A stretch of DNA of 64,000 nt from Phyllosticta citribraziliensis (taxonomy: Eukaryota): the NCBI RefSeq assembly GCF_038025025.1, contig NW_027117345.1, positions 558,001 to 622,000 on the forward strand. Direction: 5' to 3'. Made by a program: the position numbers and the translations under genes. Under the pieces are notes generated by a model. It saw only the letters and a list, made by a program, of their open reading frames with translations. It ran no database searches and had not been told where the DNA came from. Every line of letters begins with the position of its first letter. Positions within the stretch are counted from its first letter, which is position 1. This document shows positions 1 through 64,000 of the stretch, one piece after another.

Positions 1-550
1 TCGTTGATCGGCTTCCCCGAAACGATCAGTGCTAAACTGCGTTGGGGGTGCACCGAGGCCATTTTGATCTGGGAGGCGGGAATTTCATGGCAAAGCTTGA
101 CTACATGTACCAGGTGACGTTGGATGCAGACGTTTCTTTTCTGTGTATGGCACTAGTTGAAAGATTGAATGGTCTAACCCAAATCTTGGTCACTGGCCCT
201 GCTTCCCAGTCAATGCTTCAAGGACATTGTCAAAAGAACACGGACAGGCAGCGTCAAGACCCTGACAGCTAAATGGATAAGGAGCATGCCGATCTCGTAG
301 AAAAATGTGATTTCTCTCATCTCTTTTGGAAGCTTCCTCGCCATGTCCCGCATCAAAAATTCCATTGAAAGTGTACTGGTTCACGATATTTCTGCTACTC
401 AAAACCGACTGTGCTTTTCAAATGGTCATCAGCTACATTCGTTCAATGATAACTTCCGGAGAGCATTCAACGTTCCGGCAAGCTGCGGCCAGCAAAACCC
501 CGCGTACCAAAATCCGCCCTCTGCCAGCTTCGAGAAACAACGCCTCGTCC

Positions 551-1563
551 TCACAGCGACGCTCTCGCCAACATTTTCCCGCCATCCAAAACAAGCGTAT
601 CACCGTTGACATGTCCCGCAGCCCTCGAGCACAAATACACAACCGCAGCCGCAAAGTCCTCGGGGACACCCAACCTGCCATTGGGATTAGCCTTCTCGAG
701 GCTCTCGGGGCCACCGATGGCCGCAATGAGTCCGTTGGCCATCTTCGTCGGGAAGAAGCCCGGCGCGATGCCGTTGACGAGGATGCCGCGCGGGCCCAGC
801 TCGATGGCCAGGTTGCGCGCCAGGTGCAGCACCGCGGCCTTGGAGATGGAGTAGCCCGGCGTCGCGTTGGCGTTGTTGGTCGTCCCGATGCCGATGCCTG
901 CGACCGAGCCGGTCACGATGACGCGCGAGGGGTCGTTTTTGCTGCTGCCGGCTTCGAGGAGCGGGGTGAATCTGATCATGGCCGTCAGCTATCTTGCAAC
1001 GCTTCCTGCCGTCTGTGTCTTTCTTTGTATGACGCCTCGAGGTATATGGGCCGGGCCGCACGAACTTTTGTATCGTGAAGAAGACGCTCTTGACGTTGAG
1101 GTCCATCACCTTGGTGAAGGCGTCTTCCGGATGCGTGTCAAACGGGCTGCCCCAAGTCGCACCCGCATTGGCCAGCAATATGTCCACCTTGTCCGTGTGC
1201 TTCTTGACCTCGGCCACCAGCCGCTCTATCTCGGACACCTTGGAGCTGTCGGCGGGGATGCTGATGGCTTGGGCGCCCGGCGCCTTGTTGGGGAGCGCGT
1301 TGAGCGCCGCGCATGCCTCTTCGCAGGCCTTTGCTTTGCGCGATGTGATGAAGACTTTGGAGGCGCCGGCTTGGAGGAGGCTTGGGTCGCGGTGTTAGCG
1401 TTGATTGAAAGACGTGTCGAGACGGTTGGTGGTGTGGAGCGCACCCTGATGCAGCATTCAGTCCCAGACCGCGTGAGCCGCCTGTGACGACTGCAACTTT
1501 GCCATCGAGGCGGAAGATGTTTTGAAAGTCCTTGAGTTGGACGTCGGCTTGGGCAGAGGCCAT
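551..1563 (-). CDS. Short-chain dehydrogenase/reductase (RhlG/3-oxoacyl-reductase-like), 284 aa; exons 1563-1445, 1380-1066, 971-551
   Basis: VTGGSRGLG Rossmann motif, LLANAG, catalytic YSISK and VNGIAPG. Introns 1444-1381 and 1065-972 are GT..AG with CTAAC/CTGAC branch points and restore frame (855 nt). Ends ...LARASL. Confidence 0.92.
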
Positions 1564-1710
1564 GATGGAATATGTGAACTCGGTCTTTTGTAAAAAGGTC
1601 GGAGGTTGTGCAAATCTTCGTAAAAGTCGTTATGCGAAAGGAACGATCTAAAGGCTCAGAAAATGACGTCTCTAGTATATATCAAAAGATGGATGGCGCA
1701 GCAAACGGTC

Positions 1711-1793
1711 CCGAGGAAGTGAGCAACCACCTTGGTACCCCACAGCCAGCGGCACAGCGGCCGAATCGGAGGAGGGGTCCATGCGTGCCTCGG
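1711..1793. promoter_or_regulatory. Two candidate FarA/FarB (fatty-acid induction) elements: CCGAGG 1711-1716 and CCTCGG 1788-1793
   Basis: Exact hexamers 148 and 225 nt upstream of the SDR ATG (1563). CCGAGG is the known core site in fatty-acid-catabolism promoters of filamentous ascomycetes. Confidence 0.45.
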
Positions 1794-2095
1794 TTCCGCC
1801 AGTCTGCCCTGATCAGTTGCGTTAGCACCATTGCACAGGCCAAGAATCGCCGACTAATCATCTCGACCATCCCAAACAGACACGGACAAGACGGACGAGG
1901 CGGTGTGGTAAGGAGGCTGGTGGTGGGAATCGAGTCGCAACTTTTTGTACATCCAGAATAGACTATTTACAACGCCCCCAATGCCGGATTTTGGTCCGAA
2001 CCCCGCGATTTGATTCAAACAAGACAATTTCTTTTTGGACCCAGATATGCCGAAAGAAAGCAGAAAAAATTGACGCTTATAGGGGAATATCGAGC

Positions 2096-4121
2096 TCAAT
2101 CGCCATTGACCTGCTTTTCTAAATTCGCAACAACGGAGGTGGTGGCATCGGAATTGCTAGCCGGCTGTCCGTTGACCTTGCCGTTCAAAGACGAGAAGTC
2201 CGGAGAGAGGGTCGCTCCTGCTGAGGAGCGTTTTTCGAATGGAAGAGGTGTCCCTGGCCGGGATGAGAGGAACTGTTTTTGACTTGTTAGCGTCATCTAG
2301 TACTTGGATTCTACCTGGACATACGGACGAGGCGGCAGACAGCAGAGCGATCAAAGAGGCCTGGACGACATCTTCGTGGATACCAACACCCCACACCTTC
2401 TGGTTGGTACCAGGTGCAACCAATTGGATATAACTGGCGGCACGCTGGCGACCCTCCTTGTTCTTGCCCTCGCCGATGGCGTGCTCCTGGTACTCCACGA
2501 CGTCAAGGTCGATGCCCAGGGACTTGAGAGCATTGGCGAGAGACGAGATGGCGCCGTTGCCAACACCCTGGATCCTGTGCTGCTGGCCGTCAATCTCAAT
2601 GATACCCGAGAAGTTTCTCCTGAGGCTCTTGCTGCTGACAGCCTTGCCGGCCTCTTGGGGCATGGGGGAGCCGGAACGGTCCGTGACAATGTCATAGTCA
2701 ATCAGGGCAAACCTGGGGTTCTTTTCGAGGTGGTAGGCGTCCTTGAAAAGCTTGCAGATCTCGCCGGGGAGGAGCTCGCGGCCAAGGTTGTCCGTCTCGT
2801 TTTGGATAATCTTGGAAAAGGCGACTTGGAGGCCGCGGGGCAAGTCGAGGCCCAGCTCGCGCAGAATGATCCACGCAACACCTCCCTTACCAGACTGGGA
2901 GTTGACGCGGATGATGGCCTCGTAGGTCCTGCCAATATCTTGAGGGTCCAGGGGAAGATAAGGAACTTGCCAGTGGCTGTTGTCGTCCGCGCCCTCGACG
3001 ATGCGCTTCTGGAAGCCCTTCTTGATGGCGTCTTGGTGCGAGCCGCTAAAGGCACAGACGACCAGCTTGCCTCCGTAGGGGGCTCTGTCGTGGACAGGAA
3101 TCTTGTTGCTCCTCTCGACAACGTCGATGATGCCGGGGAGGTCGGAAAAGTCGACGTTGGGGTGAACGCCCTGGGTGTAGAGGTTCAATCCGAGCGTGAC
3201 GAGGTCCACGTTGCCGGTTCTCTCGCCATTGCCAAACAAGGTGCCCTCTACTCTGTCGGCACCCGCCATCTGCGCCAGCTCAGCCGCAGCGACTGCGCAG
3301 CCACGGTCGTTGTGGGGGTGGAGAGAAACGCAGACCTTCTCCCTCTCGGAAATGTTGCGGCAAAAGTACTCAATCTGGTCTGCGTAGACATTGGGAGTAG
3401 CCATTTCAACCGTGGCCGGCAGGTTGAAAATAATGGGGTTCTCGGCGGAGGGCTCCCAGGCGGCCTTGACGGCCTCGCAGACCTCGAGAGCAAAATCGGG
3501 GTTGGAGTCGGAAAAGGTCTCGGGCGAAAACTCGTAGGTCCATTCGGTGCCAGCCGTCGACGGGTCGTCCTTGGTGATGGAGCGAGCGTACTTGGTGCAC
3601 TCTACAGCCAAAGCCTTGGTCTGTGCATTGTCCATGTTGAAGACGATCTGCTGGAAGCAAGGGCTCGTAGCGAGGTAAAGGTGGAGGATGGCCTTCCTGG
3701 CACCCTTGAGGGAGTCGACGGTGCGGCGGATGAATTCCTTGCGGCAAGGAGACAGGACCTGGATCCAGACGTCGTCGGGGCAGGCACCGGGGGTGTTGAT
3801 GAGCTTTTGCGTAAAGTCGAAGTCGGTCTGCGAGGCCGAAGGGAAGGACACCTCGATTTCCTTGTAACCAAGCTTGACGAGCATTTCAAAGTAGCGCCAC
3901 TTTTGCTCGCCGTCCTAAGAAGCACGGTCAGGAGTGCGCGATTGAGGGCGCATTTTGGAGCGACTCACCATGGGATCCACAAGACTCTGGTTGCCATCGC
4001 GCAGGTCGGTCGACAACCAGCGCGGAGGCTTGTTGAGGGTCTTGTTCGGCCATTGGCGGTCGGGGAGGTTGAGAGGCTTGAAAGCCTTGTATTTGGTCGA
4101 AGGGTCCTTGAGCATAGGCAT
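2096..4121 (-). CDS. LEU4: 2-isopropylmalate synthase, 639 aa; exons 4121-3969, 3914-2325, 2272-2096
   Basis: Motifs [33 protein letters not shown] and [11 protein letters not shown], plus the C-terminal regulatory domain. Introns 3968-3915 and 2324-2273 are canonical. Confidence 0.97.
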
Positions 4122-4196
4122 TTTGGCGGTTGTGGGGTGAGGGTTGTGGCGGAGGGAAGATATTTAAGAGGCACAGCTTCAAAAGTTTCGTTTTAT

Positions 4197-4203
4197 TGAG
4201 TCA
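4197..4203 (-). promoter_or_regulatory. Gcn4/CpcA (cross-pathway control) response element TGACTCA
   Basis: Perfect TGAGTCA/TGACTCA 76 nt upstream of the LEU4 ATG, an amino-acid biosynthesis gene. Confidence 0.7.
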
Positions 4204-4661
4204 CCGCCGAACCTGCTGCCGGCCCGCCCTACGCCCTACATGAATGCTCCTCGCGCTGCTGGTTGGAAGTGGAGCCCGCGAACGCAGGAAATGCACAGTG
4301 CGGTCGTTCATTGGCTCACTTGTCGAAATCAATTGGCCTTCCAGCCCCGTGTCCGTCGCATTCTTTCAGCATTTCGTGTCGGTCGACTGATGAAGTCAAT
4401 CGACACGCGCGGGCGTTTCCCTGCCCCACTCGCCTGCCGACCCCGCGCCCCAGCTGCGTGGCCCTCCGATATCGCTCCCTCGTCTTGACAATATCAACAT
4501 GTTTAATAGTCAGACTCGACTCCCATAGGCTCTCGAGTCCACTATGATCAAGTCGTCTCGTAAATCGTCCATTTGTGGTCGCTACAAAACCGCAGTCCTG
4601 CCCTGTCCATACCCAGATATTTGATGCTGCTTATCCAACGCCATAACCACCCCCAGCGCCT

Positions 4662-5880
4662 CTACAGCTTGCTCTCCACAGGCTGCTTTAGACGAACCAC
4701 TCCCTAGATCCAGGTCAGCCCCTGCCGATACCTCCTCGTTGTCAAAACTCACCTCTTGTACGCAAGTCGCAATCAGCTTGCCGTCCCGGGTAAACATCCT
4801 CTGGAATACCAGTCCACGGCCGTCACCAGCCCAAGGGCTCTCCATTTCGGTAAACATCCACTCGTCGGCCCGGAAATCCCTAGGGTTGTGGAAGTAGATT
4901 GTGTGGTCCAGGCTAACCATCATTCCAATTTCCGGCTTGTCTTTTGCTTCTGTCAGAGACTTGCCCTCTTTCAATTTCTGGATTACGCGGTCGTTCATAC
5001 CCGGAAGTTGGCGCAGTTTCTCCTCGTCCTCGTTGAGCAGCCGCTTGAGCACGTCCTCGTCCAAGGTGGGTTTCCCCTCGCGCTTCGAACTATATCTCCA
5101 AAGCTTGTGGACCCGGGCTACCGTGCCTATGAAATAACTGTCCGACATGTATGCGAGGGCGCACAAATGCGGTTGGTGGCCAGCAGACGGGGAGATCTTG
5201 CCTCGCGCCTTGATCCATTGCCTGGTCTTTTTGGTATGCGGGTGAGGCGAGTCATCTAGGCCAGAGGTTAAAACTGCGACCCCTCGTCGCGTTTGACTGA
5301 ATGGGAAGACGCACTGTTCAGAATGTCTATCCGCTGGCTTTGGAACGGTCCGGCGATTCCCTGCGGAAATCGCAGATCCTCCTCGTTGTCCTTTGGCGGA
5401 GGCACCTGGGGCATTTCTGCCGCGTGTTCCACCCTCTTCTTGCCTCCACTGTCGACGCGCACAAAGCTCAGCGTGGTGGTGAAGATGGCCCTGCCGCGCT
5501 GCCTTGCTTGGACAGTTCGCGTCGCGTACGACCTTCCTTCTCGGACATCTGGTGGGGTTTAAGCAACGAAGCGACTTTCAGCAGGAGCCTGACGTACGCT
5601 CGACGTGGTAGATGACGGGAATCTCCGAATCACCCGCCAGGACAAAGTAGCAGTGCATCGAGTGCACGGTGAAGCTGTCAGGGACGGTCCGTTGAGCAGC
5701 GCTCAGACACTGGGCAATAATGGCGCCTCCGAACACGCCTCTTGCGCCGGGGGGATGCCATAGTGGCTGGGTATTGGTATACAGATCCGGATCGATATCT
5801 CTCAGTTGGGTCAGGTCGAGCATCTGCTCGATGGCAGATGTGGACGCATCGATGGGCGGAGGGCGGATGAGGGTCGACAT
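4662..5880 (-). CDS. TES1: Peroxisomal acyl-CoA thioesterase II (TesB/ACOT8 family), 353 aa; exons 5880-5598, 5548-5315, 5255-4753, 4703-4662
   Basis: Motifs GARGVFGG, HSMHCYF, LAYMSD, MVSLDHTIYFH and CVQEG. Three canonical introns. The last exon reads GVVRLKQPVESKL* (PTS1). Confidence 0.95.
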
Positions 5881-6035
5881 TGCTGTTGGTGTTGGTGGTT
5901 TGCAGGAGCAAGAGCGATGATATTAAAGCGCCACGGGATACGGCCGAAGTCGTCGAGACATTGTTGCAGTGACCACGGCCACGGACGTCAAGGTGGTTGT
6001 TCGGTGGTTGCGCGCCGTATCGTGGGATTGCCGAG

Positions 6036-6041
6036 CCGAGG
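6036..6041. promoter_or_regulatory. Candidate FarA/FarB element CCGAGG upstream of TES1
   Basis: Exact hexamer 156 nt upstream of the ATG of a PTS1-bearing fatty-acyl-CoA enzyme. Confidence 0.45.
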
Positions 6042-6771
6042 CACAGGATGGACCGTCACTGGAGGCTGCGTAAGGCAAGGCTGGGCAGCGCGGCGAGCGT
6101 CTGTGGGCGCGCTCTTGGTCTCGAGGTCAGGGCAGGGCCGACGCTGACGCTGACGCTGACGCTGACGCAGCATCACGTGCAGAGATGGAGCTTGGGAGCG
6201 GAGAGTACATGTATGTATGTATGTAGGTACATAGGTACTGTAGTCGAGGCAAGGTACATGTAGCAAAGTGGTTAGGTTCGCAGGTCGACGGGAAGCTGCA
6301 ACAAAACAAAGAGCCTCACCCGAGCCGCCTCACCAGGCCCGCATAGACGACGCGAAGAGGTCAAGTCGTCCGGACGGATTGGATGCTGCGTGTGCACGTC
6401 GTGTAGAGCTATTTGTAGAAAAGCCGGACCCCTGGTCTCCACTCGCTGTTCGTCCTCATCGCCTCGCCCACCGCATCCCATTCCTCTCGCTCGCTCGCTC
6501 GCTCGCTCTCACGACAAGTCCACTGCCACTGCCACTGCCACTGCGCCTTTGACGTGTGCCACTACATACCGTACACATCCATCGCCACTCCCGGCGTTGG
6601 CCTCGCCGCATTCTGTCCTGACCGACGCCTCCAGCCTGGCTTGCGTCCCCAAATGCATGTCATCGTCGCCCGTACCCCCTCCTCGACGTCTCCATCCTAC
6701 TGCCACTGAATCAACCCAACGCCATCCTGTACATGTAGCCTGTCGGCTGCATTTGCGCACCCGATGCCACC

Positions 6772-9700
6772 ATGGCCGACCACACTCCTCCTGAACTCCA
6801 TGCCCAGCTTTCGGAGCTCGACCGCGAACTAGAGGTACGCCTGCACTTCCGCCACGCGACGCCCGTTGCAGACCGCTGACCCAGCCGTGCAGGAGGGCGA
6901 CATTACTCGCAAAGGGTACGCACAACGTGGACGACAACAACGTCAAGGTTAAGGTTGTGGTCGCTAACCGTTTGGAATGCGCAAAGGTACGAGAAGCGGC
7001 GAACTCTGATCCTGAGCCAGTTTTTTGGTCCTGCGCAGGGGGACGACTCTCGGCGCGACACGCGCACATTCTCCATCCAGTCCGGCGCGCCCTCGATCGA
7101 TCCGTCCCGCACCTTTTCCCTCGTCAACGATGGTTCCTCCCGTACCCAATCCTTTGCTGGATACCACCAAGCGACGCCAAGCATCCATTTGCCCCCCAGC
7201 GACATGCAGCGAGCTCAATCGCCCCCCTATCCTTCGAGCAATAATGGCGAATGGCACTCCCGCGCGTCCTTCTCCGGTAGCTCCATGCCTCCCCCCACAC
7301 CAGTCGGCCGCTTCCAAGAGAGGGAGCTTGGTGTCCGCAACCCCACTCAGCAGCGCCACTCCTCATACGGCAGCGAGCCCTACTCGCCTCGACCGACGAC
7401 CCCAGACATGTATAGCGGATCGCAATCTAGGCAGAGCACCATTCTCAACTCCGACTTCGCCTTCAACCCCGCCAACCAGCCACAGTATACGGAGCAGTCG
7501 CCCGGTGGAACCAGCCGCCTGAGCACCATGCTCGACTCGCACCAAGGATACTTTTCAGACTTTGCGGGCCAACAGACTCCTGACCAACGAGATAGCTATG
7601 GAGGTCCGAATCGCTATTCGTCCGGCGACGCCTTTTCCCCGACGGCCGCCATCCCCCCGCCCATGCTTGGCCAGCACGAGCTCCCTCCGCCTAGCGTCGT
7701 TGAATGCCAGATGCCTCTGGAGCCGCGCGAAGTTCCTTTTGCCGTATACGACCCTCACAATGGCAATGTGCCCATGTCCAAGTTTGACAATATCGGGGCC
7801 GTGTTGCGACACCGAGGTCGCGTGAACGGGAGACAAGCTGCCTTTTGGGTGTTGGATTCCAAGGGAAAGGAAACAGTCTCGATAACGTGGGAGAAGCTAT
7901 GCAGCAAGGCGGAAAAGGTCGCCCAAGTCATACGAGACAAGAGCAACTTATATCGGGGAGACCGGGTCGCGCTCGTCTACCGAGACAGCGAAGTCATTGA
8001 TTTTGCGATTGCGCTACTTGGCTGCTTCATCGCCGGGGTCGTAGCTGTGCCCATCAACAGTGTCGAAGACTACAACAGGCTGAGCCTTTTGCTCACGACA
8101 ACGCAAGCGCACTTGGCATTGACGACGGACAACAACCTCAAGGCCTTCCAGCGAGACATCAGCAACTCGCGGCAGAAATGGCCGACTGGCGTCGAATGGT
8201 GGAAGACGAATGAGTTTGGGAGCTATCACCCGAAGAAGAAGGAAGATGTCGCCCCACTTCAAGTTCCGGACCTGGCCTACATTGAATTCTCCAGAGCTCC
8301 GACTGGAGACTTGCGCGGCGTGGTGCTCAGTCACCGGACGATAATGCACCAGATGGCTTGTGTCAGTGCCATCATCATGTCCATCAACACAAGCGAAAGC
8401 AACGACACTTTTGACCCCCATTTGCGCGACAAGAATGGAAACCTCATTGCGCCAGTCCAAAGAAATTCCAATGGGGAAGTCATTCTCAGTTACTTGGACC
8501 CTCGCTCAGGCCCTGGCATGATTCTAGGCGTTCTCTATGCCGTTTATGGTGGACACACCACGGTTTGGATGGAGCCAAAGACTGTCGAAACCCCAGGTCT
8601 CTACGCTCATCTCATTTCCAAATACAGGACCACGATCATGGTCGCCGACTACCCAGGGCTGAAACGTGCCGTATACAACTACCAACAAGATCCCATGGCC
8701 ACAAGAAATTTCAAGAAAAACACTGAGCCCAACTTTGCTTCTGTTAAAATTTGTCTAATTGATACCCTGACGATTGACTGCGAGTTTCACGAAGTTTTGG
8801 CAGACAGGTGGCTGCGACCAATGAGAAATCCAAGAGCGCGCGAATTGGTGGCGCCGATGCTCTGCTTACCGGAGCACGGCGGCATGATCATATCTGTGCG
8901 CGATTGGCTCGGTGGTGAGGAGCGCATGGGTTGCCCTCTCAGCATGGAGAACCCCGACCAGGACTCTGAGGATGGAAAGGCAGAAGGGACGCCCGTTACC
9001 AACGGCTATAGCAGTCTGATTGGTGGCGGTCCAACCAAGAAGTCGTCTCACAAGCAGAGAAGCAGAACCGAGCTTAGCGAAGCTTTGCTTGACAAGGAGG
9101 CCTTGAAAACGAACGAGGTCATCGTCGTGGCCATGGGAGAGGAAGCCAAGCGGCGAGCAAACGAGCCGGGTACTGTCAAAGTCGGAGCTTTTGGCTACCC
9201 CATACCTGACGCGACACTTGCGCTGGTTGATCCTGAGACAAATCTTTTATGCTCGCCCTTCCAAATTGGAGAAATTTGGGTTGACTCTCCATCTTTGTCT
9301 GGCGGATTCTGGGCTTTGCCAAAGCACACAGAGACCATTTTCCATGCTCGCCCCTACCGCTTCATGGAGGGCAACCCAACCCCTGTCCTTGTGGAACCCG
9401 AGTTCCTTCGCACTGGCTTGCTTGGTTGCATCATCGAAGGCAAGATTTTCGTTCTTGGCCTCTACGAAGATCGCATAAGGCAAAGGGTCGAGTGGGTCGA
9501 GCATGGCGTGCAAGAGGCTGAGCATCGATACTTCTTTGTGCAACATCTTGTGGTCAGCATCATGAAGACGGTGCCCAAAATCTACGATTGGTAAGTCAAC
9601 CAGGGGTCCGAGATGACATTGCTGACCTCGGCCTAGTTCTGCTTTTGATACCCACGTAAACAACGAGTACCTTCCCATTGTTTTGATTGAAACCCAAGCC

Positions 9701-12700
9701 GCTTCGACCGCCCCAACCACTACCGGTGGGCCACCAAGGCAACTCGACATTCCCTTTCTCGACTCGCTTTCAGAACGTGTGATGGATGTTTTATACCAAG
9801 AACACCATCTCCGCGTCTACTGTGTCATGATCACAGCGCCAAATACGCTTCCTAGGGTGGTGAAGAATGGCCGCAGAGAAATTGGAAACATGCTTTGCCG
9901 CAAATCATTCGACAACGGAGAACTGCCATGCGTTCACGTCAAATTCGGCGTTGAAAGAGCAGTTCAAAACCTCCCCGTTGGAGACGATCCTGCCGGTGGA
10001 ATATGGTCTCCTAACGCAACCTCGGCAAGACAGGACATTCTAATGATGCAGGGTAGCGACAAGCAATACTCTGGAGTGGACTACCGCGAGGTTGTTATTG
10101 ACGACAGGACGTCTACCCCTTTGAACCAATTCAGCAACATCCACGACCTCATGCAGTGGCGTGTATCAAGGCAAGCCGAAGAATTGGCCATCTGCACCAT
10201 CGACGGCAGAGGGAAAGAAGGAAAGGGCATCAACTGGCGCAAATTTGACCAAAAGGTCGCGGGCGTCGCCATGTACATGAGGAACAAGGTCAAAGCTGTA
10301 GCAGGCGACCACCTCATTCTCATGTACACCCACTCCGAAGACTTTGTCTACGCCATCCACGCCTGTCTTGTACTCGGCCTTGTCGCCATCCCCATGCCGA
10401 TTCTTGACCAGAATCGGCTGGGTGAAGACGCCCCTGCTCTGCTTCACATGGTGGCCGATTTCAGGATCAAAGCCATCGTGGTCAACAACGAAGTCGATCA
10501 CGTCTTGAAGCAAAAGGCAGTATCCCAGCACCTGAAGCAGACTGCTGGAGCTCTCAAGGTCCACATGCCGAATGTGTACAACACTTCGAAGCCGCCAAAG
10601 CAGTCATCTGGCTGCAGAGAGCTGGGCCTTACCATCCGCCCTACTTGGGTCCAATCTGGCTATCCTGTTCTCATCTGGACTTACTGGACTCCTGATCAAA
10701 GGAGAATCGCTGTGCAGCTGGGCCATGATTCCCTTATGGCTCTCTGCAAAGTCCAAAAGGAAACATGCCAAATGACGAGCACAAGACCTGTGCTTGGTTG
10801 TGTCAGAAGCACCATTGGCCTTGGCTTCCTCCACACCTGCCTCATGGGCATTTATCTGGCGACTCCAACCTACCTGGTCTCTCCTGTCGATTTTGCGCAA
10901 AACCCCAACATACTTTTCCAGACACTGTCAAGATACAAGATTAAGGATACGTATGCCACAAGCCAGATGCTCGATTTCGCCATGGCCCACAACGCAGGCA
11001 AAACGTCTGCTCTTCACGAATTGAAGAATTTGATGATATCGACGGACGGACGACCACGAGTCGATGTTTGTAAGTTGGGACTTCTGCAACGGTTGATTCA
11101 CGCGCTAATATCCTGAAGACCAAAAGGTCCGCGTCCACTTTGCCGGAGCCGGTTTGGAGCGTACCGCCATCAACACCATTTACTCGCACGTTCTGAACCC
11201 AATGGTGGCCTCCCGGTCCTACATGTGTATCGAGCCGGTCGAACTTTGGCTTGACATGCGAGCGTTGCGCCGCGGCTTGATCATGCCCGTCGACCCGGAC
11301 ACGGAGCCATTCAGTTTGCTGGTTCAAGACTCCGGGATGGTCCCTGTCAGCACCCAAATATCAATTGTCAACCCCGAGACCAACCGCCTCTGCCTTAATG
11401 GGGAGTACGGTGAGATATGGGTGCAGTCCGAGGCAAACGCCCACAGCTTTTACGGCACAAAGGACATGTTTGACGCTGAACGCTTCAATGGCAGGACCGT
11501 TGACGGGGATCCAAACGTAAGGTACATGCGAACTGGCGACCTGGGATTCCTGCACAACGTTGCTAGGCCCATTGGCCCTGGCGGCACCATGGTTGACATG
11601 CAATGCTTGTTTGTCTTGGGAAGCATCGGTGAGACTTTCGAGGTTAACGGTCTGAGTCATTTCCCCATGGACATTGAGTACTCCGTGGAACGGTGTCACC
11701 GCAACATCGTACCTGGAGGATGGTAAGTCGCCAATATCTCCCTCCAGACATCATGCTAATGTTCAAAAGCGCCGTGTTCCAAGCTGGTGGTCTCGTCGTT
11801 ATCCTCGTAGAGATTTTCCGCAAGAACTTCTTGGCAAGTATCGTCCCGGTGATAGTCAATGCCGTGCTCAATGAGCATCACTTGGTCACAGACATTGTTG
11901 CATTCGTCGGAAAGGGTGACTTTCCACGCAGCAGGCTGGGAGAAAAGCAAAGGGGCAAGATCTTGGCCAGCTGGGTGACGCGAAAGATGCGCACCATTGC
12001 ACAGTTTGGCATTAGAGATCCTGATGGTGGCGGGTCAGAGCTCACCGAGGTCGCAGAAGAGGCTGCACAGGCTCATCGTCACAGCAGCATGATGGGCACT
12101 CCTGGGGCCGCTAGTCTCAAGGGACCAAGCAGTCTCCGAAAGGTAACGAGTGCCGCTGCCTTCCCCGACCCCAACGCTCTGGCTCCAGTACCACCCAACC
12201 AACTTGGAACTCTGCCAGTAAGCCACCAACACCCACAGCATCTGCCTTCGTCTCAACATAGCAATCAGAGCTTCGGGATGCCTCACCTCCCGCCTGGCAT
12301 TGCAGAGATGCCGCAGCACGAGCAACTCGCCGAGATCCCTGCCGGCGGCGAGCCCGTCTTCAACAGCGAAGACATTGCCACCCCCACGGCGGAGCAACAA
12401 CGCTCCATGTCGTCTGTTTATACCCAAGTGCACAGCCTGGGCCCAGGAGTGCAGGAATACAGCCCCGTCGAAATGGCGGGCGTCTTTGGCAGCAGCGGCG
12501 GCAACTCGAGCGAAGCCAGCCGCCGCCAGAGCCTTGTCCCCGAAAACCAATCGCCAAACCCACACCAGCAACAAGCGAGCCACCACCACCACGCCCATCC
12601 CCTCGGCAGCGTCCAAGAACACGACGACGTCGGCACCGGCGGCAGCAGAGTCGCCGGCGCCCCGCCTCAACCCAGCTACTCGAGCAAACCGTTCATGATG

Positions 12701-12868
12701 GATGACGACGACGACGAGGCGACGCGCCCCCGCACGCCTGACATTGGCATCGTCAGCGGCAATTTGGGGACGTCGGGCTTGCGCATCGCCAACCGTGTCA
12801 GCGTTGAGAGCGGCGAGTGGCCTCAGGAGGCCCTCATGCACATGTCGTTGCAGAGTCCGCCGCGGTGA
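6772..12868 (+). CDS. CPS1: DIP2/CPS1 (yeast Cmr2-like) protein: DMAP1-binding N-terminus plus two acyl-CoA-ligase-like adenylation domains, 1941 aa; exons 6772-6834, 6893-6915, 6987-9590, 9637-11069, 11119-11722, 11770-12868
   Basis: The spliced N-terminus reads LSELDRELEEGDITRKGYEKRR. Adenylation motifs DLAYIEFS..TG, FLRTGLLG and YMRTGDLGFL; FPRSRLGEKQRGK. All five introns are GT..AG and keep frame (5826 nt). Confidence 0.93.
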
Positions 12869-13529
12869 TAGGGAAGGAAGCTGTCTTTGAACGCCGTGGA
12901 TCGCGGAAGGAATGGAATGCGGAAGAGGTAGAATATACGAGCAAGAAAGGAAGCGGTTGAGCGAGCGAGCGAGCGAGCGCGTTGGATGAATGGATTTATA
13001 TGGAGTGGAATTTTCCTTATTGTGTTTGGATGGTGAACGGGTGGTGGTAGTTGACTGCATGATTGACTGATTGGCCTGGTGCGGGCCCAGTCGTCTGTTG
13101 TCGTGCTTGCCGTGCGCTAGATAGCGAGCGATGACGTTGTTGATGATGTCGAAGCAGACAGGAGGAGACCTTGACAACGGAATGGAGCGTCCAGCGAGCG
13201 AGTAAGCGAGCGTGTACACATGGGAAATGCCGAATGAATGGTCGTGGATGGATGCATGGATGGATGGACTGAGTGAGACTCTGTCCTGAATAATGCTCCT
13301 GGGTACCTACCTCCTATACCTTACTGTAACACGGGTAGCTCACATGCTTCCTTCGGTTCCATTCATTGCTTACCACAGTCGACGCGTGCTCGGTCTTGCC
13401 CCCAGCTTCGTGCTTGGTGTGTGCCACGGCTTTTGCTCCCAAGCTACGGAGGGATGGCTGCCGAAGCGTCATGAGCTTGACTCCGCCGAGGTTGACTGCG
13501 ACTGGGATGGAGCAGGCACGCGAGAAATT

Positions 13530-13530
<1 letters not shown>

Positions 13531-13564
<34 letters not shown>
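13531..13564 (+). repeat. Poly-G tract (G34)
   Basis: 34 consecutive G between the convergent CPS1 and NOT4 3' ends. Confidence 0.9.
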
Positions 13565-13565
<1 letters not shown>

Positions 13566-14105
13566 TCCAACCAGCCAGAAACTTCACTGCAAAAAGAAGC
13601 AATTCGTCTTTGGTCAAAGATGGATTGGTGGTGTTTAATCTGCGTGAATGAATGGGCTCAGTCCAGTTCCTGCTGCCCCCTATCCTAACCAACCCTACAC
13701 TGACTACCTGGCTGCTCCCGCGTCCTTTCTTCCTCCTTTCCCTCCGCTCTTCTCTTCAACCCTTTCTTGGGTAATGATGAATCTGCCCGTATGTAGGGGA
13801 AGTGGTGTGTAGTAATGTACATGCAATGCCGCGAGCCGCCGACTTTTCGAAGAAGGAGAGTGATATGCTGTCGAACTTGGTTTGTCCGATCCAGATGAAT
13901 GCGGTGGTAATGAGCCGTTGGTTCATAAACAACGGTTCTCCGTGCCTGCGTTCCCGCCTGACCGAATCTAATCCGTGTAGTGAGCGAAAGGGAGTGAGTA
14001 TCCAGACAAAACAAGACTCCCTGGGTGAGCAGCACAGACTCAAATACCACACGGCAGCGGATCTGTCCCGCTCAGCGCAGCCACCAGAAATCTTCAGCAG
14101 GAACG

Positions 14106-17100
14106 CTACTTCGTCGACGCAGAGGGCGACGAGGCCGAAGGCGACGAAGCACCACCCCAGACCGAACCCGTCTGGACAATCTTGCGCACGCGCTTAGCGG
14201 CCTGATTCAGACGCTTCGTCGCTTCGTTGGCACGCTGCTTCTCGGCGTTCAATTCCTTCTCGACCATCTGCAGGCTGGGCATGGGTCCCGCGTAGGCTGG
14301 CGAGGAGGCGGCGGCGGCGGCGGCAGTGGCCGACAGCGACGGAGACACCGCACTCGCGCCGCCGGCAGCGTTGCGGCCCTTGCCGACTGCGACGCCCACG
14401 CCGGCGGTGCCGTGGTTGTAGTTGGTGCCGCTTCCGTTGCCAAAGTCGATGCCGAGCAGCAGACCGGCGTTGTCGGTCAAGGAGATGCCGTTGAGCGTTA
14501 CGTAGGGGAACGAAGGGAGGCCAGCTGCGGCGCCACGTGGAGAAGAGGCCAGACGTGCGGCCGCATGTTGCTTTTGCGTCTCGACGGCGTGGCGGGCCTT
14601 CTTGACCGGCAGAGCGTCATCCGCAATTGACGACGTTGAAGAGTCGGCCGGGTCGCTGGGCACGATGAACTCGTCGTTGTAGTTGGCGGCTTCGTCAAGG
14701 GCCAGCTGGGCCGCGCTGCTGTCGGCAACGCCGGCGGCAGACGCGGCAGCAGAGGAGCCAGGTCTTTGCTGGCGACGAGAGAGATACTGTCGCTCGAGAA
14801 CATCCTGGACGCAGAGGTCGCGCATTATGGCCTCGATATCAAAGACGGGTTCTTTGGTGGGCGTCCACTTGTTGGGCGGCTCTGCAGAACGGAGACGCGA
14901 TTCGACTTGAAGGTACCGGTCTTCTTCAGACTTGCTCAGGCAGCGGAGAATACGGCCGGAGCCAGAAATGAGGACGCGACTGCTTAGTCGACCGTCCTCT
15001 CCGCCCAGGCGCTGTGCCTCGCTGTTTTCGAAAATGGCTCGGACACCTTCGTCTGTAAGCTCGTATCCCCGGCCACGATTGGGCGCATCCTGAATCGTGA
15101 TGTGGCGTTCGTTGGGACCTTGGGGGAAGCTTTTGAACATGTTTTCAATTTGCTCATGCGTGATCTCGCCAGTAGAGAGCAATTTGGCAACGATTTGGGA
15201 TGCTGTCAGCGGCTGAGGGGCCCTTTTCTCCTCCACTTCTTCCTTGGGAATTTCAACGTCTTGACTGACTGTTTCCACAACAGTGCTTTGCTCTGCCTCT
15301 TCTGGAGCAGGCGTACCGATGGGAGTGTCCGTCGGTGTGGACATTGTTGTTTTCGCGGACTTTTTCTTCTCCTTTTTCTCTTTTCTCTTCCTTGTTTGAA
15401 TGCCTTCTTGGATGATGGGCTCCTCGCTTGGGGCTCGAGATTCCTTGGTTAGACCGATTTCCTGCTCGGCCATCTGCTTGGCCTTTTCTTGCCTTTCCTT
15501 CTTTGCCTGGCTCTTGGTCTTTGTGCGGGCAGGAGCAGATCCAACGCGTCCACCGGGAGGTGGCGAATTGGTCCTTGATATAGATGCTGAGGCCGACGTC
15601 ATTGACGCCGCATCTGAGATGAATTCGCTCAAAGGGGTGCCAGGTGCCTGGCTGATTGACGCAACGCTGGGCTGTCGAGACCGGATACTCGCCACACTAG
15701 GATTGGGAACGGCGCTCACTGGCGCAGATGCACCCACAGTTGGCGGACTCTCCATCTTAGGCGTATTCGTAATGCGCATGATTGAAGGACCGGTACGCCT
15801 AAGGGGGGATCCAGCTGCGGCACCGGTCGGAGTTGCGGGTCGAGACGTCGAAATTGATGAAAGGCTGACGGCGCGGGGATTCTTTGTGGCGGCTTCAGCG
15901 CCAGCCGACAATGTTTCACGCTCTTGAGCAAGAGAATCCTTCTTGGGAATGTGCAGCATCCCAGGGTGTTGACGTTTGGCCGTCGAGAGTCCAGCTTTTT
16001 GCTCGACCTTACTGGACTCTGTGCTTTGCCTTTTGTTCTTGGACTCTAGGAGCGGGAAGTCATCCTCGGGTCCAGTCGACTCCACGTTCTCCAATCTCGC
16101 CGCAAGGGCCTCGGCTGGTGTGGTTGAGGCTTTGGAACCAGATTTCCCGGTTCCCTTCCCTTTCTTTGCTTCAACGCTCTCGGTTGGCGCGTCGATGGAA
16201 TCATGCTCCCCCAGTTGAGCGATGGCACCAGAGTCAGACACGGTTGTCGGCGTGTCATCCGTCTTCGTTGCAATCACCTTAGCTGTATCTGGCTTTTCGA
16301 TAGTTGGCGTCTTGGTGGCATCAAGTCCAATGTTATCAGTGGCCTTACTACGTTCTGCTGAGTCCTTGTTGATCCTCGATGGTGTGGACACACGGGAGGT
16401 CGGGAGGTCAGGGACAGCGGGGGCAATGGGCGTGGGAATACCGGGAGGTGGCCTTATCGAAGCACTGGATGGCGTCCCGACCCGGCTTGTTGGGGCTGAA
16501 AGGCCTGGCGGAACCGTGGGAGTCGCACGTCGCGGTTGGTTGAAGAGGTAGCTCAGCTCGGCCGCTGGAAGTGCAGGCGTCTGGACGTCTGGTTCGTTGA
16601 CCAAAGCATCAATGCTCTGGGACAAGGAGTCCTGCTCGCTCACTGTCGTTCAGTCAGCATACATCTTGAGTGATGAACGGACCAAAAGCAGGTAAAGCGC
16701 TTGTACAGAGGAGTGGGCGGCCGAAATCAACAAAGGGGCAACATGTCAGCAGTCTCAGTCGTCTTCGTCACGGCCAGGAGGACAAGGAAGAGAAAAGCCA
16801 TCATAGTGTCTGATTACGTCGTGAGCGACTTTGCCATGCGAATATGGCTTGGAAAGGGGAATTTACGTACATAGGATGGCCATGACGAAGACGAAGAGAA
16901 ACATATGCAGTCGGACCTATAGAAGGTAGCGACGCATCGCCCGTAAGCTCAATGAGGCAGAATGAAAAAGCTCGGATGCCAAGAAACCCAACCATGAAGC
17001 GCATGCCGACTGCTTTTGCCAGCTTTGGACATGAGACCCCGATCCGCCACGAAAACGCCTTAGGCCATCGTAATGCCGGCCGGCAAGGTACGAGCCAATG

Positions 17101-19805
17101 CATCGCTAGCCCACCAGAAAACGCCATAGCATCCTGCGAACGAAGCAAGGGAAAAGGAAAAAAACAAGAGCCGTGATAACAAGGGAGAGTCGTCGCAAAG
17201 GACTACCATCTGCCGAATCCGCTGTTGTAAACGGAAGAAAACCCACCTTGACCCTGGCCCGCGTACAGACCCTGACCGACCATGCCTCCGCCCTGATGCA
17301 ACCTCGCCTGCAAGATACTCGGGTCCGCAACATCGACTACACCACCTCCAGAGGAGGAAGTGTTAGCATGTCTATGCTTCTTCCCCTTTTTCTTCTGCTT
17401 CTGAGGACCAGATTCCTGGTACGTGCCAGGCTGAGGTCCATAGGGGAAGTTCAGAAGGCCAGGGGCTGGGCTGGGCGTAGAGGTCGCCGTGGGATTTTGA
17501 TGCAAGAAAGAAGGGAACATTAACTCACGCTTGCCAGAATCATGCACCTGGCTGACGCCAGCATTACCACCTCGTCCCCGAAGGAGCTCCCGCATTGCTT
17601 CTTCTTGAGCATTCCGGCCCATCGCGTTGGCGCCGTATCCCAGTCCGCTGGTCGCGAAGCCATGTCCCTGACCGAACATTCCACCTCCGCTGACTGGAGG
17701 AGTTCCCGTCGTCTTCAGACCAGGAGGAGGACCCTGCACACTGCTTGTGTAGAATTGGTTGCCGAGGGGCTGGTGCTGTGAAATCTGGCTGAAGTGGCTG
17801 TTCGGCATCATCGATGATTGCTGGCTCATGAGTTTGGCGTTGGCGACAGGCTTGACGTTGGAAGTCGCAGTGTGGCTGTCGTTGGCAAAGGTGAATCTCG
17901 AGGCCTGGCGGGCATGGTGTCCAGCATTTGCACCCTGCATGCCTCCTTGGAGATGCTGAGGTTGGGCCCCGTGGAAGACATTGGCGTTTCCAGTGTTTGT
18001 CGTTTTGAATTGTTGAAGTAGAAGCTGCTGCTGTTGCTGTGTTGTCAGACCGTTGCGGCCACTCAAATTGAGGTTCATCTCATCAGGAAGACCAATGTTC
18101 TGGCCAAGACCAAGATTCGAGCCTCCAAGTGACTGCTGCGGCGGCTGGATAGCCGAGTGTGAGCCTGACCGTACGTCTGCCTGTTCTTCCGGCTCACCCC
18201 CAAGCTGCAGACTCCCAGATCCAGTCGGCTGCTCTTCTTGTTCTTGCGCGGCGGCAGCAGCGGCGGCCACAGCAGCAGCTTCCTGCAGTGCTTGGGTCTC
18301 CTGCAGCTTTGCCCTTTCGGTCGCCGCCGCCTTCTCTTTCACGATCTTCCTTCGATCGGCTCCACTTGGGTCGATCATGCAGGGAATGGTTTGCACCACC
18401 TGATTGTCAAGCGCGCTGAAGAGAGACCAATCTATGGACCATTCCAAGCCATTGGAGAGATTCTTCAAGATCGAGCGCACCGGGTGCGGCTTTGGGCGCG
18501 TTGCTTCGTCCCGAGGTTGCGTCGACGACTCGGCAGATTCTTTGGGCTCGACCGCTGGAGAATTTTCCTTGGGTTTGGTGGATTTCTTGGAGCTTGTTTT
18601 GCTTTCAGGTTGTGGTGCAGGCAGTGCGCTGGCGTCCCTTGGGCTGGCTCCGGCGTCGGTGTTTCCCTGACTCGTGCGACGTGCTTGCGCGCTAAGCGGG
18701 GGCTTGTTCGCCCAGCTAGCATGCGATGGCAAAGCCGGACCATCCAAAGGACTGTGGGATCCTTGGCTGTCTTGCCTTCCCATTTGTGTGGCAGAAGCGA
18801 TCGGCTGCGGTGCTTGCTGCGGCGGAGGTTGTGGTTGCGGAATTTGAGCTGTTGGGGCGGGCGCGTGGGACTGTGACGGATTCTGTGTAGAAATCACGTT
18901 CATGGAAGACAGATCCTGTCGCGTGAAGCTATCGCTTGCTTCGCCGGGCTCGTGAAGAAACATGCAGTTGCGATTGTTGCACTGTTCGTTGCGAAGGTAT
19001 GCGGAACAATACTTGGTCGTGCCGTATTGAGCCCTGCAATTCTGTTAAAACTCGTCGGTCATCCACAATCGCAGACTTACCTGAGCACCCGATCGCCGTT
19101 TACGGAGCCATCTACCGCAGCGATGCAAGTCGCAGCGTCTTCCTTGCGAGCAAATGTGACATAGACACCGACGGTCTGCTGTGGATGCGATGTGTCCTTG
19201 GCCTTGCTGACGACGATTTTCACGATTTTGCCATACTGACCAAAGTATGAATCGCCACGTAGAGCCTCGAGTAACTTGTCTTCTCTCGTGGTGGGGTTGA
19301 GACCGGTGACGTAGACGAGGTTTTTCTGGACGACGCGGAGGCCGGCAAGATGCTTGCGGCTGAGGGAATCTGCTTCGCGCTTCTGGGCTTCCTTTTGGCG
19401 CTGGGCGGCCTTTTTCTTGGCTTGTTGAGCGAGATCGGCCTTGTAATTGGCCATTCTGTATAGTGGTTAGAGGATAGCGTGGGACCAGCACAGACGGGCG
19501 CCTCACTCTTCAGGACTAATGACCTTCCACTCGATGCTCTTCTCGTCGTATGGGCGGCGGCATGCGGGGCAAAGACCATTCATGGTAGTCTTGATGTTGT
19601 TGTAACAGAACTGGCATATCTGCAACACGGTAACGTTAGCACAGCGACGCGCAAAAGTCGATTGCAGTCGCAAGGCCAAGCTCACCTGGTATCCGCAAGG
19701 ACACGGCTTGAAGTTGCGGTCCGAGAGATCAAACTCCTCGACGCAGAGAGGGCAGACTTCCTCCTCCTCATCGTCGATGAACTGATCTATCTGCGAGCGA
19801 GACAT
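14106..19805 (-). CDS. NOT4: CCR4-NOT E3 ubiquitin ligase Not4/Mot2; exons 19805-19686, 19619-19507, 19455-19081, 19033-(17529, 17247 or stop at 17203), 16642-14106
   Basis: C4C4 RING CPLCVEE..CPCGYQICQFC..CPAC, RRM QKNLVYVTGL, and CCCH finger YCSAYLRNEQCNNRNCMFLH. The orphan 845-codon ORF 16643-14106 has no ATG start and is preceded by CTGAC..CAG, in phase with both donors. Confidence 0.9.
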
Positions 19806-20224
19806 GGTGAATGTGGTGATGGAACCTGAGCGGGCGGTGTTGCACAGGAGGACGTGAGGCGGCGGCGGCGGGGCGTTGGGAGGGGCTGTAGAAGATGTAC
19901 AGAGTGGGACTAAAGTCAAAGTGAACCAGAAGAACGCCGGCCGATAACCGCGGGGGAGGAGAGTCGTGAAGAAGGGGTAGAGAAGCAGACGGGTGGAGAG
20001 AGGCGACTGAAGGCGGCCAGGAACGTCGACGTCGACCCGTCACAGCAAAGCTGCAGTGCCAAGACGCTAAGCCTTGTCGGGGCCAATCGAGCTGCGGCAA
20101 TACGTGATGACCTCGACACCAGCAACCACGCCTGCCGTTCCCCTTCAAGCCCATTGTCCATTGACTTTGCCTCGTCTACTTCTTGAGCACCGAGCGGCTG
20201 CTCCTTGCACTCACTCCATCTGCC

Positions 20225-21293
20225 ATGAGCTTGCGACTCTACAGCAGTCGCCAATTGGGCGCTGCGGTGCGCTCCACCGGCTCCTGCGTTCGGGCCAACG
20301 CCGCCCGGAGCTTCACCACGACCCTCTGGCGCGCGAAGCCCGTCGAGGCCGACTTTGACAATGTCCCAAACATGAGGGTACACTGGGGAACTCCCACGAG
20401 TGATGACTGCCCAGCTAACCCGTGCTCTAGAGCGCTGAGCGCTCCGACCCAGGCGAACTCCACCGGCCCATCGTCAACCCTGCCGACAAGTACCAGGAGA
20501 AGGCCGAGGCCCTCCACAAATATGGCCAATATCTCATGTCGTGCCTGCCGAAATACATCCAACAGTGAGCATGTCAGACTGCTGCGTGGCCGTCGTTAAT
20601 CCTGTTAGGTTTTCGGTGTGGAAGGATGAATTGACCATTTACATACCACCCTCCGGCGTCATCCCCGTCTTTTCCTTCTTGAAGTACCACACCGCTGCCG
20701 AATACACCCAGATTAGTGACATCACTGCCGTGGATTACCCTACCAAGGACCAGCGTTTCGAAGTCGTGTACAACCTGCTCTCCGTCCGCCACAACTCCCG
20801 CATCCGAGTCAAGACCTACGCCGATGAAGCCACCCCCGTGCCTAGTATTTGCGGCCTATATGACGGTGCCAATTGGTATGAGAGGGAGGTCTACGACCTG
20901 TTTGGTGTATTCTTCGTCGGCCACCCGGATCTAAGAAGGATCATGACGGACTACGGCTTTGACGGACACCCGCTCCGAAAGGACTTCCCCATGACTGGAT
21001 ACACTGAGATTCGCTATGATGAGGAGAAGAAGAGAATTGTGGTCGAGCCTCTGGAGATGACACAGGCGTACCGGAACTTTAGGGTATGTCCATCACAAGC
21101 TGATTGAGAGACTCAAACTAAATGTCTACAGGGTGGCAGCGCTGCTTGGGAGCAAGTGGGTCCTGGTGATGACAAGCAGCCAGAAAGTGTAAGCTCATTT
21201 TCTTCCCTGAGCTTAATGGAGGCGCTAACAACGACGCAGTTCAAACTTCCTGATCCCAAGCCCGAGCCTCCAAAGGAAGAGGAGAAGAAGTAA
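20225..21293 (+). CDS. NDUFS3: NADH:ubiquinone oxidoreductase 30-kDa subunit (NuoC/NDUFS3), 290 aa; exons 20225-20377, 20431-20564, 20609-21083, 21132-21188, 21240-21293
   Basis: Arg/Ser-rich mitochondrial presequence and the signature [37 protein letters not shown]. Four canonical introns. Confidence 0.97.
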
Positions 21294-22967
21294 AGCAAGT
21301 GATGACCTTTGGCCATGACAACTACCTTTCCATTGCACACATTTCCACGTCTTTTTGAAAAAGACAAGGTCGAACGAAGACAATGCTGTCAGCATCAAGG
21401 CAACTCTGGTGATTGTGATGATATAGAAGATTCTGGGCTCCTGCTCTACCGAGAATTCGCACCATCCTGGACTTCCAATAGTTGGAAACGGTCACACGAG
21501 ATGTCAATTCAAGAACAATTCTAGAACGCTCATCTACCGTCTGCTTCACTGGAGGACTGCATCGCACCAGTGATCGTGAGATATATCTTTTCATCGAACA
21601 TTCTCCACAAGGCTACCTCCTTTGAAGTCTAAAGGGCAGCTGAACTCCTCCGAGCCGTGAAAGAAATCATAGAATCATTCAACTCCATCGCTGGTGAGTG
21701 TCGCTCTCGCTTCGTTGCTGTTTCCGAACTGCGCCACATGGCAGACCCGGTATGAATTCCATCTCCAGCTTGACCGGAAGTCGCCCTGACTCGTTGAGTG
21801 TTTCTTGCTGGAAGGCCTTGCATTGCCAACACCACAACGCATCTGGAGAAACTTGGCCTGGTACGTATCCACTCGTTTACCAGCTGACCTTTCACCGACG
21901 GAAAAGTATTGCAGTACAGTCACATCACGGCCAGCAGAGACGAGCAGATCTTGGGATCGTATTCATCAGCCTTGGTACCACGCGGTTGGTATTGATCTGC
22001 GCATGCGTTTGTGTTGTACTGGTCAGCACGTGGCAGAAATCGTCGAGAATCCAGGCACCCAGCTTCTCTTGGAGAGCTTGTGGGGAACACCAGTTCACGG
22101 TCAGCCGCGAATACGGGCTCCCGACGCCTTTGGGTCAATTTTTTGAAAATCATCGGTCTGCCTGGATCCATCGTAAAGGGATGATGAAAGATCGCGGTGA
22201 GCATCTTTTGCGAGGCAAAGACCCTGGGAAGCTCACGAATCACTTTGTCTTCCTATCGAAGCGCTCTCTGGGCAACTAGAAAACTCTGGTGCCACTGGGG
22301 AGCCATGGCTTGTTGCTAGAGCCCCTGGCAAGCCAAACAAGCGAGCTGATTTTAGCCATTGTCTCATGAGCTCTCCGGTATCTCAAGTCAAAGTCGATGG
22401 GGACTTTTCAAGATCAATTCCAGAAAGTGGAACATCTCTTACACGAAGCCTCGCTCGGTCCATCTCGGTTAATCAGCCCTAAAGAGCAGACCCCTTGCTG
22501 ACTCTTGCACCGCACTGCGATAGCAAACGCCGCCATCAACGGTTTGACTAGCCCAGCTGTTGGATGCTTTAAACAATTAGAGCTAATCCCGACGCCTTGG
22601 ATCGTGTTTCAAGAGCGCCACAAAACGTTCCACCTGCTAAGAAAATTTCGGATATGCAGGTTGAAGACTCTGGTCGACAGTCGACAGGTTCTAGGTGGCA
22701 AAGGCCAACCATTTCTCACCGCTTCTCCACTCCTAGCCGCAGTTCATCGGCCAACGCACCTGAATCATGAAGAGCCGATTCTCTTCGTGTCTTAATGAAA
22801 TGCACTCCCGCTACTGCGGCACGATCCTTTCGGGAGCGAGGAGCCGATAACAAAACCACCGTGGTCTTGCCCGGAAAGGCGCGCGCGATTCTGCGCATGT
22901 TTGCGGACCTCTTTGACGAGTCCGGCGCCCACCACTGTGGACACGGAGCCTAAGGAGTCTGGCCGAG

Positions 22968-25379
22968 ATGAGTGTCGAAGATCTGGTCAGGCAGCTGGAT
23001 GAGCAAAGGGAGAAGTTTCTTGCCCTGGAGCAGCGTGTCCACAATGCGCTACAACAACGAGCCGACTCGAAGAACGGCGATCAAACAAGCCCAACGTCTC
23101 CCACGTTCAGCGATGGTGGCAAGCAGTCAACCATCGCGTGGGTCGATCCGAGGCGCCAGGGCACTGGTCTTCAATCTTTGATGCAATCCTCAGCCATCTC
23201 CGTGGACAGCGATGATGAAGATGACGAAACATACTACGTAGGTACCTATCTATTATGAAGCATGGACCAGCCGGCGGTGTCGTGGGTGTCCTGCTCTTTT
23301 CCATGCTCCGCAGCTAAGCCCCTCCACACAAGGTTCGCACGCCTTTGCCGAAGAAAGCTCTGACTGAAGATGATCTACGTACCCATCTGAGGTCCTACGA
23401 ATGGGATAGTGCCGGGAAGATCATTTTGGAAGACGTCGTTACAGCAGGCCGGCTTTTGCACCCTGTCCTGTTCCAGAAGCCAACCCGCGAAGAGAGGGGT
23501 CACATCTCGAGCTACTCGGTCTTTGACGTTGGATTCGATGGATCGCCTGTAAGACTAGACAATGAAGACGCAGAGTACGACGACGAGGCGCCGCCAAAAG
23601 CGTTGGCCTTGTGGAGCGCAATCAAGGTGAGTTGCTCACATTGCTTTAGAAGAGTCTTTCTGAGCGTCTAGGCTGATCAAAAGATAGGATATGAATATGG
23701 ACGAGGAGGATGTCGGTGCTGTAGGGCGAATAATGTAAGTCTGGCTTGTATTTATAGTTGGGCGCAGCTAAAGTGGAATGATCAAGCATTGCCCAGGAGC
23801 CGAGCCCATTGGCCTTTGCTGCTCTCCATTTCGCCATGAATGAGTGGTTCGACATGGATGAGCTATTTGGTCATTTGATCGACTCTGATTCCTCTTCGGT
23901 ATGGCCTTCCTTGTCACCTCCATCCTCTAGTAGGCGACGCCGAAACCACCCACAGAATTGACCGTGTAGCAGGCAAGCCCCCACAGGCCATTTTCGGGCG
24001 ACCCGCGGCACCAGCGCACCTTTACTTTTAGTTTCAAGTACTATACCATCATCGGAGAAGACAGGTCTCCCATGCCCTGGCAAAGTCATGACAAAGGAGC
24101 AACGAACGAAGAAAAACACCTCTCCCTTGCGCGCTGTAGCTCGGTAGTGGCTCTCTCTCTCATTGGCGAGCCTGTAAGGTCGATTCGAAATACTTCGAGG
24201 CGGAAGAGCACCAAGTCAAGAACAGGATTCGTGTACGACCCCTTTTCACCATGGGTCGTCTTGAACATACAGGCATATCCAGACTGGATGGGAAGCTCTG
24301 ATGCCCATGACGCGACCAAACACTACGTCAACGGACCGGAAGCATTCCTCGCAACACTACTCATGGAATTCCGAGACGCCCGCAAACGATACGAAGAAAT
24401 CTACAGACAAATCACAAAGATGATAACGCCGCCAGCCGACACAATTTTCGACGCCGTCTTGAGGGACGAGCGCCTATTTGAGGACGACAAGTTCACGTAT
24501 ACCCGAGGATACTTCTGGGCCCACCAGACGTTCGGCGCCATCAACGACAGCATCAAGGCCATGATCGATGCGTACGAGGACACGTTCACGGACGACGTGT
24601 GGGAAGGCAAGCACAAGTCCATCTGGCCGCTCCTGGAAGAGGCGTTACCGCGCAACGACAACTTCCGCAGACGGACGTACGCGCTGCGGAAGAACCTGGA
24701 GCGCGAAGTCCGGCACCTGCGGTCCCAAGTGCAAGAGAACAACGAGCGGCGCCTCGAGATCCGCGACCTGCGCGACCAGCTCTTCTCCGGCACGTCCGTG
24801 CTCGAGTCGCGCAAGAGCGTCGAGCTGTCCGGCATCACCATTCTCCAGGGCCACAACGTCAAGCTGTTGACGCTTGTCAACATTTTCTTCTTGCCGCTCA
24901 CGTTCACGACGAGCGTGTTTGGCATGACCAACATGTCGACCAAGCCTACCTATTGGCAGTTTGGCGCCGTGCTGGCCTGCGTGTGCATTCCCTTTTTCTT
25001 GTTGATCGGTAGCTTGAACACGGACAGGGGCCACGAGTTTTGGAAGGAGAGGTGCAAGGAGGCATGGGGGGGCATCAAGTGGTTCTTTGCATTTCTCGCG
25101 GCGCCAGTTTCAAAGAGGTATGTTTCGGGCAAGGGGGGAAGAGAAATAGATCAGGGCAAAGGAGAGCAGGAGAAAAGGACAAAGAGAGGCGGGATGTCTT
25201 CACCATGCGGACGGGCCGATTCACCAGGCAGCGAGGGCGCTGCGTCGCCGACTTATTCTGAAGAGCTGGAGGAAAGCAAGTTGGACGCGGGCGTGAAGCG
25301 GAAGACGTGGCTTCCGAAGCCTGGATGGGCCCGAGGCTCAAATCGGACGGCGAAGAACCGACAGCAGCAGGAAGTTTGA
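22968..25379 (+). CDS. Fungal CorA-like Mg2+-transporter-domain protein, ~709 aa; exons 22968-23237, 23333-23626, 23688-23734, 23787-23898, 23973-25379
   Basis: C-terminal coiled stalk followed by NVKLLTLVNIFFLPLTFTTSVFGMTNM and a second TM helix. Four canonical introns give a continuous frame (2130 nt). Confidence 0.8.
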
Positions 25380-26560
25380 CCGGCACCTGCACCAGAACTT
25401 ACATCCCGATATTAAGAAGCTAGGTCTCAATGACCTGCGACTATTGGCTCGATTGACCTTGGTCTTCTTCTACACTTTCCCCCTTTTCTGGTCTTCTGCT
25501 ACTGCTGACCGAATACCTGCCCAGTTGGGGTTTCCTTTACTTTCCAATGTGAGCCGACTATCCTTCGATCTGGCCGCATCGCAACGAGCAGAACACGAGT
25601 TGTGCGCGTTGAGGGGTTGGGGGTTAAGTCTAGCTCCCCTGAGGTTCCTCTGCCGCATCATCCCCCCAACATGAATCGCGGACTCCACTCCACTCTCAAC
25701 CGATCAATCAAAATTCAATGGTGGTGACATGTCAACAAGGCACATTCAATATTTCGCTAAGACTGCTGGTCGACCCAGAAATCGCCAGTCCAAAAGCTAT
25801 ACGAGGACGAGGCGCAACCTACGGAACAATGCAAAATGGCTCATGTCCGCTTTAGCCTCGGCGAGCTGGAGCAAAGTCGAATGGTTCTCGGTATGGACGC
25901 CACAGAACTGCCACCTCGTTGGCCACTGGTCCGGGAAATCAGTTGGTCTTTGCTTTTGTGAAGGCAGATTGCTTGTTGCGTCTTTTACTCCACGGTCTCC
26001 CCTGACGTAGACTCTCGCAAAAGGCCACGCGCGGGCAGAGCAACAGGAAAACCAGTACAGGAGTGTTTACATGGCCAAGTGCAGTACTTTCTCAACCAGA
26101 GGTCCAGCTAGGCCTACTGCAAGGTACCCCGCACGGTACCGCATGATCTGACGAGAGAAGACAGACGACTCGGCGCTGCACCAATCACACGCCACCATAG
26201 CCCTATTAGAACAGCAGAGGCTGGCTGGCTCCCCTTCCGCTGTCCTCCCCATGTGCTGCTCATATGTATGTCGACTCCACCATGTCTTGATCAACCCCAG
26301 CGAATGCGTTTGCCTCCCCCGCCGGGCTTGCCGACAGGTTTCTTACCTTCCCTGTGCAGAGCATCGCTCCGGTCCGGCCAACCAAATCCAGCAGAGGGAA
26401 TGCAGAGACTGTACGACACATGCAGCATCGCGAGTCTTTCGGCCATAACGTCGATGCTGTGGCAGCACAGATGAGATCACGTTGCTCGTTCAGCTAGCCA
26501 GCCAGCCAGCCAGCCAAGTCAGCAAGTCTAGTCCGGTTTCTGCGCGTCTTTCGTAGAGGA

Positions 26561-26566
26561 TATAAG
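26561..26566 (+). promoter_or_regulatory. TATA-like box of glucoamylase
   Basis: TATAAG 70 nt upstream of ATG 26631. Confidence 0.4.
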
Positions 26567-26630
26567 TCGAGGATTGGCCCGAGTAACATGAGCACAAGCT
26601 GTTCAGTGGTAGCCAAGTGCAATCTGAAAT

Positions 26631-28724
<2,094 letters not shown>

Positions 28725-29130
28725 GAGTAGGAGTGGCGCAGATGATTTACCTAGCTATGATGAATACATGGTTAGTTTGCTGTGTCGATCAAGGAAGGCT
28801 ATACAGAGCAGACGCGATATGATATGGTGGCGCAGTGCGTCGTGGCACGGCCAGTTGGGTAGGCTTGCGCCGCCGAAACAAGAAACAGGCCATGACATCA
28901 TGCGCCGTTGTCCTTGGATTAGCTCGGACAGAGTTGATGCCAAAGTGTTTTCTGGAAGACGATGAAGAAAAAGAAGAGCGACCAGCGAGGTCATGGCCTG
29001 TAGGACGTGGTGTAGGTGATGAAGGTTCTGGCATCAGGGATGCGGCGGGCTGGACGCTCCCGTCCCGTCTTGTCACTGCCACAGCTGACAGGGAGCAGTG
29101 GCACTGGCACTGGCACATGCACCGCCCGCC

Positions 29131-29166
29131 TTGTTTTCTCTCTGTCCGTTGTTTTCTCTCTGTCCG
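29131..29166 (+). repeat. Perfect 18-bp tandem duplication (TTGTTTTCTCTCTGTCCG)x2
   Basis: Read directly; lies ~390 nt upstream of the small CAAX ORF. Confidence 0.85.
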
Positions 29167-29554
29167 CTTCCATCGAATCACTCTACCCTACTGTACATAT
29201 AATATCCGCCGCTACCACTAACTACTTTGCCTTCTCCCCATTCCGCCTTTTTACTCTCTCTGCCGTACTGCTACCACTTTCTGCCCACCTGCCCAAGCGC
29301 TTGTTCCTACCCGAACGCTTCACCCTCGCGTCGTACTCCCCGGCCTGCTCGACTCTCCACCGACCCTACCTCTTCGCGCCCCTTTCTTGTTCTCCGCCCA
29401 AACAAGCAAGCAAGTGTCGTAATCACTACTCGGCTCAGCTCTGTATCACACGACATCAGCCACCGCGCTCCACCCACCACCTACATATATACTCCAACTT
29501 CGACGTCTGGAACTCCCAACTCAAAGTCCGACCGAACGCGACAAAGGCGCAAAC

Positions 29555-29701
29555 ATGCCCGGCTCCACCTCGTCTTCCTCTTCCAGTAGCGCGTCGTCCA
29601 TCGCCAAGCCCATCGCCAAACCAATCAAGACGGGCTGCCTCAGCTGCCCCTGCGGCGACGGCGAGTGCACCTGCTGTTTCCTGCCCTGCACCGTCATGTA
29701 A
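29555..29701 (+). CDS. 48-aa Cys-rich microprotein ending in a CAAX box: MPGSTSSSSSSSASSIAKPIAKPIKTGCLSCPCGDGECTCCFLPCTVM
   Basis: Start context CAAACATG, TATATA at 29486-29491, mostly C/G-ending codons, 7 Cys in the last 21 residues, terminal CTVM*. Below the 60-aa cut-off of the ORF track. Confidence 0.65.
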   Translation: MPGSTSSSSSSSASSIAKPIAKPIKTGCLSCPCGDGECTCCFLPCTVM

Positions 29702-30604
29702 TCGACGAAGGACGGACACTTGAGACTTGTGTGGGAGCGATGAGGATGGAAGAGCGAAGGAGAGAGCGTGTGGAGAGAGGCGATATACCCCCAACGACGG
29801 ACGGACGGACACGGCTGAATGGATTGGATACGGTGTAGGACTGATTGGATTCAACACGCTCGCGGTGACCATCATGGCACGAGTGGTCGTCAAGGCACCA
29901 ACCTATACTGTGGACAACGACATGGACGATGATGACGAGTTTCGGGAGCGTTAGATGGAGCACAGCACGACTTGCATCTTTCCTTACCACGAATTCCACT
30001 TCTTTTACCACCTTCTTCAACGCCTGGTCCACCGTGCGTGTGTCAATTAGTTGTGTCTACCATGGCGGCGCGGGGAGTTGAAAAGAGCATGGAATCCTGG
30101 GACGCACGTGGACATCTTTCTCCCCCGTCCCTCCAGATGCCACCATGGCCTCGCCACTACCAGTCTTTCCCAGGCATCGGCCCGCGCAAAAGCTTGTGGA
30201 TAACTTAGCTAGGGAGCGAGTTGACTAGCGGGCTGAGGGTTCACGCTCCAAGACCTCATCTCAGCTCGGCCAATCCACCAAGTCCACCCAGCGCGACCAA
30301 CAACACATACCTGCATAGCGGCCTTGTTCCAGAGAGTTTGACACAGTCCAGAAGTTCAGAACTGACCTTACCGATGCTAGGTAATTGTAGGTGTTTTTAC
30401 GGTACCCGACGCGAGCGAGTCATTAATCACCGAAATCCGGGGGAGACTCGATGGTTGGCTTACAAGAAGGCGCCAACGTAGCTATAGCTGCTGCTGTATA
30501 TGTTTACGACTTGAGCAACAGGAAAAGCAAGAGAAAGAAAAACCGTTGCGGTAAAAGAGCAGCAGCATCACCCCCACCCCTACCAAAAGATCTACAGGGA
30601 AATC

Positions 30605-31572
30605 ATGGCAGCAATACTCGAGGGCGTGGCATTCATCACCGGCGCAGGCTCAGGTCAGCAGACAGACACACAACCTCCAGAGCAACAGCTCTTGGTGCTT
30701 CCGCGACGATAATCGACTCACTGACTGACGCATCGCACGCCAGGCCTCGGCCAAACGATCGCCTACTCGCTCGTCAAACACGGCGTCAAGCAGTTCGCCC
30801 TGGTAGACAGCGACGAAGCCGGCCTGCAGTCTACAGCCAGCACACTAGAACAACAGCACAGCATACCCTCCACCGCGATCCTCACGCTCCCGCAGCCCGC
30901 CACGCCGACCGAAGAAAGCATCGAAGCAGCCGTGCAGCGCGCCGCCGCGCACTTCGGCCGCATCGACTTCGCCATCAACGAGACGGGCTTCGGCGGGCCG
31001 CTCGGCGGCAGCCCGGACACGGCGGCCGCCGACTTCACCGCGTACCTGGCGAGCAGCGTGGGCGGCGTGTGGCTGTGGCAGCGCGCGCAGATCCGGCAGA
31101 TGCTGACGCAGTCGCCGCGCGACGCGCGCTACGGCCGCGGCGCCATCGTCAACATGAACTCGATCCACGCCCACGTCGCGTCGCCGCCCTACATTGCCGC
31201 CGGCGCGTACGTGGCGGGGCGGCACGCGCTGCTGGGCCTGACGCGCACCGAGGGCGCGCTGTACGCGGCGCGCGGCGTCCGCATCAACGCCGTGTGCTCG
31301 GGCTACTACGACTCGCCGCTCATCCACTCGAGCCCGCAGATGGAGGCCGTCGTGCAGAAGATTGTCGACGACAACGTGCCCGCGGCTAGGCTGGCCGACC
31401 CCGAGGAGGTGGCGGATGCGGCCGTGTTTTTGGCGAGTCCGCTCGCTAGCTATGTTTTTGGACAGGGCATTGTTGTTGATGGGTGAGTTTGTTGGCAGCC
31501 CCGTCGAGCTTTTGCTGCTGTCTTGATTACGGATACTGATTTGATGTGCGTAGTGGGTATACATCCAAGTAG
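30605..31572 (+). CDS. Atypical short-chain dehydrogenase/reductase, 268 aa; exons 30605-30653, 30744-31482, 31554-31572
   Basis: AFITGAGSGLG, GRIDFAIN, GAIVNMNS, GVRINAVCSG, PEEVADAAVFLAS and VVDGGY after splicing two canonical introns. Confidence 0.88.
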
Positions 31573-32517
31573 GCAGACCTCGGACGATTGGCAGCGTGCC
31601 ATTCACGGACCTGCTTTTAACGAGAACGAAGAAAGCGTAAGAACTCAGGGGCGTTCATGACATTGAGAGATTTTAGGGGAACATGACAGTCATGTTCAGA
31701 CAAGGCCACAGTCGACATCAAAAGCATTCAAACCTCCTTAAATCACTGCTACATCTATGGAGCGTTGTCCCTTTGCTGCCGCGCATGGAGCTACCGATCC
31801 CTCAACACAACTCCTTTTTCCTATCCCGTCATCCATGGATGACTATGATCACTGCCAAATACACCCAACATGCACGTTTCGCCTCTTCTCTATATAAGCA
31901 AGCAAGCAGGCAAGTCAAACAAAGCCAAACAAAAAGAACAGCGTAAAGCACAGCGAAGACAAAATGGTAAAAAAAAGCGTGTACTCGCAGCACAAAGGAG
32001 AGCAGATTGGGAGCAGGATGCTTAGAATGCAGACGCCGCAAGACAATTTATGTGTGCAACGTGCAAGAGAGCAAAGAGTAACAACAGTGCAAACAACAAG
32101 AGCAATACATCTAATATTCACAATTACAGCAAGCGGCGAAAGACCAGACCAGCAAAAAAAATGGCAGGCACCACCGCTCGCCCCAGTCATTCCTTCCTTC
32201 TCGCTTGATCTAGCGCCAACCTTGACGCAAGACGAGTCTGTCTGGGTGATCGCTCACCCACCCCGTGAGGAAAAGAAGGGGAGAATTAATCAGTTACTGT
32301 GCTTGGTTTTCGTGTTCGTTTGTCATCTTTCTTTCCCCTCTCCACGCTTTTTCCTTCTTCCATCTATCCATCCGTCCGTCCGTCCGTACGTTCTTCCGTT
32401 GCGTTTCGTTTCTTTCATTAAAAAAGCCGTCGTTGCCATCGTCATCTCCTCATCGCATGCACGCCACTCCACCCCGTCATAGGCACCTTAGCCATTCCTC
32501 TCAACTTCTCCTCCCCC

Positions 32518-35500
32518 TCAAAGTCCCCCCGTAAACGAGTCGTGCTTGACCTGCTCCGCCGTCTTGGCCGGTGCCGGCGAGACGGCAGCAGGCTCAGGGA
32601 TGGCGTTTGTCGAGACGACCGAACCCCTCTTGAAGCCCTGGTTGCGGATAAAGGACCCCACGTCCTGGTTGTGGCCGATGAGCTCGTCATTGAGCTGCTC
32701 GAGCTGCCGGACCTGTTCACGAATGCCCGCGATCTATTGTGCTCGGCACAAGGCCGGATGTTAGCCCCATGGCCGCCACGTAGAAGTCTTCGCAACACTT
32801 GCACGCAAAAGCAGTGGGGTCGGGGGAGGGCGGCGTCAACGTCATGGCCGACGACAAGGACGACATTTTGTTGTGCTTGTGGTGCGACATTTTGGGCGAC
32901 GACTTGGGCGAGGGCAGGGAGCTGGGATCAAAGCAAGTGCTCGCTGAAGACAAAGGAGAGCTGACCATGTATGCAGACGACCTGCGGGTCTCACTCGAAC
33001 GCACCTGTCCGGCGGAGTTCTTTTCGGCACCTCCCAAAATGCCCTCGAACGTCTCGCTGCTCGGGCGAGAGTATTGGGGCGGCGCGCCGCCATTCTGGCG
33101 ATACGACGCGAGCTCCGACTCGAGCTCGATGATGTGCTGCTTGTACGTCTCGCACTCCTTGATGAGCTCGGCGACGCGAGGGCTCTCGCGCGAGCCTGCG
33201 ATTTCGACCTGTAGGCGGTCAATCTCGGCGTTGAGGCGACCAATCTCGGCCTCCGCCTTCTTGACCTGGCCAAACTGTTCGTTGACCTCGGCCTTTGCGC
33301 TGTCCAGCAGCTCCGAGAGCTTGTCTATGGTGGCCTGCGAGGCGCTCTGGGCTTCGCTCTTGAGGTGTTGCTCGCGAATGGCTTGCGACTCGGCAATCTT
33401 GGCCCTTTCTTCTTTCAGGGCCTCGTCGAGAGCCTGCTGGTAGAGCCTATCAGTCTCGTTGTGCTGCTTTTTGATGCGCGCAATTTCAGTCTCGAGAGAG
33501 GAGACAACCTCGTTGTGCTCATGCGCCAGACGCGCCTTGAGTGCGTCCCTCTCCTGCTCGTGGATCTGGCTCAGCGTCTGCTCCGACGAGTTGCGCTCCT
33601 TTGCGTGTTCGTTCCAGAGCTTCTCGAGGAGGTGGTTGTGCTCTTCTTGACTGTGATGGTCATTAGCCTCAGATCCAGAGACAAGTCATCGGGAGCTCCA
33701 CGTACCTCTGCTCCATCTGGTGGCGGAGCTCTTGAAGCTGAGACTCCAAGTGACGAAGCGCGTCTTGCTTCGCGGACTTTTGGTGCTCGAGATCCTCGTT
33801 CCTATCGGTCAGATCCTGGTTGAGCGCCTTGAGCTTGACAATCTCGTCCTCGAGCTTGACGCGAGTGCTGTGCAGCTCGGTCTCGAGCTCTTGCCTCATC
33901 TTGACCAGACCGGACGCGTGGTGGCCGTCGCGTTCTTCGTGGGCTTGGTCCAGAACACGGAGGGTCTGCATGAGGCCTTCGACTTGACGACTCTTCTCCT
34001 CGAGCTCCCTAGTCGTCTCTTCGAGCTTGCGGTGAGTATCCTGGAACTCGTGCAGCTGAGGCATGGCATCGGCAATTGATTGGCGGCGAGCGTTGAGCTC
34101 CTGGTTCATCCGCGACATTTCGGCATCCTTTTCGGCGAGCTTGTCGGCAGCGCGATACTCAGCATCCGAAATCTTGTCCTGGAGACCCTTGATGACCTTG
34201 GCGTGGTCCTTCTCGGTCTGCTTGGCCTTGTTGCTCTCGACGGCGAGCTGACCTTCGAGAAGATCCTTTTCTTGGTGAAGCTTGTCAATCTCCTCGTGAA
34301 GCTGGTCAATCTCATCCTGAAGCTGAGGGATGAGGTTTCCGTCCTCCTCATTGGCCTGACGGGCAGTGTCGAGCTGCTTCTCGAGCACCTCCTTCTCCTC
34401 GATCAGAGCAGTCACGCGAGACTCGAGTCTTGAGATGCGGTCTTCAAACTCCTGGCGCACTTCCCAGGCGTCGGGACCTTTCTGAGCCTCATCAAGGTTG
34501 GTGTGGAGGCTTTCAACGTTCTGTTTGAGAGTCTCAATCTCCTGCTCGCGCTCAAGCGTGAGCTGTGCGCTGCCCTCGAGCTGCTCGTTGTACACGCGGC
34601 AGATTTCTTGGATTTCCTCCTCGAATTGGGCTTGGATATCCTTGCTTGCCTTTTGGTTGAAGTCGATGGCGGCCGCTGCGTTGCTAATTTCCAGCTTTTT
34701 GCTCTCGAGCTCCCGAGTGATGCCCTCGATACGCTCCACGAGCTCACCAATCTGAGCCGTCTTGGATTGAAGCTCGGATTCCATGTTGTTGATTTCATCA
34801 GCACGGTTTTGCTCAAGTTCCTTAATGCGGTCCTGGAGGCCCGACACCACTTCGTTGCTTGAGATTTCGCCTTCGAGCTCAGTCGACATCTTGTCGCGCA
34901 AGTCCTGGTTCTTCTGGAACTCGACCTTGTGCTTGGCAAGGAGTGCATCGTAGTCATCCCGATGTTGTTGAAGCTCAGCGGCGTATTGCTTAGCGTCTTC
35001 CTCGGCTTTGCTCACGATTGCAGCCTTGTCCTGTTCAACCGTGGCAAGTTGCTGCCGAAGCACTTCAACCTCGGCGCCGAGGCCGCGGTCGTCGTCGGCC
35101 GTCTGCTGCTGGAGAGAGACAATCTTGTCTTGAAGAGCAGCAATGGTCGCTTCCATCGACGACTTTTCGAGTTCCATTTCCTCGACGCGCTGCTCAAGTC
35201 TAGACGTTTCCTCGACTCCACGAGTACCATCAGTAGCATCTTGCTGCAAAGTCATAATCTTCTCCTGGAGAGAGGAAATGGTCGAGTCTGTGGCAGACTT
35301 TTCCTCGGCCAATTGAGCCAGCTGGATCTTGAGGTGCTCTGTCTCTTCATGAGCACTGCGGGCATTGTCGGCCTTTTCTTGCTCGAGGGAAACAATCTTG
35401 TCTTGCAGGGTCTGGATGGCAGTCTGGAGAGTGGCCTTTTCAGTGTCGAATTGGAGGCTGTGTCTCTTCAGGCTCGCAGTCCCGTCTTCGACAGCAGCGG

Positions 35501-38500
35501 CCTTGTCGGCGGCGTCTCTCTCGAGGGTCTCGCATTTTTCTTGCAGATGAAGAACAACAGCGTTGAGGGCTTCCTTTTCAGAATCCAGTTCCAACTTCTT
35601 CTGCTCAAAGGCTTCAATCTGAGCCTTGAAGTCTTCCTGGTGCTGAATGAGCTTCTCGGCCATTTCCTTCTCCATGCTCGCAATCTTGTCTTGGTGGGTA
35701 GCGAGGTCAGCGGCGGCAGAAGTCCTTTCTTGCTCCAGCTCATCCACACGCTGCTTGAGGAGACCTTCGGATTCAGAAGAGTGCGTCTTGGACTGCTCCT
35801 GAAGAGCAGCGTACCTCTCGGCAAAGGCGGCACGCTCTTCGTCAGCGCGGCGGGCGTTCTCGGCGGACTCTTCTTCCCACAGCTTGAGCTTCTCGGCAAA
35901 GCTGCTATTGTCTGCCTTGACGCGCTCCAAGTCGTCCATGGCCTTTTGCTTGATATCCTCGAGGTTGGTGGACAATTCGGCAGACTTGGCCTGCGACTCT
36001 GCAAAGTCCTTTTGAAGAACCTCAATGTCGGCAGCCTTTTGGGCCAGGTCTTGCTGAGACGACTTGATGGCATCTTCAAAGGCCGAGGCTTCAGCCGTCA
36101 ACCTAGTGTTGTCCTCCTGGGTCTTGTTCAAGGTTTCGACGATCTCCTGGAGCTTGTCGGCAGCTTCCTTCTCGATGGTGGCAATCTTGTTCTCGAGAGC
36201 GATTCTAGAAGACTTCTCAACCTCGAGCGCTTCCTCGAGCGTCTTGGCGTTGGCTTCCGCAGCAGAAACCTTTTCAGCAGCTTCGCTTTCAATCTTGGCA
36301 ATGAGCTCGTCGACTTCGGATTGAGACTTGAGAGATCCGCTCTGCTCCTTGTGCTTCTGCAGCTCCTCTTCGAGGTGACGGATCTTTTCAACGCTCTCGC
36401 TCTGTATCGATGCGAGGAGCAGGTCAACCTCGGATTGAGTCTTCAGCGAAGTGCGCTCTTCTTGGCTCTTCGACAGGTTCTCCTCGACCAAGCGAATCTT
36501 TTCCGCGTTCTCGCCATGAATGCTGGCGAGGAGCTCGTCAACCTCCTCTTGACTCTTGAGGTTACCCTGGTCTTCCTCCAAACGAAGAATGTCGGCCTCG
36601 AGCGCCTTGACCCTTTCATTTGCCTCGTAAGTAGCCGTGGCAACCATCTGGTCGACCTCAGACACCGTCTTAAGGCGCCTGCGCTCGTCCTGAAGGCTCT
36701 GCAGGTTCTCCTCGAGAATTCGTAGTTTTTCAGCATGCTCCAGGTGAATGTTAGCCAGCAGCTCTTCGACCTCGGCCTCCGACCTGGTGCTGCCACGCTC
36801 CTCCTGGTATTTGAGCAGATCCTTCTCGAGAAGACGGAGTCTTTCAGCAGTCTCAGCAGTGGCAGTCGCAACCATTTGATCGACTTCAGAAACAGTCTTG
36901 AGGCGTCTGCGCTCGTCTGAGAGGCTGTGGCAAAGATCTTGAAGTTCGGCGAGCTTTTCGGCGTGCTCAGTCTGGACCTGCGCGAGAATCTCTTCGATCT
37001 CGGCTTCGGTCTTCAGGGTAGCACGTTCCTCCTCCACTCTCTTGAGTTCCTCCTCAAGCAGCTGGATTCTCTTAGCGCTTTCTTCCTCGACCTTCTGAAC
37101 CAACTCGTCGATTTCAGCCTGGGACTTGGAGCCACGCTGCTCGTCGTTGGTTGCCTTGAAGGTCTGCTCCAGCTCGAGAATCTTTTGTTGGTGCTCCTGC
37201 TGAGCCGAAGCAAGCTTCTCCTCAATGTCGGTGATAGCAGCGGCCGCCACGTCGCGTTCCTCGCTGAGCTTAGCATCGTGCTTCTCCGCGAGTTCGTCCG
37301 CGAGGCGCTTCTGCTCAGAGAGATCGGCTTGCACTTCGGAGAGCTGCTTCTCGAGAATCTCAATGGTGCCGGCCAAAGCCTCACGTTCTTCCAGCAGCTG
37401 CTTCTTGTACTTTTCGACCTCTGCTTTGAGAGCGGCAACCTCCTCATCGGAGCCGGTGTGCGAAGTTGCGAGTTGTGCCTCGAGCTCGACAATCTTGGCA
37501 GATAGGGCAGTCTTCTCTTGCTCAAGAGGAGTCAAGGCGTCCGCAAGCCTAGCAGTCTCTTCGTCGTGCTTGGCCTGAAGTTCGGCAAACTTCTCCTCGA
37601 GAGTGCTGTGCCTTTGCCTTTCCTCCTCGAGCTGAGTTGTGAGGGATTGGACTTCGTCGGTGGTGCTCGTCTGGGCACTGGAAAGATCATTCTCGAGTTG
37701 CTGGATTTGCTCCGAAGCCTGCTTCTTGTACGCCTCCAGGTCGTCCGCGTGACGCTTGATTTCGGCCTCTGTGGCTTCCCTGGTAGCGAAAAGCTCTGCT
37801 TCGAGCTGGGAAATCTTCTCCGAAGAGGCCTGGAACTCGACCTCAAAGGCCTTGGATGCGGCCAGCTCAGACTCGAGCTTGGCAATCGATTCCGTGGCAA
37901 TCTGCTTCTCGTCCTCCAGCACCCGAAGACGATCGGCTTGCGTGTCGTTTCCACCGCTGGCAGCACTCAAGTCGGCCTTGAGGCCCTCGAGTTCCTGCTC
38001 AAGGCTCGAGACTCTCGCGTCGGACGAAGTCTTTTGTGCAACGAGGTCCTCATGCAGCTTTTGGGCAGTCTCGAGTTCTTGTTGCAGTTGCGAAATGCTT
38101 TCTTCAGAAGAGGCTTTCAAGGCATCAAGCTCTGCTTGGAGCTCCCGAGCCTTCCCGTCGGCCAAGCGTTGCTCTTCCTCGAGAACCTTCTCCCGGTCAT
38201 CCATCTCGACTGAGACACGGTCGAGCTCATGTTGCAAGGCTTCGAGAGTGGAGTTGAGCTCCTCCTTCTCCTGAGAGACCTTGGATGCCTCGTCCTTGGA
38301 TTGCTCTAGACGGTACTTGACATCCTCAAGCTCGACGGCCTTGATCCTGAGCTCCTCGTTCCGACGGCGAATGTCCTCGGTCTCCGAGTCAAGGGTGGAG
38401 TTGGCAGACTCCATGGCGGAGGTGTGCTCCTGGCGTTGCCGTTCCAGGTGCTCGGCAGCTTCGGCAGCCTTGAGATCGGCAACCTCCTTGTCCGCCTGAA

Positions 38501-39439
38501 GCTCCTCCATGTTCGATTGAAGCTCCTGAATCCTCGTCTCGAGGGCTTTTCGTTGCTCAAACTCAGCCGTCAAGTCATTCATAATGTCACGAGCTGCCCG
38601 GGCGGCGCGAGGCGACCTAAACACCTCGCTGTCGATCCCTGGGACCGCCTCCGGAGAAAGGGGGTTCTCCGTAGGTACAGGTGCCTCGGCGTCGGCGTCA
38701 TCCTTTGCTTCGGAACGGAGGGAGATGGGGCTGTAGGATAAGGTTAGTTGTGTGCAAGATGGTGGAATCGGAAAGCCAACCTTTCAAGTTCGCGCGGTGC
38801 TCCAGCAGCGGCGGAGGCCTTTTTCGTGTCGACACCGGGACGAGAGGATGCCGATGTCATGGACATGCGTGTGCTGGGGCGAGCAGGAGCGGTTGTTTTG
38901 GCACCGCTGGTTGTAGTTGTCCGCCTACTGTCTGTAGTCGATGTGCGTGAGACCGTCGAGGGTCTCTTGGTGGCGGACGAGGTGGTTGATGGAGGATGAC
39001 GAGAAGTGGATGGGGTAGCAGTTGATGTCCGTGCCGACGAAGAGGCCGTGCCAGCGGTAGGCAGCCTCTTGGAAGCCGCACTGGCAACCGACTTCTTGTC
39101 ATCGGCGGCGTCTGCATCTTTCGATGTGGTTGTTGCCCTGCGGGCAGTGGTTGTGGTCGAGGCCGCGGGGCGCGTCGGAGGCTTGCTAAGACTGCCGGCG
39201 GTCGACGTACGCGTTGCCGAGGACGAAGTGGGTTTCGTGGCAGTAGAGGTACGCGTAGATGTAGCGGGTGTTCGCGAGGACACGACGGTAGAGGTTGGCC
39301 TGCGAGGCGGGGCAGAAGCTCCGGTCTTTGCAGCTGGGCTTGCAGTGGCCGTGGAGGAAGCTCTCTTGTGGGCAGCGGCCGTGGTCTTGGAGGCGACCGA
39401 GTCCCCGGCGGTCGTCTCAGGAGCTTCTCTGTCGGCCAT
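32518..39439 (-). CDS. Large coiled-coil protein (~2,180 aa) with a basic S/T/R-rich N-terminus; exons 39439-38781, 38730-33706, 33650-33005 (or -32966), 32733-32518
   Basis: A 1651-codon E/K/L/Q-rich heptad ORF is joined in frame by GT..AG introns 38780-38731 and 33705-33651. The last exon IAGIREQVRQLEQLNDEL.. follows CTAAC..TAG. The last donor is ambiguous. Confidence 0.8.
36216..37127 (-). repeat. Coding tandem repeat, 8 x 38 aa (114 nt)
   Basis: Units begin KSQAEIDEL, KTEAEIEEI, KTVSEVDQM, RSEAEVEEL, KTVSEVDQM, KSQEEVDEL, KTQSEVDLL, KSQSEVDEL at exactly 38-aa spacing. Confidence 0.85.
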
Positions 39440-41869
39440 GGTGTCTGAATATGGTCTCGAATAGGTGTTGACGGGGAAAAGACAGCTCGAGCCCCACCAA
39501 ACGGACGAGGGGGCACTCTTGAGCTACAGACGGCCGAGGGGGTGGAAAGGGGAGGAGGGAGGAGTGAAGAGCGGCAGAGTTTGAAAGACGTCGAGGAGAG
39601 GGAGTGGGAGTCTTCTGATCGTGGGGAAAGGTGAGGTGCTTCTTCATCCGAAAACGCGCGAGGTGGAGGCCGCGCAGGGTCCCCCCTGTGGTAGCTCCTG
39701 CCCTCCTGGAGCGCAGCCTGGTCAGGGCGCGGCCAGCAGGCGTTGAATCTCCCACCGCTCTTTCAGACTGGCGATGGATCGGGGGGCTCGAGTATTGGCG
39801 TGACGTCGTGGGGGCCGTTGGAGTGGGAGTGAGGTGTGAGACGAAGAAGAAGAAGAAGAATGAGGCTCTGCTGCACAACACAGCAGACCACCGCTCAGCG
39901 TAGCGCAGCGACAAAAGCAAAAACAGGGACCGCGGGGTAACCATCTTAAGGGTTCATCCATTCGGCCCATCTCCACCTCACCTCTCCTCTCCTCTCCTCA
40001 CCTCTCCTCTCCCCCACCGCTACATCACCACCATGACATCCGCACACCCTCTCCCAATTCCACGGCGACGATTAATGCCACAGCCACTAGCGCCAGACGC
40101 CCTTTCTTCAATGCACCGACGCTCCGCACGTGGTCGCTGCCGTCACCGAATATTTGGACATCAGTGGGCCAATTCCGCTGTCCCGGGAGCTCACTCGACC
40201 TGTTGACGCGTCGGTCGCCAAGTGCAAATTTCCAACCCGGCGACATGGCGAGCTCGAGGAACGCGTGGGGATGCTCCTGGCGACGTCAACATGCACAAGC
40301 CGGCCCGCCGCCCACTAGCACCGCTAGTGCTGTGGCTACGACAGCCACAGCCCGTTTCGGATCTGGGACTATCAACCTCCATCCATCTATTGGCCTTGGA
40401 AGACATGTCGCCGTAATTCATTCCATCCCGGTCCGGCTGACGCGGCTAACTCGGACCGCTTCCAATCGCATCTCGCTGGCCAAGCCTCTTGTCTGTCGCT
40501 ATTGTCTCAGGCGAAAACACACACAATGTTGGAGACGAAATTGTCACTTTTTTCATGCGTCCGTCATCCCAGGAAATGAAAGCCTACACACTCTCGGGTC
40601 CTGTTGTTGGTAGCTCCAACCGAGCGGATAGGCCTTACGACAACCCGGCCATTTCGTCAACAGTGATTGGCCGCACGACGGGCATCCAGATGAAATACGC
40701 GATTGTACAGGACAGCCAAGTCCATGTCAGAAAGATTCCTCAACCCCTGTCATCCCAGAACGCAAAAAATAAAATTATCCACTCCGCCGGGCGTCCTCGA
40801 GCAGAGAAAAGACATCCAAGTCAGGCAGACGCTTCCAAATCGTCCCGCCCATCCGTCGGCTAGGTACATGCGTACATTCAAATGCACCAGCTACATACGT
40901 GACCGGCCCGACAAGGCTGGACGAATACGATACGAGCCATGTGCGTGCCTTGGAAATCACACGGCATGGCAGACGCCTGACCGCAACAGCAGCAGCAGCA
41001 TCCGCTGTCATCACATCACCGTCACCGCCTACTGTAGATGCCCTAACTGCCATCTAGGTACCTTGAGGTGGCCAACGACTGCGTTGCCCTCTTTCTCCTG
41101 CTCTTCCTGCCCCGCCTGAGGCATATCGCGACGTACATGTACACGACGCACGGTCAGCGACTGACGGACGCTTGCTCGCGTGCGCACATCCGTAGCCTCC
41201 CTCCCTCCCTCCTCCGCGTCCTCTCACTCTCTGTGCTTGCTTGTCGTGCGTCCCCGCCTGTCAGCCACGCGACGCCCATTCTCCGACGACTAACTGACCG
41301 GCCACAAAGCGCAGCGCAGAGCAGCGCATGGCGTCGGCCTTGCTCCTCCGCCCCGCATACATACATGTACATATGTGTCCATGTACGTTGTTGGCCACCA
41401 GCCTTCCTCTCAACTGTCCCAGCACGCTGGCCTCACCGGAGAACGTGCGTCCGCCTGGCCGTTCGTTTCTGCAGCTTGACCACGTGCCCGCCCAGGCTGT
41501 GCCATGTGTGGTGGATGGCTGTGGTGTATGCACGCCCAGCCCGTCAGCCGGGTACCTGCACCGTGGCCGTCGGTGTTTGTTGGCATGGCTGTGGTTTGAG
41601 GAGCTCCCTGGCCAGTCAGTCTGTCAGCCAGCTCGCTATGCTGTCAGCCCCCCGTTGCGTGTGGTATGCAAGCAAGGATTGGTGAGCGGCCAAAGGAGCT
41701 ACAGAGAGGACTCCGCTGTGTCTCAGAGACCTTTTATACTGACATGCCAGAAGACAGGCCAACGATCAAACCGTCCAGGAGAAAGGAGTGCCCAAGGACT
41801 TGTACCACAGCCTGCCATGCTCACCGCGTCCGCGTGCGCGTGCTCAACGGCGCACCCACCACAGGCAGC

Positions 41870-43130
41870 ACAAACACTGATGCATACATACATACATATG
41901 CATACATACCTCCGCGTGTCTATCTCCACATACATACACACCTCGTCAGTGGCCAGGCTCATCCATCCATCCATCCATCCATCCATCCCTCTATCCACAC
42001 ACTCCATCCATTTGTAGCCCTGTCTGCTGGGGCTGGGCTGCAGCTACATGTGTGTAGCCAACCAGTCGCCCGCCTCGACAGCCTTGTGCCACACCGCAGA
42101 CAAAGTATGCAAGCAGACAGGCCGACAGGCAGGCAGGTAGGTAGGCCAGAGGAAAGCAAAGGAAAAGCCTACCGCGTGCGTAGATATAGCCGCTGCACTG
42201 CACTGCACTGCAGACAGGGGCCAGGGGAGGGAGGTAGGGTGGGGCACGCGCCCGAGTATTAGTCAGTGGGCTAACCAAGGTCGCTGATGGAGTGATGAAG
42301 AGGAGGTGGTGGGTGGGTAGGGGAGGGAGGAGATGGTCTACGTAGACAGACAGACAGACAGACAGAAAGACATGTCTGCACTTCAAGTTTTTAACTATAG
42401 GGAGGAAAGGGTAGATGCACCACTCCTTCACTCCCTCCCTCCCTCCCTCCCTCACTAACTCGCCTTCCGATAACAACATTGATGAAGAAGAAGAGAGAAT
42501 ATGGCAAAGGAGATAGATAGTCACAGAGCAAGAAACAGCATAGATCACGCCGACAAAACGCGACGCAGGGAGGTACATACGTTGGTTGGACCACGCGCGC
42601 ACACACACATATAAGCAGAAAAGAAGAGGTCGAACAAGAAATAAAAGGGGGTACCCTTGGTGAGATGAGGGTGAGAACAAACAAACACACACAGCAGCTG
42701 CTGACTGGCCGACTGGCTGGCTAGCTTGCGAATGGAGCATTTCAAAAAATGGCTCGAAGCTTTCTTGAACATGGAATAAACTTGACTTTGAGAGAGGCGT
42801 GTCGAAATATACCACAAAAAGTACTGCTGGCTGGCTGACTGGCTGGCTGATGTAATAAGAAGCCGGGACGGGCGGACGCTTTGCCTTTCTTTGTTTTCAT
42901 ATTTTGTGTGTAGAAGAAGAAGAAGAAGAAGAGCATCCTCGCTGCCTGCGTGCGTGCTTGCGTGCTTATTTGCTTGCTGCTGCTGCTGCTGCTGCTGCTG
43001 CCGCTGCCGCTGCCGCTGCTGCCTCGCTGGGTATCCGGAACGAGCATATAAAAAAGAAGTAGTAGTAGGTCGAAGAAGAAGAAAAGGAGAAGAAATAGAG
43101 AAAGAGAAGAGAAAGAAAGCCAGGGCGAAA
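41870..43130. repeat. Cluster of short microsatellites (ATAC, CCAT, GACA, CCCT, GAA, GCT/GCCGCT)
   Basis: For example (CCAT)n ~41961-41987, (GACA)n ~42345-42364 and (GCT)n/(GCCGCT)n ~42975-43021. Confidence 0.8.
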
Positions 43131-43524
43131 AAGAGGAGAGGAATCAAAAAAGAAAAAGGCGCAAAGATGGAGAAGATTCGCCGTCTTCTCGGCCGACTCC
43201 CTTCCCATCGCACCGCAGCCGCCATGGCTACCATCTCAGCAGCCCCTCCCGTTCCCCATCCCTTGACGGAAAAACGTAGAAGAAAAAAAAGATTTTCCCC
43301 AATGCAGACAGATGAGCGAAACATGTAGTCTCCCGGCGCAGCAATCAGAGAAAACAAAATGTCGCAGAATCGCCTGCTCGAACGCTTACTTCACAAGGCT
43401 CGTAGGCAGTATTCCCGAAATGCTTCGACTCGTGGTGCGCCGTCTACAGACAATTGTGACAGCTTGGAATGTAATCTATGCGTGGTTTTTCGAAATGCCT
43501 TCACTCGAGACTCCAGGACATTGT

Positions 43525-44659
43525 TTACGATCCACCCTTCTTGCGGCGCTCTTCGGCACGAGCTTGGCGTGCCGCTTTGACGAGCGGTGCAAGAGTGGCG
43601 AGTGGCTCGGCAGTCTGGATGAATGGGTGCTGGCAGAGTGTTAGTATGCGCATGGTGAGGGGTGCAAGCATTCGACTTACAGTGAGCAGATCGTGGGCGC
43701 TTGCACGCTTATCAGGGTCAACTTTGAGGGCAAATCCGAGGAAATCCTTGAAAACAGGCGAAAGATTGTGCTCCTCCTTAATGGTGGGCGTGCCATTGGT
43801 AGCAATCAACCAGAGAGCTCGCAGCGGCGACTCGTTGAGGTAAGGCGGCTCTCCCTCAATCATCTCGATTGCCATGATGCCCAGTGACCAAATATCAACC
43901 TTGCGGCCGTATTCCTTGCGAGTCACAACCTCGGGAGCCATCCAGTATGGTGTTCCGACCATGGTTGTCCGCTTACGCTCCGACTCGTTGATTTGAGCGC
44001 AGAAACCAAAATCGGTGAGCTTGATGTTTCCTTCCATCGAAAGCAGAATGTTGTCCGATTTGATGTCGCGGTGAATGACGCCCTTGGAGTGCAAGTGCTG
44101 CAGACCACACAAGACCTCGCGCGACACGGCAGCAATCTGGCCCTCGCTCATGATGTTGAATGTCACAACGTCCGTCAGCGAGCCGCCTTCCATGTACTCC
44201 ATGACAACCCACAGGTCGCCCCGTACAAGGAACGAGTCCATGAAGTTGACAATGTTGCGATGCTTCGATTCCCGCATGACCAAGATTTCGTTGATGATGA
44301 GATCCTTTTTGGGCTGCTGGTCCAGGTTCATCTGTTTGATGGCCACACAGCGATTTGAACCAACCTGATAAGCAGTAAAGACACCACCAGACGCGCCCTG
44401 ACCAATCTTGTTCAAGTTGCGGTACATTTTCTGGGGATCTTGCGGGTTGCAAATGGCAGTCAGGCGCTCGAGTATGTCCGTGCCCTGCATGTGGCTGGCT
44501 CGTTGCTGGCGTTGGCGTGGACGGCCACCAGGAGGCGCGGGACCGCTGCGGGGCTGCTGGTTTGGCATTGGAATGCTGGTTTGCTGGTCGGTTGCTTGGG
44601 TGGACGAGAATTGCTGCGACTGCTGCGACTGTTGTTGTTGTTGCTGTTGTTGTTGCTGC

Positions 44660-44691
<32 letters not shown>

Positions 44692-46289
44692 GGAAGGCTG
44701 GTACGGGTGTTGCTGGTAGTGTCGCTGGCTGCGAGTTCGCTCAATCTGTGCCTGCTGACGCGCGATGGACTGCTGAGCGGCAAGCATTGCCTGTTCCTGT
44801 TGAGCCTGGTATTGTTGCACTGTACCTCCAGAGGGTTGGCCATAGTTGCTGGGAGCACTGGCGTCGTTGGTGTTTGAGCGGCTTCGAGAAATGGAGGGCT
44901 TGGACGAAGGGCCGTCCGTGGGCGACTGGTGGACATGGGCAGCGGCGTGCGGGTTGTCGTCGCGACTTCTCTCGGGGGCTGGCGGTGCCGGACGCAAGGG
45001 AACTACATGTTGCTGCGAGGCTGCCGGAGGCTTTGGAGCTGGACGGTGAGGAATCATGTTGCCGCTGCCATTAATCTGGGATGGTGACTGTGATGAGCCC
45101 TGACCACGAGGGACCGGCGGAGGCGCACGAGGATTTTCGAACGAGTCCTCTGCGTTTCGAGGGAAGCGAGGACTAACTGGTGGACTCATCATTGGCGTCA
45201 TGCCACTGCCTGGCGTCGTAGGGTAGCCGCTCGGGTGGGCGTGTCCCAGCTTGTCCCATATGTGCTCGTCTGCGCGCCCTCCCTGCGATTCCTGAAAGAA
45301 GTTGACGACCTCGACGAGGGCCTCGGGATGCTCGGTCTGGTCCTTTTCGGTGATGCCGTTGGCCTTGAGGATGTTTTGCCATTCTCGCGGCAAGCCCTGC
45401 GACGTGTCAGTGAGTGCTGGGGGGAGGGGAGGAGACTGTGGGGGCGACGTACGGTGAACTCGCCCGTGTCGTTGTCGATGGAAACGTGGGTGACGTGCAG
45501 CGGGTTGGTCGGGGTGGAGATGGTAGGTCGACGTGGCGAGCCGACGAGGCCGCTGACGAAGGACGAGAAGCCCGTCTTGGTCTTTTTGAGAGCGTCCGGG
45601 CGGGCGAGCTTGGAGAGCTTCGCGTCGCCCGACAGGCGCTTGTGGTGGTCATCGGACTTGGGCGCAGTCATGGCCTCCATCTTCTTGCCCAGAGCAGTGA
45701 AGCTGGCAGACTGTCTCAGTCGCGGCGACTTGTGGGTGTTCAGTTTGGCATCCGCCCGGGGCGAGCGAGCGGGCGAGTTATTGCGGGAGGCGGGGGTGGA
45801 GCTGATGGTGTCGATGTTGCGATAGAGGGCCTCGGCGTCAAACGGGGTGCCAATGAGGTCGTGGGTGGACTTTTCGGTGACGGAGCGGCGCAAGGGCGGC
45901 GGCGAGGTATGGAGCGAGTCTTGGTAGTGGCGTGTGGAGGGTTGCGGGTAGCGAAGGGCATTCGAGGGTTGGTGGTTGTTGTGGTTGTTGTTGTTGTTGT
46001 TGGAGGAGTGGTAGTATTCGGCAGAGTGTTGGCGGTCGAGCGACGAGGACGACGACGACGAGGCAAAGTCGGCCGTGGGGCTTCGTTGGTGGCCTGAGGA
46101 GTGGTTGTGATTGCTGTGGAAGCGCGGGTAGGTAGGGGCGGAGGGGGCGCGACGGAGAGAGCGGAGGGAGGAATTGTTGTACGAGACGGGGGGCGGGGCC
46201 TTTTTGGTGAGGCGGCGGTGCTCGCGATGAGAGGTGGAAGTGGAGGTGGAGGTGGAGGTGGACGAAAAGTGAGGTGAAGTGCCTTCCAT
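43525..46289 (-). CDS. STE20: PAK-family kinase Ste20, 885 aa; exons 46289-45453, 45396-43681, 43629-43525
   Basis: [27 protein letters not shown]. Kinase motifs [25 protein letters not shown] and [13 protein letters not shown]-terminal G-beta-binding TLAPLVK. No PH domain, so not Cla4. Confidence 0.96.
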
Positions 46290-46299
46290 GGTGCGGGTG

Positions 46300-47079
46300 C
46301 AGCGCAGTGCAGTGCAGTGTAGTGCGTCGGGTGGGTTTTGGGGGGTCCTTTCAGAGCGGAAGGTACAGCACAGCAGAGCAGCGCAGAGCAGAGCAGAGCA
46401 GAGCAGAGGGCAGCGCAGTGCAGCGCAGCGCAGCAGACCTGACCTGACGCCGTTTGCCAGGGCTTGGGCCTCCCAGCGTTACCTCGAACCTGCAGCAGGG
46501 CGGGTCGGACGCGGGTGAGAGGGCGAGGAGCTGGAGGATGGAGGGGCGAGCGAGCGAGCGACGAGAGAGTGATGGAGTGCAGTGAGGAGGCGAGGATAGG
46601 ATCAGATGGGAACCGAACGACACGAGAGAGAAAACGGCCGCGTGGGCGGTGTACGGTACGGTGCGGTACGATCAGATCAACGGTCGACGACGAGAGGATA
46701 CGCCGCCCGATGAGCACAGCTCCACTGGCACCGTAGCGGAAGCTGAGGTGTTTCCATGTGTCGAGCGGTGCGTGTGGCGGCGGCTACAGCACCTGTGCAA
46801 TTCACAAGTCTACGGCGGGATGGGGGGATTCTATCTGCGTCGAGTCGACGTCTATCGTCAGGTTGTTGTTTTTGTTGTTGTTGCTGTTATTCGTCCCGTC
46901 ATGCTTTGCGCACCCCTAACCAATCCATACATTACTTTAGCAGCCTGCAGCGGACGAGACGTCCCTTTCTTTCCCTCAGCGACGTTGGACACCAGAGAGG
47001 GTCCCGCTAGTGTCTGGCCTAGTGCCGTCCGCTGCTCCGCAGTTTCAGGCAGCGATCCCTAATGACGGCTGTGGAGATG

Positions 47080-47114
<35 letters not shown>

Positions 47115-47422
47115 CGCCTGGCCTCTCTTCTTTGGCGCCGGCCCTTGGGTGAAGCAGCGACGTGCTCTGCTGCAGCTGCCCTTGTCTCAACACCTCATGC
47201 CCTGAGCCTGTCGACACCAGACCCTTGCCCATGCCACGCCCCCGATCCATCTGCTCCCGTCCACGTCCACGTCCCGTCCGTCCTGATCATGATCCCGCGC
47301 CCCCGGCCTGCCGTGCATGACACCGCATCGCACCGCAAACCCACGACGGAAAAATTAACAACCAAACCGGGCCAAGGTCCAGACGCCGCATCCCCGACAC
47401 CCATGTGGAGACTGCCTGGCCT

Positions 47423-47453
<31 letters not shown>

Positions 47454-47770
47454 TCTGAGCCCAATCCCAATCCCGATCCCAATCCACAAATCCACGGCAG
47501 CCAGCCGCCAATCGTCCACAACCACGTAGTCCGTCTTTTCCAGAAGGTGCAAAATGAAAAAAAAAATTAACAATTAGAGCGGCCGTTGAACTTTGCCTCC
47601 CTCTCCCTGAAGAACATCCCCCGTCCATCATGTCGGCACGCGACGCCCACGGCCCAAGGCGACCATCCAGGCCCCCAAGGACGGCTCGCCTTCCTTCTCC
47701 GCCCGCGCCAAGACCACCACTGCCACTGCCACTGAGCCACTGAGCCACTGAGCCACTGAGCCACTCGAGG
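46300..47770. repeat. Microsatellite/minisatellite-rich STE20 upstream region
   Basis: (GCAGT)n, (AGAGC)n ~46371-46407, (CTCTGGC)x3 ~47090-47110, (CTGAGC)n ~47425-47460 and (CACTGAGC)n ~47730-47765. Confidence 0.75.
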
Positions 47771-49540
47771 TCCTCCGCCGCCACTCAGCGCACGTCTTGC
47801 CGTGCCGTCCCCACGTCCAATCAACACCCTCTTCCGCTGCTAATCCGCCATATCCCCGTCGCTCGAATCAAATCCGCCTCTTCGCCATTGCCAACTCACT
47901 CGACGAGTCAGTCCATGACGCCTTCCAATTCCAACCTCCAATCCTCCCTCATTGGCCAGGTTCAGCCTGTGTCAGGATGACACCGGCACGGTCCGAACCA
48001 CTCTGCACGAGGCGTTGCTGCGAACCTGCCCTGCTCAACCAAGACGAAGAAAAACAAGACGCCCAGGGCAGGGCGTCCGTGACGTTGTTCGCTTGGAGAG
48101 AGACCTGCAGATGCAAACGTCCTTTTTCTTGCTGCCTGCCAGCCCCCGACCGGCAATCGCTGCCGTCACTTGACTGCCATCATCTACGTGTTCATACATT
48201 TCAGTCAGCATTTCTCATTCTGCGTTTGCTTCTTTTCACCACCACTTACGCTGCTTCTGTCCGTCGGCCGGAATGGCGTGCCCAGCCTCAACGTTGCATC
48301 GTTCGGCCACGGGCATTCCTTCAAACGAACGACGAGGCGAGGCGAGGCGGAGCAGGCCCCCCAGCCAGCCCACCATCACCACCATCCGCCTCAGGAACCA
48401 CCAACTCCGTTCCCGCATTTATCCCCGGGCAGGAAAAGAAAAGAGCGAGACACACAGGAACGGCGCCAGGGCTGCCTGAACAGCCCACCGCTGCAGGAGG
48501 GCAGGCAGGCAGGCACCCAACGTCCCCACCTCTGTCCTCTCTCTCTCTCTCTCTCCCTCCCTACTCCATCCTCGTGCTGGCCGAAAGGCCAACCTACCCC
48601 TTGCCCTCTCCTTGCAATAGTCCTCCCCTATGGTACCTACCTGTCGTCTGGTCTCTTCTCCACACCGACCACGAGTCTTTCTTTCTCTGCGCAAGTCTCG
48701 TCTCCACCGACGACGACGATGATCCGCCTCGCCGGACGGGATCGGCCCCAGGGCATCAAGCCAACTACCGGACCTATATTTATAGGAGCCACTGGCAATG
48801 CTTCACGAGGATCGGCGCTGCTGCCGGGCGTTGGACATGGGCGCCGAGTGCCGCTTTCTCGCTCTCGCTTGCCGGCCGCCATCTGTCCGTCCTTGCGAAG
48901 CGAGCTGAGATCCACGCCGTATGAATCGCGCCAAGTATAGATGGACGGGTGTGCGTGCCTCGTATGGAGAGGGGATCGTGACAGTCGCCGCCGCCGCCGC
49001 ATGGGAGTTCTGTCCTCCTTTGAGCGCTTACTCACTCGTCTCTGTCTTTGTTTCTGTGTTTTGGATAGGAGTGAATCGTCAGATCGCAGTAGACGGACAG
49101 ACGGATGAATAGACTGCACGCCGCCCATTTTTTTAATGTCTCGTCTTCCTTGGTCCCGGCGCTCTCCTCCAGTTCCTCCTCTCTAACAAACTACCTTTGC
49201 ACATTACAACCGTTCTCCCAACACCAACACCAACAGAGACAGTCCCTCTTGGTCTAACCAACCATCAGCGCCCCTCCCGAGCTGCGTGGAGCAGAGTCAC
49301 TGCTCGTCGGGTTCGTTTCTCCTTTCGCCTTCTCTTTGGATGAACAATCTGACTGTCTGCCTCGTCGTCGTCGTCGTCGTCCGCGTCCATCCACCCATCC
49401 ACCCAACGCGATCCAAAGCAACACTTGCAAAGAAGAAGACGACGGCAAAGAAAATCCAGCCAGAGACGAGAGGAAAGAAAAGCCGCTCACTGCCTACGGC
49501 ACCTCATAGATGGGGTACACAAACTGTAGGGAACCAAAGA

Positions 49541-49563
49541 CCCCCCCCCCCCCCCCCCCCCCC
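49541..49563 (+). repeat. Poly-C tract (C23; G23 on the minus strand)
   Basis: Read directly, ~430 nt downstream of the Zn2Cys6 TF stop. Confidence 0.9.
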
Positions 49564-49994
49564 GCGGCAAATAATTACACGTAAGACTGTGAACACTTTT
49601 CCGCCTGACCTGTCTGCCATCTGATCTGATCTGATCTGCCTCGATTAAATCTGTCGTACATTAGGCACCTTTCATAGTGTATGTAGCTACCTACTTATGC
49701 CCACCCCATCCACTTATGCCCACCCCATCCCATCCCATCCCAACCCATCTGAATGTTGTAATCAAACGCCACCACCACCACCACCACCACCACCACGAAA
49801 GAAAGAAAAAGGGGGGAACTTTTAGATGTAATTAGACCAGACCAGCAAGCACCCCAACCCCCAACACCACCACCCCAAAGAAAAGAAAAAGAGATTGAAA
49901 AGAAAAAAACCCCCCCACCCCATCCCATCCCATCCACCATCAATCCCATCCTCTTCTTCAAGAAAACGCCATCATCGTCACATCATCAACGCCA

Positions 49995-52645
49995 TTACTG
50001 GCCACTTCCACCAGCAACACCGCCGTGGCCAACCTGCTGTTGCTGTTGCTGTTGCTGCTGCTGCAACACAGGCATCACGACGCCCGCCAGGACGCGCAGG
50101 TAGCCATCGCGCACCATCGTCGCCGGATTGAAGTACAAGCTCTGATTAAGCGCCGCCGCCGCCGTCGCCGCAGCGGCCGCCGCAGCAGCCGCATTGCTAA
50201 TGTCGTCCTTCTTGTCGGCAGCGGCGACGGCGTCCAAAGCCGCCGCAGCAGCCGTGGTGGCATGGTCGTTGTTGTTGTTGGCGTTGGTGTTGTCGTCGCC
50301 GGGACGGTTCTCGCCAGAAGACGTGGTGGCGATGCCCGTCTTGTCGTCAGGCGGCGTGGCCGTCGAGGCGGCTGCTGCTGTTGCTACACCACCGCCGCCA
50401 GGGCCTTCGCGCTCGCCGACGGCGGCTTCGGCCAGGTGCTCGAGCAGCGTCGTTGAGTTGCCGCCGGCGGCCTCGCCGTGGACGGACGCGCGCTTCTTGG
50501 ACACGTAGAAGCGGATCGTCGCGTCCCACGACGCGTCGTCGTCCGTCTTGAGACGGTGCAGCGCCGATTCGAGCTCCGCCAGCTGGCGCAAGGCTTCGTC
50601 CCGCGTGTCGTCTCTCTCCGTCAGCTCGCCGAGGACGAGGGCAGCGAACGCGCCGAAGTGGTGGTAGGGCGAGGTGAGGATGATGGCGTTGGACTGGAGG
50701 AGATTGGTCAGGGCGCTGGCTGCAGTCAGGAGCTCCGACGAGTCGAGGACGGGGCCGTAGCGGGCAATGAGGAGACGCGTATGCCAGTAGGCGAGGAGTA
50801 TGAGAGGATGAGGGTCGAGGGGCAGCGTCTCGTGGAAGCGCTCGAGTTGGCCCATGATGGAGATTCGAATCACTTTGAAAGCATAGCTCGATGGAGTGTG
50901 CGGCGCCGTGATGTCGTCCGGAGATGGCTCCACGTCTTTGGCGAGCTTTGCGAGCAAGGAAATGTGGGAGATGATTTTGGAGAGCCGCGCCATGGCGAAG
51001 ACGAGTGATCCAAAAATGATTTCGTCTTCGATGGACAAAAAGTTGCGCTCGTCTGAGATGCTTGGCTCGCTGGAAGTGCTGATGGCGTGGAAAAAGTCTA
51101 GGATGAAGGTGACCCAGAAGACGCGCCGGCCGAGGGCGTCATCAGAGTCCAGATTGATCTCCTGGTCTCTGTTTCGATAGCACATGGCGTTGAGAGAAAA
51201 GTTTCCAGCTACCCTCGCTGCAGAAGCGATGCACATGTCCTTGAGGGAGGATGCATGGACGTCTCGTTGACCTGGGCCTGAGCAGTCTGACTCGATGGCC
51301 AAAAGCAGGTAACTTTGAGCCAAGATGACGCCGGAGCCTTTGTTCAGAGGCATGCCCACTTCCGAGTTGAGCAGGTTGTATGTTTTCAAGCAGCGCTCGT
51401 AATGGTTGGCCTCTTTTGGGAGATTCGACGAAGGCCAGGCGCGGACCGCACAATCGAGTGCCGCAAGAAAGCCGTCGCGGAGTCTGGTCTCGCAATCGGC
51501 CAGGCGCGTCTTGAGATTTCTCATGTCAAAGGGCAAGACAGGGTAAGTGTCTTGGATGACACGGTAAAATCTGTCGTAAGTCAGCCAAGTTCGATTCAAG
51601 TCTCTTGTGCGAGAACATACTCGTTGACTGCCATGTCCGAGTTGCCGAATTGAAACATGTCGACAGCGGAATCCTGCTCGTAAGCTCCGAAGCTGCTCTC
51701 TCGGCGCTCCCACGACTGATGTGTGCCATTTGCTGACTGAGACAATTGATTTCTCAACTGCTCGCCAATGCCTTCGGACATGGAATGGGTCCTCTTTCGA
51801 CCAGCGGTGGGCTGAGAGGCCGTCGAATTGGAAAAATCTGGCAGACCCGCGATGCCTTGGTCGTTGAAGTTTTGGAGGTAGGACTGCAGCTCGGCTTGCT
51901 GCTGGTGCAGGTGGCCATTTTGTGGCGACTGGCCCTGCGCCTGTTGGGCTTCGTACTCCAGCCTACTAAGCCGGTCGGCGAGCTCCTTGATGTATCTGCG
52001 TCATGTCAGAATGTGAATGGTGAAAAGCGGACGAGACTTGGGTGCTTGCCCTTTGCTGGGACCGCGCTTTTGCGGCTGTCTACTAAACTGGCAGCGCGCA
52101 CCCGTGCGCTTACAGCTTGTGCATGCCTCTGGACCATTTTCCGAGGTTGCATCACAGCGAATCTACATTAATGCGGCTTCAGCTTTTGGGGCTTGCAGTG
52201 GGCCAAATGGAGGGCAAACCTTCTTCCTCCGACACTCGTCGCATGCGCGCGAGACTTTGGACCTCTTCCTCATGTTGGTATCCTGCTGGGGGCTGAAGTG
52301 GGGGTCGCGCGAGACGTTCATGACGTCCTGGGCAATGTTCATGATGTCGTGGTGTCGCTGCTGGTTTGGCTGGGGCTGGGGCACCTGTTGGATTTGGTGG
52401 TGGGCCATGGGCATGTGCGACTGCTGATTCGGGGTGGTGGCCATGGGAGCTTCATTGATGCGCGACAGGTGAGAAGCTAGCTCCTGGTGCAGGTTGTTCT
52501 CGTTCTGGAGGGCGAGGTGGGGGTCGACGGGATTGGACTGCTCTGCTGGCGGCGACAAGTTGCCATTGGGATGGGCGTAGAGGCCGGCGGCGCCGGCGGC
52601 CATCTGAGCGGCGTTGGGCGAGGGGTAGGACTGCGGGTCCGACAT
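49995..52645 (-). CDS. Zn(II)2Cys6 transcription factor (Rgt1-type DNA-binding domain) with fungal TF middle domain, 829 aa; exons 52645-52220, 52162-52050, 51995-51621, 51570-49995
   Basis: Spliced RKRSKVSRACDECRRKKIRCDATSENGPEACTSCKRTGARCQFSRQPQKRGPSKGYIKELADRL, and RRVFWVTFILD in the middle domain. Intron 2 is GC-AG. Confidence 0.92.
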
Positions 52646-54190
52646 GATGCCTCGAGAGCCAGTGCAGGGCTTGGGCGATGTGTCGAGGGCTGGTCGGCGC
52701 GTGGGTTTAGGGTTTGGAAGATGAAGTCAATGGAGAGGTTGAATTGGATTCAAATCGCAGGCGGCGGATTATGTAATGGCGCTAGCCGAAGAGCAAGCTC
52801 TGGCAGGCACGCAGAAGAGAACGAAGGGCGTGTCGGAGGGCATTTTGGTCGCAAAAGCACAGTATTCAGACTCGTGGTTTAATGCAGATGTCTACACGGC
52901 GAGCCCAAGCTCAGGACGGCGTTGGGATGACGCGCCTGTCGGAGCTTGAGTTGTTCCTACACGGAGAATAGATTCTGCAGACCTGACCTGCCCTGGGCTG
53001 AGTCACGACGGAGCGGACTCGACGGCTCCGACAGCAACCAACACCTAAATACCTACCGTTGCACACGCCGTCGCTCGTCTCGCACCGTCTCGCCGATCCA
53101 GGGGCTGGAGGGCATGGTCAGGTGTTTGCGGCAGCACCCAGCGGAGCGCACAGCTGACCTGGAGGGTGACATGCAAAGCTTGACTCGGAGCGTCGAAGAG
53201 GTCGACCCAGCCGTCCTGTCAACCATCCGTACTGTACTATACATGTACGGACTGGAGGCCGGTGCGGTGGCTCGGGCGGCGTCGTCGACGATCAGCATGA
53301 GCTTGGCCTTGACCTTGACCTTGTCATCGTCGTCGTCGTCGCAATCGCCAAAGAAGCGGTGGGTTTTTCGACTGCACTGCAGCTTGCCGTGGCGCGTGAT
53401 GGTCGTGGGCGGCGGCGGCGGCGGCGGCGGCACGAGCACAGCCGTCACGGTCACGGTCACGGTGCACGCCAACGGTGGCTGTCCTCTGAGGTGCTGCTTG
53501 GGCGAGTGCGAGTGCGACGGGTTAGATACAGCTAGACGTAAAATATTAAGTGGTGGTGGTGGTGGTGGTGGTCGAGTGCCGTCCCTACGTAGCGCGGCCA
53601 CAGGCGGTCTAGCGCACTCTCCCCGAAAATTGCTGGCCCTGGCCCTGGCCCTTGGTGGCCCCCCCCCGGGGCGTCTCCGTCTCCGCTCTGCACTGGCTCT
53701 GGCTCTGGCCTGGCTACCTACCTACTTCTTCTGCTGGCCCGCTCCCTCCTCCATTCTTCATCCACCGAGAGGAACACCCTCCCATCGTCCACCTGTGCTG
53801 AAAGGCCCTACTCTTCTCCGAGTTGAACGCGTTACGGCCAGCGCCATCTGGTGCACGGCTCGGCCTCCTCTCCCCTCTCCTCTCTCTCTCTCTGCTCTGC
53901 TGTCTCTTCTCTCTCTCTCGCTCTCGGTCAACTCAACCCGTCTGCGCAGCCGCGTTTCATTGGACCTCTCTCTCTCTCTCTCCAACCTCAACACTCAACC
54001 TCGATCCTCTCTCCGGCGCCCGCTGAATACCCGTCGCAATCACCCTGCGCCTCATCAATCCTCCCCGCAATCCGTCCACTGACGTCGCTGCGCCCGTCCG
54101 GCCCCCGACCATCACCGCCGCTGCAACCACCCGACCACTCCCTCGAGAGCGTAGAGCAGACCGCCTCCGGCCTGTGCACTCTGTCCAAGG

Positions 54191-56013
54191 ATGCCTATTC
54201 TAAATGGCGAGAAATACGCCTGTGAATCTTGCATCAAAGGCCATCGCGTCAGCGGCTGCACGCACTCAGGTAAACCCCTCCTCCAGCCTCCGTGACGCCC
54301 GTCTGTCCTGTGTGTCTCGTGTCGCCTCGCCTTCTTTACGCTGTGCGCACCTCTAACCCAGGGACTCGTACTTATCCTCGTCTTTCGCGCACCGCCGTCC
54401 TTGATTTTCGCGCATCGCAGTCGGAGCGAGCTCAGGCAAGCAGCGTATCATGCGTAGAACGAGACTCTGACAGGCAGACAGATCGTCCACTGAAGCACAT
54501 CAATCCAAAGGGCCGCCCTGTCAAGCAATGCGAGCACTGTCAGAAAGCTCGCAAGAACAAGTCTCATCACGCTCGCTGCGACTGCGGTCCGAAGAAGGAC
54601 AAGACCAAGGCGGAAAAGGCTGCCCATGAGAGCGAGAACCACCACGACGGCTCCGTCAACCTCGGCTCCTCGTTGAACTTTGCCGCAAACTCGACCGGAT
54701 GCAAGTGCCATTCGGGCGAAAAGTGCATTTGCGGCATCAAAAAGGAGCCTGGCGACCTCAAACTCGACACGGGCTTCCCCAAGACCGGAGCACTCCTGAA
54801 CAAGAACAAGCCGCGGCTCACGTCCGCCCATTCGGAAACGACTCTGACAGTCTTTGCCAATGGCCACCACAAGCCCTGCCATCGGATGAACAACATGGCT
54901 CACACTTCGGGCGCTCCGTACAAGATTCCGCGTCACAACACGCACCATGGCTCTGTCCACCGCTCCCACGACAACCTCGCAGAAGTGTACAGCAAGTCCA
55001 TGGATCCCGCGCGCCGTTCTGTTGACAGCCTGAACCTCACAAACTCCACATTCAACTTCTTCCCACAGCAGACAAACTCCGAAAGTGTCCCCATTACTCC
55101 CTTGGCCGCTGGCTTGGACAACGACAACGCCGCTTATGACCCGTCCAAGTATGCTTTCGACGCACAGCAGCAGACTGCGTTCGCCAAAATGATTGCTGAA
55201 ACCACCATGGCTCCCAGCGCCACCGTGTCAGAGAGTATGCCGGTCAATCAATATCCCTGGATGAACAATGTCTTCCAGGGACAGCAGTACGGCATGGACA
55301 GCATTTCCACCTCTCCAACTGGAGACCTAACGCCCGAGTACGACTTCAACAATTTGTCCTCTGCCGCGGCCGACATACACCACAATCCTTACCCGTGGTC
55401 CGCTGGTGACCTGCCCCTTGACCCCAACAAGCTGTCCGACTCTCTCCAGCCCGTTTCCCACAGCGGAGAGTCCAACAGGCAGAGTGTTCCCGGTATGACG
55501 ACCTCGTCTTCTGGCGCACAGTCTGAAGTCGGGGAACCCGCCCTGTTTGGCGATTTGGATCTTTCCAAGATACCTCAACAGCCTTCGTTTGGCGAACCTC
55601 CTGCGTACCAGCTTGGCTCTGCTGCCGTCAGCCAACAGGACCTCCACCAGCAAATGCCCAATCCCATCAATAACAGCAGCCATCGTCAGTCATTGGATCT
55701 CAGTTATCTGAGCAGTTCCAACAGCACCGCTGTCGGTCAACAGGGCATGGACGTCTTTGGGACCAGCGCGCTGGATGATCCGTCCTTGTTTCAGACTGCT
55801 GCCACCACGGGATCCTCCGGCTTCAACGAGGGCAATTTCGCTACGACGGCTGACTTTGCCGTCACGCTGAACAGCTCTCAAGGCGGTATGAGCACGACCG
55901 CCGACGACACTGCTTGGATGGACCTGCTCAGCGGGGGACTCAATGTCAATAGCTTTTCTGTCCCGATCGATCCCATGAACGGTCGTACTGGAGAGTTCCC
56001 CCCATGGTTATAG
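54191..56013 (+). CDS. Copper-fist transcription factor (Ace1/Haa1/AceA-type), 536 aa; exons 54191-54269, 54482-56013
   Basis: Spliced N-terminus MPILNGEKYACESCIKGHRVSGCTHSDRPLKHINPKGRPVKQCEHC..CDCG..CKCHSGEKCICG. Intron GTAAAC..CTGAC..CAG. The first exon is absent from the ORF track. Confidence 0.93.
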
Positions 56014-59000
56014 CATTAAATGAGCCCGACAAGCTGCCAAGAGGTCGGATTTAAAACGTGCCGTGCCGCTGCTCGCTGTTTTACGCCCATTTTCCGGACA
56101 CATCAAAGTTTCGCAAAGTAGCTTCGTCAGTCCTGGTCCGCCAGAGCAAACCCGACCCTTGCCTCAGCATCATCTAGGTAGTCCCCGATTCTTCATCTTT
56201 TCTTTTGTCGGTTTCATTGAGAGATATCCTTTACGACGCCATGACAAATGACGCTGTAGATGCGATGATACCTCCTCCACCGCGCCAGTCACTCGTTTAG
56301 TCACAATCAGCACGCTTGCCACCAAAACCGTCAAGGCACCCTGCGAGAAAAAAGCAACAAATTCGGAGCTGCCATGTTCTGATGCACTGAATCAGCCTGC
56401 TTTTTTGCAAGGCACACCACTATCGCGTAGATCAAGCCTGACTTTCTTTGCCACCTTTTCGGTCACCTTCAATTCTTCAGGCGGAGAGTGGAGACTGCTA
56501 TTCTGTTTCGCTTCTTGGCGACTCTTTTCCCCGTTGAGTACAGCATCGCTACTGCTTTTTCATGTAGATATCAGTTCGCTTTGGAGGAGGGACATTTTGG
56601 CTTTTTTTCTTCCCCGCTTTTTTTCGTTTTGGTGTGGCATATAATGGAGTCAAAAGTATAGAGGGTGGTATTTTGGATCTTCAGCAAATATGCATTCCTT
56701 GTTCAACAGTGATTCGTGCGTCGCCTCTATTCTGTCGCCGTGCGGAAGCTCTTGAACAAGGTTTTGTAGATGGGGGTTGGGAGGAGGGTCGTATGGACAA
56801 AAGGACAGCATTGAAGTCGCTGGTAAGACTGCGCGTCTCTCGTTTCACCACTTTTTTTTTTCTTCTCTTTTGTCAAACACGATAAAAGTACACTCTGGTT
56901 CCGCCGTAACTTTGCGGCAGTGAACATTTACATCCATAGCTCATCTACACACCTATCAATACTTTCCTTTGTTTTCCATTACTACCGTTAACATTACTGG
57001 GGTGGTGGGCGGACGATTGGTAAATGAGGCTGACTGGCCGAGGCACACTTACTGCCTTGAGGTAAGGTACCGATTAGCTAGCCAGCCAGCCAGAAAGCCA
57101 GAAAGCACAGCCTCCCCCTACCTTGCTTCACGAGCGAGCGAGCGAAAGTCGAGGTAAGGCGAGCGGACAGCAGCAGTGCAGTCGCAGCACTGTCCTGCGA
57201 CCGTTTCAATCATCCACCCACCCCCTATCCCCTATCCTTTTTCTCGTTCTCGTTCAAACGCGCCGTTGACCGCTGTTTCATGGCCGTCATGATTGGGGGT
57301 GGCGGTGTTGCGTTCGTTCGTTCGTTCGTCGGTCGTGCTTGCTGCTTGCTTGCTCGTCCGCGCTCTGAGCTGCGCTGCGCTGAGCTGCGCTGCGCTCGCC
57401 TCGCCTCCGAGCCGGAGCCGTCCACACTTCGCTGGCACACTTCGCTGGACTACGCACCCTTCCTTCTGGGAGGGTGCGTGTGTAGGTAGGTCGACCACAG
57501 TGCGAGGCCCGCTCGATCATTGCTCGTCGCCCAAACGTTTGACAACGGCCGGGCGGCCAGCCGGCTTCTGCCCCTGACTAGGAAATGGCAGATGGATGGA
57601 CAGCCACCTCGGCCGACGTTGTGGCACGCACTGTTTGTGCCGTGTGTGTGTGTGCCTACCCCTGGACAGCGTAGCGTAGCGTCGCGGGCGAGCAAGCAGC
57701 CATCACCACAACCACCGTCGCCGCCACCGCCGTTGGCAGATGGACAGGCAGGCAGGTAGTCGAGTCCAGCCCGACCCAGCCCGGCCGGCCAGCCAGCCAG
57801 CCAGCCAGGCACATGTCTCGTGCTATTCTGGAACAGCAGGGCCGTGGTTGTGATAGAGTGTGGTAGCGCAGTGGTAGCGCAGTGGTAGGGCTGTGGTCGT
57901 GGGCCAGCCACAGACAGCCACAGTTGAGGCTTGTTTGGGGTATTTTTGACTGGCTGGCTGGTTGGGGCGTGACGCTAAGGTGATGGTTTTGTCCTGGGTG
58001 GGAAGAGGACTGGTTGGACTTTGTTTGGTCGTTTGCTGCGACGACGCCGAGGGCAACGATGCTGATGATGGTGGTGAGGGGTCTTGGAGTGGATGGCTGT
58101 GATGGTGATGGTATGGTGATGGTGTGCTCGCTTGACTGCTGCTCTGCGAGTGTCTTCTTTTTCTGCTCTCCTCATTGATATTTCCTTCAGACTTGCTGCT
58201 TCGTCGTTGCCTTCTCGCCGGACAACTGAGAACTCCCAGTTCCAGTCTGCCGCGGAATGTGCGATGCCCATTCACCTATCCAGCCATTCTAGGCACTTCG
58301 TCCAGCCAATCGTCTTTCTCTGATTTTGCGGGCTTTTTGCCTTGCCAGATACGCCAGGCAAGAAAGAAAGGTGTGCCTGCGTTTTACTCTCATCTTGCAA
58401 ACCTGTTTGTCAACCCATGCTCCGCCATGCACTCGTCGACAGCAGCCCCACCACCACCACCACCACCACCACCACATCAACAACCCCGTACCTCCCCACG
58501 CTCCTTGCAAGCAATGACACCATTACCCATCATACCCATCTACTTGCAGCAACCCACCGACTCGCGGACGAGCTCGACTCATGCACTCGCCGGCTGTCGG
58601 AGATAGCTCGGGGAAGGGCACGCAGACATTGAGGAGGGAGGTGTTGCGCTGGCCGTTGGGAGAGGCAGCAGTCGCCCACGCCCACGCCATATCGACGCAA
58701 TGCACGCGGCGCCATGTACGATTGATCGGATCGCATCGAGGTGGGAGTTGTGTGTCGGACCCGCGGGTGGTTGTGGTGGCGTTCTAGCCGGTGCTGGCTG
58801 TTTGCGTTGTGACGTCGGCTGCGGGGAATAGGAAGAGGAGGGAATGGGAAGAGGAGGGAATGGGACAGAGAGGGAGAGGGAGAGAAATGGCGGTACGATA
58901 TCTTGGATGGCGAATCTTCTGCTTGTGGGGACAGGTAGGGAAGGAAGAGGAGATGCAGTATTTCGGAGGGGTTTTTTCTTTTCATCACTCGTCTCCCTCC

Positions 59001-59619
59001 ACCGTTGCGTTCAATCCATCCGTGGATCTGGTGTCCTAGAAGTCTGCCGCAACTGCCCGACTTTGAATATTGTGAGTGATTGGAACGCTGAATGATGACA
59101 GTCATCACGAAGAAAAAGAGAGTAAAGGAAAGAGCAAGGACCAGTGGAGAAGAGGAGAGAAGGTCGTGTCCCTTTCTCGGCGAACATGAGGTTGTTCAAG
59201 TCCAGCAAAGAGGCATCTATTCACATCAGCCTGTGAGCCTTGGCGATTCGGTCTTGGTGCTGTCGTTGTCACAAAGGGCTGTCGTTGCACAGAATGGTTT
59301 CGTTGGCCCAATCGCCTTTGTTCGGGCGCACTTGAACAACAGAACAACACTGTGACGCAACCAGCTCTCGCCAACCCCAAGCTGATAAATTGAGAATGCA
59401 TGCCACTTTCCATGACACCGGCATTGTTATGGCTTACGCGACTCGGACGTGGTGATGTGGCATATGTTGTTTTCGGTCACCAAGCAAGCTCCCGCAAACG
59501 CTTCAGTCGCGCTCCCGACTTGAATAAGTACCTCAGTCTCTCCACAGTCGCCCATGGTCTAGCATACTAGTAGAATCATTCGAACACTGCGGTCCTCTTC
59601 TCCATTCGAAGACACGGAC

Positions 59620-61212
59620 ATGGAGCAACACCAAGAGGCAGTCAAGAAGGTGGCGGAGAAAGTCAGGTCATTCCACGAGCGCCAGATCCCCTTCCGCGTC
59701 TATCATGGCTGGACAAACAGCACACGGCACGTAGGCTACGACGCGGAAAAGGTCGTCGACACGAGCGCCCTCTCGCACGTCATCTCTATCGACTCGACAG
59801 CATGCACAGCCATCGTCGAGCCCAACGTGCCCATGGACAAGCTGGTCGCGGCCACGCTGGAGCAGGGCTTCGTGCCACAGGTCGTCCCCGAATTCCCAGG
59901 CATCACAGTCGGCGGCAGCTTCTCGGGCACGGCGGCTGAGAGCTCATCGTTTAAGTACGGATACTTTGACCGCAGCGTCAATTGGGTCGAGATGGTGCTG
60001 GCGACGGGGCGGCTGGTCACGGCCTCGCCGCATGACAACGCCGACCTCTTTTACGGCGCGGTCGGTGCGTGTGGGACCCTCGGCGTGACGACGCTCTTTG
60101 AGATCAAGCTCATTCCTGCGGCCAAGTACGTCCAAGTGACGTACGTGCCAGTGTACTCGACGAAGGCGGCACTCGAAGAGATTGACCGCCGCACCAGGGA
60201 GTCTTGGGACTATATTGACGGCATTCTATACTCGGCGACCCTAGGCGTCATTGTCCTGGGACGCATCACGGACGGGCAAGAAGCGCTTCAGGGGGGCGTT
60301 CCAGTCCGCCGCTTCGCGCGCGCTCGCGACCCCTGGTATTACATGCACTGCCACTGTCAAGTTGCGCACCTGCGAGACACCCACTGCGATACGTGCATGA
60401 TCTCGGGGAGCCGCAATCCCCTGGAGGCCATGGACGACAAGCCAGTGACGGAGCTGGTCCCCATGCACGACTACTTCTTCCGCTACGACCGCGGCGCCTT
60501 TTGGATGGGCAGCTTTGGCTGGCCGCCCAAGCTGTTCAACCGCCTGACGCGCTTCCTGGCCGACCCGCTGTTCCGCACCCGCCAGATGTACAAGGCCATG
60601 CACCTCAGCCGTCGCGCGCAGCAGTTTATTGTTCAGGACCTGGCGTTGCCGCGCGAGGGCGCCGAGGAGTTTCTCGCTTGGTCTTACGACGCTTTGGCCC
60701 TTTTCCCGCTGTGGTTGTGTCCGGTCGATGCGAACACGAAGGCGCCGCTGCACCGGGCGAAGCGACAGTTGAGTAGACAGCCGCAGCCGACGAGCAGATC
60801 CGCGGAGAAGAACACCGAGGATCAAAGCCAGATCACCATCAACATCGGCCTGTGGGGCACCAATCAATCGTACCCCGTTGTGCAAAAGAACATTGAAGCA
60901 AAATGGAAGTGGACTCCGCAGCTGTTCGAGCAGACTGTTGCCGACAGCCGCGCCATCGAGGCCAAGGTGTATCAGCTGGGAGGCTTGAAGTGGCTGTACG
61001 CGCACAACTACTACACCGAGGACGAGTTCTGGAATGTCTACGACAAGCAGAGGTACAGTCAGTTGCGGGCCAAGTGGGACGCGGGCACGCTGCCAACGCT
61101 GTGGGACAAGATGAAGAACACTCAGACCTTTGAGAAGGATGGCAACTTTGCTAAGGCGGCGTTTTTGACGTTGTTTGGGAGGGAGCACTTGCTGAAGAAG
61201 ACGGCGAGATGA
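59620..61212 (+). CDS. FAD-binding oxidoreductase, Delta(24)-sterol reductase (DHCR24/DWF1)-like, 530 aa, intronless
   Basis: VEPNVPMDKLV, VVPEFPGITVGGSFSGTAAESSSFKYG, DLFYGAVGACGTLG and KWLYAHNYYTEDEFW..Y..LRAKW. Confidence 0.88.
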   Translation: MEQHQEAVKKVAEKVRSFHERQIPFRVYHGWTNSTRHVGYDAEKVVDTSALSHVISIDSTACTAIVEPNVPMDKLVAATLEQGFVPQVVPEFPGITVGGSFSGTAAESSSFKYGYFDRSVNWVEMVLATGRLVTASPHDNADLFYGAVGACGTLGVTTLFEIKLIPAAKYVQVTYVPVYSTKAALEEIDRRTRESWDYIDGILYSATLGVIVLGRITDGQEALQGGVPVRRFARARDPWYYMHCHCQVAHLRDTHCDTCMISGSRNPLEAMDDKPVTELVPMHDYFFRYDRGAFWMGSFGWPPKLFNRLTRFLADPLFRTRQMYKAMHLSRRAQQFIVQDLALPREGAEEFLAWSYDALALFPLWLCPVDANTKAPLHRAKRQLSRQPQPTSRSAEKNTEDQSQITINIGLWGTNQSYPVVQKNIEAKWKWTPQLFEQTVADSRAIEAKVYQLGGLKWLYAHNYYTEDEFWNVYDKQRYSQLRAKWDAGTLPTLWDKMKNTQTFEKDGNFAKAAFLTLFGREHLLKKTAR

Positions 61213-61358
61213 GGTCATAACGTCGTGGATTGTATCTCAAGCGCAAAGTGATATCGATACCTGAGGCTATCCTATGCTATGCAAAGACCAAAGCTTACTT
61301 CGACAAGCTTAACCAGAAGCTTACCATCAATGCCAAACACATTTATATACTTCGCACC

Positions 61359-62303
61359 TCAGTTTGAACAGCCCGAGATCCCAGTCAACTCCTGGGGGCA
61401 TTCGACTTGAGCGTAATCGACCTTTTTCATGTTGATGTTTCCTACCCCAGTCAGCTGTGCGTGTGTACCCCTGATTCTTCCAGACTTACCTCCGCCCCAG
61501 GTCCAGCGCCATTTGCAACCCTCTTTCAGGCTTGCGGGCAACTGGTTACATGCATCCGGAGACTGCACGCCGCCGTACTGCTTGCCCCAGCCCTTGTTGG
61601 GCGCGCCATACTGCTTCGAGCACGCATCGGCATAGTCGCCGACACCTCCACCCGGCTGCGCATAGAGTGTTAGCTTTGACAAGCAGGGAGCATGATTGCC
61701 CAAGCACTCACGGTGTAGATGTCAAAATCGTCCGGCGACGGCAAGCCACCCGAATTGACAGCCTGCACAATCATCGACTTGCCCTGCGCTGGCCCATCCG
61801 TCCACGTAAACTGGTAGCACTTGCAGCACACATCGGCGCTCTTGGCGCCGTGGCCCGCAAAGCCGTACGAGAACGTCTCGTTGACGACCTTGGGCTGGAA
61901 GTCTGCGCACGAATACGCCGTGCCGCCCTGGCACACGCCCTGCGCGTTGACTTCCTTGAGCGGCGAGTTGTCCTTGGCGCATGCTTTGACAGACCCCTTG
62001 GCGCCAGCCTTTTTTGCAATCGATGGCCAGCCGCACGCTGGCTTGCAGCAGTCCCAGGTCGTTGTCGTTGTGCTGTTGGCTTGCTGTTAGGAGAGAGGCT
62101 GGCGGCTGGGTGGATGGGACAGGGGGTGTGCGTTGCAGCGCTTACCCGGGTTTGCTCTGCGACTTGACCTGGACTCCTTTGCCTTGGTTTGGTCCCCCTG
62201 GCCCGCGGAGCCCCCCTGGCGACGGCTCGCCCACATCGCCTTGGCTCACCGCGGCGGCGTACGTCCCCACGGCTGTGGCAAGAAGTAAAAAGAAGGACTT
62301 CAT
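61359..62303 (-). CDS. Secreted GH45 endoglucanase-like protein without CBM, 255 aa; exons 62303-62146, 62072-61712, 61655-61490, 61441-61359
   Basis: Signal peptide, TTTTWDCCKPACGW, CCKCYQFTWT, MIVQAVNSG, FDIYTPGGGVG, WGKQYGG, GCKWR and VECPQELTGISGC. Three canonical introns give 768 nt. Confidence 0.9.
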
Positions 62304-64000
62304 AATGAACAGGGAAGGAGCGACAAGAATATGATCAAACTGAAGGAGCCGTAAAGACAGTAGCGATGTATTGGAAAGATTCGGATTCGCGTCGCAAAGG
62401 TAAGGTTATTATGCCCAAGGAAAACCGTCCTATGAAATTTGCAAGTGATCTCCTTTAAATTCCCTTGGCGTGAGTCTTAGTAACATTGTTGTGGCTGAAG
62501 AGAAGTGTTTCGAGGCTCGCTGCAGCTGTTTTGGCTAAACATGCTACCGAGTGTGGCACGCAGCCGCACTGCCACTGGTACCTTGTCGACGCGATCAAAT
62601 GAAGCCTCGCAACGTCTTCCTTAGTTGCTCAGGGACAGCCAGGAGAGCCAAATCGAACCTGTTATTGGAAGCTGGTGGACAACAACACCTGAGACGACAT
62701 GAACGACGGACGACTTTCCGTCAAGCATTGTTTCGAGTGCCCTACTCAGGGTTGGTTTCTTCTCAGAATCTATGGACCAACTATGTTCGCCTGTTCTTTT
62801 GTTCAGCAAGCATGGATCCTTGTACCACCGTCACATCGGTGTCTGCTACGGCGATCAAACGTGTCCGCCGCAGTCAATCACTGTACTTGGGGCTCAAAAT
62901 ACTCCAGTGCCGCATGATCGCCGTTCAGAAGCGCAGCGCTTGTTCTGGACGTTGAATGCTGCGCAGGCAGATGGTCTTTTTCGGTGTTTCTGCAGCTAAA
63001 AGGAGATCATGTACCGCGAAATTGGACCGAGCTTGTCTGTCGTGGGCGAAATGCGATCATTATACGAAAGAGAGGCGGCTCAGACCCTTGAAACTGTGTT
63101 TCCATTTAGCTTACATGCATGATCCTTTCCCATCGTTTCGATCCATGACGTCAGTCGCGAACATGTGTCAATGCGACTCGGCAGTTGGCTGGAGCGAGCT
63201 GTTGATCAAGCCGGACAAGTTGAGGCCGCATGAAGGTGCGGAGGTTAGCAGAACTGTTCGAATTCTGGCAGTGGCTATTTTCGTCATTCAGAGTAACCGT
63301 TCCGGAAGTAAAGTAGATTGCCGGGCGCGTGGGATGGTGCGGAGTATAGAGCGGGTCCAACCGTCTGATGATGGCCGCCTGAACGCTTAACTGGAGTCGA
63401 TCGATGGTAGGCTGATCAAATGCTGAATAACCCCAGTCGACGCCGTAAGTCACTGCCGAGTGTTGAAGCACGAAAGTTCCTCATGTTCCGCCGCCATGTT
63501 GGGTCGTGGAGGGGGGCAAAGAATTGATGACTGGACGAGCATCAGGGGAACCGCCGGAGCTTTATTATTTTTATCAATCATTTTTTGCATAAGACTTACA
63601 AACTGGGGGCGTCTTTGCTTCCCCAACAACCCATTACTACCGTTCAAACTCCAAGCTCCAGCCACAGCCCTGACCGCCTTCCCGGTATAAACTGAACCAC
63701 GGCACTGCTCAATCAAAGAAATCGATAGCCGGTACGGATCGTGATGCGCAATGGAGCGGGCCGCCGAGACCCTGAGATCGTCGCTCGTTCGGTGGTTCCG
63801 ATGACCACTAGAAGCAATCTTAAATCAACGACAATGCTTGCAGGTTGTTGAACGTCATGGATTTCGTTATGAGGAGGTTTTGGCCCCAAAACATTGGACC
63901 ATGGCAGCACGCTGCCAGCCAACAGTTTTATCTGTTGTGTCGGCGACAAGACCTCTTTTCAGGTTCTGTCTGCTCTTTCAATGGCTCGTTCGGACAAGAT

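What the first reader, a model, noticed from the sequence alone, without database searches (positions are those of the whole stretch)
29486..29701. Hidden 48-aa Cys-rich CAAX microprotein: a-class pheromone precursor or prenylated metallothionein-like peptide
Seen: MPGST-S7-ASS-(IAKP)x2-IKTG-CLSCPCGDGECTCCFLP-CTVM*, with TATATA 64 nt upstream, A at -3, a pyrimidine-rich upstream region and an 18-bp duplication. It sits alone in a 1.9-kb gap. Known: CxVM/CxIM* ends and short MP(S/T)-rich N-termini typify ascomycete a-class lipopeptide pheromone precursors, which annotation often misses. CAAX ending in M is a farnesyltransferase substrate; CxxCxC/CxCC clusters bind Cu/Zn or are palmitoylated. 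Six extra Cys and no Asn processing site do not fit a classical a-factor. Inference: a membrane-anchored Cys-rich microprotein, or a disulfide/metal-bound lipopeptide signal, possibly undescribed. The copper-fist TF 25 kb away is not evidence of linkage.
Basis: partly seen in the sequence, partly recalled or inferred. Interest (0 to 1): 0.8.

Follow-up and report, generated by a model that had tools for sequence, protein, structure and literature searches.

The report
Conserved fungal cysteine-rich lipid-anchored microprotein
A tiny overlooked fungal gene makes a 48-residue, cysteine-rich protein that is probably fixed to membranes by a lipid tail; its family was published as a possible mating pheromone, but it is far more widespread and most likely does something else that nobody has yet tested.

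Summary
The ORF is real: window 29555-29701 (+), 48 aa, ending CTVM-stop. The host looks like a Phyllosticta-type Dothideomycete. The peptide is not undescribed: it is homologous to the Leotiomycete 'putative a-factor' (BCIN_13g03330 family, PMC10569646). I found 47 distinct relatives in metagenomes and 98 database proteins from Leotiomycetes, Sordariomycetes and Dothideomycetes, plus one amoebal ubiquitin-like fusion. None of the 48 aligned members matches a Pfam family at a meaningful score. The evidence is against it being the a-factor. Fusarium graminearum carries a member (FGSG_05361) besides its characterised ppg2. The family sits at a MED7/PAP2/VHS-GAT locus, not the cyanase locus. A Botrytis MAT1-1 strain expresses it. 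This genome has a better a-class candidate near cyanase, a three-repeat h-type-like precursor. The window gene is a second copy; the syntenic paralogue lies 167 kb away. Best reading (about 0.5, inferred): a cytosolic, prenylated, partly S-acylated membrane microprotein working like CYSTM/CYSPD proteins. Rivals: membrane-bound metal binder (0.2), exported non-mating lipopeptide (0.2), true a-factor (0.07). No modification, metal binding or function was shown here.

The parts
29555..29701 (+). Single-exon ORF, 48 aa, Cys-rich CAAX microprotein (P0001), stop TAA
   Evidence: identical 48 aa at the end of an over-long Phyllosticta citricarpa gene model; family alignment A2
29555..29599 (+). Ser/Thr-rich N-terminal segment (aa 1-15), variable in length across the family
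29600..29635 (+). S-I-x-K-P motif, duplicated here (IAKP x2), and basic linker with 3 Lys
   Evidence: 12-bp repeat 29598-29621; 125 of 127 family sequences have 2-4 Lys/Arg in this zone
29636..29677 (+). Cys-rich acidic core Cx2CxCx4CxCC (aa 28-41)
   Evidence: this spacing in 5 of 127 family sequences
29687..29701 (+). CAAX box CTVM and stop; predicted farnesylation site C45 (inferred from established CAAX rules)
   Evidence: a relative's contig diverges right after the stop (X13)
29486..29491 (+).
   Evidence: contigs extend upstream of it
29198..29203 (+). Alternative TATA-like element TATAAT, followed by a C/T-rich tract (69% C+T, 29204-29480) with no upstream ATG
   Evidence: function not tested
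29131..29166 (.). Exact 18-bp tandem duplication upstream; probably incidental
29264..29976 (.). Approximate span covered by contigs of probable RNA runs around the ORF
   Evidence: X3 contigs 29264-29682 and 29686-29976 only; X19 one 608-nt contig separate from its glucoamylase contig

Best explanation
The gene is a second copy of a conserved Pezizomycotina family of 38-63-aa microproteins. Shown: it is a protein-coding gene under purifying selection, and relatives are transcribed. Inferred from established CAAX biochemistry: the peptide is made in the cytosol without a signal peptide, prenylated on C45 (farnesyl for CTVM), trimmed and methylated. The Cys-Cys pair 4-5 residues upstream and probably further cysteines are S-acylated, and the lysines help hold it on the cytosolic face of a membrane. 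It would then work like CYSTM/CYSPD proteins, as a small thiol-rich membrane resident in membrane, redox or metal stress handling, and not as the Ste3 mating ligand. The downstream role is the weakest step.
For: Family: 67 of 118 motif hits in metagenomes are family members, 47 distinct; 0 of 38 prokaryotic and 0 of 4 viral hits are. A purine stands at -3 in 47 of 47 distinct members against 665 of 1183 other ATGs. 34 pairs with an identical 17-aa core carry 3-10 synonymous codon changes, most with flanks at 0.5-0.7 identity (pairs were chosen for identical cores). Not a-factor: F. graminearum has FGSG_05361, one 55-aa sequence shared by 21 Fusarium taxa, and a different ppg2 at the cyanase locus. 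42 of 62 named hits are Sordariomycetes (classes assigned from my knowledge of the genera). Family loci share MED7, PAP2, VHS-GAT or MFS neighbours, and none matched the 100 kb around host cyanase and EBP2. B. cinerea MAT1-1 strain B05.10 expresses it at RPKM 180 with ste3 at 0. 11 of 12 Leotiomycetes lacking functional Ste3 keep it. Total Cys is 6, 7 or 8, against a fixed disulfide pattern. Yeast CYSTM proteins are membrane-bound by palmitoylation of a terminal Cys cluster (PMC10840359).
Against: No lipid modification, localisation or phenotype was tested. No CYSTM Pfam match in 48 members, and the N-terminus is Ser/Thr-rich, not Pro/Gly/Glu-rich. Non-Cys core residues are conserved across classes, more than a plain acylation tail seems to need, which fits a fold or a receptor. 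A variable N-terminus before a conserved lipidated tail is also the layout of a pro-peptide. Five M. fructicola RNA sets showed no expression, so it is not simply constitutive.
Confidence: 0.5

Rival explanations
1. A prenyl-anchored metallothionein-like or zinc-knuckle peptide: the 5-7 non-CAAX cysteines and 2-4 acidic residues stay free and bind Zn, Cu or Cd at a membrane.
For: CxxC, CxC and CC clusters with 2-4 Asp/Glu in 127 of 127 sequences. A low-confidence model puts strands at 28-31 and 38-41, pairing the two Cys groups. UniRef auto-names a few members 'Metallothionein'.
Against: No metallothionein Pfam match in 48 members. Aromatic residues lie in the core of 115 of 127; metallothioneins usually lack them (recalled). 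The model is unreliable (mean pLDDT 47.6). The auto-names are not evidence: a sister sequence is auto-named 'Transcription factor BYE1'.
Confidence: 0.2
2. A precursor of an exported lipopeptide signal unrelated to mating type: the Ser/Thr-rich part is cut off and a 17-21-aa prenylated Cys-rich peptide leaves through an ABC exporter.
For: Precursor-like layout. In the amoeba Planoprotostelium the same 17-aa core follows a ubiquitin-like domain ending in Gly-Gly (P0105), which would release exactly the core if cleaved. Strong core conservation; two paralogues in some genomes.
Against: No conserved cleavage site: Asn lies upstream of the CAAX Cys in only 2 of 127. The amoebal fusion is a single sequence with no further relative found and may be a membrane-anchored ubiquitin-fold protein, a transfer or a contaminant. 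No receptor is known.
Confidence: 0.2
3. The true a-factor mating pheromone precursor of this fungus, acting on Ste3, as proposed for the Leotiomycete family.
For: Short, Ser/Thr-rich start, Met-Pro start and CTVM end, as in Sordariomycete a-factors. The host has a Ste3 gene. PMC10569646 proposes this role for the family.
Against: Coexists with ppg2 in F. graminearum; different locus; expressed in MAT1-1; kept when Ste3 is lost. The authors themselves doubt a mating role. The host has a 68-aa three-repeat precursor one gene from cyanase.
Confidence: 0.07
4. A chance ORF, or the tail of a longer protein as in the 249-aa NCBI model.
For: The NCBI model P0002 runs 201 aa further upstream, and the window frame is open for 92 aa.
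Against: The upstream in-frame translation differs between P0002 and the window while the 48 aa are identical. A relative's contig departs from the window just before the ATG and right after the stop. Kozak signal 47 of 47.
Confidence: 0.02

Closest known systems
Leotiomycete 'putative a-factor' family, B. cinerea BCIN_13g03330 (PMC10569646)
   Same: Ser/Thr-rich start, S-I-x-K-P motif, Cys-rich acidic core, [IL]P-CTVM end, similar length. A profile of 10 rows of that type alone ranks the window ORF first among 8674 ORFs (E 1.5e-5). L010 reads identical, by eye, to the paper's C. malorum entry.
   Different: Cys spacing Cx2CxCx4CxCC instead of Cx2Cx4CCC; no GY motif; no N-terminal Cys; Dothideomycete host; the window copy is off the ancestral locus, which the paralogue at C8:420070-420207 holds.
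Sordariomycete a-factor precursors (N. crassa mfa-1, F. graminearum ppg2) and h-type precursors (T. reesei hpp1)
   Same: Short ORF, Met-Pro-Ser/Thr-like start, terminal CAAX ending in Met.
   Different: The listed mfa-1 and ppg2 have only the CAAX Cys, and h-type precursors repeat the motif. They lie mostly at the cyanase-EBP2 locus; this family does not.
CYSTM/CYSPD proteins (yeast Cpp1-3; PMC10840359)
   Same: Small proteins with a low-complexity N-terminus and a terminal cluster of 5-6 Cys; tied to membranes and to stress or metal tolerance.
   Different: No profile match; the word CAAX does not occur in that paper; different N-terminal composition. A functional analogy only.
Fungal metallothioneins (recalled; no call defines them)
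   Same: Very small, CxC and CC motifs.
   Different: Cys confined to the last 21 aa, hydrophobic and aromatic residues in the core, CAAX end, no Pfam match.

Membership tests
BCIN_13g03330 family (Leotiomycete putative a-factor) | Sequence homology of the Cys-rich C-terminal core | tested here: met
   E 1e-4 pairwise; top hit of a profile without the window sequence
BCIN_13g03330 family (Leotiomycete putative a-factor) | 45-64 aa, Ser/Thr-rich N-terminus, terminal CAAX (mostly CTVM) | tested here: met
BCIN_13g03330 family (Leotiomycete putative a-factor) | GY motif near the C-terminus (87 of at least 111 published members, so common but not universal) | tested here: not met
   also absent from many other members
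BCIN_13g03330 family (Leotiomycete putative a-factor) | Orthologous locus (MED7 / PAP2 / VHS-GAT; defined here, not in the paper) | tested here: not met
   No family locus matched any window neighbour; the host paralogue at C8:420070-420207 holds the locus. The window gene is a paralogous member.
Canonical a-factor precursor (mfa-1 / ppg2) | Short ORF with terminal CAAX | tested here: met
Canonical a-factor precursor (mfa-1 / ppg2) | Position at the cyanase-EBP2 locus | tested here: not met
   Cyanase and EBP2 are on C16, the gene is on C8; another CAAX precursor lies 5.5 kb from the cyanase match
Canonical a-factor precursor (mfa-1 / ppg2) | Mature peptide without a Cys cluster; Asn-type processing site (recalled for several a-factors) | tested here: not met
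   Six extra Cys and no Asn in the ORF; Asn in 2 of 127
Canonical a-factor precursor (mfa-1 / ppg2) | MAT1-2-specific expression and Ste3 activation | not testable with these tools
   No mating-type data for this gene; the homologue is expressed in MAT1-1 B. cinerea
h-type precursor (hpp1) | Three copies of a GC(T/S)VM-like motif | tested here: not met
   One copy only
CYSTM/CYSPD | Match to the CYSTM profile; Pro/Gly/Glu-rich N-terminus | tested here: not met
   0 of 48 members match in Pfam
CYSTM/CYSPD | Membrane binding through S-acylation of the Cys cluster | not testable with these tools
   needs acyl-biotin exchange
Metallothionein | Profile match; Cys spread through the chain; no aromatic residues (recalled) | tested here: not met
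Metallothionein | Metal binding and metal-induced expression | not testable with these tools
   none available

The most novel reading that the evidence does not exclude
The 17-21-aa prenylated Cys-rich core is an old, self-contained module: filamentous ascomycetes release it from a Ser/Thr-rich pro-peptide and an amoebozoan from a ubiquitin-like leader cut at Gly-Gly. It would be a third conserved fungal peptide system beside the alpha- and a-factors, a mating-type-independent lipopeptide signal or membrane thiol/metal sensor with its own partner, now misfiled as the Leotiomycete a-factor. The real a-class precursor of these fungi would then be the overlooked gene at the cyanase locus, here an h-type-like repeat precursor in a Dothideomycete.
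Probability: 0.22. Interest if true: 0.82.

Novelty: new member of a known kind. Interest (0 to 1): 0.57.

Why it matters
The missing a-factor of non-Sordariomycete filamentous ascomycetes is a long-standing question. These results suggest that the family proposed for Leotiomycetes is a different, class-spanning gene, and they point to a testable alternative at the cyanase locus in a Dothideomycete. They also define a strongly conserved, Pfam-less, mostly unannotated or mis-modelled microprotein family in at least three fungal classes, for which my searches found no functional study. The window gene itself is one more member, not a new kind.

Tried and rejected
Searches with the single protein gave little: no Pfam family, no word-sharing homologue, exact sequence not in the collection, no metagenome locus among 596 candidates, and only itself in the own genome, which missed the paralogue. 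The atlas gave two unnamed Ascomycota clusters at 0.81 and 0.76, leads only. phmmer gave 7 hits: 2 real (P0002, P0004); P0003 is a repeat protein and P0005-P0008 were not inspected. The AlphaFold model had mean pLDDT 47.6 and was not used for a fold search. No further relative of the amoebal fusion was found. Two weak own-genome hits to the paralogue are not members, and a profile over 33 further loci found no third copy; only 30 of 82 sites of that motif scan were fetched. Contig depths were not used to rank expression, and uncovered bins are not evidence of silence. No named Eurotiomycete hit appeared; this is not absence. The copper-fist link was not pursued; the one exon scanned had no Pfam hit. 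Colletotrichum acutatum and C. fioriniae keep a family sequence while C. acutatum's a-factor is reported broken, but their gene models run on past the CAAX, so this is weak. The 2025 A. fumigatus ppgB paper (doi 10.1016/j.cub.2025.03.080) is not held; I saw only citations of it, and it may bear on novelty. Earlier scan findings were not available.

Full report
Observation. The ORF is at window 29555-29701 (+) and translates to MPGSTSSSSSSSASSIAKPIAKPIKTGCLSCPCGDGECTCCFLPCTVM. It lies in a 1.88-kb gap between a glucoamylase with a starch-binding domain and a short-chain dehydrogenase. TATATA (29486-29491), A at -3, a C/T-rich upstream tract without ATG and the 18-bp duplication (29131-29166) are all present. 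No such ORF arose in 150 Markov simulations of the window.

Host. An NCBI model from Phyllosticta citricarpa (249 aa) ends in the identical 48 aa, but its upstream translation differs from the window's. The host is therefore probably a related Dothideomycete, and the long model is probably over-extended. I did not determine the species.

Transcription and conservation in close relatives. I laid 4 of the 24 listed runs; all are contigs. In X13, another organism, one contig continues from the neighbouring SDR's first exon into sequence that matches its second exon by eye, so the run is RNA. Another contig matches 29568-29701 with 7 changes and no gaps and departs from the window right after the stop; two contigs depart just before the ATG. 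The two changes listed are both synonymous; the other five were not shown. X19, recorded as RNA-Seq, has a 608-nt contig around the ORF, separate from its glucoamylase contig. X3, of unknown kind, covers only 29264-29976. X1, RNA by guess, breaks at the SDR intron but joins the whole gap in one contig, so it shows no boundary. Strand, start and level cannot be read from contigs.

The family. PMC10569646 (seen: passages, section 21, the whole discussion, S2, S3 and S10 files and S4 table; its slide-format supplements were unreadable) reports a 45-64-aa Ser/Thr-rich, mostly CTVM-ending gene in at least 111 of 124 Leotiomycetes as a putative a-factor. Its C-terminal layout matches the window peptide. 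The same motif gave 0 members among 38 prokaryotic and 4 viral hits. The motif forces three Cys, the Pro and the Met, so their invariance is not evidence. Features it does not force are: a Met 38-63 codons upstream with a purine at -3 in 47 of 47 (control 665 of 1183), a Ser/Thr-rich start, lysines, and further Cys with acidic residues. A profile built from only 10 Leotiomycete/Sordariomycete-type rows ranks the window ORF first among 8674 ORFs. The 48-row alignment found 98 proteins among 2289 candidates. Of 62 with an organism, 42 are Sordariomycetes, 17 Leotiomycetes, 2 Dothideomycetes and 1 an amoebozoan (classes from my own knowledge of the genera); Alternaria and Pyrenophora add to the Dothideomycetes. 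80 of the 98 end in a clean CAAX; the others run on past it or end otherwise. Pfam matched 1 of 48 members, at E 0.26 to an unrelated family.

Two copies in the host. Reading 71 CAAX-stop sites from a scan with 101 hits (those ending TGG dropped, one unlisted) revealed a 45-aa paralogue at G000:C8:420070-420207 (-), 167 kb from the window gene. It lies between a VHS-GAT gene and a PAP2 phosphatase, with MED7 15 kb away. Leotiomycete/Sordariomycete-type loci (L003, L010, L017, L027, L034, L050, L053, L066, L077) and others (L009, L013, L026, L038, L043, L052) share these neighbours; no family locus matched a window neighbour. The paralogue is thus the positional orthologue of the published gene and the window gene a second copy. 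L046 also holds two copies, about 0.8 kb apart.

Why it is probably not the a-factor. (1) F. graminearum has FGSG_05361, one 55-aa sequence ending CTIL shared by 21 Fusarium taxa, while its ppg2 is a different 21-aa peptide at the cyanase locus (PMC3068285, abstract and passages). (2) Sordariomycete a-factors lie between cyanase and EBP2 (PMC8661429, passages); this family does not. (3) The Botrytis gene is expressed in a MAT1-1 strain, and 11 of 12 species without functional Ste3 keep it. (4) The host has a 68-aa ORF at C16:311516-311722 with three copies of a VDMYGC(T/S)V(Q/M) motif and a basic dipeptide. It is one phospholipase D gene away from cyanase and resembles the hpp1 motif. In favour of the pheromone reading remain the precursor-like layout and the host's Ste3 gene. 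The function of the C16 ORF is itself untested.

Mechanism. Shown: coding, conserved, duplicated, transcribed in relatives. Inferred from established biochemistry (recalled): CTVM is a farnesyltransferase substrate and CTIL a geranylgeranyltransferase one, and cysteines just upstream of a CAAX box are commonly S-acylated. Varying Cys number and the lack of a conserved cleavage site favour an intact cytosolic membrane protein. The closest working model is CYSTM/CYSPD, palmitoylated plasma-membrane microproteins whose mode of action is also unknown (PMC10840359, abstract and passages). It is not a member of that family. Metal binding and export remain open. The structure model is uninformative.

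An outlier. P0105 from Planoprotostelium fungivorum is a ubiquitin-like domain ending in Gly-Gly followed by a 17-aa tail that matches locus L009 at 16 of 17 residues (profile match probability 97.8). It is a single sequence with no further relative. It may mark an old module, a transfer or contamination.

Novelty. The family is in print once, under another interpretation. Ten literature searches found no functional study, no report of it outside Leotiomycetes, and no main-text mention of FGSG_05361. PMC11787670, PMC3445971, PMC13712828 and PMC13037118 were seen as passages only. Subscription papers, including the 2025 A. fumigatus ppgB study, and other papers' supplements were not seen and could change this. 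Verdict: a real gene, a new paralogous member of a known but functionally unknown family; the wider range and the likely misassignment are the interesting part.

Noticed in passing
G000:C16:311516-311722 (+) = L153:6516-6722: 68-aa ORF with three VDMYGC(T/S)V(Q/M) repeats, a basic dipeptide and a terminal CSVM, one phospholipase D gene from cyanase; AAA precedes the ATG. A candidate h-type/a-class pheromone precursor in a Dothideomycete; single copy, exact sequence not in the protein collection.
   Followed up: partly
G000:C11:62848-62907 (+), L162, and G000:C12:427211-427270 (-), L163: Two copies of an identical 19-aa ORF ending CTVM with AAA before the ATG; only about 70 bp are shared between the loci (97%). 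A further lipopeptide or a-factor candidate.
   Followed up: partly
G000:C8:420070-420207 (-) = L180:321-458: 45-aa paralogue of the finding's peptide at the ancestral VHS-GAT / PAP2 / MED7 locus, ending CVVM.
   Followed up: yes
P0105 (Planoprotostelium fungivorum PROFUN_15513): Ubiquitin-like domain ending Gly-Gly fused to the family's 17-aa Cys-rich CAAX core; the only non-fungal hit.
   Followed up: partly
L046:2165-2278 and L046:3092-3214: Two family members of different Cys-spacing subtypes in tandem, about 0.8 kb apart.
   Followed up: no
P0002, P0004, P0022, P0052, P0127: Public gene models often extend the gene upstream, fuse it to the VHS-GAT neighbour, or lose the terminal CAAX (possibly at an intron), which hides the family.
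   Followed up: partly
L075, L088, L094, L100, L051: Several AT-rich metagenome contigs share an unrelated short frame ending in a CDC-x-x-MPCH(M/I)M-stop motif; not family members, unexplained.
   Followed up: no
window 33669-38783 (-): Very long (over 1600 aa) acidic coiled-coil ORF with internal repeats, 4 kb from the finding.
   Followed up: no
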